Of a stretch of DNA of 64,000 nucleotides, positions 1 to 64,000 are shown one piece after another. A program made the translations under genes and the position numbers. The notes beneath the pieces are model-generated. The model was not told where the DNA came from, did not search any database, and saw nothing but the letters and a program-made list of their open reading frames with translations. This DNA comes from Candidatus Sysuiplasma jiujiangense (lineage in GTDB: Archaea; Thermoplasmatota; Thermoplasmata; Sysuiplasmatales; Sysuiplasmataceae): the NCBI GenBank assembly GCA_019721075.1, contig JAHEAD010000001.1:248001-312000 (forward strand). The letters are read 5' to 3'. The first letter of the stretch is position 1. Every line of letters begins with the position of its first letter.

Positions 1-193
1 AAAGAAATTCGATGAAGCTGTTGGTGTGGATATGGTGATTCTCACCAAGATAGACGCGGATGCGAAGGGAGGAAGTGCCTTGTCTGTCACCAGAGCAATC
101 AGGAAACCGATAGTCTTTCTTGGAACCGGTCAGAAATACGAGGATCTAATGCCATTCAGGCCAGAGTGGATGGCAGAGAGGCTGGTTTCCTGA
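1..193 (+). CDS. ftsY: SRP receptor FtsY, C-terminal fragment (5' truncated by window)
   Basis: Frame 2 translates as ...ILTKIDADAKGGSALS...KPIVFLGTGQKYEDL...; these are the SRP-GTPase TKxD, DAKGG and GTGQ motifs. Stop at 191-193. Confidence 0.9.
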   Translation, partial: KKFDEAVGVDMVILTKIDADAKGGSALSVTRAIRKPIVFLGTGQKYEDLMPFRPEWMAERLVS

Positions 194-220
194 AATTTTT
201 GAAGCACCGGTGATTCTGAA

Positions 221-1489
221 ATGAGGTACGATGCAATTGTGGTGGGAGCCGGCGTAACAGGCCTTTCTACGGCATTCAGCCTTTCCGCCCTATCCAGGGG
301 AATGAAAATATGTGTAGTGGAGGCAAGCAGCGGCATAGCGATGGGCAATACTTCAAGGAGCGCCTCAGGATTCAGGACTTCATTTACATCAGAAATCAAC
401 AGAATTCTTGCAAAATCTACAGCCAGGTACTTCCTTGACATAGCTGCAAAAGGAGATGACATTGGTCTCAGGCAGGTTGGCTACCTCTATCTCCTCGGAG
501 AGGATAGAGCAGATCACTTTTTCAATATAGCGGACGACCTGAACAGAAACGGCTCTTCGCTGGTCGTGATGGACGGGAGAGAGATTTCAAAGAGAATACC
601 GGAAATAGTTGTTGAGCCGAAGGGGGAGGACGCCTCCGTTATGAATTTGAAGAGAATAAGCGGCGGAATATTCGATCCTGTTGCGGGAATCATCGATCCT
701 GTGAAAGTATGCGAACATTACTATGCCGGGTGTGTTAAGAACGGGGTCGAGTTCAAATTCAACACCAGGGTCAAGGGTTTCATTGCCGATGCCAGACCAA
801 AACTCGGCATATCTGGTGAACCGTTCGGATGGCAAAATGCAGAGGTCACCGGCGTATCGACGGAGGGCGGCGATCTGACCGGCAGAGTTATTGTGGCTGC
901 CGGCACCTGGACGCCTGATCTCGTCAATGAGATAGGAGTGGATGCAAGGGCAAGACCGAAAACAAGACAGATATTTGTTTTGAGAGGGCAACAGTTGTCC
1001 TCCCTCTACAGGAATCCCGGGTTCACCGGGGCCGGCATCCTCCCATTCACATTCCTTCCAGGGGGGGCCTATCTGAGACCTGAGCTGAACGATGTCTCCT
1101 TTGATATTGGATTTGCGGACGACTTCGGCCGCCCTTATAGATTTGAGGAATATCCTACGCCTGATGACAATTTTTACGAAATGCATATCAGACCTGTGCT
1201 TAAGGAATATCTCCCGGTATTCGAAAACCTGCGACCGGCGGGAAGTTGGGCCGGTCAGTACATAATCAACACATTCGACAGCAACCCGGTCATATTCAAT
1301 GAATACAATATGTTGACTGTTACCGGAATGAGCGGCAGCGGCATACTGAAGAGTTTTGCAATCGGAAGAATTGCAGCTTCCCTTTTCCTTGGCCAGGAGG
1401 AGGCAGATCTCGGGAATGGATTGAAGGCGAAAACCAGCATTCTGGATTTCAGAAACAGAACTGTACAGGCTGAAGAGCTTGTTTTTTGA
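221..1489 (+). CDS. FAD-dependent oxidoreductase (DAO / sarcosine oxidase beta-like)
   Basis: N-terminal VVGAGVTG Rossmann motif, GNTSRSASG, and C-terminal GMSGSGI. Confidence 0.85.
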   Translation: MRYDAIVVGAGVTGLSTAFSLSALSRGMKICVVEASSGIAMGNTSRSASGFRTSFTSEINRILAKSTARYFLDIAAKGDDIGLRQVGYLYLLGEDRADHFFNIADDLNRNGSSLVVMDGREISKRIPEIVVEPKGEDASVMNLKRISGGIFDPVAGIIDPVKVCEHYYAGCVKNGVEFKFNTRVKGFIADARPKLGISGEPFGWQNAEVTGVSTEGGDLTGRVIVAAGTWTPDLVNEIGVDARARPKTRQIFVLRGQQLSSLYRNPGFTGAGILPFTFLPGGAYLRPELNDVSFDIGFADDFGRPYRFEEYPTPDDNFYEMHIRPVLKEYLPVFENLRPAGSWAGQYIINTFDSNPVIFNEYNMLTVTGMSGSGILKSFAIGRIAASLFLGQEEADLGNGLKAKTSILDFRNRTVQAEELVF

Positions 1490-1495
1490 ACAATG

Positions 1496-2737
1496 CTACT
1501 GATGCCAGAGGGTGAAGAGCGATGCCATAACTTTTGCATCCTCCACCATATTCCTTATCAGCGAATACTCGTTTGGCTGGTGCGCCATGCCGCATTCGGT
1601 GCTCCAGACCGCTGCATTGAAGCCTCTGATTCTGACTATGTTTGCGCATGTCCCTCCGCCAATACCCACGAATCTTGGGTCGACCTTTCTCAACTCCTTG
1701 ACAGCCTGATATATTTTTCTGAATACTCCCTCCTCAGTGGATGAGGGCTTAGCCGCTGTGCTCTTCTTGAAAACATCAATGGTTATCTGTGCACCTGTTT
1801 GTTCGCTGAAGATCGACGCAATCTTCTTCATATCGGCCAGGACTGCGGAAACACTGTACGACGGAAGAATCCTGCAGTCAAAATAAAATTCGTCGGTGCC
1901 AGGTATTGTATTGACGTTCTCAACATTTGACAGACGTTTTGTTGGTTCGAAAGTGGAGTAAGGCAACGGTTTGAATAGTTCATCTTTGGCACCGTATTTA
2001 GAATACATGTAGTCCGTGGTGAAGGCAAGAAATCGGGAGGCGACAAGGTTTGCATTGATACCCGCAGTCGGTACACTGGCGTGGGTTTGCCTTCCGGTTG
2101 TCCTGACCCTGGCCCAAAGAGAACTCTTTTCCGCTATCTCGATTTCGTCGCCCTTCTCGCTCCCGGCGTCAGGCACGAGAAATTCATCGCCCTTGCGGAA
2201 AGCATTTTTTCTTGCCATGTACTCTATGCCCTTCCTGCTTCCGAGTTCTTCATCACTCACAAATGCAATTTTTACTGAAGGCGAAATACCGGATTCAACA
2301 ACCGCCTTTGCCGCGTACAGCGAAGCTATGAGAGACTGCCCATTGTCCTCCGATCCCCTGCCGTACAGTTTTCCGTTCCGGACAGCCGCGTCAAACGGGT
2401 CGTGCTTCCAGAGTTTTATGTCGCCTGCCGGAACGGTATCCATGTGCGAAATGACCCAGAGGCAGTTTTTACCGCCTTCCCCCAGACTTGCAACAATATT
2501 CGGCCTAACTCCATGCTTTGCAGTCCGATCGCTGGCATCGAATCTTGTGATATTGTTCATTCCATTCTCCTTCAACAAAGACACAAGAAATTCGCCTCTG
2601 TCATATTCCCCTTCTCCGCCTGATTCAGGGCTTATTGCCGGTATGCTGATCATCTGCTTGAGGGACTGGATCATTTCATTCTCCAGTGAAGACACAAAAT
2701 GCATTAATTTGCCGTCGCCAATCATCCTGATCGGCAA
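1496..2737 (-). CDS. M20 family metallo-hydrolase (DapE/ArgE-like)
   Basis: SHMDTVP, GRGSEDNG, DEE and C-terminal AHQPNE zinc-ligand motifs. Confidence 0.9.
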   Translation of the reverse strand: MPIRMIGDGKLMHFVSSLENEMIQSLKQMISIPAISPESGGEGEYDRGEFLVSLLKENGMNNITRFDASDRTAKHGVRPNIVASLGEGGKNCLWVISHMDTVPAGDIKLWKHDPFDAAVRNGKLYGRGSEDNGQSLIASLYAAKAVVESGISPSVKIAFVSDEELGSRKGIEYMARKNAFRKGDEFLVPDAGSEKGDEIEIAEKSSLWARVRTTGRQTHASVPTAGINANLVASRFLAFTTDYMYSKYGAKDELFKPLPYSTFEPTKRLSNVENVNTIPGTDEFYFDCRILPSYSVSAVLADMKKIASIFSEQTGAQITIDVFKKSTAAKPSSTEEGVFRKIYQAVKELRKVDPRFVGIGGGTCANIVRIRGFNAAVWSTECGMAHQPNEYSLIRNMVEDAKVMASLFTLWHQ

Positions 2738-2837
2738 TGAATGGATGTCGATTTAATAAAGTCTTTTGCCGTGCAGATCAAAATTTACCGCAGGGAAAGG
2801 AAGGAACTGATTTTTCCTGATTCCTGATCTTACAGCA

Positions 2838-3329
2838 TCAGGTTATACGTGGCGGCTTTTCAACAGGAACGTTGTCCACACGGACTCCAAGTTCACGCAT
2901 GAGTTCTAGGCCCATGTGTTCGGGATAGTCTTCGCTGTAGACGACGCGTCGCATCCCGGCATTGACAATCATCTTCGCGCAGGTATTGCAGGGCAATATT
3001 GTGGAATATATTGTCGCGCCGACTGCACCGGGGCCTGCCTGAATTATTGCATTCTGCTCCGCATGAACGGCTGTGCATATCTCCATTTTGGTGCCTGACG
3101 GTATCTGAAGAATATCTCTGATGCATCCAATCTCATCGCAATGCTTCATATGCCTTGGATTACCGTTGTATCCACTGCTCACTATATGATTGAGGTCGTC
3201 AACAATTATCGCTCCAATCTGCCGCCCGTTTCTGATGCAGGTACTCCTCTCAGAAATGACGTATGCAAGTTTCATGTAATAGACGTCCCTGGGTGTTCTT
3301 CCGCTTTTCGGGTTTCGTGTACCTGACAT
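2838..3329 (-). CDS. dCMP/cytidine deaminase family protein
   Basis: HAEQNA and PCNTC zinc motifs; GYNG. Confidence 0.9.
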   Translation of the reverse strand: MSGTRNPKSGRTPRDVYYMKLAYVISERSTCIRNGRQIGAIIVDDLNHIVSSGYNGNPRHMKHCDEIGCIRDILQIPSGTKMEICTAVHAEQNAIIQAGPGAVGATIYSTILPCNTCAKMIVNAGMRRVVYSEDYPEHMGLELMRELGVRVDNVPVEKPPRIT

Positions 3330-3340
3330 GCCGATACCAG

Positions 3341-3475
3341 TCTGACAGATAATCCGTCAGATTAAAAAGATGCGTCCCGGTAAGCCGGACGCCTCCATAC
3401 AAATTGCCCGGAAACCTGTAAGGTTGCCGTCTGGGCAGCGTGGGACATCGGGATTCGGGCGGCGGGACGCGCATG
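3341..3475 (-). ncRNA. Candidate structured RNA / attenuator upstream of the dCMP deaminase
   Basis: GC-rich intergenic stretch with nested helices, a hairpin at 3372-3392 followed by a U-tract on the minus strand, and an alternative pairing with 3463-3470. Confidence 0.35.
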
Positions 3476-3603
3476 TCTGAGTTGTATTTGATGCCCTGTT
3501 ACCGGCATGCTGTTCAAAGAAACAATTCTCTTTTCAGGGAAGTGTTGTCCTGAATGACCGTAGTTACCCATTGCACCTGGCACTGTTAATTTTTATCAGA
3601 CAG

Positions 3604-4170
3604 TTACCGCTCCTCGATTTCATACCAGAAATCAGAAACCGTCCCTCTCCTCGCTTCTTTATCCTTATATCTCGCTTTCACTGCTGTGCCTGATTCCACA
3701 TGTTCCCGACCCTTGAGATCAATCCGCTGCAGAATGGCCGTGTCTGCATCCACTGGCTTTACGTATGCCACTGCATACGGTACTTTGTCAAAGAATTCGG
3801 ATGTTGCGTACCACGAGGTCGTACCGGAAAGCACCGTGCCTCTGTCACTAACTCTTATCCACTCGGTATCGGAATAGCATTCTGAACATTTGATCCTCGG
3901 AGGAAAATGGACAATACCACATCCGCGGCATTTTGTGCCGTACAGCATTGCATTGTCCATGAGTTCCCTGAAAAATTTAGACTGCATGCCGTAGCTGTAC
4001 TTGTAAAACATCACCATCTTATCCGGAATTTCGAAGTATTCTTCACGCTCAAGAACTGAACTGTTTCTTTCCAGCTTTCCGGCAATGATGCTGTCAATGA
4101 CGCTTTCAAGCGGTTCCGATTTTAGCTCCTTCCTGGCGGTCTCCTTCGCCTTCTCGGTTGATGTTTTCAT
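3604..4170 (-). CDS. DUF35-type Zn-ribbon/OB-fold protein (thiolase partner)
   Basis: CRGCG...PPRIKCSEC zinc ribbon followed by an OB fold; directly downstream of a thiolase. ATG at 4170 chosen as start. Confidence 0.85.
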   Translation of the reverse strand: MKTSTEKAKETARKELKSEPLESVIDSIIAGKLERNSSVLEREEYFEIPDKMVMFYKYSYGMQSKFFRELMDNAMLYGTKCRGCGIVHFPPRIKCSECYSDTEWIRVSDRGTVLSGTTSWYATSEFFDKVPYAVAYVKPVDADTAILQRIDLKGREHVESGTAVKARYKDKEARRGTVSDFWYEIEER

Positions 4171-4171
4171 T

Positions 4172-5425
4172 TCACCCTCCTCCGAGAATCGCGACGGAAC
4201 AGTAGGACGACCCGGGTCCTCCAATGGAGTGGGCAAGACCGATGCCATTCCTGGTCTCCACCTGCCTCTTCTGCGCGCGGTGCCTGATCTGGCAGACTAT
4301 TTCGCCAATCTGCATTACTCCCGTCGCCCCAACAGCATGACCAGCGCCTAAAAGACCGCCGGAAGGCGATACCGGGATTGCACCGTCTGAAAGAGGCACG
4401 CCATCCTCTATGAATTTTCCACCCTTTCCCCTTTCCGCAAAGCCCATTGCCTCGTATCCCTGTATTTCTGTGAAACTGAAGGCATCATGCAACTCAGCTA
4501 CATCTATTTCCTTCTTCGGATTCACGATGCCGGCCATTTTATAAGCCTGGCGGGCGGCCTCGTAATGGTTCCGCAGATCGGCAATATCCCCATATCTTCC
4601 CATTCTGTCCCTTATAGATCTTGAGCCTGTAAATGCCTTGTCATTGGATGATCCTATTCCCATGACCCAAACAGGATCTCTTGCATTCGTCTCAACGACC
4701 TTCCGCTCGCTCATCAGTACAAGCGCATACGCACCTTCAGTGTAGAGGGAACAGTCCAGCATCTTGAAGGGATAGGATATCATCCTGGAAGACATCACGT
4801 CGGAGACAGTTATCTTCATTGGGCTCTGCGCAAACGGGTTGTTCATAGCGTTGCCGTGATTCTTCACGCTCACAAGCGCAGCCTGCTCCTCTGTTGTTCC
4901 GTATTTCCTCATATGCGCAGCAGCAAGTATCGCATATGAGGATGCAGCAGACGTTCCCAGGGGAAATTCCCATGTCATATCTGCACTGTAAGCGATCGAT
5001 TTTATCACTTCCGGTGTCGCCTTGCCCTGCGCCCAGTCATAACAATCCTGTGCCTTCTCAACACCGATCAGAAGCGTGGTGTCGGCAAGTCCGGACGCTA
5101 TTTCCGCGTATGCCGATCTGAAGGCATAACCTCCGGTTGCCCCTCCGGTTGTTACCCTCAGGCCCGGTTTCCCGTACATTCCAATATAGTCGTGCACGTA
5201 GGTGTCTGGCATTATCTGCCTTTCGAAAAGGTCGTTGTATATTCCATAGACGACAGAATCTATATCTTCGATACCCGTATCCGAGTCCTTCATAGCGTTG
5301 GTAGCAGCCTCGAATGCGAGTTCATAGTACGTCATTCCGGGAGATCTAGCTTCGAATTTTGTCTGACCTGCGCCGACTACCGCAACCCTCCTTTTTTCAG
5401 CCTTCAGCTCCTTGTAAATGCTCAC
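4172..5425 (-). CDS. SCP-x-type thiolase family protein
   Basis: VKNHGNA, ELHDAF and SGGLLGAGHAVGATG motifs. Confidence 0.9.
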   Translation of the reverse strand: MSIYKELKAEKRRVAVVGAGQTKFEARSPGMTYYELAFEAATNAMKDSDTGIEDIDSVVYGIYNDLFERQIMPDTYVHDYIGMYGKPGLRVTTGGATGGYAFRSAYAEIASGLADTTLLIGVEKAQDCYDWAQGKATPEVIKSIAYSADMTWEFPLGTSAASSYAILAAAHMRKYGTTEEQAALVSVKNHGNAMNNPFAQSPMKITVSDVMSSRMISYPFKMLDCSLYTEGAYALVLMSERKVVETNARDPVWVMGIGSSNDKAFTGSRSIRDRMGRYGDIADLRNHYEAARQAYKMAGIVNPKKEIDVAELHDAFSFTEIQGYEAMGFAERGKGGKFIEDGVPLSDGAIPVSPSGGLLGAGHAVGATGVMQIGEIVCQIRHRAQKRQVETRNGIGLAHSIGGPGSSYCSVAILGGG

Positions 5426-5856
5426 TTTATTCCCCCGTTACCATTCGTAGATCGCTCAAGGTGGAGCGTCCCGAATTCCATCACAGTTTCATTCCTCTGA
5501 TTTAAAGTTCTGGCCTCGGTAGTGACAGAAACCGTCCCGGGCAGCGACTCCTTTCTGACGCTGCTGTAAACAACAGTCAGAGTGTCCCCAATTCTCACCG
5601 GTTTGACGAACCTGACATACTCTATCGACTTCAGTGCCATGAAAACATCGACATTAATAACCCCAGATCTGATCATCAGCCCAAGCGAGACCGACAGTGT
5701 CAGATATCCATGTGCCACCCTCTCCCTGAAGATACTTCTTTCCGCGGCCTCTTTGTCTGTGTGGAGATAAGTCCAGTCTCCGGTAAAATAGGAAAACACA
5801 ACAATATCCGTTTCGGTAATTGTCCTCCCTTCAGTTCTGACTTCCGTGGCAATCAG
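5422..5856 (-). CDS. MaoC-like dehydratase (start codon uncertain)
   Basis: GRTITETDI...FSYFTGDWTYLH...VAHG hydratase motif. The frame is open upstream of the GTG at 5799 as far as 5859. Confidence 0.8.
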   Translation of the reverse strand: MIATEVRTEGRTITETDIVVFSYFTGDWTYLHTDKEAAERSIFRERVAHGYLTLSVSLGLMIRSGVINVDVFMALKSIEYVRFVKPVRIGDTLTVVYSSVRKESLPGTVSVTTEARTLNQRNETVMEFGTLHLERSTNGNGGIK

Positions 5857-5867
5857 ACCTCATCAGC

Positions 5868-7340
5868 TTAAGTTTGTGTCTCCGGCCCCGTGTAGAGATC
5901 CTTGTATCCCTCACGAAGCTCCTTCTTCAGGATCTTCCCGCTGGCGTTGTGCGGAAGAGCATCAAGTACGATAATCCTCTTCGGCACCTTGTATCCGGCC
6001 ATCCCTTGCCCGAGTTTTTCCAGCGTTTCAGAGATCACAAGCGTACGGTCCTTCTTCAATGTGACAAACGCTGTTACCGCTTCCAGCCAGTACGGATGAG
6101 GCAGACCTACAACAGCAGCCTCTGCTATGCGACTGTCACGCAGAATTTCTCTCTCAACTTCAACAGAGGAAACGTTTTCTCCGCCGGTCCTTATGATATC
6201 CTTTTTTCTGTCGACAAAATAAAGGAATCCGTCCCTGTCCCTTATAGCAAGATCGCCCGTGTGTACCCAGCCTTCACGGAAGGTATTTTTCGTGTTTTCC
6301 GGGTCATTGAAATAACCTTTTGCTACTGTTGGCCCTTTCATCAGTATCTCACCTGTTTCGCCTGGCCCGGCTTCGCTTCCGTCCTCCCTGACAATCCTGA
6401 TTGAAATATTGACATGTGGCTTTCCAATGGACTCCTTCCTCGGACTGAAATCGGCGGGTTGAAGCGTAGTTCCCATCGGCGTCGTTTCCGTCATTCCATA
6501 ATAGTTTCTCCACTGCACGCCCGGAAATACTTTTGACACAGCTTCGAACTGCGACTCACTAATGAACGCACCGAAACTTATACACTTCCTGACTGACAAA
6601 AGGGGGTCCTTCAGGACTTGTGAAAGCCCGATATAGAGTGTCGGCGGGAAGATAAGATAACTGACGTTATGCCTTCTTATCAGTTCAACTATTTCCGCAG
6701 GCTTGGGCGTTCTCTCGAGCACTATTGTCGCTCCAACGTTCATGAAGCCGAGAAAAGTGTACATGCCAGCCACGTGGTAAGCAGGTATGCTCAGCAGAAA
6801 TGTGTCATGATGTTCCCAATTCAGATCGTGTACAGCGCTCAGAAGAGCGGCGTACCAGTTGAGATGTGTGTTCATCACACCTTTGGGTCTGGCCTCAGTT
6901 CCAGAAGTATACAGGAGTGTTGCAATATCGTCCGGTGCAGTTTCGCAGATAAAGTCATCCCTGCCTTCAATCCTGATTTTATCGAATTCGATTGCTTCTG
7001 TACCCATTTCGTGGAGGGTCTGATCGGAAAAAAGGAGCGCCGGGTTTGAATGTGAAACGAGGTCCCTGACCTCATTGATTTTCAGGTTGAAATTATATGG
7101 TGAGAATATGGCTCCCATCCGGCATGCTGCCATCCAGAGTTCAAGCATTTCCAGGCGGTTTTTGGAAAGCACAGCAATAATGTCACCCTGTTCTATTCCT
7201 TTACCCTTCAGGTACGACGTCCAGCCCAGCACCCTTTCTCTGAAATCCGAATAATTAATCTGGCTATCACCAAATATGATGAACGGTTTTGCCGGCCACT
7301 TCTCGGCAGAGCGGTCGAGAACTTCGGAGATGTTCAACAT
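5868..7340 (-). CDS. Acyl-CoA synthetase (AMP-binding)
   Basis: YTSGTEARPKG, YGMTET, TGD and GKILK motifs. Confidence 0.92.
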   Translation of the reverse strand: MLNISEVLDRSAEKWPAKPFIIFGDSQINYSDFRERVLGWTSYLKGKGIEQGDIIAVLSKNRLEMLELWMAACRMGAIFSPYNFNLKINEVRDLVSHSNPALLFSDQTLHEMGTEAIEFDKIRIEGRDDFICETAPDDIATLLYTSGTEARPKGVMNTHLNWYAALLSAVHDLNWEHHDTFLLSIPAYHVAGMYTFLGFMNVGATIVLERTPKPAEIVELIRRHNVSYLIFPPTLYIGLSQVLKDPLLSVRKCISFGAFISESQFEAVSKVFPGVQWRNYYGMTETTPMGTTLQPADFSPRKESIGKPHVNISIRIVREDGSEAGPGETGEILMKGPTVAKGYFNDPENTKNTFREGWVHTGDLAIRDRDGFLYFVDRKKDIIRTGGENVSSVEVEREILRDSRIAEAAVVGLPHPYWLEAVTAFVTLKKDRTLVISETLEKLGQGMAGYKVPKRIIVLDALPHNASGKILKKELREGYKDLYTGPETQT

Positions 7341-7496
7341 TGGTTTCTGGTAGTGTGCTATGCATTGTTACCATAAAATATTGTTGGCCCGTACCCTCAT
7401 GAAAACGTTACTTGCCGGAGGCGGCAGTGCAAGAGATGTGTGGCATCATGCATTCACATATATAGCCAATGAACCGCTCAGGGTCCTGAAAAATTC

Positions 7497-8366
7497 ATGG
7501 GAAAAGAAAGCTACAATCAATTTAGCGACACCATATTGAGTGTTGCGGCTGCCATGCTCGTTGTGGTAATAATTCTTGGAACCCTCTATCTTTATACTTC
7601 TAACTGGCCACCAATGGTTGTGGTGGAATCGGGAAGTATGCAGCACAGTTCAGATTTCGCCTATCTGGGCGACCTGAATATAGGCGACATGGTGCTTGTC
7701 AAAAAGGTTACCTCGGTTTCCCAGATAACAACATACGTTCAGGGTGAACAAAACGGTTTCTCTTCCTATGGCGAATTTGGAAATGTTATAATTTACAGAC
7801 CATATGGGAACAGTTCAATACTCATAATCCATAGAGCTATAGTCTATCTTCAGTACAATTCCACCGGAGGCGGATTCAACATACCTTCGCTGGCCCGCCT
7901 GAATTATTCCGACTGGTTTGTCATTACCCCGACAGGCGACAAAAATTATGTAAGCAACGTAATTTACAATGTCGAAATAAAAAACGTTGGGTACCCCCAT
8001 ACTCCCGTCATAATACCTGTCAAGGAGATACTCAGAATAAACGCCCGATTCAGCGGCTTCATAACGATGGGAGACTACAATCACGCGCACTGGGGCGAAA
8101 ATGCAACCGACCAGAGTCTTGGAATATTTCCAGATCCGGTTAAACTTCAATGGGTGGTAGGTGTTGCTACCGGTCTGCTACCATATTTCGGCCTTATCAA
8201 GCTATTTTTTGACGGAGGGATTCCCGCGGGCACTCCCCAAAACAGCATTTATGCTCTCGTCCTGATAATTGCAGGGGTTGTCTTTCTGGGCATCGGCACC
8301 CTTGAACTTATAGGATTTATCAAAAACAGGAGAGAGAAGAATAACGAACCAGAGACGAAGAAATGA
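7497..8366 (+). CDS. Signal peptidase I (S26, archaeal type)
   Basis: VVESGSM catalytic Ser, GDMV, IIHR and ITMGDYN; N- and C-terminal TM helices. Confidence 0.85.
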   Translation: MGKESYNQFSDTILSVAAAMLVVVIILGTLYLYTSNWPPMVVVESGSMQHSSDFAYLGDLNIGDMVLVKKVTSVSQITTYVQGEQNGFSSYGEFGNVIIYRPYGNSSILIIHRAIVYLQYNSTGGGFNIPSLARLNYSDWFVITPTGDKNYVSNVIYNVEIKNVGYPHTPVIIPVKEILRINARFSGFITMGDYNHAHWGENATDQSLGIFPDPVKLQWVVGVATGLLPYFGLIKLFFDGGIPAGTPQNSIYALVLIIAGVVFLGIGTLELIGFIKNRREKNNEPETKK

Positions 8367-9629
8367 TCAGATTAGCGTCGTCTGTACCTTTGCTCCGGAT
8401 GTTTTGTAAGCTTTAAGAAGTTCGTCGTCGACGAGTATGTCCCTTGTCTCATTGAGCGATACTGCGAGTTCAACTTCCTTCGTACGGCCACCCCTGCCGA
8501 AAGATCTTACCCTTGCCCTTAATATCCCCAGCATATCCAGCTCAGACAGCAGATCGCCTATCCTCCTCTGAGAAAGCGGAGTAACACCAACAGAATTGCA
8601 GAGACTGTGATAAACCTCATAAACGTCACCCGTTGTCATCACTTTCCTCTTTTCCGAGTGTATGACTATCGAAAGCAATAGTATTTTAGACTGATATGGA
8701 AGAGTCCTGAGGGTCTCAGACACGGTGTCCAGTTCTATCTTCTCTTTAGCCCTGTACACATCCGCCGAAGTTATCCTGGGCCGACCTTCCCGCTCTGCCG
8801 ATTCCGCGGAAACCCTGAGGAGTTCAAGCGCCCTCCTGGCATCTCCATGTTCCTGAGCGGCAAATGCAGAGCAGAGTGGTATTACGTCCGGATCCAGTGT
8901 ACCTTCGATAAAAACCATTCCCGCCCTCTCCCGAAGAATGTCCGAAAGTTCGCCGGCATCATATGGTGAAAAAACAATTCTTTCTTCACCTAGTCTGCTC
9001 CTTACTCGTGCATCAAGATAGTCTGTAAATTTCAAATCGTTTGCTATCCCTATTATCGAGAGTTTGGATTTGTGAAGATCGTCGTTTATTCTGGAAAGAT
9101 TGTAAAGCAGGTCATCACCCGCTTTATAAACAAGCCTGTCAAGTTCATCGAGAACCACCACAACAAGGCTCCCGAGCTGGTCTATCTTCTCCTTGAAGAG
9201 CGAGTAAATTCTTTCCATGCTCCATCCATTGTATGGCGCTCGCTCATCGGGTTTATCTATAAACCCATTGACAATATGCTGTATCACACCGTAATTTGTA
9301 TCGGCTTCGCAGCAGTTAACATAGACAAAGATTACATCGTTTGTTCTCATAGCTTTGGAAGCTTCTTTTGCAATAAATTTCACTGATGCAGTTTTTCCGG
9401 TTCCTGTCTTGCCGAATACCAGAACGTTCGAAGGGCGTTCTCCCTTCAGCCCTATAGATATGATGGCGGCAAGCTGATCTATTTCCCTTTCCCTGTGAGG
9501 GAGGTTGTCCGGTACATATGACGGTCTCAGTTTCTCTCTGTCATCCCTGAACAGTTGCAGTGCCGAAGAGTAGCGATCGAAGACATTTGCCTTTATCAAT
9601 GACTCATGAACGACAGCATGTTCAGTCAT
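8367..9629 (-). CDS. cdc6: Orc1/Cdc6 replication initiator
   Basis: LPHRE, Walker A GKTGTGKT, Walker B LDELD, HGDAR and C-terminal wHTH GRGGRT. Confidence 0.96.
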   Translation of the reverse strand: MTEHAVVHESLIKANVFDRYSSALQLFRDDREKLRPSYVPDNLPHREREIDQLAAIISIGLKGERPSNVLVFGKTGTGKTASVKFIAKEASKAMRTNDVIFVYVNCCEADTNYGVIQHIVNGFIDKPDERAPYNGWSMERIYSLFKEKIDQLGSLVVVVLDELDRLVYKAGDDLLYNLSRINDDLHKSKLSIIGIANDLKFTDYLDARVRSRLGEERIVFSPYDAGELSDILRERAGMVFIEGTLDPDVIPLCSAFAAQEHGDARRALELLRVSAESAEREGRPRITSADVYRAKEKIELDTVSETLRTLPYQSKILLLSIVIHSEKRKVMTTGDVYEVYHSLCNSVGVTPLSQRRIGDLLSELDMLGILRARVRSFGRGGRTKEVELAVSLNETRDILVDDELLKAYKTSGAKVQTTLI

Positions 9630-9639
9630 CTAAAAATCC

Positions 9640-10021
9640 ATATCTCCCACCGTTTCACCAAGGTAAGAGAACGGTAAAAATTCACCTATACTAAAAGCTT
9701 CTTTTTATCCTCCTCTTCGAGTAAATAAAAAACATTTTCTAGTGCTGTTCCAATAGCAAAACGTTCACGTTAAATTATAACATAATTATACATTAAACAT
9801 TTTTAAAACAACAACTATAGAGTCCATGGTTTCCACTGGAAAAGGCTGTAATCTGCCTGTATCAATTAACTGTGTTATCGAAATCATATCCAAAAAGCTG
9901 TTAAGGTGTATTATTGAACAGGATCGACGTACAGATCAAAAAATATCTGGTACCATTGCCAGCTATAAAGCCAGCCACAGCATGATAGTATCAACATTCC
10001 AGTGGAAACCATGGACTCTAT
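9640..10021. promoter_or_regulatory. Chromosomal replication origin (oriC) with inverted ORB pair
   Basis: Perfect 25-bp inverted repeat at 9817-9841 and 9997-10021 containing TTCCAGTGGAAAC. AT-rich surroundings, immediately upstream of cdc6. Confidence 0.88.
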
Positions 10022-10027
10022 GAATGG

Positions 10028-10408
10028 CTACATTTTAAACTGTCTTTTTTTATCTATTACCATGTCTTCATATTTGCGTGGTAAAACCCATGCCAGATAC
10101 TCTATATCGTCCAAGTTCTTGACGAATTTTGCTTTGCTGTCAACCCTGAGATATTTGATTAGATCATGCGTCTTCTTGACTGAATCCGCGAGCCACCAGG
10201 CTCCGCCGACCATTACAATGGGCCCTATGACCATTAGCCAGTATATCCAATTACCAAACGCCTTTATGGCCGGCTGAAACGGTAAAAGGTAGGCCGGGAG
10301 TGTGCCGACGAATATCCCGATCGATGCAATGAACGTTGCCAGTAGGCCAATCGCGAACAATAACGTCGACAGTTCGAACCTGTACTCTCTGCTGAATGAT
10401 TTTGCCAT
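10028..10408 (-). CDS. Small membrane protein (DUF3198-like)
   Basis: Two TM helices followed by SKAKFVKNLDDIEYLAWVLP; family call from recollection. Confidence 0.6.
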   Translation of the reverse strand: MAKSFSREYRFELSTLLFAIGLLATFIASIGIFVGTLPAYLLPFQPAIKAFGNWIYWLMVIGPIVMVGGAWWLADSVKKTHDLIKYLRVDSKAKFVKNLDDIEYLAWVLPRKYEDMVIDKKRQFKM

Positions 10409-10540
10409 GGTACACTACCATCGTTAACAGGCACGTTTCTTTAACTTTCGTACGTAACAGGTTCCAAGGCTATTTAAATCATGCACTTGTCAGTAAACAT
10501 TGGATAATAAACTTAAAACATCCAACCCTCCATCAGTGAG

Positions 10541-11935
10541 ATGCTGAAGACGGAACGGGAGAATATGGTGTTTTTCATCGGAGTTGATGATACTGATTCA
10601 GTGCATGGGATGTGTACAACATTCCTCATTACTGAAATAATCAGGGAACTGGGTTTTCCTGTCCTCTTTGGTTATCCAAAACTCGTCAGACTTAATCCGA
10701 ATATTCCGTGGAAGACACGCGGCAACGGGGCTCTCGCACTGGGTATTGGTGGTGATCCTTCTACTTCTTTCAGAATAGGCGAACTCTCCGGCTCGCCTGT
10801 TTACATGTCCTTGAACAAATCAAAGGAAAACACCGACATCGAACCCATAAAAAGGCGTGTTTATTCGGTCGTAAACACCCTCTCACAACTGGATGATGAA
10901 AACACCAATCCGGGCTTGGTAATCAGCCAGAAAGAGATTGATTCCACTCTCTACTGGAAGGCGGTAAGGGGATTAGTTGAAAAAGACGAAGCCCTCGGGT
11001 ATGCGAAATCGGTAAACGCAGCGACCTTTGAGTGGAAAAATGGGAGGGGAATTATTGGGGCTGCTTCCGCTCTGGCGTGGAAAGCACACAGGGCGACGTA
11101 TGAAATCCTAAGTTACAGGAAGGAGGAGCTTATTGGCACAAAAAGGGAAGTAAACGACGGCGACGTTGCCAAACTGAGTAACTTATTTCCGACAACATTC
11201 AACAATTATGATGAGGAAACCAGGCATTCCTGCATTTACCCCGCCTCCCCATGTCCCGTGCTCTTTGGTATCAGGGGGACAGATCCGTCCGTTCTTCCTT
11301 CTGCGATGAACGCGGTGAGGAGCGAAACTCGTGACAGATGGATCATTTTTGAAACAAACCAGGGGACTGATGATCACATCGAAACACTCAGCGGGGCGCC
11401 GTCCCTCTTTCACTCATATCTAATTACAGGCCAGGTAACCACAAGGCCGGCTGTTGTGGAGGGCGGTCATGTCTTTTTCGGGATTACCACAGGGAATGGA
11501 ATAACCATAGATTGTGCTGTATTTGAAGAGACCAAAAATCTCAGAACATGCGTCAGGAAATTGTATCCGGGTGATAGAGTATCAGTCTGGGGAGCTTTCA
11601 AGCCAAACGCGCGCGATGTGGGAACCGGGATGCTGAACCTCGAAAAGTTTGCACTGATCGCCGTTGCGCCACGTTTCATAAAGAAAGGCAACCCGGTCTG
11701 TGAAAGTTGCTGCAGGAAAATGGAATCTGCGGGTAAGGGGAAAGGGTACAGATGCAGGAAATGCGGAACAAAAGCGAGGTTTCCGCAGACGGCTTTGGCT
11801 GAATCTGATTTGAAGGAGGGTGTTTATTCTGCGACAGCATCCTCGAGGAGACACCTTTCTATGCCGGTTGAACTGATGGAAAAGGAATATCTCACTGCGG
11901 TAGGGAAAGAGGCTACACACTGGCAGCAAAAGTAA
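10541..11935 (+). CDS. tiaS: tRNA(Ile2) agmatinylcytidine synthetase
   Basis: GVDDTDS..GMCTT, LVRLNPNIPWKTRGNGA, TNQGTDDH and a C-terminal Zn ribbon. Confidence 0.95.
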   Translation: MLKTERENMVFFIGVDDTDSVHGMCTTFLITEIIRELGFPVLFGYPKLVRLNPNIPWKTRGNGALALGIGGDPSTSFRIGELSGSPVYMSLNKSKENTDIEPIKRRVYSVVNTLSQLDDENTNPGLVISQKEIDSTLYWKAVRGLVEKDEALGYAKSVNAATFEWKNGRGIIGAASALAWKAHRATYEILSYRKEELIGTKREVNDGDVAKLSNLFPTTFNNYDEETRHSCIYPASPCPVLFGIRGTDPSVLPSAMNAVRSETRDRWIIFETNQGTDDHIETLSGAPSLFHSYLITGQVTTRPAVVEGGHVFFGITTGNGITIDCAVFEETKNLRTCVRKLYPGDRVSVWGAFKPNARDVGTGMLNLEKFALIAVAPRFIKKGNPVCESCCRKMESAGKGKGYRCRKCGTKARFPQTALAESDLKEGVYSATASSRRHLSMPVELMEKEYLTAVGKEATHWQQK

Positions 11936-11971
11936 ATTAGCTGCACTCTGCAAAACAATAACTATATTTGC

Positions 11972-13192
11972 ATGAATATGAAGGTGATTACAATGGCTAA
12001 GAATGGGCGCAGGTTTGAGGAAGCGTTTGTCGTCTCAGCCGTAAGGACCCCCGTAGGTAAATTTGGTGGCATCTACAGGGAAACAACCGCTATTAAGTTA
12101 GGAACAGCGGTTGTCCGCCACGCTATTTCCGAGGCAGGCATTTCAGCTGAGGATGTTGAGGAAGTCATCCTGGGAAATGTATTGCCTGCGGGTCTTGGTC
12201 AGTCACCTGCGAGGCAGTGTGCGATACATTCTGGAGTTCCCCTTTCCTCGGGATCCTTTTCTGTCAACAAGGTCTGTGGCTCTGGATTGAAGGCGATTAT
12301 GCTTGCAGCCAATTCTGTGAGGGCTGGAGAAAACGGCATTATAGTCGCCGGCGGCATCGAGAACATGAGTATGTCTCCCTATATTTCCAAATCCGCCCGC
12401 TGGGGAAGCAGGTACGGCAATAGCGAACTCCAGGACTCTATGATAGTGGACGGTCTCTGGGACGCCTACAATAATTTTCACATGATGATAACGGGAGAAA
12501 TTGTTGCGGAGCGCTTCAACGTATCACGTGAGGAAGCAGACACATTTGCATACGGCAGCCAGAAAAAAGCCCTTAAGGCTACAGAGGAGGGCTATTTCAG
12601 AGAGGAAACCGTTCCAATGGATATAACGAAGGATGGAAAACAGATGGAGATTGTAAGGGATGAAGGCATAAGACCAGATACAACACTTGAAAAACTGGCG
12701 GCACTGAAACCCAAATTCAAGGAGAATGGTATTTGCACGGCTGGAAATTCATCACAGCTCAGCGACGGTGCTTCAGCAGTTGTTATAATGTCAGAAAGTA
12801 GGGTTGAGGAAATGGGGATAAAGCCTATTGCCAGGATAGTTGACTACATCACCGGCGGAACGAGACCCGAATGGGTTATGGAGGCGCCTATAGAAACGAC
12901 AAGGAAGCTCCTCAAAAGGAATGATATGGACATAGACTCTATAGACCTTGTCGAACACAATGAAGCTTATGCCTCCGCAAGTGTGGCTGTAAGGAAGGCA
13001 CTGGGGATAGATAAAAGGAAATTCAACATTACTGGCGGTGCGGTTGCCCTCGGCCATCCGCTTGGTGCAAGTGGTGCGAGGATCACTACAACCCTCCTGC
13101 ACAACATGAAAAGACTGAAAAGGGACAGCGGGCTCTCAACACTTTGCCTTGGCGGCGGGAACGCGGTCTCGATGTTGTTCGAGAGGTGTTGA
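11972..13192 (+). CDS. Acetyl-CoA acetyltransferase (thiolase)
   Basis: NKVCGSG, NEAYA, GHPLGASG and LCLGGG motifs. Confidence 0.95.
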   Translation: MNMKVITMAKNGRRFEEAFVVSAVRTPVGKFGGIYRETTAIKLGTAVVRHAISEAGISAEDVEEVILGNVLPAGLGQSPARQCAIHSGVPLSSGSFSVNKVCGSGLKAIMLAANSVRAGENGIIVAGGIENMSMSPYISKSARWGSRYGNSELQDSMIVDGLWDAYNNFHMMITGEIVAERFNVSREEADTFAYGSQKKALKATEEGYFREETVPMDITKDGKQMEIVRDEGIRPDTTLEKLAALKPKFKENGICTAGNSSQLSDGASAVVIMSESRVEEMGIKPIARIVDYITGGTRPEWVMEAPIETTRKLLKRNDMDIDSIDLVEHNEAYASASVAVRKALGIDKRKFNITGGAVALGHPLGASGARITTTLLHNMKRLKRDSGLSTLCLGGGNAVSMLFERC

Positions 13193-13193
13193 T

Positions 13194-14036
13194 TTGCCTG
13201 CGATAGGAGTAGTCGGGCTTGGCACGATGGGAACAGGTATTGCACAGGTCTGCATAGAGGCAGGTTATGATGTTGTCGCACTTGACGTAAATCAGTCTAT
13301 TGTTGACGGTGCAATTGCGAAGATAAGGAAAGGCATTGACAAAAGGGTTGAAAAGGGACTGATGGACGCTGCTGCCGCAGGCAAAGCGCTGAATAGGTTA
13401 ACCGGGACCGTCTCATTTAGCGATATTTCATCCTGTTTCATGGTCATCGAAGCTGTTTTTGAGAAACTGGATGTGAAGAGCAGGGCCATTTCGAGGATAG
13501 CCGACTCAGTCAGCGACGAGGCTGTGATCGGGACGAATACATCGTCCATTTCAATTACACTGCTTTCCAGAAATGCCAGGATCCCCGGTAATTTTCTCGG
13601 CATGCACTTTTTCAATCCTGTTGCGCTGATGCCGATTGTTGAAATAGTAAGCGGACTGGAAACTTCAGAACACTCGCTTTCGATCGCAAAAACAGTTGCA
13701 AAAAGGATGGGAAAAGAAACAGTCGGGGCAAAGGACTATCCGGGTTTTGTTTCAAACAGGATACTCATGCCAATGATCAATGAAGCGGTCTTTGCACTGA
13801 TGGAGGGTGTTTCAAGCCGGGAGGGTATTGACAGGATAATGAAACTCGGTATGAATCATCCCATGGGTCCCCTTGAACTGGCGGATTTCATCGGTCTTGA
13901 CATTTGCCTGGATATAATGAATGTTCTACATGCCGGATTTGGGGATTCGAAATATCGTCCTGCCCCTTTGCTGGTGAACATGGTAAACGCAGGTAAACTC
14001 GGGAAAAAGAGCGGCGAGGGTTTTTATAAATACTGA
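13194..14036 (+). CDS. 3-hydroxybutyryl/3-hydroxyacyl-CoA dehydrogenase
   Basis: GLGTMG, NTSSISI, GMHFFNP and HPMGP motifs. TTG start after GAGGTG. Confidence 0.93.
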   Translation: MPAIGVVGLGTMGTGIAQVCIEAGYDVVALDVNQSIVDGAIAKIRKGIDKRVEKGLMDAAAAGKALNRLTGTVSFSDISSCFMVIEAVFEKLDVKSRAISRIADSVSDEAVIGTNTSSISITLLSRNARIPGNFLGMHFFNPVALMPIVEIVSGLETSEHSLSIAKTVAKRMGKETVGAKDYPGFVSNRILMPMINEAVFALMEGVSSREGIDRIMKLGMNHPMGPLELADFIGLDICLDIMNVLHAGFGDSKYRPAPLLVNMVNAGKLGKKSGEGFYKY

Positions 14037-14123
14037 TAGTATGCTTTCTGCAAGCTAACAACACAGGCAGCAACTCATCTCAAACTAGTTGAGCGCCACT
14101 AGTGTGCAAATGCCCCCTCACTC

Positions 14124-15611
14124 TCAGGTTGCTGATGCAGAAACATCCCCGTTCTCCCCTGTTTTGGTTTTTGCAAGCGCAGAATAAAGACCTATGGCCA
14201 TCGAAATAGCAATCCAGACAGCCCAGAATATGTTAACATAGTAAGGGAGGGGATCGGCCGAGTGCATTAGCCTCACTAAACCGATGACTATGCTTGCTGA
14301 AATTATTGCAAAGGTAAGGATGTTCAGTGAAAGGGCTCTGATCCCCACTGCTCCTGGTTTCTTTGATGTTACGTTGAATGGCTTTTTCTTACGCATCATC
14401 CAGTTTAGGAACGAGGTGGTGATTACCCAAAAATCGAGCATTTCAACACCCTGATGCAGCATTGCCCCTTTAAAGCCGTAATCTTTCCCCCCCACGATTA
14501 TTGTGATTGCCATGGCCGCAAAGAAGAAAGGTATGAATACGGCAGCATAGAACAGAAAACTCACGGACATGTAAGCCAGCCCCAATGCAAGAAAAACAAT
14601 CGGCGCAATTATTTCAATGAGAGTCATGGGGCCTTCCTTCAGCCAGTAAAGATCTCCGAAGAGGAAATCAGCAAACTGCCGGAACGAAATGTTGCTTTTA
14701 AGCATGGGGGCAAGAAGCTGAAAGCCTCCAAGACTCCATCTGGCCTGCTGGGAGAAAAATGACTTAGCATCCATCGGCGGGACACCGTAATAAACAAGAT
14801 CTTTGTCCAGGTATACACCATGATATCCTCTCTCTATTATTCTCAGCGAAGTGGCGATGTCCTCTGTAACTGTGTCCTCCCGGAAATAGCCGGCTTCTGC
14901 AACCGCTTTCAGTCTGAAAGCGGTCCCGCTTCCAAGGCTGAATGTGGAATCCGCTGTCGATCTGCCGTTCATTACTATATGAAGGAAAGGCAGCTGCATG
15001 TAATTGGCCGCACGGGCGATCAACGTATTGTTTTCCGAATATTTTTGAGGAAGCTGCACGAAGCCCACAGTTTCATCATTGAAAATTTGAAGTATTTCGT
15101 CGAAGAACGAGGAAGTGGGACGCTGGTCTGCATCGAATAATGCGAATATGTCGATATTGTTGAGTGTCCTCAGGATATCGTTAATTGCACCAGCCTTGTA
15201 ACCTCTCCTGTTATCTCTGTGCACATACTCCACGTTTAGCAGTTTGCAGTATTTCCGCAGTTCCTCCGATTTAGCTCCGTTGGTGGAGTCATCGGCCACA
15301 ATGACTCTTCCTCCGCCTGTAGCCAGCTTGACCGAAATAATGGTATCCCTGACCAATGAAGGCTCTTCATTGTAACTGGCGATGACTGAACACACCCTGT
15401 AAATTTTTGGCGTGTAGGTCTGAGAATTAACTGTTTTCCGTTTCCTCCCGTACTGCCATAGGAAGTAAAGGAAAGAAAGGATGCTGATTTCGCTTCCCAG
15501 CAGGACAAGGTATGTCAGCGGTACGTAGTATGCTTCCGGGCTGACAAACCATGAAAATGGAACAGGCGCAATGAATATTGAAACAAAAAAAGAGATGTTT
15601 ACTGCCCGCAT
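14124..15611 (-). CDS. Processive GT2 glycosyltransferase, cellulose-synthase-like
   Basis: DD, KAG, DAD, TED and QQARW motifs; multiple TM helices. Confidence 0.88.
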   Translation of the reverse strand: MRAVNISFFVSIFIAPVPFSWFVSPEAYYVPLTYLVLLGSEISILSFLYFLWQYGRKRKTVNSQTYTPKIYRVCSVIASYNEEPSLVRDTIISVKLATGGGRVIVADDSTNGAKSEELRKYCKLLNVEYVHRDNRRGYKAGAINDILRTLNNIDIFALFDADQRPTSSFFDEILQIFNDETVGFVQLPQKYSENNTLIARAANYMQLPFLHIVMNGRSTADSTFSLGSGTAFRLKAVAEAGYFREDTVTEDIATSLRIIERGYHGVYLDKDLVYYGVPPMDAKSFFSQQARWSLGGFQLLAPMLKSNISFRQFADFLFGDLYWLKEGPMTLIEIIAPIVFLALGLAYMSVSFLFYAAVFIPFFFAAMAITIIVGGKDYGFKGAMLHQGVEMLDFWVITTSFLNWMMRKKKPFNVTSKKPGAVGIRALSLNILTFAIISASIVIGLVRLMHSADPLPYYVNIFWAVWIAISMAIGLYSALAKTKTGENGDVSASAT

Positions 15612-15612
15612 C

Positions 15613-16260
15613 TCATCTCAACTGTTCACAAAAACTTTCTTCTTCCTTCTTGAAAAGTTTTATTCCTTTGTCTGAAGATGCAAGAATTATCTTGCTCAGC
15701 GCATCAGTGATATCCTCTGTAATTATTAGGAATGAGAACCTGGATCCCTCGGTCATGTTTATTTTTTTCATATCTGTATAGAGTGCTCTTACAAAACTCC
15801 TGATAATCAGGTTGCTTTCTGTCATTGCGGTAATGGAGATCGGTATAAGGTCAAGAAGGTTGAAGAGTATGAGTGTGCCGGCATTATGCTTCTTCATAGC
15901 CAGGTATATTTCATTGAAGAGCTCTTTTTCATATTTTCTTATACCTTCAATGTCGTTTGTTCTGTACCTTCTGGAACTGAGCGATTCCGAGAAAATTTCA
16001 AACTCAATATTTTTCATATTCCTCGGATCTATTGTTCTCTTCGCCCTCTCCATTTCTGTGATGTCGGTCAGCAGTATGAGCGTTCTTCTGTAAATCGGGA
16101 CAGCAGGAAACGCGATCCAGTCGACAAAGGACCACAAATTGCTGCCGGGATCCCAGAATACGGTAGTAACCGCCGGCTGAAGCACCGTGAATGCAATGTC
16201 TTCATTGGAAAAGTTTTTCGAAACCTTGTAAATAGAACTCATCCGGCAGTTCTTCGGCAA
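15613..16260 (-). CDS. Hypothetical protein co-oriented with the GT2 gene (possible degenerate RecA/KaiC-like fold)
   Basis: 215-aa ORF ending 1 nt before the GT2 start; alpha/beta pattern with no intact Walker A. Confidence 0.55.
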   Translation of the reverse strand: MPKNCRMSSIYKVSKNFSNEDIAFTVLQPAVTTVFWDPGSNLWSFVDWIAFPAVPIYRRTLILLTDITEMERAKRTIDPRNMKNIEFEIFSESLSSRRYRTNDIEGIRKYEKELFNEIYLAMKKHNAGTLILFNLLDLIPISITAMTESNLIIRSFVRALYTDMKKINMTEGSRFSFLIITEDITDALSKIILASSDKGIKLFKKEEESFCEQLR

Positions 16261-16401
16261 TACTGTATTTTAGCTTTATCCCTCCTTTATCAACAATGAA
16301 AAAAGGTACCGCCGCCATTTTCCGGGCGAAATCAGCGTCCGGCAACATTTGCTCAATCAGTCAAGATATTAAATATTAAATGCCAATAGAAGCACGTACA
16401 C

Positions 16402-17364
16402 ATGGAAACAGCAAAGCCCCAGTCGTCTGATGAACACACAACATACATTTCCTTCTCCCGCCAGGAGTGGAAGAAGCTCAGGGATTCGACGCCTCTCACA
16501 CTTACTCTTGCGGATCTTGAGAATATACGGGGAATAAACGAAATGATTTCTCTGGAGGAGGTTGTTGATGTTTACCTTCCCTTGTCGAGATTGCTCAACC
16601 TTTATTATCTGGCTTCTCAGCGGCTTTATGAGGCAAGGAGAACATTTCTCGGTAGAGTCGACGACCGGGTCCCCTTCATTATAGGGATTGCAGGGAGTGT
16701 TGCGGTGGGAAAGAGCACCATTTCAAGGCTGCTGAAAACACTTCTGTCGAAGTGGCCGGAATCTCCCAGAGTGGAGCTTTTGCCGACGGATGGTTTCCTT
16801 TATCCAAACAGCGAACTGAAAAAAAGGGGCGTTATGAACAGGAAGGGTTTCCCTGAGAGCTACAATCTTAAGGAACTTATTCATTTTCTCTATGAACTCA
16901 AGTCCGGCAACGCAAATCTGAAGGTTCCCGTTTACAGTCACATACGTTACGACATTGTTCCGGGTGAATTTACGGTTGTAGATTCACCGGACATTGTCAT
17001 ACTCGAGGGCCTCAACGTTCTCCAGACCAGAAGCATTCGCCATTCGAAGGAACCGGAGCTTATGGTTTCTGATTTTTTTGATTTTTCAATTTACATTGAT
17101 GCCGACGAGACCTACATCAAAAGGTGGTTCACAGAGAGATTCGGCGTATTGAGGGACACAGCATTCAGGAGGAAGGATTCCTATTTTCACTCATTCGCCA
17201 GGCTCTCGCAGGAGGAAACGGAGATCACCGCTTCCAGAATATGGAACGAGATAAACGCAGTTAATTTAAGGGAAAATATTGCGCCCACAAGGTACCATGC
17301 GCACCTTATACTGGAAAAGGGCGAAAATCATGAGATCCTTGGCGTCAAGATGAGGAAGATTTGA
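16402..17364 (+). CDS. coaA: Type I pantothenate kinase
   Basis: YLPLSRLL, GIAGSVAVGKST, DGFLYPN, KGFPESY, PVYSH and EGLNVLQ, as in bacterial CoaA. Confidence 0.95.
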   Translation: METAKPQSSDEHTTYISFSRQEWKKLRDSTPLTLTLADLENIRGINEMISLEEVVDVYLPLSRLLNLYYLASQRLYEARRTFLGRVDDRVPFIIGIAGSVAVGKSTISRLLKTLLSKWPESPRVELLPTDGFLYPNSELKKRGVMNRKGFPESYNLKELIHFLYELKSGNANLKVPVYSHIRYDIVPGEFTVVDSPDIVILEGLNVLQTRSIRHSKEPELMVSDFFDFSIYIDADETYIKRWFTERFGVLRDTAFRRKDSYFHSFARLSQEETEITASRIWNEINAVNLRENIAPTRYHAHLILEKGENHEILGVKMRKI

Positions 17365-17404
17365 AAGATCAGCAGTCAGGACAATAATGGGTTGGTGTAA
17401 ATTA

Positions 17405-17977
17405 TCATTCTCGTGCCATACCGAAGTCCTCCTCAATTTTGTACACTGTTTTTTCAAGAATTGTCCTCATGAGGGATACCGCAGCAACCCCAACGACTAT
17501 GACCAGCAGTCCGTACAGGCCAACTCTGCCGATAACAAAGACTATGCCTATTGCAACTGCTGGCGGGTGCTCTAACCCTGCTATCACAATAATGAAAGAA
17601 ATGAGCATTTCAACTACCGCAACTGTGTAATAAACACCTGCGGCCGGGATCAGCAGTGTTCCGCCTAAGCCAGCTACTGCCGCGACAAAGTAGCTGCCTG
17701 CAAATTTGTATATTTTCGCATGCCTGCTCCGGGGAAACATGTATAATATGAAAGCACTTGAGCCAAAGGAAGCGAATATGACAAGTCTGGATCCCTCGCC
17801 TATCAATAGATGTGTTTTGACGATGTTTATTATAAATGCAAGAACCGCAACAGTGATGCCGATCATGATCGAAGGTATGATGCTGCCACGTATCGGCGCT
17901 GGAATCCGTGAACCACTCGTGTAATCCGTTTTGACCGCTTCCTGAATCCTGTGAATGTGCTGTTGCATGTTCCACAT
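17405..17977 (-). CDS. HPP family membrane protein
   Basis: ASFGSSA and HPPA motifs; several TM helices. Confidence 0.85.
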   Translation of the reverse strand: MWNMQQHIHRIQEAVKTDYTSGSRIPAPIRGSIIPSIMIGITVAVLAFIINIVKTHLLIGEGSRLVIFASFGSSAFILYMFPRSRHAKIYKFAGSYFVAAVAGLGGTLLIPAAGVYYTVAVVEMLISFIIVIAGLEHPPAVAIGIVFVIGRVGLYGLLVIVVGVAAVSLMRTILEKTVYKIEEDFGMARE

Positions 17978-18058
17978 ATGAACTTATGGAAACACAGACA
18001 GGATAACAGGGGCATAAAGTATAAGTTATTCAGTCAATTGTACAGCCGGTCTGTCCGG

Positions 18059-19360
18059 TTGAATTCCCACAAACCTTTGGTATACAGTGAATCACATAGG
18101 GTGATTTTTGCCGCATGGCTTGGATGGCTTATGGACGGCTATGTAAGCATAAGCTATCTTATTCAGGCATCCGTTGTGAGTGTTCTCTTCTTCCCCGGCA
18201 GTTTCAGCATTGGATATTTTCTTGCGTTTGGAGTCAACGGCATAGCCAGGGCAATAGGCTCGATACTCCTTGGAAATTTCATAGGTGACAGAATAGGCAG
18301 GAAGAAAATGCTCGTCGTCTCGGTTGGTCTTTTCTCAATATCCACTGCCTCTCTGGGCATTCTGCCGACCTACAGGGAAGGCGGAATTGCCGTCTCAATC
18401 ACCGTCTTTATCCTTCTCTTCCTGATGGGTATCTTCGCCGGAGCGGAATATGGCGGCGGTACTGCATTGTCAATGGAGAGCGTCCCGCCTGAGAAGAGGA
18501 ATCTGTACGGTGCGTTCGTTCAGAGCGGCTTCGGCTTCGGTTATCTCATTCTGTCAGGTGTTTTTGCCTTCCTCAGCGCTGTCTACGGCCCTTCATATAG
18601 CATCATAGGATGGCGTGTTCTCTTTCTGTCCACCTTGATACCTGGCGCGCTTACATTCCTGATCAGGGCATTTACGCCTGAATCGCAGGTCTTTGAGGAA
18701 ACGGAAGCTAATGAAGGGCTGGAGAAGACACCTGTAGTTAAGCTTTTTCAAGATATGTGGGGCAAACTCGCAATAGTTGTCGCAATCACCGCAGGCCTAC
18801 TTTACATCAATACCTCCACATTTTCGCTGTACCCTTACATACTGGGAACAGTCAATGGATTTGGTGGCACCACTATTGGATTGCTTCTGCTGGTCGTCAA
18901 CCTGATATCTGTCGTAGGTGTAATTCTTGGCGGCCTTTACGCCGGAAGGAACAGGAACAGAATCCGATTCATTCTTCTCTACACGCTTATATTCCTGGCG
19001 GTTTCCGTACCGGTTGATATTGTAGCTTTCGGCAGAAATGTTATCACCACAGGCATTGCTTTTTCCATACAGGCATTTGTTGAAGCAATGATATTTTCTA
19101 CACTCCCTGCATTCATGTCGGAGGCATTTAGTAAAAAGTACAGAACAACTGCGGTTGGTCTTGCATATAATCTTGGCTCGACATTCGGCGCGTTTGCGAT
19201 TGTCATTGCACCCCTGAGTGCAATCGCACTCGGGTGGCCAGTCGCATGGATATCCAACCTTCTGATAGCAGGCATTGTCCTTTTTGGTGCTGCTTTTGCG
19301 TCTGTCTACGCAATGAGCTCCAGGGCCGGGAAGGAGAACGTGGATATGATTTTAGAGTAA
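18059..19360 (+). CDS. MFS transporter (start approximate)
   Basis: GDRIGRKK and GAEYGG motifs; about 12 TM helices. Confidence 0.9.
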   Translation: MNSHKPLVYSESHRVIFAAWLGWLMDGYVSISYLIQASVVSVLFFPGSFSIGYFLAFGVNGIARAIGSILLGNFIGDRIGRKKMLVVSVGLFSISTASLGILPTYREGGIAVSITVFILLFLMGIFAGAEYGGGTALSMESVPPEKRNLYGAFVQSGFGFGYLILSGVFAFLSAVYGPSYSIIGWRVLFLSTLIPGALTFLIRAFTPESQVFEETEANEGLEKTPVVKLFQDMWGKLAIVVAITAGLLYINTSTFSLYPYILGTVNGFGGTTIGLLLLVVNLISVVGVILGGLYAGRNRNRIRFILLYTLIFLAVSVPVDIVAFGRNVITTGIAFSIQAFVEAMIFSTLPAFMSEAFSKKYRTTAVGLAYNLGSTFGAFAIVIAPLSAIALGWPVAWISNLLIAGIVLFGAAFASVYAMSSRAGKENVDMILE

Positions 19361-19385
19361 AGATGCCCCTTTTCTGCCGGAGAAC

Positions 19386-20651
19386 TCAATGCTCCTCCGC
19401 TCTTCCGGCATTCCTGATTTTTCCCGTGAAACAGAGCAATGATGCAGCTGTTGTGGCTGCCGCAAGTGCAGCAAATGAAGCGTAAAGGCTGCCCAGCACC
19501 CACCGTTCACTCAACAAAACAATTATCAGAGGACTCATTGCTGAACCCAGGCCCACAGACATCCATGCCAGGCTGCTCCCTAGGTATCTGTCGTCTCCGG
19601 AAACCATATGTGTTGCAATGGGAAAGAGAATCGGAAAGCCGCTGAACGCAGCCAGGCTGAAAAATCCCAGGGTAACGACATCGAGATATATGTTGTACGG
19701 ATACAGAAGGAAGAGCAATACGAAGATGCCGGAAATCAGTGTTGTAAGAAAAAGTGTCTTCACCCTTCCGATCCTGTCAGAGACAAGTCCAACAATGATC
19801 TGTCCTGCAATTGGCAGAGCCATTATTGCCGTCATTGTGAGACCCAGATTGATGCCGTAATGTATTATCCCCTCCTCAATGAAGAAAGTCGGAAGGTATA
19901 ACACGACGCCGGTGGACTCCAGATTTCTTATTATGCTCATCGCAAGCAGGGGCCAGATCTCTTTTGTAAGTCTGGCGGAATCGCGGATTCCTGTCCTCTT
20001 TACCGCCGCGGTTTTATCTGCTGAAGGCATCAGATGGGATTTTCGAGAGAAGTATATTTCCATTGGAAGTGCGGCAACTATGCATGCGGCTCCGAGTATT
20101 ATCAATCCGCCATATAGCTTCTCAAGCACAAATGCAGCCACGGACAGTGTAAGGAACAGTGATCTGCCCAGGCTCCCGGCGGAACCGTTGAGACCCAGTG
20201 CGAGACCCAGTTTATTCTCAGGGAAATTATTCTGCACAACGCTGCTTCCGATTGGATGGTAGTAGCTTGACCCGAATCCGGCGAGACATGCGGAGAGCAC
20301 AACACCCACATATGCCGCCATGCCAAATCTCTGTATCATGGATATCGAAATGCCCATTGCCGCGATACCTGCTCCGAGTATGGTAAGCCCCTCGCCCATG
20401 CCCTTTTCAATCTGTCCCCTGTTTTTTGTTGCTGAGACAGCAACAGGGCTGGCGAACGAGGAAAAGAGATAAAAGCATGTTACAACGGCTGCAAGTTCGA
20501 AACTCCCTGATACGTAGTAAGCAAGCGGCGGGAGCAGTACTGGAAATATCGCGCTCTCTCCGTCATTTATGAAGTGCGCCGCCGATGTTGTGGCCAGGAT
20601 TGTGAGATTCCAGCTGAAACTTCCTTCCCCTCTCATTAAATTCTCCGCCAT
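19386..20651 (-). CDS. MFS transporter (Fsr-like)
   Basis: HFIND, YHP and SDRIGR motifs; about 12 TM helices. Confidence 0.88.
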   Translation of the reverse strand: MAENLMRGEGSFSWNLTILATTSAAHFINDGESAIFPVLLPPLAYYVSGSFELAAVVTCFYLFSSFASPVAVSATKNRGQIEKGMGEGLTILGAGIAAMGISISMIQRFGMAAYVGVVLSACLAGFGSSYYHPIGSSVVQNNFPENKLGLALGLNGSAGSLGRSLFLTLSVAAFVLEKLYGGLIILGAACIVAALPMEIYFSRKSHLMPSADKTAAVKRTGIRDSARLTKEIWPLLAMSIIRNLESTGVVLYLPTFFIEEGIIHYGINLGLTMTAIMALPIAGQIIVGLVSDRIGRVKTLFLTTLISGIFVLLFLLYPYNIYLDVVTLGFFSLAAFSGFPILFPIATHMVSGDDRYLGSSLAWMSVGLGSAMSPLIIVLLSERWVLGSLYASFAALAAATTAASLLCFTGKIRNAGRAEEH

Positions 20652-20715
20652 TTCCGGAACCGGTTGAGGTCAGTTTCAGACAGGGTGCGCGTGCCGGCCG
20701 CCGAATTCCCAGCCT

Positions 20716-22656
20716 CTATTTCTGCCTGATTGTGTCGAGGTCAAACTGTTTTATCGTATAATTCCTGGGGCTGGAGAATGGTCTGAAATATCTGCCGTTT
20801 CCCTTGTAAAATTTGGAGAAGAATTCCACATAAAGCAGACGCGCTCCCTGTATACCCGATTCAAATACAGCTATGATCAGGTTGAACATCTGGCCGACGA
20901 CGACGATTATTATGCCCACCGGTATAAGCAGCGGATTGGTCTTTATAACGCTCAGTGATATGTTGATGACGCTAGCCAGTATAACGGACGCAAGGAGTAT
21001 TCCGACTATCCTTGTGTACGACAGAATGTGACTTATTATTGAGGGTATTTCCATTGCTCCCATTGTCCCCTCCGAAGCAATGATCGTTATTCCTCCCGCG
21101 ATTATGAGTGCCACCGGAACCGATGTGGAAACGTTCGAGAAACTGATTGGGATCCTGTGTAGCAGATTTAAACCGAAAACAGCTATCCCCCACGCAAACG
21201 CAAGCCAGCCGAATTTTGCTATTATTCCCTTCCTGTGTCCCAGCGTGTGTTCGTTTATTGCTCCAAGAATGAGCCCGAAAGAAACAATGCCCAGGCCAAT
21301 GTACCCGGAAACAAGAAGCAGTTTGGCGAGACCGGGTTCAACGCCAAATACCGTGAACGGAAGAACTGCAAAGCCAAAAAATTCATTGAAGAGGAGACCG
21401 ACGGCTATGGCAACTATCGAAGATGGAATCAGCGCTTTTGCGAGTGTCCTGAGCGCGTTTGGACCCATTATCATAAGGACGAAGCGACTCAGAAACCTCG
21501 GAATATGGCTCTTAGCTACCGGATGGTCAAGCCTGTGTATGATAAAGAGTGATATCAGGAGTATTGCAAGCCCGTATCCCCAGTCTCCAACCATGAGCCC
21601 GAAAAACAGAGGAAAGACAATTGCAAAGACCAGAGTAGGGTCGATCTCGTACTCCTTTGGGAGTGAGTAGAACCTTATGAAAAACTCGAACAGTCTGATG
21701 TGCCTGGAGTTCCTGAAGAGCGTCGGAGGCTCTTCATCTGTGTTTATTTGTGACAGTATGACATTGCCTCCTGACGCCTCCTCGAGCACTTCAGAGAGCA
21801 AACTGTAGTGCCTTGCCGGTATCCATCCTTCCAGAACAAATACAGACTTTGTTCCGGAAAGCTTTTCGGAGACTTCATATTTCTTGACTTCTATCTCCAG
21901 CTGTTCCCTTATCTGGGCTATTGGCGAATAGTATTTCTCCGAAATCTCGTTGAGCCGATTTGAAATCTTTTGCAGCTCCGATTTCTTATCCGCAGTCAGT
22001 CTTTTCGTGTTTTCAATGAATGCTTCCGGCATTCCTTCCATTGCGGGGATGGAAATAAGTTCAAAACTGTTCTCATTCGCAATCTTACCGAGATCTCCTA
22101 CCTTTCCAGCAGGGACAGCAATCAGGCTGGAACCATCGGGCAGCGCCTTTATGACGGCGTCTGAAATCGTGGCTCTCACCATCCCTCCTACGTCCACTTC
22201 TTCCTTCGTGCTTGCTATGAAGCTCGTAAAACTGCTGCCGCTGAAAACCGAAAGGTCATAATCAATGCCGGACAGCATTTGAGCGATATCCCGCCTGTTT
22301 TCCAGATCACGAAGTTCGGCATTGATGCCGTTCTCCCTCTCCCTTAGATGCTTTATTTCTTCATCAATGTCTATTGAGGAGGCTGCGCCTAACAGTTCCT
22401 GTATGGACTGAAAGAACTTCCTGTCATTCACTCTTTTCCGTGGAAGCGCATTTTCGAGCCCCCTGAATCTCAGGAGTTCTCTGCTGAGCATCTCATAACT
22501 CTCGGTAGCCTCGTTTCTGCTTAGGTACGGGGAGGCATCATCTCCAACCTCTTCGAGTTGCATAATACCGATATCATGCAGCGCAGTAATCACTGTCTTC
22601 CTTGCGCTGTTTGAGCCTATAACCCTGATTCTTATGATCTTTTCAGATCTCAGCAC
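20716..22656 (-). CDS. atpI: A/V-type ATP synthase subunit I
   Basis: EGWIP, EIDPT, GDWGYG, LSYTR and RLLYVEFFSKFY motifs. Confidence 0.95.
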   Translation of the reverse strand: MLRSEKIIRIRVIGSNSARKTVITALHDIGIMQLEEVGDDASPYLSRNEATESYEMLSRELLRFRGLENALPRKRVNDRKFFQSIQELLGAASSIDIDEEIKHLRERENGINAELRDLENRRDIAQMLSGIDYDLSVFSGSSFTSFIASTKEEVDVGGMVRATISDAVIKALPDGSSLIAVPAGKVGDLGKIANENSFELISIPAMEGMPEAFIENTKRLTADKKSELQKISNRLNEISEKYYSPIAQIREQLEIEVKKYEVSEKLSGTKSVFVLEGWIPARHYSLLSEVLEEASGGNVILSQINTDEEPPTLFRNSRHIRLFEFFIRFYSLPKEYEIDPTLVFAIVFPLFFGLMVGDWGYGLAILLISLFIIHRLDHPVAKSHIPRFLSRFVLMIMGPNALRTLAKALIPSSIVAIAVGLLFNEFFGFAVLPFTVFGVEPGLAKLLLVSGYIGLGIVSFGLILGAINEHTLGHRKGIIAKFGWLAFAWGIAVFGLNLLHRIPISFSNVSTSVPVALIIAGGITIIASEGTMGAMEIPSIISHILSYTRIVGILLASVILASVINISLSVIKTNPLLIPVGIIIVVVGQMFNLIIAVFESGIQGARLLYVEFFSKFYKGNGRYFRPFSSPRNYTIKQFDLDTIRQK

Positions 22657-22657
22657 A

Positions 22658-22981
22658 TCATTCACCCAGGTACTCAAGTATGAGGTTGCCGACCATCTTC
22701 TCTATTTCCCTTGCCGTAATTTTAAGTTTTATGCCTTCAGCCCTTCTCTTCGCCTCTTCAATAATGGAATTGCATTTCTCCAGCACCTCGCGTCTCTTCT
22801 TCTCGATTGCATCTTTGTATTCGTTTCTTGTCTTCAGTATGACTTCGTCCACTTTTGACTGGAGCGACTTCTTTAGAATCTCTAACTCCTCCTCTTTCTG
22901 TCGCTGCAGTTCCTGCAGTTCCTTTTCAACTGCTGTTTCCCTTTCCCTGATGGTTTTCAGTATCTCTATGTCGCCCGTAAT
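22658..22981 (-). CDS. atpH: A-type ATP synthase subunit H (probable non-canonical ATT start)
   Basis: Charged coiled coil between atpD and atpI. The frame is open to 22981 with no ATG/GTG/TTG until 22852. Confidence 0.75.
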   Translation of the reverse strand: MTGDIEILKTIRERETAVEKELQELQRQKEEELEILKKSLQSKVDEVILKTRNEYKDAIEKKRREVLEKCNSIIEEAKRRAEGIKLKITAREIEKMVGNLILEYLGE

Positions 22982-23155
22982 TTAAAACACCCTTGCCATG
23001 ATAAACAAAGTTATTGCAATCGCAATTACCGGATTGAGCACGAAGGTCGCAGTCCTTATCCGGACGAATGTCCTGAGTCTTCTGTTCTTCCTGAGCATTT
23101 CAGTCGTGATTCTGACTTCTGGATAGAAATGTCTTGCTTTGTATTTCAGTTGCAT
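22982..23155 (-). CDS. 57-aa membrane microprotein inside the ATPase operon
   Basis: MQLKYKARHFYPEVRITTEMLRKNRRLRTFVRIRTATFVLNPVIAIAITLFIMARVF. It fills the atpD-atpH gap exactly, with no intergenic bases. Confidence 0.7.
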   Translation of the reverse strand: MQLKYKARHFYPEVRITTEMLRKNRRLRTFVRIRTATFVLNPVIAIAITLFIMARVF

Positions 23156-23803
23156 TCAAGCAGCCTCCGCAGTCTCTTCCCTCATTACCAGTTTCTTCTT
23201 AATTACTTTGAGTGTCGTGAATGTGTCTCTCTCGATCTCATCGAGTCTCATTCTAATCATCTTTGCCGCTGCGCTCAGCTGTGGAATGAGCATGTTCTCA
23301 ATTGCGTTCGACCGTCTTTTTGTCTTGTCTATCTCCTGAAGAAGTCTTCTCATTGCATTCTCCTTTTCCGCAATTTCGATCATGGATGAAAAAACCTTTT
23401 CGAACTGTTTGATCGCATCGTTGACTGCCGAAGGAACAGATGTCGCTCTGTAGAGTGGGGTAAGCACAGTTGTTCCAGCTTTGAAGGAAACTTGCGGCAC
23501 CCTTACACCCATGACATTCTTTGCTCCCACTCCGACGTTGAAATTTGCGGACATCTGCGCAACTCTTTCAATTTCCATCGCACCGTTGATCAGTTCAGCC
23601 TCCCTGACCGAAGCGATGGCTCTTCCGACATCGTCTCTAAGGTTTTCTCTCAGTCCTCTGATCGTCCTGCTGATATTGAAAAACTCCATTACGAGTGCGT
23701 TCCTCTTCATTTTGAGCAGATCCAGACCTCTCTTTGCAAGCCTGATTCTCCTGTTTGTTCGAATGAGCTCAATCCTTGTGGGCTTGATCTGCTGTGCAGG
23801 CAA
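23156..23803 (-). CDS. atpD: A-type ATP synthase subunit D
   Basis: PTRIEL, LLKMKR and TKRRSNAIE motifs. Confidence 0.95.
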   Translation of the reverse strand: MPAQQIKPTRIELIRTNRRIRLAKRGLDLLKMKRNALVMEFFNISRTIRGLRENLRDDVGRAIASVREAELINGAMEIERVAQMSANFNVGVGAKNVMGVRVPQVSFKAGTTVLTPLYRATSVPSAVNDAIKQFEKVFSSMIEIAEKENAMRRLLQEIDKTKRRSNAIENMLIPQLSAAAKMIRMRLDEIERDTFTTLKVIKKKLVMREETAEAA

Positions 23804-25192
23804 TCATGACCCCCTCCATTTTCCGTATTTGCCTATGAATTCCTTCTTTACTCTCTTCATTTCCGTTTCTGGAAGCACGCTGAGCAGTTCCCAACCCAGA
23901 TCCAGTGTTGTCTCAATGGATCTGTCTTCATAAACACCCTGCCGGACGAATCTGTCTTCGAATTCATCGGCGAATTTCAGGTATAGCCTGTCGTTGGCCC
24001 CCAGTGCCTCTTCACCGACTATCGCACTCAGAGAACGCAGGTCCTTTCCGTTTGCATAGGCTGAATAAAGCTGATCTGCCACTCCCCTGTGATCTTCTCT
24101 CGTTCTCCTGGAGCCTATTCCCTGGTTCATCAGTCTGGACAGCGAGGGCAGGACGTCGATAGCGGGATATATCCCCTTCCTCTGCAGGTCTCTGCTTAGA
24201 ACGGTCTGACCTTCGGTTATGTATCCTGTCAGGTCCGGTATCGGGTGCGTAATGTCGTCTCCGGGCATCGTCAGTATCGGTAACTGTGTTATTGAGCCAT
24301 TTTTCCCTCTTATCTTGCCGGCGCGTTCATATATGGTGCTCAGATCAGTGTACATGTAGCCGGGGTAGCCTCTCCTCCCGGGCACTTCTTCCCGGGCAGC
24401 CGAAATTTCTCTCAGAGCTTCACAATAGTTTGTCATGTCCGTAAGGATGACGAGTATGTGCATTTCTCTCTCATAAGCAAGGTACTCGGCTGTAGTCAGA
24501 GCGACCTTGGGAAGGATTATCCGCTCCATTGAAGGATCCGATGAGAGATTGAGGAACAGTACAGCTCTGGAAAGCGCCCCTGTGTTCCTGAACTCATTTA
24601 TGAAGTAATTTGCCTCCTCACTTGTTATTCCCATTGCGCCGAATATCACGGCAAAGCTCTCCCCCTTTCCTATTACCTTTGCCTGTCTGGCAATTTGTGC
24701 GGCAACCATGTTGTGTGAAAGCCCTGATCCCGAGAAGATTGGGAGTTTCTGTCCTCTTACAAGCGTGTTCATTCCGTCTATTGTGGAAACGCCGGTCTCA
24801 ATGAACTCTGACGGTTCTTCACGCGAGTAGGGGTTGATCGCGTTACCAACGATCTCGATATTTTCTTTGCTGACTATCTGCGGCCCACCGTCTACTGGTG
24901 CCCCAAGACCGTTGAATATCCGTCCTAGCATTTCATCGGAGACATTAATCCGTGCCGTGCTGCCGGAGAATTTCACCTTGGTTCTGCCTATATCAAGACC
25001 CGAAGTGGCACCGAACACCTGGACTACGGCAAGTCCTTTGCCTGTATCCAGGACCTGTCCGGTCCTCGTTGTACCGTCTGCCGTGGTGATCTCGACAAGT
25101 TCATTGTATGCGGCATTCTGTACATTTTCGACAAAAAGGAGAGGTCCCGATATCTGTGATATTGACTTGTAGCTAACTCCGGGCATATTCAA
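23804..25192 (-). CDS. atpB: A-type ATP synthase subunit B
   Basis: [25 protein letters not shown] and [15 protein letters not shown] motifs. Confidence 0.98.
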
Positions 25193-26937
25193 ACCTCCAG
25201 TCCAGCAACAGAATTCCTGATTTCCTCTATCAAACCCTCGTAGTACTGCTTGAATTCGCTGTCCCTGATTTCCTTCATCCTCGATATCTTTTCCCTCACT
25301 GGAAGAGATGAAAGTTTCTCCATTGTCACGCCTCTGTCAATAGCCTCGTTCTGTCTTTTTGACATCTCAATAATAGTCTTCAGCATACCGTACTGCTTGC
25401 TTGTTGAACAGAAGGAGTCGACTTCATCGAAAGCACTCTGCTGAAGGAAATCCTCACGAATCATTCTCGCAACATCAAGTATTGCTTTTTCCTTCTCCGG
25501 CAGTGCATCATATCCCACGAGCTGTACGACTTCCTGCAATTCCGCCTCTTTCTGAAGTATCCCCATCGTGTCAGAGTATACTGATTGCCAGTCCCTGGAC
25601 ACATTTTCTTCATACCATCTGGACAGCTCCAGCTGGTAAAGAGAGTAGCTGTTCAGCCAGTTGATCGAAGGAAAGTGTCTCCGTGAGGCCAGAGAGGAAT
25701 CAAGCGCCCAGAAGACCCTTGTGACGCGTAAAGTGTTTTGTGATACAGGCTCAGATACGTCGCCTCCGGGTGGAGAAACCGCTCCGACTATCGTCACTGA
25801 GCCGTATCTCTCGTCAGGTGAAACAACTCTGGAACTCCCTGAGCGTTCATAAAATTCCGAAACTCTTCTGCCCAAGTATGCCGGATAACCCTCTTCACCC
25901 GGCATCTCTTCAAGTCTCCCTGAGATCTCCCTCAGCGCTTCGGCCCATCTGGATGTGCTGTCGGCCATGAGTGCAACGTCATAGCCCATGTCCCTGTAAT
26001 ACTCGGCGATTGTAATGCCTGTGTAGATACTCGCCTCCCGGGCTGCGACGGGCATGTTGGACGTATTGGCTATCAGCACAGTCCTCTCCATAAGCGGTTT
26101 CCCGCTCTTTGGGTCAAGCAGCTCAGGAAAGGTTGTTAGTATTTCCGTCATCTCATTGCCGCGTTCCCCGCATCCGACATAAACGACAACATCACTGTCT
26201 GACCACTTCGAAAGCTGGTGTTGTACGACCGTCTTTCCAGATCCGAACGGTCCTGGCACGGCAACAGTCCCTCCTTTTGCTACAGGGAAAAGGGCATCTA
26301 TTACTCTCTGTCCGGTAACAAGCGGAACAGAGGGGGGAAGTTTATTCACCACCTTCCTTGCAACTCTTACAGGCCAGTCCTGCTTCAGTCTGACCGCTAC
26401 CGGGCCCTTTTCGGTCCTGACTGATGTAAGTTCGTCTGATACTGCGTAGTCTCCTTCTTTCAGCTCGTCTATGACACCGCTAATCCCAAATGGTACCATT
26501 ATTTTGTGATTTATCAGGCTTGTCTCCTGGACTTCCCCGATAACCTGCCCTTCGCTTACTCTGTCTCCCCTCTTTACAAGTGGTTTGAATGCCCACTTTT
26601 TTGTCTCATCAAGGGGACTGGCGGAGAATCCTCTTCTGATAAAATCACCGCTCTTCTCCCTGATTATATCAAGCGGTCTCTGGATACCGTCATATATGGA
26701 TTTGAGAAGACCGGGTCCAAGCTCAACTGAAAGGGGTTTTCCCACATTCTCGACCTTCTCTCCGGGTCGCATGCCGCTGGTGTCTTCATACACCTGGATA
26801 GTCACTTTGTTTCCGGTAATTCTGATAACTTCGCCTACCAGGCCCAGATCGCCTACCCTTACAACGTCGTACATTCTGGCGTCTGAAAGGTCTTCAGCGA
26901 TAACAACCGGTCCTGATACTCTAGTAACTTTTCCCAT
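25189..26937 (-). CDS. atpA: A-type ATP synthase subunit A (no intein)
   Basis: [16 protein letters not shown] and EEGYPAYL motifs. Confidence 0.98.
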
Positions 26938-26941
26938 TTAA

Positions 26942-27268
26942 TCACCTGCCAATCTCAACGCCAAGAACCCTCTTGGCAAATTTTTCTATTGACTCCTCTT
27001 CCCTTCCGCCTGGAAGTGGAATGAAAACAATAAGTGGAGAAGTGGACGTGTTCACAATGCCGATTGTCCGTGCATCCATCGACTTCCTTATATTTTCGGA
27101 AAGCATGATAAATGAATGTTTCCCCGCCGCAAGCAATTCCCTGAACTTATCAACCGCCTCAGGTCCTTCGGCAACATAGGCATCCGCTACCCCGAGCAGT
27201 CTGAATCCCAAGACAAGCTCCCTTTCGCCTACCGCAGCTATGCTGCCTGTGAAACCGCTTCCCGGCAA
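26942..27268 (-). CDS. atpF: A-type ATP synthase subunit F
   Basis: GERELVLGFRLLGV; position in operon. Confidence 0.93.
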   Translation of the reverse strand: MPGSGFTGSIAAVGERELVLGFRLLGVADAYVAEGPEAVDKFRELLAAGKHSFIMLSENIRKSMDARTIGIVNTSTSPLIVFIPLPGGREEESIEKFAKRVLGVEIGR

Positions 27269-27269
27269 T

Positions 27270-28331
27270 TCAGTAGCCTCCTGTGAGTTCCCTGATTTCA
27301 GCCTCGTTTACCCCGTATACCTTGCCCGTGACAATCGCATGCAGCACTTCCCTTTCTCTTTCTGCCTTGAGTATGAATGCGAAAACAGAACCTATTGAAA
27401 TTGACTGGGATGAAAGAATCGTAGAATATTTCTGATAGAGGGAGAGTCTCATAGACGCCTCGAATCTCTTCAGATCGGCTACCTCCTTTTCCTGTATGGA
27501 AGATTTTGAAAGCCCCGTCCGTTCGGCAAACCTGCTCATGACAGAGCCTACGCTGTTCTCATCATAAACCTGTCTCAGTGTGTCTGACTGTAGTGTTCCG
27601 TACGGTATGACATCCTCTTTCATGCTTTCAAAAGATACTGCCAAGTCTTTTGCAGTAACAAGCATCATTATGTTTCGAATGTCTACCTCCTCCCTGAAAT
27701 ACCTGATAAGCGGTCCCTCACTCCCGAGGTAGAACCTGAGGCTAGCAAAGAGCCTCCTGTAGTAAAAACGATCGAGCGCTCTGAGCATTGGAGAGACATC
27801 TCCTCCCTTCCTGTAACTGTCTATTTCCTGTAGCAGGGTTGAGCCATAGCCGTATCTGGAAAGCGTTTCAACGATAGATTCGATATCCGGCAGGGAGAGA
27901 AGCAGATTGAAATCCTCTTTTTTCATATTGCCGGCAAAGACACCGAGAGCAACATCCCTGAAGGTTACCAGAAAAGCCTCTGTCTCCTTCAGCGAATACC
28001 CCAGGAATTTTGCCGTCAGTACAGATTTAATATTCTGTATGTCCCACTTTGAAAGATATGCTCTGAGTATGTCAGTTGCGTTGGGAGGAGGGGCAAACTG
28101 TGCAATCCTGTTCCTTATCGCAAGACGTCGGTTTATCGCCATTTCGAGCAGCTCCGGATTCCTGTAGCCGGAGTAAAGCTGGTCTATGTCCTCCTTGTAT
28201 GACCTTGACGATAACGACCTTGTTATACCTTCGATATCCATGTCGTACAGTGATTTGATAAAACTTTCATTCAGAAATTCCGTTTGCGAGGCTTTGATTC
28301 TCCCGTAGCTCCCTGAATATGTCGAGTCCAT
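27270..28331 (-). CDS. atpC: A-type ATP synthase subunit C
   Basis: YGRIK, WDIQNIK and LDRFYY; position in operon. Confidence 0.9.
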   Translation of the reverse strand: MDSTYSGSYGRIKASQTEFLNESFIKSLYDMDIEGITRSLSSRSYKEDIDQLYSGYRNPELLEMAINRRLAIRNRIAQFAPPPNATDILRAYLSKWDIQNIKSVLTAKFLGYSLKETEAFLVTFRDVALGVFAGNMKKEDFNLLLSLPDIESIVETLSRYGYGSTLLQEIDSYRKGGDVSPMLRALDRFYYRRLFASLRFYLGSEGPLIRYFREEVDIRNIMMLVTAKDLAVSFESMKEDVIPYGTLQSDTLRQVYDENSVGSVMSRFAERTGLSKSSIQEKEVADLKRFEASMRLSLYQKYSTILSSQSISIGSVFAFILKAEREREVLHAIVTGKVYGVNEAEIRELTGGY

Positions 28332-28332
28332 G

Positions 28333-28893
28333 TCAATTTGCACCGATTCTTTCATAAAGTACCAGAGACAGTCTTTCCCTGAGATCTTTTATCAGCGTTG
28401 TCACGGTCAGATCCATTTCCATGCTTCCATCCGCAGACTCTGCAATTATTCCGCCGTAAGGATCTATATCTTTCTCTATTGTCTTTAGACCTTTCATCAG
28501 TTTTGAATCCTTTGGGCTTATCATAATTCTACAGTCTTTGCCAAGTTTCCGTTGAGCTGCATCGACCATGGCCGCTAGTATTTTCTTGTATGATGAAGAC
28601 GAACGCACATCCTTCATTGACTCAAACGCAGTCGTAAGGTATTCCTCAATCAGCGTCGATCTCTTCTCCCATATGAGTTTCCTGGCCTCTATTTCCGCGT
28701 TGGAAAGCTCCCTGTTTTCAAGCGCTCGTGAATCTTCGTCTTCCTTCTTTTTAGCGCTTTGCTCTATTTCCTTTATTTTCCTTTCAGTTTCTTTCTCGAT
28801 GGCTTCTTTCTGGGACTGATACTTTGCAATGATGGAAGCTGCTTCGTCAGACTTGCGCCGCTCAATCGACTGCAGTATGTTGTCTAGTGGCAT
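28333..28893 (-). CDS. atpE: A-type ATP synthase subunit E
   Basis: N-terminal coiled coil and GGIIAES; position in operon. Confidence 0.9.
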   Translation of the reverse strand: MPLDNILQSIERRKSDEAASIIAKYQSQKEAIEKETERKIKEIEQSAKKKEDEDSRALENRELSNAEIEARKLIWEKRSTLIEEYLTTAFESMKDVRSSSSYKKILAAMVDAAQRKLGKDCRIMISPKDSKLMKGLKTIEKDIDPYGGIIAESADGSMEMDLTVTTLIKDLRERLSLVLYERIGAN

Positions 28894-28902
28894 GGTACCA
28901 CT

Positions 28903-29133
28903 TCACAGAATATGCAGCAGCAGGATCAAACCAAGTACAAATCCCAGTATCCAAAGAGTTTCAGGTATCACAAAGAAAAACAGAACCTGCCCAAACTTCT
29001 CCGGCTTTTCAGCAATAATTCCCATGCCGGCGGCACCGATGCCCTGTTGTGCCATGCCAGTACCGATCAGCCCTCCGGCAATGGAAATTGAAGCTGCGAT
29101 TGCAAGCAAAGCGTCCTGGGTGGTTAGAACCAT
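28903..29133 (-). CDS. atpK: A-type ATP synthase proteolipid subunit K (c)
   Basis: Single helical hairpin with EKPE loop and IPET carboxylate. Confidence 0.95.
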   Translation of the reverse strand: MVLTTQDALLAIAASISIAGGLIGTGMAQQGIGAAGMGIIAEKPEKFGQVLFFFVIPETLWILGFVLGLILLLHIL

Positions 29134-29270
29134 CTATTATTCACCATTTGCCAATTTGCGCGTCTTATAAAAAACTTGCCTATGTCGTCGTTCCATTGCC
29201 AATCGTATGCAATGCGCTGGAATTCGGTTGGATGCAAAAATTTTGAAGCAGGCACTCCATTAGTCCTGTC

Positions 29271-29798
29271 ATGAATGAAAGAAGACAGTATGCCCCTAAA
29301 AGGGCTGTCTCCGGCATCAGGATAAGACATTATCGTATTGAAGATCGACCTTTTGTCGTCCACTGTCTTGTAGAATCGCAGCAATACATTTCCTCAATTG
29401 ACAATTTTTCCCTGTGCATTCTCAGGAAACGGTACGGCGAGAACATGATGGAGATGCTGATATCAGGCCTGCGGGAAGGCGGCTGCATCCTTATTGCCGA
29501 AATTCAAGGAAAAAATGTGGGAATGATATCAGCATCTGTGCATAATCCGTCAGCATTGGAAGTTATTGAAATGGCCAGCATAAAGCGGGGAGTCATAACT
29601 GAGCTATTTGTTGAAGCGGATTACAGGGGAAAAGGAGTGGCAATCCGGCTTATCGAGGAGGCGGAACGTTGGCTTAAATCGAATTATTGCCAACTGTCAT
29701 TTCTCAACGTTCTGTCGGGAAACGGCAGGGCCCACAGCCTGTATTCCCATCTCGGATACAAGGAATATGAGCTGATTATGATGAAGAGACTGAGTTAA
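29271..29798 (+). CDS. GNAT family acetyltransferase
   Basis: LFVEADYRGKGVA and AHSLYSHLGY motifs. Confidence 0.9.
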   Translation: MNERRQYAPKRAVSGIRIRHYRIEDRPFVVHCLVESQQYISSIDNFSLCILRKRYGENMMEMLISGLREGGCILIAEIQGKNVGMISASVHNPSALEVIEMASIKRGVITELFVEADYRGKGVAIRLIEEAERWLKSNYCQLSFLNVLSGNGRAHSLYSHLGYKEYELIMMKRLS

Positions 29799-29834
29799 AA
29801 ACGTTAAAAACCAACATATAAAGATCGCAGGGTT

Positions 29835-31316
29835 TTAACCTGAAGAGCGGATTTCCTGCCCGCTTTCCATCCTTCTTTCAGCTCTGTGGAAATCGCTGAA
29901 ATTGACAACACCCATGTTAAGGCTTGAAAGTTCAATCACAGGCATTTTTGCAGGTATTGGCGTTATGTTTTTCATCTTCTGGTATGATGTCTGTGACTGC
30001 CAGGTGCTTCCGCTTATAAGCTTGACCCCCCTGTAATCCGAGAGACCATAGGAGTGTATGTGCCCTGTCACGAAAATGTCTGGCACCTCGTCAATCACAA
30101 GGTAGTCCTTGTGCTCAGGTGCAAGCGGCGTCTTTTCGCCATATACGGGTGCCAGGTGCCTCCTTTTTAAAAGCTCAACCATGGTTTCGATCGGTTTTTC
30201 CCATGTGAGGCCGGGAATGCTGCTTATTATGTCATCGAAACTCCGTCCGTGATAGGAAAGGACTTTCCTTCCTTCGATATCTATGGTCGATGGATTTCCT
30301 ACAAAGGTAACATCATTTCCGAAAAGTTTTCTGATATCGGAATGAAACGTCGGCTGAGGTTCAGCCGGTCTTACGGCGTCATGATTGCCAGGCATGAGTA
30401 TTATCCTAATCCAGTCAGGCAACTCCATAAAGTATTCTGAAACACGCTGATATTGTTCGTAGACATCGCTTATTTCAAGATCATCTTCCTGGTCGGGATA
30501 TACACCAATCCCATCGGCCAGATCGCCTGAAACAATCAGATAGTTTATTTCTCTCGCCTCTGGAGAATGCTTCAGCCACTTCAGCAGATCTGTCCACTCT
30601 GTGCGTAAAAATGTCTTACTGCCCACATGCGTATCTGAAAGCACCGCTACCCTGGATGTCGTGTCTAAATCATCTCTTTCCCTGTTGAATGGAACGTCCG
30701 GTCGTATCACCGCAGTTGCAATGATCATTTTTCTGTCTCTGCTCAACCTGCCGTGTATGCCGATAACCTCATCCTTAAGGACTGTGTCGAAACCCTTCTC
30801 TTTCATCAGTAGGACTGTGCATCTCTCTTCTTCGTCTTCAATTTCAAGAAGTCTGTGTCCGTTCCTTGTCGTTTTTACGGAGTTTACAATTCCTATGGTC
30901 CTCGCGTCCCTGTTTACATGCAGAATTCTGGAGATTGGAATTGCTCCTGCCATATCTGTTCGCCTAAGGAGAAGCTTTCTCAGCGACCGAAAACGATCCG
31001 TAAAATATTTGCCAAAATCCTTTACATTGCCGGTCGTTGTGCTGTTTCCGGTAATGTCCCTTAGCACATTGGGAGACGGCTGCTTCGAGTTTATCCTTCC
31101 GACTGTTTCCGGCGACTTCTTCTGCTGCACAGCTGGATGACTATCCAGGAGCATTTCTGCTGTGATGACAAGAGGAGGCGTCTCACTGGCGTCAAGAAGT
31201 CTGCCGAGTTTAAGAACGCCGTCGTTCCGCATACTGAGTCTGCTCAGCGCCTCGGGATCCAGCAAAACTCCCTTATCCGCAGCAAGTTTTAGCAACTGCT
31301 CTCGTAAAGAATTCAT
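29835..31316 (-). CDS. polD1: DNA polymerase D small subunit (DP1)
   Basis: OB fold plus calcineurin-like SDTHVGS, GDLADG, PGNHD and GHIH motifs; RRHLAP. Confidence 0.95.
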   Translation of the reverse strand: MNSLREQLLKLAADKGVLLDPEALSRLSMRNDGVLKLGRLLDASETPPLVITAEMLLDSHPAVQQKKSPETVGRINSKQPSPNVLRDITGNSTTTGNVKDFGKYFTDRFRSLRKLLLRRTDMAGAIPISRILHVNRDARTIGIVNSVKTTRNGHRLLEIEDEEERCTVLLMKEKGFDTVLKDEVIGIHGRLSRDRKMIIATAVIRPDVPFNRERDDLDTTSRVAVLSDTHVGSKTFLRTEWTDLLKWLKHSPEAREINYLIVSGDLADGIGVYPDQEDDLEISDVYEQYQRVSEYFMELPDWIRIILMPGNHDAVRPAEPQPTFHSDIRKLFGNDVTFVGNPSTIDIEGRKVLSYHGRSFDDIISSIPGLTWEKPIETMVELLKRRHLAPVYGEKTPLAPEHKDYLVIDEVPDIFVTGHIHSYGLSDYRGVKLISGSTWQSQTSYQKMKNITPIPAKMPVIELSSLNMGVVNFSDFHRAERRMESGQEIRSSG

Positions 31317-31474
31317 CCCGACCTTAATAGCATGTGACCTACTAAAAATAGTTACAGTACTGCATCAAGCAACAATGACTAACTGTGCATATTGGTAGAT
31401 GAGTGCGAAAATAAGACCATTTTGCACGATTCTGATGTTGCATAATTCAATGCGCTGTAATAATTAAAATAAAC

Positions 31475-32653
31475 ATGTTTGATGGTTCGGTGACGCAAAT
31501 GAACTATGTTGCAATAACTATCCTCGGTAAAGACAGCGAGGGTATACTTTCCAGAGTTGTCGGCAGTATAGCCGAATCGGGTGCAAAGATACTTGATATA
31601 CAACAGAGTGTTATTCATGGAATACTGAGTCTTTTCATACTCGTTGACAGGAACAGCAGCGAATACGCGACGATTCTGCCTGAAAAGCTCTCGGAAGCAA
31701 TTTCCGGTCTCAGCCTTTCCCTTCATATCGAAGAGGTCCAGGATTATACGAGAGATAGGGCTGGAGAGCGTTACGTGGTGACAATCGTCGGTGAAGATTC
31801 CACTGAAATGATATGTTCATTTTCAAGAGCAACTGCACACCTCGGGCTGAATAATATACGCATCAACATGCTGAGCAGGGGTGACATCTCAGCCATGCAG
31901 TTTATTGTAGACATGAACAAAGTCGACCCGGGAAGTGCCATGAAACATATTCAGGATGCACTTTCAGGACGAAAGGCGGATATAATTTTTGAGCCGGAAT
32001 CCACTTTTCGTATGGGAAAGAAGCTCATCGTCTTTGACATGGACTCAACGCTTGTGAGTAATGAGACAATTGATGAAATAGCTGCTCAGGCCGGACTCAA
32101 GGAAAAGATTGCAGCAATAACCGAAAAGGCCATGAGGGGTGAAATAGACTATTCCCAGGCTATAAAAGAAAGAGTGCGCCTCCTCAGCGGAATGCCTCTT
32201 TCAACATTGACAGAGCTGAGTAAATCCCTTGTACTGAACCCTGGTGCGCGTGAACTCATTTCATCGCTGCGTTCAATGAAGTACAGGATAGCGCTTGTGA
32301 GTGGAGGATTTACAGTATTCACAGAGAAAATGAAAGAGGAGCTTGGTCTTGATTATGCATTTGGCAACAGACTCGAAGTTCGCAACGGTGTTCTGACAGG
32401 AAATCTCGAAGAACCCATTCTCGATGCCAATGGCAAGCAGAGGGTGATTGAAGAAATAATGATGAATGAAGGCATCTCTTCAAGAGAAGTCGTTGTGATA
32501 GGGGATGGGGCAAACGACACTGTTATGGTAAAGAACGCAGGACTGGGGATAGCCTTCCGTGGCAAGGAAGTGCTTCGTAAAGTGGCTGATGGTACCATTT
32601 CTGATAGCGATCTGACGACCGTTCTATTTTGCCTCGGACACTACTCAGATTGA
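31475..32653 (+). CDS. serB: Phosphoserine phosphatase with ACT domains
   Basis: FDMDSTL, VSGGF and GDGAND motifs; two N-terminal ACT domains. Confidence 0.93.
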   Translation: MFDGSVTQMNYVAITILGKDSEGILSRVVGSIAESGAKILDIQQSVIHGILSLFILVDRNSSEYATILPEKLSEAISGLSLSLHIEEVQDYTRDRAGERYVVTIVGEDSTEMICSFSRATAHLGLNNIRINMLSRGDISAMQFIVDMNKVDPGSAMKHIQDALSGRKADIIFEPESTFRMGKKLIVFDMDSTLVSNETIDEIAAQAGLKEKIAAITEKAMRGEIDYSQAIKERVRLLSGMPLSTLTELSKSLVLNPGARELISSLRSMKYRIALVSGGFTVFTEKMKEELGLDYAFGNRLEVRNGVLTGNLEEPILDANGKQRVIEEIMMNEGISSREVVVIGDGANDTVMVKNAGLGIAFRGKEVLRKVADGTISDSDLTTVLFCLGHYSD

Positions 32654-32655
32654 AC

Positions 32656-33177
32656 TTATCCGGTCTCCTTTCCTGCTCCGCCTATGCCACTCACAGGCAG
32701 ATTGGCCTCTTGCCACTTTTTAAATCCTGACTCCAGGTTGTAGAGATCTCTTCCTTCAACCTTCCTCAGAGCCATTCTAGATCTGTGGCCGGTAGCGCAG
32801 ATGAACACGGTGGGCTGGTTGAATTTCTCTCCCTTTTTTAGTGAAAGAAGCGGGCGGTTAATGGCGCCAGGAATGTGTGATTTGGCATATTCCCGTTTTG
32901 TTCTGACATCCATGATGCTGATGTTCTTTTTCTCTTCAATAAGCGAGTAAAGTCTCGCTGGAGTGATATCGATGTATTTTCCTCTGTCTGCGTATGGCCA
33001 TCCAAAATACCTGAAAGACAGAAGCGATACCATGAGGCCTATTATTAGTGCAACAAGAAATATTGCTGAAGGTAGTGAAAAGGCATAGGCCGAATAAACC
33101 GCAACCATGAACATTGCGGAAAGGGCCAGTATCGTCAAAATTAGAGGAAGAGTTCGCATTTCAGGTATTTTTGTCAT
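32656..33177 (-). CDS. Membrane-anchored rhodanese domain protein
   Basis: Two N-terminal TM helices; DVR, HIPGA and CATGHRS motifs. Confidence 0.88.
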   Translation of the reverse strand: MTKIPEMRTLPLILTILALSAMFMVAVYSAYAFSLPSAIFLVALIIGLMVSLLSFRYFGWPYADRGKYIDITPARLYSLIEEKKNISIMDVRTKREYAKSHIPGAINRPLLSLKKGEKFNQPTVFICATGHRSRMALRKVEGRDLYNLESGFKKWQEANLPVSGIGGAGKETG

Positions 33178-33426
33178 TCTGTCGGCGATATTTGTAATTT
33201 GTGAGTTTCAGTGCCGTATTGAATAAATCAGGTTTTGAACTTTTCCGATTCTGAGCCAGCTGATTCCTTCGATATGAAATTTTCGCGCTGAAAATTTGCC
33301 GGCATACATTATTTAACACAGCACAATGTCAGGGATTAATTCCTATGCAATTCTCGTAATTTGCAGTCTTTTCAAACTAATCCATATATAGTTACAGAAA
33401 AATTATATACTGACGACAGGGGCCGG

Positions 33427-33888
33427 ATGGAAAAGAAAATGAAAGATGAAAGTGAGGGATTCAGCGGCAGTGAGGGGCGCCCCTCCAAATTTTTCACGGT
33501 CGATGAAGCGAACGATCTCATTCCTGTACTCGAGGGCCGTCTCAAAGAATGTGACAGGATATTGCTGGATATAAGAGCAGTTGCCGAACTCACCGAGGAT
33601 CTTGAGTGGTACTGGGGTGAATCAATCAGGGATGATGCCAATCCCGACAGACAGGAATATCTGAAACTCGAAAAGGAGAAGAGTTCCAGGATTGACAGAT
33701 GGAATGAGGCTATCAGGGAGATTGGTAAACTGGGTGTGGAGATTAAAAATCCGGACATGGGTCTCATAGATTTCTACAGTGTGAGAGACAATCAAGTCGT
33801 TTTTCTATGCTGGCAGAGGGGGGAACCTGAAGTCAGGTACTGGCACACGCTCGAGGGTGGTTACAATGGAAGACGACCCCTTGAATGA
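33427..33888 (+). CDS. DUF2203 family protein
   Basis: FTVDEAN, GLIDF, LCWQRGE and WHTLEGGYNGRRP motifs. Confidence 0.85.
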   Translation: MEKKMKDESEGFSGSEGRPSKFFTVDEANDLIPVLEGRLKECDRILLDIRAVAELTEDLEWYWGESIRDDANPDRQEYLKLEKEKSSRIDRWNEAIREIGKLGVEIKNPDMGLIDFYSVRDNQVVFLCWQRGEPEVRYWHTLEGGYNGRRPLE

Positions 33889-34515
33889 TCGCCTGGCTTA
33901 TTTTGAAGCTTCCACATTTTTGTGCCGAATACAGATTGATGTATAGGGCGATGCTATTCCTTCAAGCAAGCCTGCGCTATACATTTGTCGTAACGATTTC
34001 AATCATTCGTTCAGGGGCAATATGGACCGGCTTTATTTATTTCCCTAAGGTTCCTTGGAATGTAATGGTTCCGGATTCCTGGCGGTTTTCATTGTGGATG
34101 GTTCAGTTTCCTCCTTCACGAAAATTCCAGACGGTCCATTCCTTCTTCTTGAAGTTCGACGGCCGAAGAGCATCAACTTACAGTTTACTCATAGATATCA
34201 TCTGTGCGTTTCCTATTCCGATTGCTACGCCTGTTTTCTCGAAATCGGAATACGGAATACATAGTGTGTGGGATATGTTTTTCTTTCCCCGAAACTTTGA
34301 CGGTGATTTCAAATCATCCTCTCGCTCTTCACGCAAAATTCACGCAAAACAAATTGGCATCATTTGCCTTCGGGTTATGGCTTTCTGACCGATCTTGATT
34401 AACAAGTTATTTTTTAGATACAAGCAAGTTTGTGATTAAAATGGGTGCTGTTGGTTTTTGTTCTATATGTAGTATAATTTAGTTCCCTGTTGGACGTGGA
34501 GCCCGGTCTTCTCAT

Positions 34516-34899
34516 TCATCTTGCGTCTCCGGCACTAACATTTGAGAATGCTTCAGTATCTGCAGAGTTGTTCTGATTCAACCATCTTTTCCCCCATTCC
34601 CCCATTTTTTCCAGTACCGGACCCAGATCCCTTCCCTTTTCCGTGAGGGAATATTTTACCTTAAAGGGGCGCGTGCTCAGAACTGCCCTAGTCACGACAT
34701 CCTCTTTTTCCAGAGCTTTAAGGGTTGAAGAAAGCGTCTTCGGGCTAAGCCTTGAAACTTTCATAAGGCTGTTAAATCCATGCTCTCCTTCGGACAGATA
34801 ACGCACGACAACCAATTTTGGCTCGCTTCCGATCTTCCTGATTGTGGCGGCTATCGGGCAAAGATCGGTATCTGGTGCTTCATATGAAGTACTGTTCAT
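34516..34899 (-). CDS. HxlR family transcriptional regulator
   Basis: CPI at the N-terminus, SPKTLS and VKYSLTEKG wHTH motifs. Confidence 0.9.
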   Translation of the reverse strand: MNSTSYEAPDTDLCPIAATIRKIGSEPKLVVVRYLSEGEHGFNSLMKVSRLSPKTLSSTLKALEKEDVVTRAVLSTRPFKVKYSLTEKGRDLGPVLEKMGEWGKRWLNQNNSADTEAFSNVSAGDAR

Positions 34900-34973
34900 C
34901 TGGTTTCCAGTTGTAAAGTTACTTGTTTTTATACTTTACTTATTCTACCAGATATCATAATGGAAGTGATGTA

Positions 34974-35177
34974 ATGGCAAGATTAGTAAAGCATGAAAGA
35001 AACAAACCATTCCCGGTAACCACAAAAGACGGAGAAACGCTATACATGTGCGCATGTGGCCTCTCAAAGAACAAGCCATTCTGTGACGGAAGCCACAAGG
35101 CGACTGCGGACGAAGAGCCTAACCAGCTCTACGTATATGACGGAAGCAAGCGCATAAAGATAGAAAATCTCTACTGA
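34974..35177 (+). CDS. CDGSH iron-sulfur domain protein
   Basis: CACGLSKNKPFCDGSH motif. Confidence 0.95.
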   Translation: MARLVKHERNKPFPVTTKDGETLYMCACGLSKNKPFCDGSHKATADEEPNQLYVYDGSKRIKIENLY

Positions 35178-35331
35178 CAGCATGATGCCGAACTTTCGCC
35201 ATCAAACCTCTTAACTAATTTGAGTACTGGAGTTCTCAAGCTGCCATCTCAGCCATAAAGATTCTCGGCCACATTCAAACTCGTTTCAAGTGAAGGCCCG
35301 TATTCAAACCAACGTACTATGCCACATATGC

Positions 35332-36420
35332 ATGCCCTCCCTGATGAAGAAAAAGGTGGTGCGCCCGGACGTACCGGTATCTGCACTCTAATTCAAACGT
35401 AAAAACGGGATGCAGAGTATCATCCGGCAGAAGGATCGAAGCGCAGAAGACAGGGTACTGTAACTCATCATCCGAATGAAGGGGCATGAGGTCCGAAGAC
35501 GGTGGATGTTGTCAACTTCGACGCATTCCAGCTCCCCGTACTCGCACAGGAACTGAAGATAGCCCAAATTGGTCGAGCCGTTTGTGCCCGAGAGGAAGCA
35601 GGACCACTCTGTCGGCAAGCACATACTGATTGTCACGTTCATCATAGGTTCCCTGAAAGATTGAGAAACTGTTCAGCAAGGACTGAAATCTCACACAGTG
35701 CTGTTGAACGATTCGGCTTGTCGCCTTTTTTTCTCCTCTGCGACACTGCAAAATGCAACAGGCAGAGGTGAAAGCAAAAGATTACAGAATGCCCTTGCAT
35801 CAGTTAAGGCAAGCACTTCTGCGCAGCCCGAACATGGCGTTCCACTACTGTGCGTGACACATCTAGGCAACGGGAGCGGCAATCTGCCGTTCAGGTAGGA
35901 GATCGGGCGCATACGCTGGCGGCTGTATGTACTGGACAGGACCGCTGCAGATGCGACGCTTACATTCTACGTGGGAATAGCTGCATCAGCAATCCGAACA
36001 TGTTCGAAAACAGCAGGCGGCATTACGCAGATTCACCCTTCTCATATGTTCGTGAACTTCTCACAGTTTCCATCTCTTCATGCAGGCACTTTTACGGTGG
36101 AAGTGAGATTGCAGCATTCACTTTCCGGCAGAACGCAGGAATATGGAATAGAGCGCAGAGTTGTTGTTACTTGCAACAATCAGCTCGAACAGCATCTGTT
36201 GTCAAAACTGGTGGATATGCTGCGGTTGTAGCAGTAGAATATGAGAGCAAGGGTGCGGCTCGTGAGTGTAAGACAGCAGTGGGGTAAGTCATATCCCGGT
36301 GGGTGTTCAATCTCACAGGCTCCTTGGAAGATGCGCAATGTTCTTGGCGGCATGTCAAAGTATTGCACCTGGAAAGTCAGCTGACCTGCCTGGGATCACC
36401 ACCTTTCGAGCTCGGGATAT
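35332..36420 (+). pseudogene. Heavily degraded IS1634-like transposase (right end approximate)
   Basis: Frameshifted fragments MPSLMKKKVVR, VPERKQDHSVGKHILI and HGVPLLCVTHLGN resemble IS1634 transposase motifs in the expected order. Confidence 0.55.
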
Positions 36421-36531
36421 GCGCCTTCAAATTATCGCTTTGATAATTTACTCTGATTCCCTTGGACGTTGGTAACCTACCATATTTGCACAGCGGAAAA
36501 CTACATTAATTCTGTAATCATCATCAGTTTA

Positions 36532-37680
36532 GTGAAGACGGATGCGCTGCTGTTGTCCCTTTCGAGATCAATGAGATCCTTCGTATTCACCTTACTCTCA
36601 TTTTCTTCTCCATTTTTCCTTCTTTCGGAAGGAATTGGATACTTTCAGGTGGGCATTGTAATCCTTTTGAGTTCGATATCATCCGCCGTATTAATCTACA
36701 CGCTTCCCGTGATTCGCGTCGGTATTTCGTTTAAGGTCTTCCTGTCATGGGCCATATTTTTCACGGGAACTGCGGTCATTGCTCTGACAGATAATCTCGC
36801 AGGTTATCTGGTGGCAGCTATTGTCTGTGGTATTTCACTTTCTGGAAAGGACATGTCACCGAACCAGCCCATAGAGCAATACGCAATAAGCACTTTTTCT
36901 TCGAATCAGAAGGAAAAGTACCATCAATTCTCCTCCTATAATCTTCTATCATATGCTGGGAATACCTTCGGAGCCCTGTCAGTCCTCGTTTATCCTCGCA
37001 TTTCCTTCGCTTCAATCTTTTACATTTGTGCGATTTTGTCATTTGCGTCCGGGATTCCTTATTTCCTGGTTAAATTCCCGCATCAAAATATGCCTGCAAA
37101 GAACAAAATCGTTCTTGACAGGAAGGACAGGACGCTGAGAAATCAGCTTGGAACCCTCTTTGCCGTCGATGCGTTTGGGGGAGGGCTGGTTAGTACGTCA
37201 CTTCTATCCCTGTGGTTTCTCGTTGTATTTTCTGCTTCCCTCACTCAGACTGGTTTTATTTTTGTAGTTGTAAACATACTCACTGCATTGTCTGTTGTAA
37301 TATCAGGAAGAATGTCAGTAAAATATGGTATCATAAGGACTATGGTATTCACTCATCTGATAAGCAATTTTTTCCTCATTCTCATGTCTTTCTCGCGTAT
37401 TTTGCTGCTTGGTGAATTATTCCTCTTTTTGAGGCAGGCCACAAGCCAGATGGATTTGACACCAAGGGACAGTCTCATAAACACCGTGTTTGAATCAGAA
37501 AGTAGACTGAAGACAAATTCCCAGTTCCTTGCGATAAGAAACCTGTCTTCCGTTCCATCGCCCGCCCTGGGCGGATTAATAATCGGGAGCAGTCCTGAAC
37601 CGCTGCCCTCTATTGCCGGATCAATCAAGGCGGTTTATGACATTGTCCTTTATCTTCGATTCAGGCACATCATGATTTGA
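36532..37680 (+). CDS. MFS transporter
   Basis: Multi-TM protein with DAFGGG, MVFTHL and SQMD motifs. Confidence 0.88.
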   Translation: MKTDALLLSLSRSMRSFVFTLLSFSSPFFLLSEGIGYFQVGIVILLSSISSAVLIYTLPVIRVGISFKVFLSWAIFFTGTAVIALTDNLAGYLVAAIVCGISLSGKDMSPNQPIEQYAISTFSSNQKEKYHQFSSYNLLSYAGNTFGALSVLVYPRISFASIFYICAILSFASGIPYFLVKFPHQNMPAKNKIVLDRKDRTLRNQLGTLFAVDAFGGGLVSTSLLSLWFLVVFSASLTQTGFIFVVVNILTALSVVISGRMSVKYGIIRTMVFTHLISNFFLILMSFSRILLLGELFLFLRQATSQMDLTPRDSLINTVFESESRLKTNSQFLAIRNLSSVPSPALGGLIIGSSPEPLPSIAGSIKAVYDIVLYLRFRHIMI

Positions 37681-37980
37681 TTGATCGTACCCTCTTATCG
37701 TTCTTCAGGCGGTAAGGAATCTGCGGCATTATCTGTGGTGCTTTTATATTATCGGATTCGTCTGGTTGAATATAATTTTTCATACATCCAACGATAAGGT
37801 ATGTTGTCGGCAAATCATGGAGGAGAAGGGCATTTCATAGAGGGAACAGAAGAGAAGGAAGGGGTATGAACGAAACGAACATCTCCGTAAGGATGCAGGT
37901 GTCGGGATTGGGGATTTTTACCGTGTATCCCATTCTGACATCCTCAATGTATATGCACTGGCAGGACCGGGGGTATTTTC

Positions 37981-38169
37981 ATGAGTTCACTCTCTGCTCA
38001 TGTAGCTACCCGTTCAGAGTTTCCGAATGAAGCAAAAGATCTAAGAGAACAGGCCACCAGGCACGGAATTGGAGAAACTGAGCTCGCGGAACTCCTCGAC
38101 ACGTGGTTCCTCGAGCATTTTGAGCCGCCGACCAGCTTCGGCGAGCTGATACACGGGGTGTTCTGCTGA
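37981..38169 (+). CDS. Small hypothetical protein
   Basis: 62 aa; TGATG-coupled to the helicase. Confidence 0.55.
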   Translation: MSSLSAHVATRSEFPNEAKDLREQATRHGIGETELAELLDTWFLEHFEPPTSFGELIHGVFC

Positions 38170-39845
38170 TGACCTCTGCAGAAGGAACCGGCGTCACTGG
38201 CAGTCTGTTTGACAGGGGCTCCTCGGCCGGCATGTATGTGGATTCGCTCGGCATTGAAAAGGATATGCTCGCCCACATGAATTTCATCATGGGTGCACCT
38301 GGCACTGGAAAGACAACAGCGTTGGGCGCAATATGGAAACAGTTTGATGAGCACTCAGTCAGATACTATGTGACCTACAACAGGTCCATGGGAAAAGAAG
38401 CGAGGGAGCGCCTGGGCGGAGACAAAAGGACAATCGGGACGTTTCATTCAATTTGCACGAGATTGCTGGGATGGAAAGTCGGAAAGGGCAAATCGGGAAT
38501 CGATGGTGATTTCCTCACGGACGCGCAGATTTCCGATTTTGCCGCTAGATATAATATCGAAAAGAAAGGCGTCACGCGCCCGTGGGAGGAAGATTCGGAC
38601 ATAGAGCATCATGATGAGCTCAGCCAGATTATGATGGCGTGGAGCGTGGCGAGGAATCAGGTTCCTGAGGACTCGCCGAATAACTGGAGGGGTGACGAAA
38701 ACAGGGATCTGGAACTCCTCCTGCATCACTACAGGCAGTACAAGCACGAACTCGGCGACAAAAAGGACTATGATGATGTCCTGGAGGAGACTGTCAGGCT
38801 GGAGGAACAGTATGGTGTCGACGGCCCGTTGCCGCGTTGCGATTTGCTGCTCATAGACGAGGCGCAAGACCTTACCCCCCTTATGTGGAAACTCTGTGAC
38901 TTGTGGTCCAGGAAGGCGGAAACCGTAGTGATTGCGGGGGACGATGACCAGAGCATATACTCTTTTCGAGGTGTGGACGTGCATGACTACCTCGGAAGAA
39001 TTACAGCTCTCAACTCAGGCCGGCTTTTCATCCTGAAAAGGAGCTACAGGCTATCGAGTGAGATACTGATCCATGCCGGAAAGACAATCGACGGCGTCTC
39101 GAACAGGATCAGCAAGGACATAGAACCGGCTGTTGCCGGCGGCATCGTCGAGTATGCGCGCTCGCTCGATAATGTGGTGAAGTCAAAAGGGAAGAGGATG
39201 GTGCTGTGCTCCTCCGGATGGCTGATGCAGGAAATATCATCCATCGTGGATGCACGGTATCCCGACGTGATACTGCTGGCCTCGAATCCGAAGCACCAGG
39301 GAAGGCTGCTCTGGTCGCAGAAAATGATAGAACTCGTGCGTATAATATCCAGGTTTCCCAACCTGAGCAGAGAGGAGTTCAGATTCCTTGCATCATGTCT
39401 TCCTGCGTCCGGGTTGCTGAAGAGGGGCGTCAAGACCAGGGTCAGGGAGAACAGATTCTTCTCAGCAGATGCTGCGGTGCAGCAGAGGCTTGATTCGGGA
39501 AGTGCTGATGAGGCCGAGATACTGAGCGCATTTGAGGGCACCCCTACGAAGGAGCAGCTGGTGAGGGAACTGGACTACAGGGGAAAGAAGAAGGAAGTAA
39601 TGCTCAGGTGGATAGGCAGGGAGATCACCGATGATTGTTTTGTTTACATCGGGACCTACCATGCTGCCAAAGGGCTGGAGGCTGACACTGTGGGCCTTGT
39701 GCTCGATATTGGCAGGAAATGGATGGAGCAGCAGACCTCCAATCCCGACGGCGTCCGCAGGCTGCTGTATGTTGCCAGGAGCAGGGCGAAAAGCTATCAC
39801 GTCGAAATTTCACTCGGCATTGGTGAGGGGGTGTGGTCATTTTGA
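38169..39845 (+). CDS. UvrD/Rep-like SF1 helicase
   Basis: GAPGTGKT, TFHS, IDEAQD, GDDDQSIY, SYRL, HAAKGLE and YVARSRA motifs. Confidence 0.93.
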   Translation: MTSAEGTGVTGSLFDRGSSAGMYVDSLGIEKDMLAHMNFIMGAPGTGKTTALGAIWKQFDEHSVRYYVTYNRSMGKEARERLGGDKRTIGTFHSICTRLLGWKVGKGKSGIDGDFLTDAQISDFAARYNIEKKGVTRPWEEDSDIEHHDELSQIMMAWSVARNQVPEDSPNNWRGDENRDLELLLHHYRQYKHELGDKKDYDDVLEETVRLEEQYGVDGPLPRCDLLLIDEAQDLTPLMWKLCDLWSRKAETVVIAGDDDQSIYSFRGVDVHDYLGRITALNSGRLFILKRSYRLSSEILIHAGKTIDGVSNRISKDIEPAVAGGIVEYARSLDNVVKSKGKRMVLCSSGWLMQEISSIVDARYPDVILLASNPKHQGRLLWSQKMIELVRIISRFPNLSREEFRFLASCLPASGLLKRGVKTRVRENRFFSADAAVQQRLDSGSADEAEILSAFEGTPTKEQLVRELDYRGKKKEVMLRWIGREITDDCFVYIGTYHAAKGLEADTVGLVLDIGRKWMEQQTSNPDGVRRLLYVARSRAKSYHVEISLGIGEGVWSF

Positions 39846-40105
39846 GTGTTCCAAATGTTCCAGAAATCAGGAGATGTTCCATTGAACAGAAGTGTGCATT
39901 TCCATCGTAAATGTTCCAATGTTCCAAATGTTCCAATGTTTTTAGCGAAGCGTAACGAGAAATTATTTTTGAAAGTTGGAACACTTGGAACTTTTGGAAC
40001 AAGACGCCGTTTTTTGCCCGTTTCCCTATATAGGGGGGTACTGAAGTATGTGTTCCAACTCGCTTGCAATTTTTGGAGCACTTGGAACACAATAATACCC
40101 CCCAT
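39846..40105. repeat. Iteron-like TGTTCCAA repeat cluster, putative element origin
   Basis: TGTTCC at 39847, 39856, 39875, 39912, 39920, 39929 and 40051; inverted TTGGAAC at 39976, 39985, 39994 and 40082; GGGGGGTA...TACCCCCC dyad at 40033-40103. Confidence 0.8.
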
Positions 40106-40129
40106 GTATGGGCAAAAAGGAGGGATAGT

Positions 40130-41416
40130 GTGATAAAAAAAGACAAGCCCGAAGAGCATAACTTTCAGTATTACGATAAATCAACTGAGACGCTCATACG
40201 GCTTACTGAAAGAAAGTTCACGACCAGAACCTATGGCGTGGAGGATCCCAGGGATGTGGTGCTCTACACCGGCAAAGCATTCGTCCTTTTCGGGGACAGA
40301 CAGAGCATTCTCCAGGAAACCGAAGAGACTGAAGAGGGCTTTCCATTCCATCTTGTGATCAAGCCATCCGACAATTTGTATGGGTTCCTGCCTGATTTAA
40401 GGCGTTACACAAGAAAGGGTATCATGGCCGGTTCTCCTGTTGACCCCATGGACATTCAGAGCGATTTCGGGAGAACGCTGTTCCAGGACATCGAAAATCA
40501 TCTGGGCAGGGTGGAAACTTCAGCCCTCTGTGGAAGATTCCTGCAGGCGTTGCATGAACACTCAGATGGCACTGATACGGTCATGATAGAATGGTTGCTG
40601 GAAAATACACAGATTGTGGTGAACTACGGCGCGCCAACGGGCATGGACATCACAATTGAAGGCAGGACATTCCGACTGAAGGACGATGATGTGATCACGA
40701 GCAAAAACTTCACGATATGGTTCGTGAGCGAATTCGGCAAATATCCCATCCTGAGCAAGGTAGACTGGCAGCAGCTTGTAACTTTCTGGTCACAGCGCAG
40801 CATAAGGAAGGATCCCGCATCGGACAGCATCGCCGAACCAATCGTGGATGACTTCCTCGACATGCTGCAGATGGCCACCTGCGCAGTTGATTTTGGTCCG
40901 GCAGTGGGTGATAAGATATCCGTCAAGTCATCTGTCTTCGTCGCCGATGCGCAGACCGATTCTGTCTTCGTCCCTGTCTACATGATGAATTCGCTTTTCG
41001 CCAACTACAACCTGTCCTCGCGAAAGAAGAGGCAGATGCTCGGTTCATTCCTCAAGGGCGTCGAGAAACAGAAAAAGCGTGTGGAATGCGAGAACGGCAG
41101 CAAGATGCAGCCATGGTTCTGGGTATTCAAGCTCTCGCGCATAAGGTCGGAGCGCCCTGGCATAATCCCGTCAGGCACGCTGGATGATGCGCAGAACGCT
41201 CAGGATGCAGGCGTCCAGGGCATGGTAAACGACGGCCTCAGCTTTTCGACAGACCCCACAGATATGATGACTTATGTGTTTCGATGCAAGTCTCCCGTAT
41301 CATTCAAGCTCGATGGCGCCCAGTATACGATGGGGGACGATGACGCTGAAATCCTCCCGTCAAAGGTCGCCAAACATCTTGAGTCGCTAGGCTTCGGGAG
41401 GGCTGACGCAGTATGA
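40130..41416 (+). CDS. Putative replication protein with C-terminal GINS-B-like domain
   Basis: Follows the origin repeats; GTG start after GGAGG; C-terminus SFKLDGAQYTMGDDDAEILPSKVAKHLESLGFG. Confidence 0.6.
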   Translation: MIKKDKPEEHNFQYYDKSTETLIRLTERKFTTRTYGVEDPRDVVLYTGKAFVLFGDRQSILQETEETEEGFPFHLVIKPSDNLYGFLPDLRRYTRKGIMAGSPVDPMDIQSDFGRTLFQDIENHLGRVETSALCGRFLQALHEHSDGTDTVMIEWLLENTQIVVNYGAPTGMDITIEGRTFRLKDDDVITSKNFTIWFVSEFGKYPILSKVDWQQLVTFWSQRSIRKDPASDSIAEPIVDDFLDMLQMATCAVDFGPAVGDKISVKSSVFVADAQTDSVFVPVYMMNSLFANYNLSSRKKRQMLGSFLKGVEKQKKRVECENGSKMQPWFWVFKLSRIRSERPGIIPSGTLDDAQNAQDAGVQGMVNDGLSFSTDPTDMMTYVFRCKSPVSFKLDGAQYTMGDDDAEILPSKVAKHLESLGFGRADAV

Positions 41417-41502
41417 TACTAAAGTATCAGAAATTTCAACCCGTGTCCAGCTACTATTTGCGCCTAAATTCCGCGAAGGCATGGATGGGCGCAGGTGATT
41501 GA

Positions 41503-42237
41503 ATGACAGGCAGAACAAACATTGAGTGGTGCGACTACAGCTGGAACCCTGTAACAGGGTGCAGCAAAGTATCGGAGGGATGCCGCAACTGCTACGCGGA
41601 GGCTCTATCGCACAGGTTCGGCAGGAGCTTCGAAGTTACTCTGCATCCTGAAAGACTCACAGCCACAAGGAAGTGGAAGCCAGGCAGGATATTCGTAAAC
41701 AGCATGAGCGACCTCTTTCATGAAAACATCCCGTTTGAATTCATCACCGAAGTCATGCACGAAATGGACCGCAACAAGCAGCACACATACCTCATATTGA
41801 CCAAACGCCCCGAGAGAATGGTGGAATATTTTGGCGAAGCCTACTACGACTGCACGCTTCCTTCACATGTCTGGTTTGGGGCAAGCATTGAGAACCGCAG
41901 ATGGACAGGGAGAGCGGCAACACTCGTATGGATGAGATTATTCGCAGCACACATCTTCCTGTCATTGGAACCGCTTCTTGAGTCACTGGCTCCCTTCGAC
42001 TGGCTCTGCGATAACGTACCAGACTGGATAATCGCAGGCGGGGAAAGCGGCCCCCATTTCAGGCAGGCCGATGCACAGTGGTTCAAGGAGATTCGTGACT
42101 TTTGCACCGCACATGATATTCCATTTTTCTTCAAGCAGCCGGGCGGCCTGAGACCTGGAGGCCGTGCACTCCTCGACGGGCAGGAATGGCGTCAATCGCC
42201 GCCTGCTTGGAAGGGTTTTGTTGGAGGGAGTGAATGA
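41503..42237 (+). CDS. DUF5131 / phage Gp37Gp68 family protein
   Basis: IEWCDYSWNPVTGCSKVSEGCRNCYA, FVNSMSDLFH, LTKRP, GGESG and FFFKQ motifs. Confidence 0.92.
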   Translation: MTGRTNIEWCDYSWNPVTGCSKVSEGCRNCYAEALSHRFGRSFEVTLHPERLTATRKWKPGRIFVNSMSDLFHENIPFEFITEVMHEMDRNKQHTYLILTKRPERMVEYFGEAYYDCTLPSHVWFGASIENRRWTGRAATLVWMRLFAAHIFLSLEPLLESLAPFDWLCDNVPDWIIAGGESGPHFRQADAQWFKEIRDFCTAHDIPFFFKQPGGLRPGGRALLDGQEWRQSPPAWKGFVGGSE

Positions 42238-42368
42238 CCCAATCTGTCGCTCCGGCTTTCGAATGTCCCTCCTGCGGCGTGGAATACAACGCGGAAACCG
42301 CACGTGCGAAGGGGTTTTACTGCGGCTGCACGCCACAGCTGATATTCATGCGGAGGCTGCGGCGGTGA
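42234..42368 (+). CDS. 44-aa CPxCG zinc-finger microprotein
   Basis: FECPSCG...YCGC; ATGA overlap upstream and GTGA overlap downstream. Confidence 0.65.
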   Translation: MTQSVAPAFECPSCGVEYNAETARAKGFYCGCTPQLIFMRRLRR

Positions 42369-42583
42369 GAGTACTCCACTGCCCCAAGGGATGCGAGTTG
42401 CGTGTACTCGTCGACCGTTCGTACAGTTCCATCCGGCGTACTTGTCTGGATCACCTGCGGCACGTGCATAAGGTTTCGGGCAGTGATCTCGAGACCCTGA
42501 CGCGCGCTATGTTAGGTGCCGATTTCCGCGAGAGCCCTGAGTATGAGTTGCATAAGCTTCCAGTCTGGGAGGAAGGATATTGA
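42365..42583 (+). CDS. C2H2-like zinc-finger protein
   Basis: CPKGC...HLRHVH; translationally coupled. Confidence 0.6.
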   Translation: MRVLHCPKGCELRVLVDRSYSSIRRTCLDHLRHVHKVSGSDLETLTRAMLGADFRESPEYELHKLPVWEEGY

Positions 42584-42862
42584 CGATGCCAAAATATGTT
42601 CTGGCCATGTCGGTTATGTACCTGTTCGATGCGTCAATGCTGCCGTTTTCCACTCGAGGGTGGCAAATCTCATTTCCAACACTCACCGCATTGTATGTTG
42701 TGTCCATCATAGAAGTATCGGCAATTCTCCACATTTTATTCTCCGGCCGAAACAAATCCCTAAAATACTCCTCCTTCCAATCAAGGTAACAGCTGTGGAA
42801 AGGAGAAGTCCTTCTCCACAGCTGGGCTTCGTCCTTTCCCCGGCGGATGGAAAGGGAAAGAA

Positions 42863-43807
42863 TTGAACAAAAAGCTCCTGATTTTGCTGTGTGCCAGCGC
42901 AATGATCGTGATGGGCGCTATTGGCGCCGCTCCGCCTCAAGTCTCATCTCACAGAGGAGAGGGCATTGCAGCCTCACCTTCCGTGACACTTGTGGCACCT
43001 GTCTTCAGCCTGACGGCGCAGTACAAAGCCGTGAACATCAGTGTCACTAATCAGTCAACATCCACATCCGGTGTCATCAACTACATTGTGCACTACTCGA
43101 CTTCGTCGGCAATTACGAATGCTACGCAGAACATCTCGACGGTCAACGGGCGCGACTGGATTGAGCTCAGTGCGCTCACGCCGGGCACTGTCTACTATTT
43201 CGCAGTTGACGCGGAGAACATGACCGCACCGATAAAGAGCACATCCTTCGGTCCGCTTTCCGCCGTTCAGTCCACTGCTCCGTTGGGCATCTTTTCCTAC
43301 AATGTGGCCTTAATGAAAATCCATAAAGTAACGAAAGGAAACAAGTCCGGCGACTGGAACATCACTGTTCCGATCGCGACGCTGTCCGGCGCAAACTTCA
43401 ATTCAATGCAACTGTGGTATGACATGTCGAATGTGAGCGGGTCTGCACTGTTCAGCAGCTCACCCATCCTGCCATCGTATTCAACCATCACAAAGACGAG
43501 CTCCAACTGGACGTTCAACGATGTCGTGCTGCCCGCCGGAACTGTCTTTCTGTATGGAGTGTTCAACTTCTCTGTCTCTTCAGGCCCGTACAAGGGTCTT
43601 GGTGTCACACAAACAGGCTCACCTGCCAAACATCTGACAACCGGTCCGCAGCCGACAGGCATATTCATCTTCGGCAGCAACGGAGCAATGGCGCTGATAC
43701 TGTCGCCTCTCGGCACCGTGATCGTCATAGTTGTCGGAGTGCTGGTGGTCTACGTTGTCTTCCGCGGCGGCGAGCACGAGGAGAAAGAGAAGGAAAAGAG
43801 GAAATGA
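42863..43807 (+). CDS. Membrane-anchored surface protein with fibronectin type III domain
   Basis: Signal peptide, LTPGTVYYFAVDAEN FN3 motif, many NxS/T sequons, C-terminal TM helix and charged tail. Confidence 0.8.
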   Translation: MNKKLLILLCASAMIVMGAIGAAPPQVSSHRGEGIAASPSVTLVAPVFSLTAQYKAVNISVTNQSTSTSGVINYIVHYSTSSAITNATQNISTVNGRDWIELSALTPGTVYYFAVDAENMTAPIKSTSFGPLSAVQSTAPLGIFSYNVALMKIHKVTKGNKSGDWNITVPIATLSGANFNSMQLWYDMSNVSGSALFSSSPILPSYSTITKTSSNWTFNDVVLPAGTVFLYGVFNFSVSSGPYKGLGVTQTGSPAKHLTTGPQPTGIFIFGSNGAMALILSPLGTVIVIVVGVLVVYVVFRGGEHEEKEKEKRK

Positions 43808-43835
43808 CGGGAAGGTCGCGCAGGGAGTTGATAAG

Positions 43836-45836
43836 ATGAACTCAACAATCGAAACAGGGAATGTTCACAGGCATGTCAAAGCGCCGGGCAAGCTGCACTC
43901 GCAGAATGGCAGAAGGATTCTCATAGCTGCGCTTGTCATTGCGTCTGTGGGAATATTCATCTCATCCTCCACTGTGGTCGAGGCAGCTGTTCCGTGGTAC
44001 GTCACTGTGGGTGAAACTACAATAGCCGGTGCTGCAATAGGCGGAGCCTTCGGTGGCCCAATTGGTGCGGTAGGAGGAGCAATTGCCGGAGCGGCAGTCG
44101 GAGCATTGATAGCATATCAAATTGGACATTCAGCTAAAGGATATACTCCGTCAGTGAATATGTCACCGCAAATACAAGACCAAATAATACAAGCTTACAA
44201 TACAATTTCAGAAACAGAAAACATAGGATTTACTACTTCATCATTGGTCAATACATCATATTATTATTTTGCGCAAGAAGTAGAATCTTTTGCAACAAGA
44301 TACATTAACACTTCTCTAAATCAGTCAGAATTGATGTTAATGGCTGGAATATATGCACAACTCGATGGAATACAAATTTCCGTAGTTAGACCTATGGCAA
44401 CTGAATTAATGTTTCTGCAACAGTATGAACTCGAAAATTATGCTGGTGCTTCAAGCACTGAACAAGCAACTTTTGTTCCAGCAATAACAAATAGCGGTAA
44501 AACTGGAAATTCGATTAACCTTGGTGATTACTATTATTTAAATCAAAACAATTCTATATATTTCTGGACTTCTGGATATGTTGAATTGAAAAATATATTC
44601 ACCGGAAACATAACTAATGTAAGCGCATCATTAAGTTCAGTCACTGATACTACACCATACATAGACTATAATACGGTTCACTATGTTAGAACAGTATCGG
44701 GTTCTACAATAATTAATGCCTTATATGGTGGAATTAACTATCTGTCAACTTCTAAAAGGCTTAACCTTACTGGTTCAATATATCAAGTAGTAAAGGAAAA
44801 CGGTATCATAACTACTGACGGATTATCATTAGGTTCAAATTGGAATGGTCAAATTCAAAATTATTTCACATTAGCTAATACATATATGTTTGTCAATATG
44901 AATACTGCTAGTAATAGCTTAGCAGAAGGTTCAGCTGGAATTGTTAACACTACAAGTTCATCATCAATATATCAGTCCGCAACATCAGCAAATAACTACA
45001 ATGCCCTTGACATAGTTACTTTCGGATCATCACCAGCACCATATTACATCAGTAGCAGTGATAACATACAGGCAAATATATCCTTAGAGCCATATACAAA
45101 TATGATAAACACATTGAATACAGCTGTAAGTAATGCATATTCTTCAGCTGAAGCATACATAACAATGCTTAGAGATTTAGGCTATACAAACTACTCTCAA
45201 ATTCCGGCAAATGAAACAATACCTTTTCCATCGTGGTCAGTCCCACTAAGTCTACTCAATAATCACTTCAATGAAACACAACTTATGGCTATGTATTATG
45301 CATATCTTGAAAGCCTAAATGCCACATTCCACAACAACAACAATAAGCTCCCAGCGAACTGGACATTCAACGATACTAAATTCCTAAATTCATTCACGAT
45401 TGAGACCGGAATACTGAATATCACCAATTCCTTCGACGGCTACCACAACATCACCGGAGAATTCATGATCGAGACGAACAGTCAGCACATGAATTTCGCA
45501 GTCGGGCACACGACGAAATTCACTGCCCTGACTCCGATAGTGGCTATCAATGCAACGCTCGGCGACCCCACATATATATCAGGCGACCTGATTGAGGCCT
45601 CTCCCAACAGCACCATCTATGTGACTGCGCTATCAGTCAATGGCACTTCGGTGACTTCGACGAGCATATATCCTGCCCCGATTACCGTCGTCATCTCACC
45701 ATTCGTTTCACCCGTCACGCAGCATAATGGCGGCTTCTTCATGCAGAAGGAAGGGCCGCTGGCTACATGGGAATGGATACTCATCGGACTGATATCAGTG
45801 GTAGCAGTTGCGGCAATCTTCGAGAGGAGGGACTGA
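43836..45836 (+). CDS. Putative spike/fusion glycoprotein (pleolipovirus VP4/VP5-like)
   Basis: About 666 aa: signal peptide, Gly/Ala-rich hydrophobic segment at the mature N-terminus, large N/S/T-rich ectodomain, C-terminal TM anchor. Confidence 0.7.
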   Translation: MNSTIETGNVHRHVKAPGKLHSQNGRRILIAALVIASVGIFISSSTVVEAAVPWYVTVGETTIAGAAIGGAFGGPIGAVGGAIAGAAVGALIAYQIGHSAKGYTPSVNMSPQIQDQIIQAYNTISETENIGFTTSSLVNTSYYYFAQEVESFATRYINTSLNQSELMLMAGIYAQLDGIQISVVRPMATELMFLQQYELENYAGASSTEQATFVPAITNSGKTGNSINLGDYYYLNQNNSIYFWTSGYVELKNIFTGNITNVSASLSSVTDTTPYIDYNTVHYVRTVSGSTIINALYGGINYLSTSKRLNLTGSIYQVVKENGIITTDGLSLGSNWNGQIQNYFTLANTYMFVNMNTASNSLAEGSAGIVNTTSSSSIYQSATSANNYNALDIVTFGSSPAPYYISSSDNIQANISLEPYTNMINTLNTAVSNAYSSAEAYITMLRDLGYTNYSQIPANETIPFPSWSVPLSLLNNHFNETQLMAMYYAYLESLNATFHNNNNKLPANWTFNDTKFLNSFTIETGILNITNSFDGYHNITGEFMIETNSQHMNFAVGHTTKFTALTPIVAINATLGDPTYISGDLIEASPNSTIYVTALSVNGTSVTSTSIYPAPITVVISPFVSPVTQHNGGFFMQKEGPLATWEWILIGLISVVAVAAIFERRD

Positions 45837-45838
45837 AT

Positions 45839-46366
45839 TTGCCACATGGCAAGTCGTCGTCGCCGCGTCCAAAAGCGGCGCGCGAGGACATCACCGTAAA
45901 TGTGAATGAGGGCAGGAGGGAGGGAGGCAAGTCCTCCATCCTCAGCATCGTTCTCATTACGCTCTTGGTCTTTGCGGGCGCCTATTACTTTGTTACGACT
46001 TATGTCGCAGGCTTTGTCCAGGGCGTGCAGAACTGGTGGGCTGGTGTCGTCAATGGCTGGAACAACTTCTGGAACGGCGTGAAGCATCCGCTCGGCCTCG
46101 GCATGCTGCCAATAGGCGCCGTTCTGATGGTCCGCAAGAAGGAGGAGAAGGACAGCGGCAGCGCCGCATGGCTCATTCTCGGCATCCTGTTCATCCTGTT
46201 CACTCTCGGCGCGCTCTATGTGACATGGGCGGACTACCTCGTCGCGACTGCATTCAGCGCCCTTGGAAAGGACATATGGGGCAGCCTTCTGTTTCCCGTC
46301 GCAGCCGTCATCATCTTTCTGGCGCTCGCAGTCCTCAGCTTCCGCAAATCACATGAACTGGGTTGA
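45839..46366 (+). CDS. Small multi-TM virion membrane protein candidate
   Basis: 3-4 hydrophobic helices plus a Trp-rich amphipathic helix; TTG start after GGAGG. Confidence 0.65.
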   Translation: MPHGKSSSPRPKAAREDITVNVNEGRREGGKSSILSIVLITLLVFAGAYYFVTTYVAGFVQGVQNWWAGVVNGWNNFWNGVKHPLGLGMLPIGAVLMVRKKEEKDSGSAAWLILGILFILFTLGALYVTWADYLVATAFSALGKDIWGSLLFPVAAVIIFLALAVLSFRKSHELG

Positions 46367-46371
46367 GGTGT

Positions 46372-46692
46372 ATGGTGAGGAAGGTCAAAGTCAGGCATCC
46401 GGGCAGTCTCCGCAGATATGGCTACAATCTGCATGAATCTGAATCGGCGAGACGGAGAGCGCTCGCGAAGGCCGACAGACGATACGGCCCCGGCAAAGTT
46501 GATCAGAAGCTCGATGCGCTTAACAGGTTCAACTCGCATCATCCTGCGAACAAGGGAAAAGTCAGGCAGGACCTGAGATGGAATGAGAAGCGCGACCGCA
46601 ATGGCAGGCATGAAGAGGTCGTGTGGGTTGACCCCTACACAAGATCGGACGGCACGCATGTGAGGGGTCACGACAGAATCGTCCGCAGGTAG
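46372..46692 (+). CDS. Highly basic small protein, candidate genome-binding protein
   Basis: Arg/Lys/His-rich; PGSLRRYGY...ARRRAL and VDPYTRSDGTHVRGH. Confidence 0.7.
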   Translation: MVRKVKVRHPGSLRRYGYNLHESESARRRALAKADRRYGPGKVDQKLDALNRFNSHHPANKGKVRQDLRWNEKRDRNGRHEEVVWVDPYTRSDGTHVRGHDRIVRR

Positions 46693-46701
46693 GGCGATAC
46701 C

Positions 46702-47229
46702 GTGAAGGCGCAGGGCAGGAAAAGGGAAGAAGACGAAGCCGCCGGCGGCGCAGCGCTGCTGGTGTCGCTCATAATCGATGTGCTTCTTGCGTGGTATATC
46801 CTCTCGCCAGTGTTCAAGTCCTCGATGCCCTCCTGGCTCAACATGGGCGTGCTGCCGCTCTGGTCGCTCGAACTGCTCGCAGTCGCAAGCCTGATCGTGA
46901 CCGTCATTGCAGTCATGAAACTGCTGCCCAGGGACTGGATGGGCGCTGCTCTCCTGCCTGTAGTCAGCATCAATCTCGGCTCTCCTGCCGTCGACAAGGC
47001 AATCATCCTGGGCCTTGTCGCCATCACGCTTTATCTCATATTCCGCGAGAGCGTTATCTATGCATCAAAGCGCCATGGCGGGGCGGCAATATTCGCCACT
47101 GTGCTGGCAATCGGAATAGCGCTGATATACTTTGGTTCCACGCTGCTTGGCGTCCTTGTTGTGCTCATCTTCATCTTCATGATCATCGTCGTCATCACTC
47201 ACCGCAGGCAGGAAGGTGAAGACGAATGA
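46702..47229 (+). CDS. Polytopic membrane protein
   Basis: 5-6 TM helices; coupled to the next gene. Confidence 0.7.
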   Translation: MKAQGRKREEDEAAGGAALLVSLIIDVLLAWYILSPVFKSSMPSWLNMGVLPLWSLELLAVASLIVTVIAVMKLLPRDWMGAALLPVVSINLGSPAVDKAIILGLVAITLYLIFRESVIYASKRHGGAAIFATVLAIGIALIYFGSTLLGVLVVLIFIFMIIVVITHRRQEGEDE

Positions 47230-48620
47230 AGGTGCACTTTCTGTTCGTTTCCGCGCTTCTGCTGCTCTTCGCCACCGTTCCAGGCGTCGCTATGGCGTCT
47301 TCAGGCCCTGTGATGACAGGCATCGTGGCAAACGATGGAACCCTCATGGCTTTCTGGTATCAATCACCGGCCGGGCAGCTCACAGGATCCTATACGCTAA
47401 TTCACCCTGGCGACACTGTGCAGACCGACACAATTCAGGTATCAATATACGCACCTAATGCAGGCGGAAATATCACACTGAGCGTCGAGCAGTATCAGCT
47501 TGTTCCGACAGCGGTCTTCATTCATTCAGGGAACGCCACGGTAACGCAGAATGAGCTCCTGCCCGGCAATATTGTGTGGGACAATCAGACGCTGCAGGCA
47601 CCATATCGCACAGTGGCGACAGATACGCTGCAGCTGCCGGTTTCATCCGGCATAAGCCACGTCCGATTGAGCTATGACGGCGCTTCAATAGTTTTCCTGC
47701 ATCACACAAGCCCGATTGTGCTGCCACTTCCCTTCAGCGGTGGCGGTGTCCTGGGTGTGTTTCTCGGCGCGCTCACCCTCGGCAGCATCGTATGGATGGG
47801 TGGCACCGGAACGGCTATCAGCGTCATCAGACGGGCAAAATACTGGCCCAGGCTGTCAAGCGCCCAGGCGATGCTAATAGTATTCGGCGGGATGGCTGCC
47901 TTCGTATTTCTTGTCGCTCCGTTTTTCTATTCGCTCGGATATCTTTCGTGGTACTGGTGGATCGTGCCGTTCTACCTCGTCTCTGTTCTCATAATGCTGA
48001 ACCTGTGGCCGTCAAGGGCTTACAGGTGGGAGACCCTGCAGATACAGGGCAATGAGAGCAACACGGAGATGCAGGTATTGCGTCAGGAAATTACAGTTGC
48101 CAAGACAGAGGATGGATGGGAGCGCATACATCCATACAGCTACCGTCATGCGGTTGCCCGGTTGTTCGGCATCCACACAAAACTCACATTCGGAGAGAGC
48201 GGCCCGGTATGGTATATGAGGACAGGTGATGAAGAGACCCTGTCGTCGCACAAGTCCAGGAAAGTTTCCAGGATATACCTGCTGCCCCCGATGGGTAACG
48301 GGATGACAGTCAGATGGTCGCATCTCGGATGGAAGGGGACGGGGAAAATAAAGCGCCCGGGCATAATCGAAGGGGAATGTATCATTCCCATCAGCGGGGA
48401 GCAGATGAGACCTGTTGCTGCCGTCCTGGCGGGTCTCATCAACGTGAACGCAGTGTCGCGTGACAGGGAGACAATACGAACAAGGCTCCTCAAGTTCCAG
48501 GCGCAACTCCATGCTGGAGCTGTTAAGAGTGACGCATCTGACCTGGAGATATACATGGAGGAGTTCCACGAGCGCAGCATAAATGCGGACAGGAGGCTCG
48601 GCAGCGATGATGGGGCGTGA
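47226..48620 (+). CDS. Signal-peptide and multi-TM protein (position of the conserved pleolipovirus gene downstream of the spike)
   Basis: Extracellular beta domain, three TM helices and a cytoplasmic domain. Confidence 0.65.
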   Translation: MKVHFLFVSALLLLFATVPGVAMASSGPVMTGIVANDGTLMAFWYQSPAGQLTGSYTLIHPGDTVQTDTIQVSIYAPNAGGNITLSVEQYQLVPTAVFIHSGNATVTQNELLPGNIVWDNQTLQAPYRTVATDTLQLPVSSGISHVRLSYDGASIVFLHHTSPIVLPLPFSGGGVLGVFLGALTLGSIVWMGGTGTAISVIRRAKYWPRLSSAQAMLIVFGGMAAFVFLVAPFFYSLGYLSWYWWIVPFYLVSVLIMLNLWPSRAYRWETLQIQGNESNTEMQVLRQEITVAKTEDGWERIHPYSYRHAVARLFGIHTKLTFGESGPVWYMRTGDEETLSSHKSRKVSRIYLLPPMGNGMTVRWSHLGWKGTGKIKRPGIIEGECIIPISGEQMRPVAAVLAGLINVNAVSRDRETIRTRLLKFQAQLHAGAVKSDASDLEIYMEEFHERSINADRRLGSDDGA

Positions 48621-48993
48621 CTACCGGCCGTCACGGGCCACTCATATACCGGGCCATGACTGGCTTACGCACGAGCAGTCCGAACTGCTCAGCCAATTGA
48701 ACGCCGGTTTCAGATCTGAGACTGAATATGAGAAATGGGCGCATAAGGTGCGGACATATAGCGTGCCCGAGAAGGAGGCGCCGGGCCTTAAGGTGCTGTA
48801 CTCCGCCAACGGCACAATACCGCACGCTCTGCTCACATGGCCGGAAGGCGAAATGAAAAGGAGGTTGGTGATATCTGTCGCAATGTACCTCGTCAGGAAA
48901 GGATTCAGGCGCGAGAGCCATGCTGTTCCGCCGCCTGAGGCAACCCCTCTCGAAGCTCTGCCTGGTGTGTCACAATCGCAACGCATTGAGTAA
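48607..48993 (+). CDS. Hypothetical protein
   Basis: Overlaps the upstream stop; lies between the membrane gene and the NTPase. Confidence 0.55.
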   Translation: MMGRDYRPSRATHIPGHDWLTHEQSELLSQLNAGFRSETEYEKWAHKVRTYSVPEKEAPGLKVLYSANGTIPHALLTWPEGEMKRRLVISVAMYLVRKGFRRESHAVPPPEATPLEALPGVSQSQRIE

Positions 48994-49038
48994 TTCGATG
49001 TGCTGGGCTTGCGGCTCCTATTTCGCGAGGGATCCACA

Positions 49039-49179
49039 ATGAAAAGGAGAACAGGCGTCTGTGACAACTGCAGAAGGAGAGATGCCGTTTACACATACGG
49101 TTCACGCCATTTTTGCAGAGCATGTTATAATAGGGAGGTGAGCTCGCGAAGAGGAATGAGAGCGCTGCTGATCATGTGA
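49039..49179 (+). CDS. 46-aa zinc-finger microprotein
   Basis: CDNC...HFCRAC; GTGA-coupled to the NTPase. Confidence 0.65.
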   Translation: MKRRTGVCDNCRRRDAVYTYGSRHFCRACYNREVSSRRGMRALLIM

Positions 49180-50624
49180 CGCTGGGCGAATCGGTGACAC
49201 CGAAGAAGCTGACGATGGCGACCAATCGCCTCACTTATGAGCTGCTCGACAGGGCGCTCGAGGAGTTGCGCACGCAATATTCGCTGTATGACGACCTGCT
49301 CGGGTTCCCTTCCGTTCGCCTCTTTGTCGACCACATCGAGATGCAGGCGCGGAATCACCCGTATTTTCGCGTCTACATGACGAAGGTAGAGGCGATCCTG
49401 CGTGAATTCTCTGATGGTCACCCCGACATAATGCACGTCACATGGAGGGAATCGCACCGTCGGTTTGCGTTGGCATATGAGCTCGGCAAGGAGATAGGCA
49501 TCATCGATGTCGAGGAACGTGGATCGCACGATGGCGCAGGCGGAATGGTGGAGATAGTCGAGGCCTCTCCTGAGTTGTTTCTTTTGCCTTGGATAGAAGA
49601 CAGGATATGGAAGAAGCAACAGAATGCCATGATTGCAGTCGTGGGACTTCCTGGCTCAGGGAAGTCATATGGCGCCATAGACATTGCGCTCGAACTCGTC
49701 GAGCGAAGTAAAGGCAAGGAGGAATGCTTCCACTTCGATGTCGAGCGCGATGTGATTTTCGACATCGATACGCTGGTTGACATGGCCTACAGGCGTGACG
49801 AGCGGCTGCCCAGAGGCCAGATAATCATATTCGACGACATGGGCGTCGGTGCCGGAAACCGTGACTGGCAGAGCGATTACAATGTCATTTTGGGGAAGAT
49901 TGCGCAGAGCTTCAGATTCATGGGCTTCGTGCTGCTTGTGACAATGCCCAAAATTGAGTTCATCGAGAAGCAGGTGCGGGAGCTGCTGGCCGCAAAACTC
50001 ATAAGCATGACGAACGAGAACGGCGAGAACATCATTGGGTGCTTCAGCCTGGAGGTAGCCTGCCAGTACGGAGAGGATATCATCTATCTTCCGCCGCAGC
50101 TGGACAGGGGAGATTTCCCTGACGAATTGGGTTTCGAGATACGGGCTGAAAGGATCCAGTTGTCTTCACTGCGTCTCCGTGAGCCTCAGAAACCCGTCAC
50201 CGAGCTCTATGAGGCAAGGAAAGAGAGCGAGCTGCGGGCACAGGTCGTGAAATTGAGGGATGAGATAGAACAGGCCAAGAACATGGACGCAGTCAGACGC
50301 GAGGCTTTGACCGCGAAATACACAGCGTTAAAGGAAAAGGTCGAGGAACTGGCAGAGGCTGAGGTCGAAGCGAAGAAGGCCAAATTCGAAGCGGAAATCG
50401 AGGAGGCCGAGACCAGGAAGCAGAAAGCGAGGCGGGAGAGGAAAATGATCCAGCATGCGAATGAGGAAGAGGAGAGGCGCAAGAAGAAAATCATCCAGCT
50501 TGTAATGGAGGGAAAGAGCCAGGCAGAGATAGCCAAGGAGATGGGTGTATCAAATCAGGCCATTAATCAGGCAATTCGTAGGCTTAGAAACAGGGGAGAG
50601 CTCACAACAATCACTCAAGGTTGA
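49176..50624 (+). CDS. P-loop NTPase with coiled coil and C-terminal HTH (virion assembly ATPase candidate)
   Basis: Walker A GLPGSGKS, Walker B IIIFDD, E/K-rich coiled coil, and HTH SQAEIAKEMGVSNQAI. Confidence 0.85.
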   Translation: MTLGESVTPKKLTMATNRLTYELLDRALEELRTQYSLYDDLLGFPSVRLFVDHIEMQARNHPYFRVYMTKVEAILREFSDGHPDIMHVTWRESHRRFALAYELGKEIGIIDVEERGSHDGAGGMVEIVEASPELFLLPWIEDRIWKKQQNAMIAVVGLPGSGKSYGAIDIALELVERSKGKEECFHFDVERDVIFDIDTLVDMAYRRDERLPRGQIIIFDDMGVGAGNRDWQSDYNVILGKIAQSFRFMGFVLLVTMPKIEFIEKQVRELLAAKLISMTNENGENIIGCFSLEVACQYGEDIIYLPPQLDRGDFPDELGFEIRAERIQLSSLRLREPQKPVTELYEARKESELRAQVVKLRDEIEQAKNMDAVRREALTAKYTALKEKVEELAEAEVEAKKAKFEAEIEEAETRKQKARRERKMIQHANEEEERRKKKIIQLVMEGKSQAEIAKEMGVSNQAINQAIRRLRNRGELTTITQG

Positions 50625-50857
50625 TACCGGATATGAAACCATCGCTGTCAAATCTGGAGCTACTTATTGTTATAGCTTCCGCGTGAAGGCATGAGGGGTC
50701 GGGCCGTTTTTCGCCTCGTAGCCCTCAGGCCGGCACGCGGGGTTCCCAACACTTCATGCAGAAGTGTGCGATTAGGCTGCCCTGAATCAACATAAATGGC
50801 GGACTTTTCGACGCCCTGTATGGAAATATCAAATACAATGTGTCAGCTGTATGCTCA

Positions 50858-51472
50858 ATGCGTGTTGCACTCTATGCCCGCGTTTCCACCAAGGACAGGG
50901 AACAGGATCCTGAGAATCAGCTGATGCGGCTCAGAGATTACTGCCGTTTAAGAGGCTGGGATTTCATAGAATTTGTAGATCATGCTTCCGGAGCCAAGAC
51001 GGACAGGCCTGCGCTCAATGAACTGATGTGCAAACTCTCAATGTTTGACGGCATCCTGGTCCTCCGCCTGGATAGATTCGGCAGGTCTGTCTCTGACCTC
51101 ACATTGAAGATACGGCAAATTAGGGACATGGGCCTGTTCTTCGAAGCTGTCGACCAGGGACTGCGTATATCGGGAGACGAGAGAGATGCAGTCTCGGGAC
51201 TGATGTATAACGTCCTCGCTTCTGTGGCCGAGTTCGAGAGGGAGTTGATTTCTGACAGAGTAAGAGATGGCATAACCCGGGCACGAAAGCAGGGCAAACG
51301 GCTAGGCAGGAGGCCTGTGGCGGAACAAAGAGGCGTCAGCATTGAGCAGGTGTTTGCCTTGAGAGACAGCGGCAAGAGCATCAGGGAGATATCACAGGCG
51401 GTTGGAATAGGCAGAGGCTCTGTGCATAGGATATTGCTGTCACGAAATCCCCCTGTCGAAAACGAAGCCTGA
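50858..51472 (+). CDS. Small serine recombinase (resolvase/invertase)
   Basis: YARVST, RLDRFGRS, AEFERELI and a C-terminal HTH. Confidence 0.95.
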   Translation: MRVALYARVSTKDREQDPENQLMRLRDYCRLRGWDFIEFVDHASGAKTDRPALNELMCKLSMFDGILVLRLDRFGRSVSDLTLKIRQIRDMGLFFEAVDQGLRISGDERDAVSGLMYNVLASVAEFERELISDRVRDGITRARKQGKRLGRRPVAEQRGVSIEQVFALRDSGKSIREISQAVGIGRGSVHRILLSRNPPVENEA

Positions 51473-51493
51473 TTCACGCAAGGAACGTCCCCT

Positions 51494-51519
51494 GTCCCAG
51501 AAACAGTTGTTTGTGGGAC
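51494..51519. promoter_or_regulatory. Putative serine-recombinase crossover site
   Basis: GTCCCAGAAACA-GT-TGTTTGTGGGAC: 12-bp arms (11/12 symmetric) around a 2-bp core, 21 bp after the recombinase stop. Confidence 0.6.
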
Positions 51520-51539
51520 GGTAATTTCTCAGTTTCGAT

Positions 51540-52037
51540 TCATTTTTTCATTTTTTTTTGGGAAAAGGACTTCATATCTCCCGAGCCGTCGAAATGTAAC
51601 AATATGTATTTACTACGGATACCCAAAACAGGCTTATGTTGCACGACTACATCGTAACTATTTTGTCGAATCTCCTCAATTGTGTGGTATTTTCCAATAT
51701 AACCTCTCACGATAATCTCCGAATTCCTTCCAAGGTAGGGAAGCTCCCCGCATTCACTGCCATGGGGTCCTTTGATGTGCCACTTCAGCAACCGAGCAAC
51801 TCCAGGTCCGCCATTTGAAATGACTAGGTTGAGATAGTCGTTCGCGATTACCCCTCCCTCACCAAATCTATTGGGACCCAATTTATTATCAGGATAATCG
51901 AATAATGTTCCTTCTGGTAAATTCTGCGTCACCAGTCTTGCCCATACTGTTGCGGCATTCGCGAAAAGAAAGTTCATAACAGTCAATAGAATCGCTATTG
52001 CCGAAATAATGATGCCCAGATAAGAAACAAATTCCAT
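51540..52037 (-). CDS. Hypothetical protein with N-terminal TM helix
   Basis: 165-aa ORF with a hydrophobic N-terminus. Confidence 0.6.
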   Translation of the reverse strand: MEFVSYLGIIISAIAILLTVMNFLFANAATVWARLVTQNLPEGTLFDYPDNKLGPNRFGEGGVIANDYLNLVISNGGPGVARLLKWHIKGPHGSECGELPYLGRNSEIIVRGYIGKYHTIEEIRQNSYDVVVQHKPVLGIRSKYILLHFDGSGDMKSFSQKKMKK

Positions 52038-52101
52038 AGGCCGTCATCCACATTATGTGTTGGCCCTTGTTAAGTCTAACGGAATATCGAGGTTCCATCT
52101 G

Positions 52102-52266
52102 TCGGCCACCCCTCCCCCCCAAACGCATATTAATGATGTGCGTCTCCCCAGACTTCTGCAAGATGAGAGGCGGATGAATGACAAAAGAGAACGGATTTGT
52201 GAAGGAATACTACATGGGCAGGAAAGACCAGTTCGACGTGGATTACGCGCTCTTCAGGGAAGCCGC
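52102..52266 (+). repeat. Left copy of a 165-bp direct repeat (promoter plus 5' half of a small gene)
   Basis: Matches 57933-58097 at 147/165 by hand count; the last 47 bp are identical. Confidence 0.92.
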
Positions 52267-52426
52267 TATAAGAATCGTCAGTCCCAGATGGGGAGGGAAC
52301 TCACAAGAGGAAAATTATAACCTTCCAGCAGTTCAAAAACTTCTCCGACGAGGAAAAAACAGCAAACACGGAGTGTCTTTCGTAATAATTGGGACCATCC
52401 TTCTCGTACTCGCCCTCTCGATATGA
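52178..52426 (+). pseudogene. Chimeric/truncated copy of the 58009 gene
   Basis: First 30 aa nearly identical to the 58009..58218 product, then unrelated sequence. Confidence 0.75.
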
Positions 52427-52573
52427 ACTTCAAGAAAGTGGGAAAGAGTCTGGGTCTGATATTGAGAGCAAAATGTATTTCAGGAACGAAGCTTGCATTA
52501 TTGATATCGGCAGATATAGCCGATCCGAAAAGACTTTAAAGCCACTAAAGCCACTTGAAAATTGGAAAAGTTG

Positions 52574-53140
52574 ATGATGCACATGGAGTTCAGGCTAAAA
52601 GACAATTGGTTCGACTATCTAATGTCTGGATTCTTTTCAGGAGTCTTCTTTGCACTTATTGTGGTTGGGTACGCGTTTAAAGATGTGGCGATGCCATTTT
52701 CATACTTGATTGCAACTTTCGGTGCGTTCGTACTATTCATTGTAACATTCATTGGCGCTTCATTTCGAAGTAAGAACAAATTTTCTTCCAGTGAATATAG
52801 ACAAGGGTACGCAGATGCAGAGAGTGGTATTAAGTTTTCCATTCCCTGTGTTGTATGTGGTAGCCCTGTTCTTGTTGGCAATAAGTCTCCAGTATATGAG
52901 CAAGTGAAGAAGCATTTATCTGATCTTGGAATTCAACATAAGACCTGTCTTGGTTCTGCCGCTACCCCTAAACTGTCAGCACAACAGGCAATAGACATGG
53001 CACTGGCATATGTAAAGACACAATCTAAAGGCAACGGAAATGTGGCAGACCCTATCTGCTCGAAATGCAGCGCACGAGTACCGTCAAGTTCAAAGTTCTG
53101 CAATTCATGCGGCTCCCCTATTGCGCCATCGCCAAAATAA
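52574..53140 (+). CDS. 2-TM protein with zinc-ribbon domains
   Basis: Two TM helices, CVVCG, and C-terminal CSKC...FCNSCG double zinc ribbon. Confidence 0.75.
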   Translation: MMHMEFRLKDNWFDYLMSGFFSGVFFALIVVGYAFKDVAMPFSYLIATFGAFVLFIVTFIGASFRSKNKFSSSEYRQGYADAESGIKFSIPCVVCGSPVLVGNKSPVYEQVKKHLSDLGIQHKTCLGSAATPKLSAQQAIDMALAYVKTQSKGNGNVADPICSKCSARVPSSSKFCNSCGSPIAPSPK

Positions 53141-53361
53141 GAAAGTGACTGCCTAATCTTATAATGATGTGTCGACATGTGCACCGAGTGTAATTATCGA
53201 GAGGCAATTCTTCGCACAGCCGCCTCGCCATATTCGTGCCCGGACAACAAGGCTGCATCCGATTATTGAGCTAACAGTTAATCTTTCATACACAGATAAG
53301 TGTTAGGAGGCGGTCTCAGGCCAAATATCAGTCTTAGCAACTCTTATACTACAATTTAATT

Positions 53362-53625
53362 ATGCACAGCAACAATTTCGACGCAATGAAGTCACAATAC
53401 AACCTTACCACCGATCAATTGGAAAGGGTGAAGGTTATCCTACTCACAACACGTTATTATAACGTGGCCAAGAGGGTCAAGAATGAGATAGGAGTACCCA
53501 AAAGAAACTATCGTTCAATAATGAAAGCTCATTTCCCAGAGTTCCTTGCTGGTGTTGAAATCGCCGATACTCTGATCTACACTTTTGCAGCATTATTTGC
53601 TCTTGCTCTGCTACATGTTCTGTGA
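53362..53625 (+). CDS. Small hypothetical protein with C-terminal TM helix
   Basis: 87 aa; flanked by 19-bp direct repeats. Confidence 0.6.
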   Translation: MHSNNFDAMKSQYNLTTDQLERVKVILLTTRYYNVAKRVKNEIGVPKRNYRSIMKAHFPEFLAGVEIADTLIYTFAALFALALLHVL

Positions 53626-53630
53626 AACCG

Positions 53631-53744
53631 AGTTAATCTTTGATACACAAAAGTTAACTTTTCCCTAGTTCCAGACCCGTTTTCAGACATGGGCCGTTGC
53701 GGGGACCCTATGAAAAAGTTAATCATTCCGAAAAACGATTAACT
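53631..53744. promoter_or_regulatory. Two dif-like tyrosine-recombinase sites
   Basis: AGTTAATCTTT-GATACAC-AAAAGTTAACT (53631-53659) and AGTTAATCATT-CCGAAA-AACGATTAACT (53717-53744, 11-6-11). Confidence 0.6.
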
Positions 53745-53768
53745 CGCAATGCAAACCTGGAGCTGCCC

Positions 53769-53948
53769 ATGTCTCATTCAAAGTTCTGCAAGTGCGGAAA
53801 GCCGACGGACAGCGTCGGAGCCTGCCCCACGTGCGGACAGTTCCCGGCCTTCTGCAGGTGCGAACATGTCCGGTTCCCCGGAGGTCTGACGCACAGTGCA
53901 GGGGATGGTGCCTTATGCACAGGGTGCACTCCGACTGAAGGAGTATGA
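53769..53948 (+). CDS. Cys-rich zinc-finger microprotein
   Basis: CKCG...CPTCG...CRC; overlaps the integrase start. Confidence 0.5.
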   Translation: MSHSKFCKCGKPTDSVGACPTCGQFPAFCRCEHVRFPGGLTHSAGDGALCTGCTPTEGV

Positions 53949-54510
53949 CAAGCTCCCGCCGCACATCACCAGGGAACAATATCTGAATCTGCTCAATGCC
54001 GTGGAAAGGAAGTATTCGTCCGCAGGACAGTGGGCGAAGAAGGCAAAGTATTACAGGGACAGGGACAAACTCCTCCTGCGGCTGATGTGGGAAACGGGAG
54101 GCAGGATAGGCGATATTCTGAACATCGTGCCTGGGAATTTCGACTTCGACAGGAAGGTTCTCAACCTCGGTGTGAAGAAGAGAAAGAACACCAACACCAT
54201 ACCGCTTGATGATGGTCTCCTGCTCGAGGTCAGCAACTATCTCAGAAACTACGCTGTCGGCGGCAAATTGTGTGATTTCTATAAAGTGCAGGCCTGGAAG
54301 ATTGTGAGAGCGTACGGGAGGGAGACTGGAATTGATGTGCATCCTCACATGTTCAGGCATGGGCTTGCCATACATTTGCTTGAGAACAATGTGCCTATAC
54401 CGATAATCTCGGCGAGGTTGGGCCATTCAAATGTGCTGACGACCATGAGGTATTATCTCGTGATAACGCCGGAAGTCCAGAGACAGTTCATGCAGGGAGT
54501 CAGACTGTGA
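53905..54510 (+). CDS. Short tyrosine recombinase (Xer/integrase catalytic domain)
   Basis: ETGGRIGD, HPHMFRH, LGHS and TTMRYY catalytic residues; about 200 aa. Confidence 0.93.
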   Translation: MVPYAQGALRLKEYDKLPPHITREQYLNLLNAVERKYSSAGQWAKKAKYYRDRDKLLLRLMWETGGRIGDILNIVPGNFDFDRKVLNLGVKKRKNTNTIPLDDGLLLEVSNYLRNYAVGGKLCDFYKVQAWKIVRAYGRETGIDVHPHMFRHGLAIHLLENNVPIPIISARLGHSNVLTTMRYYLVITPEVQRQFMQGVRL

Positions 54511-54511
54511 T

Positions 54512-55435
54512 ATGGAGCCTAAGGACAAGTTTGGAAGACATTTGTATGGAAAAGTTTGGCTTCAATTATGTGAGAATGGCGTGAAATTGAAACAAGCAGG
54601 GTACTGGGAAAGTAAAAAGAAACCAAACCTGTTCATGAAAATAGAGGGTGACTTCTCATTGTACGCCGACATGCGAGGAACTGAAGAAGTACCTATCTGG
54701 GAGGATACAAGTCCGTTGTTTTATGCATATCCAAAAGATCGGAAAGAGGCCGACCAATATCAAACCGAAACGATAAGAACAATAATTGCCTCTGAAATCT
54801 ATAAGTTGTATTCTGCAGGTCTCGATGTGAGACTTAGTTTTTACGATCAATGTGAGCCGGGCGGCCAGAGCTTTGACGTTTACTACCAATGTGTAAACTG
54901 CGATATGCCTTTTGGGTACGTTTCACAAGAACCGTATTGCGATAGGTGTGAGGAACAGCATGATGCGGAGGAATCAGCGAGAGACAAACGGAACGCAGTT
55001 ATAACATTGAACCATGCTGAAAAGTGTGTGGTATGTGGAGTGCGAATCCTAAGCAAAAACAAACTCGTTAGCATGAAACAAAATCTGGAAGAAGTTACCG
55101 ATATTGAAGAGGGGCAAGTTCACCATACACATTACATCCCAGAAAAAACAATCAGTACTTGTCGTCAATGTCACTCTAAAATACATCGCTCGAAAGATCC
55201 CTACTACCAGCAATTCAAAGCTGAAATAACCAGAAAGGAATTTCAAAAGATTGTGTCGGAACGTGCAAAGGAAAGAAAACAATGGCGATTGAAATGTCAT
55301 ACATTCATGAGACATGCAAAGGAAGAGAGAGAAAAGGAAGAGAGAGAACAAAAACGACTGAAAGATCCTTACCATGCATTTGTAGTTGAGCGGAGAAACC
55401 AAAAAGTAAAAGCACGGGAACCGAAGATAAAATGA
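54512..55435 (+). CDS. Hypothetical protein with zinc finger and HNH-like motif
   Basis: CVVCG...VHHTHY...TCRQCHSKIH. Confidence 0.65.
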   Translation: MEPKDKFGRHLYGKVWLQLCENGVKLKQAGYWESKKKPNLFMKIEGDFSLYADMRGTEEVPIWEDTSPLFYAYPKDRKEADQYQTETIRTIIASEIYKLYSAGLDVRLSFYDQCEPGGQSFDVYYQCVNCDMPFGYVSQEPYCDRCEEQHDAEESARDKRNAVITLNHAEKCVVCGVRILSKNKLVSMKQNLEEVTDIEEGQVHHTHYIPEKTISTCRQCHSKIHRSKDPYYQQFKAEITRKEFQKIVSERAKERKQWRLKCHTFMRHAKEEREKEEREQKRLKDPYHAFVVERRNQKVKAREPKIK

Positions 55436-55579
55436 AGAAGATATACGACCGACGAGCGCGACGTCGACCCGTATTTTGCGAGGCGATTGAGCCTTTGCCA
55501 AGCGCATTCCATCAAATGAAAGGAAACGAGATATTTTATTACCCAATCCACGTTCACCATTCGCGGGGATGCTATAGTT

Positions 55580-56962
55580 TTGAAGAGAAAAAAATCTGAT
55601 TTGCCCTTCGGCTCGCAATTCAGTCCTTCTCAAATATCTATTGAGGAGGTGCTGGAACTCGTAAACGAGAATCGGGGAGCTACACGACAGTTTACTAATA
55701 ATATACGGGATCGTTTTTTTGATAAACATGCGAACGGAGATCCGAAGCAACAAATGGAACTTGCGAAAAACGTGAGGCTTTCATTGCGGTCATATGGAAT
55801 TATCGGGGAAGACGAGCAGATGACTGAGTTCGGCAAAAGACTTTACGAACTTAAGGACAGAGGTGATGAATTCTATAAGTTATTGTCCCAACATATTTTG
55901 CTTGAACTGAAGGGTCTGGATTTACTTCGAGCTGTAAGTAATTTGAAAGCCCTCCGCTTGCAAACGGACCTCGTATCTATCGCTCGAGAACTGAAAGAAT
56001 ATGGAATATACGTGCCAGAATCAGGGACCCATATTTCAACGATGAAACAATGGTTGCAAAAGGCTGGAATTGTTGACGAACAGTGGAACATTAATCAAAC
56101 GCTTTTGAGAAAACTCATTGGTTATAACCTGCAGGAGATTGATGTATTTTCAGATTTCGGTCCTGAAATGAGAGGATTCCTCAGGGCATTAGCGTCTCTC
56201 GCTCCTATTGACTGGATATCTTCATGGGATGTTGCAAGGCATGCGCAGTCGATGAGTCATGTAAAATTTGACGCAAAAAACCTGAGAGAGCAAATCGTCT
56301 TTCCACTTCGGGATGAAGGCTTAATCGAAATCAGAAAATCCACCAGCGGTAGGGGCGCCAAGCCATATGAGATAAAAGTGACTGATGAATTCAAATCTCA
56401 GTATATTTTGCCAATATTGGAAGTGTTATCCGAGTCGGGCGATGTTCCTATCCACACATTATCCAAGCCTCTGTTTGATGTTCTGAATGACGTAGAAAGT
56501 GATGACACTTACATCAAGGGAAAAGGACTTGAAATGCTGGCTATGCACTTGTGTCGTCTGCTTGGTCTGCACATCACCTCCTGGCGGCGACGTGGAACAG
56601 AGACTGGTGGAGCTGAAGTGGATTTAATAGCAGAGGGGACAAATTATGTTTTTTCAAGATGGGAACTTCAATGCAAGAACACATCACAAGTTACGCTAGA
56701 CAATATTGCCAGAGAGGTTGGCGTCTCTCTGCATTCAAGAGCCAATGCCATCCTGATTGTTACCACAGGAAAGTTTTCAAGAGATGCTGTCAGTTTTGCA
56801 GAGCAGACAACGATAAAATCGCCACTCAGTATTATCTTGATGGATGCGGCCGACCTCAGGCAAGTTATAAGTGATCCATCCTCAATAGGTGCGATATTGA
56901 GAAAGCAGGCCAATAAAGCGATGCAACTAAATAAACAAATAAGACCTGAGAGAGAGGGCTGA
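55580..56962 (+). CDS. Restriction endonuclease with C-terminal Mrr-like PD-(D/E)xK domain
   Basis: GKGLE...EVDLI...WELQCK...IVTTGKFS; 3 bp upstream of the MTase. Confidence 0.8.
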   Translation: MKRKKSDLPFGSQFSPSQISIEEVLELVNENRGATRQFTNNIRDRFFDKHANGDPKQQMELAKNVRLSLRSYGIIGEDEQMTEFGKRLYELKDRGDEFYKLLSQHILLELKGLDLLRAVSNLKALRLQTDLVSIARELKEYGIYVPESGTHISTMKQWLQKAGIVDEQWNINQTLLRKLIGYNLQEIDVFSDFGPEMRGFLRALASLAPIDWISSWDVARHAQSMSHVKFDAKNLREQIVFPLRDEGLIEIRKSTSGRGAKPYEIKVTDEFKSQYILPILEVLSESGDVPIHTLSKPLFDVLNDVESDDTYIKGKGLEMLAMHLCRLLGLHITSWRRRGTETGGAEVDLIAEGTNYVFSRWELQCKNTSQVTLDNIAREVGVSLHSRANAILIVTTGKFSRDAVSFAEQTTIKSPLSIILMDAADLRQVISDPSSIGAILRKQANKAMQLNKQIRPEREG

Positions 56963-56965
56963 GAA

Positions 56966-57922
56966 ATGGTAAGAACTGGACCACAGTGGTTGGATGCATT
57001 GAAATTACCGCCATTCTATTACAGAACCGGACTCGGTGCTGCTTTCTTGGGTGATTCGATCAAGCTTTGCAGAAAATTGCCAGATAATTCGATAGACTTG
57101 ATAATGACATCACCGCCCTTTGCGCTGAGGCGTAAAAAGGAATATGGCAATGTCGAAGCGAGCGAATATGTTGAATGGTTTCAGCCATTCGCTGAAGAAT
57201 TTTACAGGGCCCTGAAACCCAAAGGAAGTTTGGTCATTGATATTGGGGGGTCTTGGAACGAAGGATTTCCCACTCGCTCTGTATATCAATACGAGCTGCT
57301 TCTGTCGCTCGTTCGTATGGGTTTCTATCTTTGCCAAGATTTCTTTTGGTATAATCCAGCTAAGCTTCCTTCTCCTGCAGAATGGGTAAATGTTCGTAGG
57401 ATCAGAGTGAAAGACGCCGTTGATCCTGTTTGGTGGCTATCCAAAGACCCTTTCCCAAAAGCGAACAATAGAAAAGTGCTCAAGGAGTATAGCAATTCGA
57501 TGCAACAGCTGTTACTGAATGGGTACAAGCCAAAACTCCGCCCTTCCGGACATGACATAACTTCTAAGTTTTCACACGATCATGGTGGGGCCATACCTCC
57601 TAACATCCTGATAGCCGCAAACACGGAATCCAACAGCCTTTATCTGAGATCATGCAAAGCAGCCAACATGAATCCACATCCGGCGCGTTATCCGTTGAAA
57701 CTACCCAAATTCTTCATTGAATTCCTAACAGATGAAGGCGATATAGTGCTGGATCCGTTCGCTGGAAGCAACGTTACAGGAGAAGCATCAGAAATATTGA
57801 AACGAAAATGGTTGGCGTTTGAAATTATCGAGAACTACGTTGTTGGTTCCAAATTTAGATTTGATAAGGTAATAAGCAAGGGGAAACCGTCATCAGTGTT
57901 GGAACACTACGTTGAGGCATGA
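56966..57922 (+). CDS. Beta-class amino (likely N4-cytosine) DNA methyltransferase
   Basis: TSPPF motif IV precedes HPARYP and VLDPFAGS motif I; PvuII-like layout. Confidence 0.92.
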   Translation: MVRTGPQWLDALKLPPFYYRTGLGAAFLGDSIKLCRKLPDNSIDLIMTSPPFALRRKKEYGNVEASEYVEWFQPFAEEFYRALKPKGSLVIDIGGSWNEGFPTRSVYQYELLLSLVRMGFYLCQDFFWYNPAKLPSPAEWVNVRRIRVKDAVDPVWWLSKDPFPKANNRKVLKEYSNSMQQLLLNGYKPKLRPSGHDITSKFSHDHGGAIPPNILIAANTESNSLYLRSCKAANMNPHPARYPLKLPKFFIEFLTDEGDIVLDPFAGSNVTGEASEILKRKWLAFEIIENYVVGSKFRFDKVISKGKPSSVLEHYVEA

Positions 57923-57932
57923 TGAATACCTT

Positions 57933-58097
57933 TCGCCCACCCCTCTCCCCAAAACGCATATTAAGGATGTGCATCTCCCCACACCTCCGCAAGATAAGAG
58001 GTAGATGAATGACAAAAGAGAACGGATTCGTGAAAGAGTATTACACAGGTAGGAAAGACCAGTTCGACGTGGATTACGCGCTCTTCAGGGAAGCCGC
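57933..58097 (+). repeat. Right copy of the 165-bp direct repeat
   Basis: Matches 52102-52266 at an offset of 5831 bp. Confidence 0.92.
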
Positions 58098-58218
58098 AAA
58101 GGCAGCCAAGACGAAAGAGGAGCTTGTTGGCATGCTGAACGAAAAGTATCAATTCGTGATATCAAGAATCGCCGAGAAGAGGGCCAACACACTCAAGGAA
58201 GACCTCGGACTGATTTAG
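58009..58218 (+). CDS. Small hypothetical protein (intact copy)
   Basis: 69 aa with GAGGT RBS; differences from the duplicated 5' half are mostly synonymous. Confidence 0.75.
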   Translation: MTKENGFVKEYYTGRKDQFDVDYALFREAAKAAKTKEELVGMLNEKYQFVISRIAEKRANTLKEDLGLI

Positions 58219-58222
58219 ATTT

Positions 58223-58687
58223 CTATTTGGCTGCTCCTGCAGCCTCAAACCCTTTTCCCTCTTCTTCTGCTGTCCCATGGCGCCTGATTGCATTCCCTGC
58301 CTCTTGTAGGGCCGAGTTGAATTCGTCGCGGCCGACAGCCACGCACCTTGTGCCGTACTCCCTGCAGTATCCCTTGCAGGTGTTGATACCGGTCCTCTTG
58401 TCTTCCTCAACAATCAGCTTGTAGGCCCTCCCAAAAGCTTCCAGGACGTCGGAAGCCTCGCGGGCTGTTATGTTCCACAGATTGTCCTGATAGAACTCAC
58501 CGAACTGCCTGAGCCTGTTGAATATGCTCAGCGGTGCGATGCTTGTATTCTTGAGGAATGAATTCAGCATCTCATCTCCGGTGCTCTTTCCGAGCAGCTG
58601 CAGCATGTCCTTTGGCATCTCTGCCAGAACCGCCGGCCTGGACCATGCCTTCCTTCGCTTCCATGGTAAGAGGTTTTCGATGTTCAT
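58223..58687 (-). CDS. Hypothetical protein
   Basis: 154-aa ORF convergent with the 58009 gene. Confidence 0.55.
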   Translation of the reverse strand: MNIENLLPWKRRKAWSRPAVLAEMPKDMLQLLGKSTGDEMLNSFLKNTSIAPLSIFNRLRQFGEFYQDNLWNITAREASDVLEAFGRAYKLIVEEDKRTGINTCKGYCREYGTRCVAVGRDEFNSALQEAGNAIRRHGTAEEEGKGFEAAGAAK

Positions 58688-58759
58688 GCACTGGCCAGTA
58701 GCCACGCTGGCTATTATCCACGTGCGGCCAATTGCAGAATTGATAATATGGAGGGCGCC

Positions 58760-59050
58760 TCAGTCTGTCCTACCGGAGTCAACAATTTGTATGATTTCCC
58801 GGAGCTTCCTGGCTACTTTCCTGCCTTTCAGGGTGCAGAATATGAGGTTTCTCGCCGGATAACTGTCATTGTCAATTCTGCTGCCGACGAGCCCCATTGC
58901 CTTGGCTTTCTCTATTGACGAGTAGAGTTGATGGACGGGAATCCCAGTCTCCTCGAGCACTTCGGTCAAGGGCTTCTCGCCATCCTGTGCCAGGTAGACG
59001 ATGAGCCTGAGCAAGCCTGACTGCTTCTCCAGTGTCCGCAGCACGTCCAT
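58760..59050 (-). CDS. Winged-helix transcriptional regulator
   Basis: LTEVLEETGIPVHQLYSSIEKAKAMGLV...TLKGRKVA. Confidence 0.8.
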   Translation of the reverse strand: MDVLRTLEKQSGLLRLIVYLAQDGEKPLTEVLEETGIPVHQLYSSIEKAKAMGLVGSRIDNDSYPARNLIFCTLKGRKVARKLREIIQIVDSGRTD

Positions 59051-59136
59051 GGCAGTGTATCTGGATACTGCAATTAAGAGTTTCCGGTTGCGCAAGCAGA
59101 AAGAATATATCTGATGATTGCTGTTTCGACAATCAT

Positions 59137-59904
59137 ATGAGAACAAGGAGCCTGTTTCCCTATGCCGGCGGCAAGTTCTATCTCATGAATGAGATAAGGG
59201 GAGTGTTCGAGAAATCTGGCAGGCATGTGGCCATCGATGTGTTTGGAGGCTCGGGAAAATTCCTGCTGAATGTGGAAGCCAGAAATAAGGTTTACAATGA
59301 CATTGACTCAAGGCTTGTCAATCTCTTCAGCGTAATCAAGGAGAGGCCCTTGGAGTTCAGGCAGAAATTTGAATCCTTCGTCTACTCGAGAGAGCTATTT
59401 GAGAAATATGTCGATGGGTCTGAAACCGGGGAACCTGTGGAGGATGCGTTCAGAACCTTCTACGTGTTCTACTGTTCATTTGCCGGCAAGGGAGGGACAT
59501 TCGGATACCAGGTGAGGGACAGAAAATCGCTCGGTCGCAAGGTTGTGGACGTATCAGCAAGACTGCAGGATTTCCACAATGAAATACAGGGCTGGACAAT
59601 CGAGCACCTGGACTTCAGGGACTTGATGAAGCGTTACGACAGTGAAGATGCATTTTTCTATCTGGACCCTCCGTATTTCGGAAGGAAGTTTTACCGGTAC
59701 AATTTCACGGAAAAGGATTTCGAAGACTTGGCAGCTATGCTCCATGCGCTGAAGGGGAAGTATCTACTGAACATCAACAAGAACGAGTTTATACTCGACA
59801 GGTTCGGCGCGCCCTGCAGTGAAATGGAGTTCAAGAGCTTCTGTGATAACGCCAGAGTCAGTGGAAAGAGGGGGAGCAGGACGGAACTGTTCTATTGGAA
59901 TTGA
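59137..59904 (+). CDS. Dam-like (D12 class) DNA adenine methyltransferase, orphan
   Basis: PYAGGK, DVFGGSG, YND and YLDPPY motifs. Confidence 0.93.
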   Translation: MRTRSLFPYAGGKFYLMNEIRGVFEKSGRHVAIDVFGGSGKFLLNVEARNKVYNDIDSRLVNLFSVIKERPLEFRQKFESFVYSRELFEKYVDGSETGEPVEDAFRTFYVFYCSFAGKGGTFGYQVRDRKSLGRKVVDVSARLQDFHNEIQGWTIEHLDFRDLMKRYDSEDAFFYLDPPYFGRKFYRYNFTEKDFEDLAAMLHALKGKYLLNINKNEFILDRFGAPCSEMEFKSFCDNARVSGKRGSRTELFYWN

Positions 59905-59964
59905 TGATATTGAACCTCAGGCTCTTAATGACTCATTCTCCACAAATGAATTCAGTTACGCAAC

Positions 59965-60954
59965 TCATGATGAAATGATATCTTGCTGATTCGTGGCTAT
60001 TTTCTTGGCTGCCGTGGTCAAGGCATCTCTCTCGGGTAACTCATTCAGGAACTTCAAGAGAATGTTATCCTTGATTTGACGATATAGGTTCCTTCTCTTG
60101 ACTTGATTCCGGCTGAAGACAAGTAGAGTGCTGTGACTGGTATCTGCACTTGCTTCACTCTTTCGCATCATACTTTGGACTGCCGTCCTCACTTCATCTA
60201 TGTCTGAAAGGAAGCTGACAATTTGTTTATCCCGGAACACTGTATTTTCCCTTGATTCCAGAATGGGGTCCAATTGCGGCTCCTCCTCTCTGTTCTTGGA
60301 TGCAGTATGCATGGCGAAATCAAGCAGCTCACGCTCCGGTGTCATCCTGCGTGGGCTGTAGTAAAAATAATACTCGGTGAGATCCTTTTCGACTGGAACC
60401 CTGCTCAAGTAGCAATAGCTTATAGCATGCTTGAGGTTGGGTATTCCTTCGCTTCTCATATCGCCAGCAAGAAGGGAGTCCACATCGGAGAACATCTCAT
60501 ACAAAAAATGGGCAATATCCCCATATTCCTTTTCACCTAATCTGTCCAACACATCACATAGGTCCTCATAATTTGAATCGAGTGAGCAATTCAGGCTAAT
60601 GTTCTCATAAATGGAGACAAAATCTCTCTCTAGACTTAGCACTGCACTTACGGGAATCTCTTCCTCTATGAATGAAATCTTCCCATCAATCTTCAAAATG
60701 GCATCGGGAATTTTGCGCAGTATTGCTTCGACGTCCTTGTCACCAACCTCCATCGTTTCGCCACCTTGAAATTTCGACGGTGCATATCGCCAAACAGAGA
60801 TGCCAGTCTCCTTGTATCCGAAGCGCATCGATAGGCGTTCTTTAAGCAGCTTGTAGAAGGATCCGATCAACTTGAGTCCGTAATTGTTCCGTCCATTTTC
60901 CCAAACCTGACTGTCTATGTCTGTGTTCAACTTCATGTATAACGCCACAGTCAT
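59965..60954 (-). CDS. Hypothetical protein
   Basis: About 330-aa ORF with no recognised motif. Confidence 0.65.
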   Translation of the reverse strand: MTVALYMKLNTDIDSQVWENGRNNYGLKLIGSFYKLLKERLSMRFGYKETGISVWRYAPSKFQGGETMEVGDKDVEAILRKIPDAILKIDGKISFIEEEIPVSAVLSLERDFVSIYENISLNCSLDSNYEDLCDVLDRLGEKEYGDIAHFLYEMFSDVDSLLAGDMRSEGIPNLKHAISYCYLSRVPVEKDLTEYYFYYSPRRMTPERELLDFAMHTASKNREEEPQLDPILESRENTVFRDKQIVSFLSDIDEVRTAVQSMMRKSEASADTSHSTLLVFSRNQVKRRNLYRQIKDNILLKFLNELPERDALTTAAKKIATNQQDIISS

Positions 60955-61046
60955 CTCCCTCCCGAGATGAGAAAATATAAATATCGTTTCATGTCCAACA
61001 CTCAAACTAATCCTCGAAGTTGTATTTAGCCTTTAAATGGTGGTTA

Positions 61047-61535
61047 TTAAAACTGATTGAGAGTTGTTCGATTATTTTTCCAGTAATCGCTGAGGTCATC
61101 CGACTTGATGACCCAAATATCCATTTCCACCCCTTGGATTCTCACTGGTCCGCCACGACGAGTGCTCTTGTTTACGAGTATGTGCTTTGTGGGACTCCGT
61201 TTATCAGATCTCTGTTGTTCGTATCTTTGGCCCAGCTTTCCCCACTTGCCGCTTGTAACGATGAGCAGATACCTCACATCCAGACCGTTCATCCTCGCTG
61301 CGTTGAAGGTAACACCCAATTGGTCAATTGCCGTATCAATGTGGCCAACGCCCTTCCTTTCAACAACAATCCAATGACATGTAGTATAATGCCCCATCGC
61401 GTCTGCCTTTCGCTTTCCTTGAAGCCCGAACCTTTTCTCGATGTCCTCAGGTGAAAGTATCTCATCGACATCGCCTTCAGTAGGCAGGGGAATTATGAGT
61501 CGCCTCAGTTCATCTGGGACGTTGTCCTTAGTCAT
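61047..61535 (-). CDS. Putative PD-(D/E)xK nuclease-fold protein
   Basis: KADAM...WIVVERKG...AIDQL. Confidence 0.55.
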   Translation of the reverse strand: MTKDNVPDELRRLIIPLPTEGDVDEILSPEDIEKRFGLQGKRKADAMGHYTTCHWIVVERKGVGHIDTAIDQLGVTFNAARMNGLDVRYLLIVTSGKWGKLGQRYEQQRSDKRSPTKHILVNKSTRRGGPVRIQGVEMDIWVIKSDDLSDYWKNNRTTLNQF

Positions 61536-61572
61536 CTGCGCTCCTTCCTCGCTATGATTGTTCTGTCCGAGT

Positions 61573-61719
61573 TCACTCCCACTCCACCGTCAACCTCTCC
61601 TTCTTCTGCGTCTGTCCTCCGGACAGCGCCTTCCGCACATACAGTGTTCCAATCACAGGGTCTGTGAATGTCTTCTCCTGGAACCTGTAGGTGTTCTTCG
61701 TGGCACGGTCGAGTTTCAA
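61573..61719 (-). CDS. 48-aa linker microprotein (module A)
   Basis: LKLDRATKNTYRFQEKTFTDPVIGTLYVRK...; about 80% DNA identity to 63262-63341. Confidence 0.55.
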   Translation of the reverse strand: MKLDRATKNTYRFQEKTFTDPVIGTLYVRKALSGGQTQKKERLTVEWE

Positions 61720-61734
61720 AGTCGAGATGGTTAG

Positions 61735-62814
61735 TCACGATCCCTTCTCCGAAATCAAGTGTTGAGCCAACTTAATCAATGCCTTTGTAACGATGATGAG
61801 ATATTCCGCGTCGGCGACCGAAATCTTCACTTGTTCTGGCGGATATGTTTTCTTGAAGTCCTCTATATGAAGGTCTATGGAAGCTTGATCTTTGAAACTT
61901 GTCCTTCCTTGCAACCTAGCGAATGCTCTACCCCATCGTTCCTTATAAGCAAAACTACTCTCACCAAGAGAAACCTTCAACGTCTGGTCCAATAAATCTC
62001 CAGCATTTCTGCAGTTAGCGCAAATACTCTTCGTATCCCATCTCATCAGAGATTTTTCTGCCAAATCAACGTATGCCCATGCATCTTTCAGCGTTCTTTC
62101 TCCCTTTGGAATCTCCACCACGAAGAATTCCCCGAGACCCAACACAGGAGCAATATCATTTATCCAGTCAGATGAAGCAATCTTGGCCTCGAATTTTGTC
62201 TCAAAATGCTCAACGCTAAGATAGCCAGCACCTTGTGTGTTTTGAGACGTATTGGACGAAAGTAGAACCAGATTGCCGCGAGGCTGCAGATATCTATCAT
62301 TTAGGTACGCGTAGAGCAAAAGACTGATGTTGTTTACGTCTGTGCCAAATGTTTTCGACACCTGGCTCTTGAACTGTTCGGATAGAGGCACGCTATCAAA
62401 AGGAAATTCAACAACGTACGACATTTGAGTTTTATTCAAAACATAATCAACCAAGACTTTAATATCAATCTTTACGTCGCCTTTTCTGTCGAGTCTCCTA
62501 CTTTCCTCGATGAAACTTAGCGATTGTCGGTCGAAAATAGCAACGGCGGAAATAACTTGCTCAACCTCTTCGAATTGTTCACCTATGTACCTTATCGCCT
62601 GAAGGGATGCGCCGCTGAATGAGACCTCGGGCATGAGCATCGCGATTGTTTTGTCTTGAATTGTAATCGACCCGCTCAGACTCAGAAGCGCTTCTTGGCT
62701 TCTGCGGTACCTCACACCAAAAGTGAAGCGTAATGCGGGTTTGAAATAATCGGTAGCCGCCAGTACGGATATGTGTTTTACATTCATCTTAGCACTCCCA
62801 TAACTCTCTTCCAC
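61735..62814 (-). CDS. Hypothetical protein with helical C-terminal (HEPN-like?) domain
   Basis: Beta-rich N-terminus and helical C-terminus; shares a motif with the 63381 gene. Confidence 0.65.
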   Translation of the reverse strand: MEESYGSAKMNVKHISVLAATDYFKPALRFTFGVRYRRSQEALLSLSGSITIQDKTIAMLMPEVSFSGASLQAIRYIGEQFEEVEQVISAVAIFDRQSLSFIEESRRLDRKGDVKIDIKVLVDYVLNKTQMSYVVEFPFDSVPLSEQFKSQVSKTFGTDVNNISLLLYAYLNDRYLQPRGNLVLLSSNTSQNTQGAGYLSVEHFETKFEAKIASSDWINDIAPVLGLGEFFVVEIPKGERTLKDAWAYVDLAEKSLMRWDTKSICANCRNAGDLLDQTLKVSLGESSFAYKERWGRAFARLQGRTSFKDQASIDLHIEDFKKTYPPEQVKISVADAEYLIIVTKALIKLAQHLISEKGS

Positions 62815-62830
62815 AATCGGCTTCCATCCA

Positions 62831-62920
62831 TCACTCCTCCAGCACCTCCTCAATCTTCTTCAGTAGCTCTGCCACCTTCTTCTTGGCATTGATTAACTCG
62901 ACGTTGTGTTGCTTGTTCAT
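62831..62920 (-). CDS. 29-aa linker microprotein (module B)
   Basis: MNKQHNVELINAKKKVAELLKKIEEVLEE; last 50 bp match 63218-63267 at 43/50. Confidence 0.5.
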   Translation of the reverse strand: MNKQHNVELINAKKKVAELLKKIEEVLEE

Positions 62921-62933
62921 GGCGTTGCCATCC

Positions 62934-63221
62934 TCATTGTTTTTTACGCTCTTTCCGTTTCTTAAGGATGTCACATAGTGTTGAATCCACACTTCTTGCG
63001 ATTAAAGCTGAGCCCCAGAGCATAAGAAATGCAGAGGCAACCACTACCGTCATCGCCGATAATGCTGCAACACAGTATGAGTTGAAGTGTGAGTTCTTGA
63101 CAAAGCCTATTGCGCTGTTGGCAAAATAATTGAAACTGAAGACGACTCCCGCGACTACAAGCCCTACGCCAAAGGAGTACTTGATTTTCGGAAGTCCACC
63201 GTTTTCGTCTTTACTCGTCAC
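62934..63221 (-). CDS. Small 2-TM membrane protein
   Basis: Two TM helices and a basic tail; GTG start overlaps the linker TGA. Confidence 0.6.
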   Translation of the reverse strand: MTSKDENGGLPKIKYSFGVGLVVAGVVFSFNYFANSAIGFVKNSHFNSYCVAALSAMTVVVASAFLMLWGSALIARSVDSTLCDILKKRKERKKQ

Positions 63222-63370
63222 CCCTCCAGCACCTCCTCAATCTTGCTCAGCAGTTCCGCAACCTTCTGCACATACAGCGTTACGATTACAGAGTCAGTTA
63301 ACGTAATCTTCTGGAACCTGCAGGTGTTCTTTGTAGCACGGTTGAATGCAAGGCCGAGTTGCCAATTCAT
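63218..63370 (-). CDS. 50-aa chimeric linker microprotein (module A + module B)
   Basis: ...NRATKNTCRFQKITLTDSVIVTLYVQK joined to VAELLSKIEEVLEG. Confidence 0.55.
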   Translation of the reverse strand: MNWQLGLAFNRATKNTCRFQKITLTDSVIVTLYVQKVAELLSKIEEVLEG

Positions 63371-63380
63371 AGTTTTACTC

Positions 63381-64000
63381 CTATCTGGTCTTCCCTTCCT
63401 TTGTGGCTTCATCGTTGATTACAACCTGTGAAAGAATCTTAGATAGATACTCCATCAGGGAGACCGTCATTCTGAAACCGAGCAATGCGTCCTGATATGT
63501 CGACAAATAAATTTCTCTATGGGCACCTATCTGTAGGAATTGATCAACCTTCTTCTGAAGATTCCCAATGCTCTCGATCAGATTCTTCTGTGCGCCTACG
63601 ATCTCGAAAATCCGCTCATCCTTTGAGGGTCTACCCTTCTCTGAATCCGACTTCTCGTTGATTGCTTTCTTTAGTTCATTCAGTTTGTTATTTAGATAGG
63701 GGTCAAACCTATCCCAGGAGGCTCTGAGGTCGGTAAGTATGTCTGAGGCGTCTGATTGCGGCCCGAGCAATAGTTTTTCATTGGCACTCTGAACCTTCTC
63801 AAAAACAGTGCTAAATCCTTCTAACTTAGGTCTCTCAATTTCCACAATCCATTTTTCTCCATAGCCAATATCAGCCAGAAATTTTGTCCATTTAGTTTGC
63901 GAAAATGACCACAAACCACCGAGTTGCAACGTTCCTGATGGATTTGGAGAGCCTGATCCTTGCCTTGTGTTGTCTGCACGAACTTCCTCATAGAAGCCCG
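63381..64000 (-). CDS. Hypothetical protein, 5' truncated by window; distant paralog of the 61735 gene
   Basis: Frame open to the window end; SQTKWTKFLADIGYGEKWIVEI. Confidence 0.65.
   Translation of the reverse strand, partial: GFYEEVRADNTRQGSGSPNPSGTLQLGGLWSFSQTKWTKFLADIGYGEKWIVEIERPKLEGFSTVFEKVQSANEKLLLGPQSDASDILTDLRASWDRFDPYLNNKLNELKKAINEKSDSEKGRPSKDERIFEIVGAQKNLIESIGNLQKKVDQFLQIGAHREIYLSTYQDALLGFRMTVSLMEYLSKILSQVVINDEATKEGKTR

Follow-up and report, generated by a model that had tools for sequence, protein, structure and literature searches.

An additive archaeal variant of the prophage cargo hotspot, with cargo genes separated by fragments of two conserved genes of a Thermoplasmata provirus

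What are the short sequences that recur between the minus-strand genes at the right-hand end of this window (the whole 64,000-nt stretch analysed, from Candidatus Sysuiplasma jiujiangense), and how do the genes between them come and go? An earlier note had taken these sequences for conserved linker micro-ORFs at a gene-acquisition hotspot, acting as recombination handles and translational couplers. Our searches of the openly accessible literature found no paper on the locus.

The locus is part of a provirus of ~31 kb, whose integration site is a tRNA-Gly gene. Two putative attachment sites delimit this element at ~31.4 kb:

37894..37909 (+): putative attL, a 16-bp repeat of the tRNA-Gly(TCC) 3' end
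G000:C1:317297-317312: putative attR

The element encodes three recombinases (a tyrosine recombinase at 53896-54510, an integrase at the tRNA and a resolvase at 50840-51472), a 666-aa protein with a C-terminal membrane segment, small membrane proteins, a 464-aa membrane protein and an ATPase. This gene order may resemble the conserved Pleolipoviridae block. Solved spikes and phage records gave no sequence match; the ATPase weakly matches Haloferax phage LSV-48N. The array has the order repressor, cargo1, A'-B' chimera, cargo2, A'-B' chimera, cargo3 and A, with the following parts:

C1:312421-312708 (window numbering 64421-64708): winged-helix repressor-type gene, complete, 95 aa; PF01638, E 1.5e-6
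C1:312365-312424, past the window edge: 19-aa micro-ORF upstream of cargo1
63381..64000 (-): cargo1, 327 aa, 3' part inside the window; whole gene G000:C1:311381-312364
63218..63370 (-): A'-B' chimeric ORF, 50 aa; A codons 1-36 plus the last helix of the repressor
62934..63221 (-): cargo2, small hydrophobic protein, 95 aa
62831..62920 (-): shorter A'-B' chimeric ORF, 29 aa; approximately the first 14 A codons plus B (62831-62880)
62784..62834 (-): 16-aa micro-ORF between B and cargo3, overlapping the stop of the former (GTGA) and the start of the latter (ATGA)
61735..62787 (-): cargo3, ~350 aa; modelled N-terminal Ig-like beta-sandwich and C-terminal HEPN-like helical bundle
61573..61738 (-): small gene A, full-length copy with a frameshift near its start
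61047..61535 (-): 162-aa gene, the first of a conserved block that lies downstream from the slot; it also follows A in a related genome (G003)

We observed that both repeats are real. Module A is found at 61629-61712 and 63262-63345 (84 nt, 81% identical) and module B at 62831-62880 and 63218-63267 (50 nt, 43/50 = 86%), with BLASTN E-values against the genome of 8e-14 and 3e-7, respectively. The in-frame fusion of the two is also present as described: the 50-aa ORF at 63370-63218 has A homology over 63262-63345 and B homology over 63218-63267, with AGAAGG common to both at the join. The B copy at 62831 has a short 5' piece of A ahead of it as well (ORF 62920-62831), which the earlier note overlooked. 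As that note expected, the array reaches beyond the window, where a third B copy (64421-64471; G000:C1:312421-312471) forms the natural 3' end of the complete 95-aa winged-helix gene. Module B is the final ~50 nt of this repressor-like gene (64421-64708), and module A represents the 5' portion of a small gene (~55 aa) that is widespread. The modules are pieces of two conserved but otherwise ordinary genes of the element, and the idea of purpose-built linkers had to be given up. Fragment lengths vary with lineage, and join positions differ too; the B remnants are 25-110 nt long, and there is no single fixed crossover position, B being joined after A codon ~14, codon 36 or the A stop.

Gene A belongs to a genuine family (56 matches in the homologue search), which has no Pfam, PHROG or NCBIfam match and no tblastn match among annotated phages. 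The best Z in fold comparison was 4.5, and the Atlas look-alikes were unnamed clusters; an AbrB-like fold was considered and found no support. Complex prediction for a repressor domain (L074) with A gave no verdict (score 0.00). In the window's full-length A copy the +1 frameshift arises from an extra base that is absent from one contig of metagenome X3, and the shifted 68-aa frame spans 61738-61532, overlapping the next start. Among the 35 repressor homologues there are 14 N-terminal types, and the B motif is the C-terminal end in 28 of the 35. Repressor residues 63-95 average 84-86% identity against 47-58% across the remainder, a difference inflated by the word-based search; this conservation may reflect protein constraint.

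Next, we compared the slot across related Thermoplasmata elements, where it holds no gene, one gene or other stacks between two conserved element genes. Among the simple states, A lies directly 3' of the repressor in L074, and a single gene separates the two in L067 and L083. Synteny with G003 (3.8 kb, 89.6%) stops at 61712, within A, and G002 aligns here solely over A and the end of the repressor. A B-end score of >=15 was seen beside 14/33 A copies, compared with 1/2195 upstream and 1/2195 downstream control windows, in a test where the loci are partly related and share training sequences. The modules are therefore not confined to these copies, nor is gene order fixed, and the variable slot, the synteny breaks and the branching contigs described below bear out the proposed gene-acquisition hotspot. 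In G236 and G682, no A adjoins the homologues of cargo3 and cargo1, and in L158 the B-like matches are a gene away on the upstream and downstream sides, off the cargo's edges; hence the association of cargo with the modules is not permanent. Scans with exact DNA patterns of the A-B junction and of B gave no match in viral_contigs or metagenome_contigs, collections that may lack this lineage.

The assembled metagenome contigs displayed a variety of junctions as well. Depth peaks on A and B in 3/4 metagenomes and is weak or absent in X5. In X3, 10 contigs diverge at the repressor stop (agreement 0.47), and the A'-B' join is present with other alleles in both X3 and X5. A 3010-nt contig of X6 carries cargo3 at a depth of 72.7 versus ~9 for cargo1/2, and departs from the reference inside B1. 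These contig joints were placed at 85% likeness, several sides being only 26-33 nt, inside modules and possibly from other elements; they show junction variety and not loss from the window's provirus. Joints that go back fit circles or tandem arrays equally, and no circular intermediate or recombination event was seen in the assembled contigs.

We then considered what the retained pieces could do for translation. B ends GAGGAGGTGCTGGAGGRGTGA and carries a Shine-Dalgarno (SD) site, and in 3/3 copies the stop codon of B shares bases with a GTG start. For cargo2, whose GTG start overlaps the B stop, the SD GGAGGTG lies 8 nt upstream; this GGAGGTG of B can pair with the end of the host 16S tail, GGATCACCTCC, to which it is complementary. 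As each ORF along the chain also overlaps or almost touches its successor, translational coupling of the cargo genes via B is plausible from the sequence.

The cargo itself is poorly labelled. The two large families have 55 and 92 database homologues without a Pfam or PADLOC label; cargo1 has no Pfam, PADLOC, NCBIfam or PHROG match, and an Atlas search with it returned only unnamed clusters, all <0.9. The PADLOC check suggested earlier named no gene of the window's array; near the slot in relatives, there are methylase, restriction, HerA and DruA matches. The cargo3 model combines an Ig-like and a HEPN-like fold, and HHalign identifies cargo1 as its remote homologue, from which a similar architecture may be inferred for cargo1. 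Residues 231-350 of cargo3 match 2hsb (Z 10.0, rmsd 3.5, 106 aligned), a level at which unrelated helical bundles score alike, and also match other HEPN domains. HEPN RNases have the catalytic motif R-x4-6-H. The canonical RxxxxH is absent from the cargo3 and cargo1 families, which have an invariant S-x-x-x-H (S304-x3-H308) and an invariant H282, respectively; these two histidines are left unaligned by HHalign. From the model, an antiviral role of cargo3 is possible.

Taken together, we propose that a family of Thermoplasmata proviruses and integrated elements has a variable slot for cargo and that the locus is this slot, with the winged-helix repressor on its 5' side and small gene A on its 3' side. 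Starting from the repressor-A and repressor-cargo-A states seen by comparison, occasional microhomology-guided joins of purine-rich stretches of A and of the repressor 3' end would create A'-B' junctions and thereby duplicate the slot. Units of B'-cargo-A', whose variation was observed, would then enter, leave and swap through homologous recombination at the 25-110-nt pieces; as these are common to many co-occurring elements, arrays could grow additively. B' would be retained for its SD and stop/start overlap, with the cargo, most likely conflict or antiviral genes, translated from a repressor transcript that should be active in the lysogen. The gene fragments thus probably act as swap points and as ribosome hand-over signals for incoming genes. 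Recombination at A and B is well supported indirectly, and growth by microhomology joins followed by homologous exchange fits the data best; we regard this account as a whole as the probable explanation.

Another possibility is that the pieces are neutral scars, left by repeated illegitimate insertions or duplications behind the repressor, surviving only for the SD and having no special role in later exchange. The wide range of remnant lengths and the cargo homologues without modules at their edges would suit it, as would the frequent decay of A copies (the window's frameshift; in L067, L070, L073 and L076, stop codons or an excess of replacement changes) and the altered invariant residues in the A part of the window's chimera. 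It does not account for the identical A'-B' junction found with different alleles in two metagenomes and in four database proteins (4/56 A homologues), nor for the coincidence of modules with synteny breaks and contig branch points. Moreover, the B copies differ chiefly at synonymous sites (pS 0.28-0.38, pN 0.06-0.09, over only 15 codons) and look like alleles of working repressors, imported rather than drifted local duplicates. We therefore consider neutral scars unlikely.

An integron-like system, in which an element recombinase joins a site in A to one in B and so excises or inserts cassettes, is much less probable. The junction after A codon 36 is indeed common to the window's chimera, P0029, P0036, P0041, P0044 and contigs of X3 and X5, many remnants start near one B position, and recombinases are at hand. 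However, the joins to B involve three or more different positions in A, and the two chimeric junctions show no folding advantage over shuffled sequences (z +0.46, +0.22; repressor end z +1.42), giving no attC-type hairpin. The intact A copy has a folding z of -3.4, yet only 5/33 A alleles fall below -2. The two tyrosine recombinases score 36.5 and 55.4 bits as integron integrases, against the TIGR02249 cut-off of 265, and the reciprocal product (repressor 5' part plus A tail) was found in 0/35 repressor homologues and not among the listed contig joints. On these grounds an integron was rejected. That the chimeric peptides are kept as functional proteins, for example as repressor modulators acting through the last helix, is most improbable: five 50-aa chimeras keep an open frame and B changes are mostly synonymous, but a protein search can find in-frame fusions only, the window copy alters invariant A residues, the second copy is without most of A, and in other lineages (L084, L090) B stands behind a complete A as a micro-ORF of its own.

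In lambdoid phages, conserved gene-boundary or linker sequences promote module exchange; there modules are replaced, whereas here the fragments are duplicated and units accumulate. The hotspots of P2, P4 and Vibrionaceae (cI-integrase) carry antiviral genes and are likewise small high-turnover loci between two conserved element genes, with homologous exchange also proposed (PMC9122126). The present slot is repressor-adjacent and differs from them in being archaeal and additive, with units separated by duplicated anchor-gene fragments and cargo of putative antiviral function. The PeSLs of T4-type phages, which mediate modular shuffling and for which mini-circles were shown, resemble the modules as short SD-ending repeats that flank accessory genes and serve as recombination points, but are non-coding promoter/stem-loop motifs (PMC2839356); here the repeats are coding fragments, the junctions have no stem-loop and circles were not detected in assembled contigs. 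Integrons, archaeal ones included, likewise have single-gene units arranged in tandem on one strand, with one presumed promoter ahead of them and variation among relatives (bioRxiv 10.1101/2022.02.06.479319), but the integrase, attC-like hairpin and single crossover point are missing here. The orf4-orf7 region of pleolipovirus SNJ2 also has, in this order, a wHTH repressor, accessory genes (HicAB toxin-antitoxin) and a small beta-rich protein; the available part of its description mentions no repeated fragments (PMC10123103), no homology of A to Orf7 was found, A having no match in the phage collection, and no Orc1 was noticed here. The locus is an additive archaeal variant of the prophage cargo hotspots.

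More tentatively, and with some doubt, Thermoplasmata viruses might share a recombinase-free, integron-like cassette platform. The repressor 3' end would be kept near-identical across repressor specificities, letting B'-cargo-A' units, possibly circles, move between unrelated elements and be translated at once in the lysogen, and the slot would be a reservoir of archaeal antiviral genes not yet described, the Ig-like/HEPN-like family among them.

On the proposed reading, an archaeal virus needs no dedicated recombinase to assemble an expandable array of cassettes, for which pieces of its core genes serve, and the locus suggests a concrete route to fast turnover at prophage hotspots. Gene A and the repressor end also offer two short anchors for harvesting candidate antiviral genes from acidophilic archaea, a group with a poorly annotated defence repertoire.

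Both repeats claimed in the earlier note were found in the window, which spans G000:C1:248001-312000: module A at 61629-61712 and 63262-63345 (84 nt, 81% identity) and module B at 62831-62880 and 63218-63267 (50 nt, 86% identity), with whole-genome BLASTN E-values of 8e-14 and 3e-7, respectively. As predicted, the array runs past the window, and a third B copy was located 421 nt outside the window edge. There, B is the native 3′ terminus of a minus-strand gene that encodes a 95-aa winged-helix protein and lies at 64421-64708 when the window's numbering is continued; it matches Pfam HxlR (E 1.5e-6). It is transcribed divergently from a 64-aa ORF and from an early-gene run ending with a tyrosine integrase that overlaps tRNA-Gly; by its position, and by analogy with SNJ2 as described in PMC10123103, we infer that it is a repressor. 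Module A covers two-thirds of a small gene, from the 5′ end. The family that this gene belongs to counts 56 homologues of ~55 aa; its relatives include 13 loci in viral contigs and occur in 11 of the 301 genomes searched within the class. The modules are thus pieces of two larger genes and not stand-alone linker micro-ORFs as had been proposed. A lone B-like remnant at G000:C1:201787-201849 of the same genome, ~270 nt from the other tRNA-Gly and adjoining transposase-like fragments, is probably a decayed element.

Order of the array, from the repressor to the gene following A
1, minus strand: repressor
2, minus strand: 19-aa micro-ORF, after the repressor
3, minus strand: cargo1, 327 aa
4, minus strand: A'-B' chimera (5′ piece of A joined to the repressor 3′ end), 50 aa
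5, minus strand: cargo2, 95 aa
6, minus strand: short A'-B' chimera, 29 aa
7, minus strand: 16-aa micro-ORF
8, minus strand: cargo3, ~350 aa
9, minus strand: A, frameshifted
10, minus strand: 162-aa gene, after A

The first five residues of the 19-aa micro-ORF (L002:4365-4424) and its TRRGG motif recur in the 162-aa gene (61047-61535); the micro-ORF may be what a deletion has left of a related gene.

The 16S rRNA tail of the host genome ends GGATCACCTCC (contig C2). B does supply the SD motif and stop/start overlap attributed to it, GGAGGTG lying 8 nt upstream of a GTG that overlaps the B stop. Along the whole array listed above, successive ORFs overlap by 4 nt, abut or stand 10-13 nt apart, and the frameshifted A frame also terminates on the next start. 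According to PMC6728339, genes overlapping in this way are tightly coupled in Haloferax and E. coli, and the SD contributes to a variable extent. Judged from the sequence, translation would be coupled along the array.

The proposal of a gene-acquisition hotspot was upheld by the relatives, in which the slot between repressor and A contains no gene, one gene or other stacks; modules and other slot arrangements occur elsewhere, so neither are these the only copies nor is the gene order fixed. A directly follows the repressor in G230 (L074), and a single, different gene separates them in G002 (L067) and at locus L083. In G003 (L065), a B remnant, an A-like gene, a second B remnant, a 134-aa gene and A precede, in this order, the window's 162-aa gene, and this block matches the window over 3790 nt (89.6%), halting at 61712, within A. 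At L088, the repressor is followed by a PKD-domain gene, a second repressor end (~110 nt) and A, while L084 and L090 have B, a cargo gene with a 25-nt B piece at its end, A, and B again. Using a weight matrix built from the ends of eight repressors, we observed a B-end score of at least 15 beside 14 of 33 A copies (including the window's chimera, one training gene and several closely related loci), against 1/2195 upstream and 1/2195 downstream windows of ORFs in the source genome. The scan covered 31 loci picked as Thermoplasmata-like, one of which gave no result; two duplicates and the A loci of greater distance were set aside. Four of the 56 A homologues are A-B chimeras joined as in the window. 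The repressor consists of two fused winged-helix domains in some relatives (L074:6687-7196, L083:5567-6085, L088:36-509). Divergent A-like genes also stand at the slot (L065:2114-2317, L066:1-140, L087:6596-6811, L135:680-844), keeping the C-terminal strand of A with different middles; in G003, one stands after both the full repressor and the B remnant.

Within A, the joins to B follow codon ~14 or codon 36 or coincide with the stop, with purine-rich microhomology at each, and repressor-end remnants are 25 to 110 nt long. The best model is that rare microhomology joins would duplicate the slot, after which homologous exchange would proceed at A and B. Alternatively, the codon-14 join could stem from an internal deletion within the longer, 50-aa chimera. 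B copies differ from each other mainly silently, as do intact-repressor alleles (pS 0.28-0.38, pN 0.06-0.09 over 15 codons), which suggests, on small numbers, that they were brought in from other elements together with cargo, as opposed to having drifted locally after duplication. Among 35 repressor homologues and the query, residues 63-95 have a mean identity of 84-86% and the remainder 47-58%. The B motif ends 28 of the 35 homologues, in a search biased toward shared words, and the set has 14 N-terminal types; the conserved end would therefore be a common handle on elements with different repressors. A reciprocal recombination product was seen in 0/35 repressors. Permanent packaging of cargo with modules is argued against by the cargo homologues of G236 and G682, which have no flanking A. 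The locus is not an integron: the junctions have no attC-like fold and the two tyrosine recombinases are not integron integrases.

Contigs from 4 of 22 listed metagenome runs (four studies) were aligned to the array at 85% likeness. Summed depth in the four runs was high on A (114, 17, 166 and 42), was 229, 6, 199 and 220 on the repressor end, with no peak there in run X5, and was mostly 2-35 over cargo, cargo3 in X6 being high too. The latter lies on a 3010-nt contig at depth 72.7 whose match ends within one B copy (B1), with cargo1 and cargo2 near 9. Ten X3 contigs diverge from the reference at the repressor stop and are mutually unlike (agreement 0.47). The chimeric join was found with other alleles in X3 and X5 (4464 to 1629, side 44), and a different, intact-looking A allele follows cargo1 in X5 and X6 (side 74-80). 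Joints with sides of 26-33 fit arrays without cargo2, without cargo3 or without any cargo; they are mostly inside modules and may belong to other elements. The contigs document many arrangements and no excision event. In three of the four runs, contigs also join the repressor C-terminal third to the region around the end of the divergent ORF of 64 aa (L002:4513-4982); the sequence between the two sides is not known, and the joint suggests that repressor N-terminus, operator and 64-aa ORF are exchanged as an immunity module.

The array's cargo genes gave no matches in Pfam, PADLOC, NCBIfam or PHROGs. Cargo1 (92 homologues) and cargo3 (55, counting the window's own cluster) belong to remotely homologous families (HHalign 97.1%, E 5.6e-11), each having an invariant histidine but no canonical RxxxxH motif. 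The predicted cargo3 model (pLDDT 84) combines an Ig-like sandwich with a C-terminal bundle, whose top structural match is the HEPN domain 2hsb (Z 10.0, rmsd 3.5, 106 aligned); unrelated helical bundles match it equally well. Near the slot in relatives, PADLOC matched 16 of 49 proteins hand-picked from other loci (methylases, restriction proteins, HerA, DruA, PDC-M24B/M41A and weaker ones); among the other neighbours, many lack a name, code for membrane proteins or belong to the Ta1207 family. Part of the slot's cargo likely has a defence role, which is unproven for the window's array.

The integrated element spans ~31.4 kb, as delimited by a repeat at 37894-37909 that copies 16 bp of the tRNA 3′ end, and encodes a helicase, an ATPase, three recombinases, methylase/restriction genes and membrane proteins, among them one of 666 aa that has a membrane segment at its C-terminus. 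By its gene content it resembles a provirus whose particle would be enveloped; spike and phage sequence comparisons assigned it to no virus family. Homologues are mostly named as Thermoplasmata, and the DNA occurs mainly in metagenomes of mine drainage, tailings and sediment. A second duplication (52099-52266 and 57930-58097, 168 nt, 89%), which repeats the start of a conserved 69-aa gene, encloses a membrane protein, a tyrosine recombinase, a 307-aa gene and a type II restriction-modification pair. The comparable position holds a type IIG-like enzyme in G003 and other large genes in G002, so that this is probably a second variable slot of the same element. A paralogous winged-helix gene (58760-59146), 48% identical to the repressor and conserved in G003, adjoins a Dam-like methylase. 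Elsewhere in the window, a perfect 25-nt inverted repeat (9817-9841 and 9997-10021, 155 nt apart) resembles a miniature transposable element.

We found no earlier description of the locus in the open literature. Like the prophage hotspots in PMC9122126, the slot is situated between conserved genes, and its working can be likened to the PeSL shuffling outlined in PMC2839356. Unlike in both, the repeats here derive from the anchor genes themselves, as duplicated pieces of their coding sequence, which makes the locus an additive array in archaeal elements.
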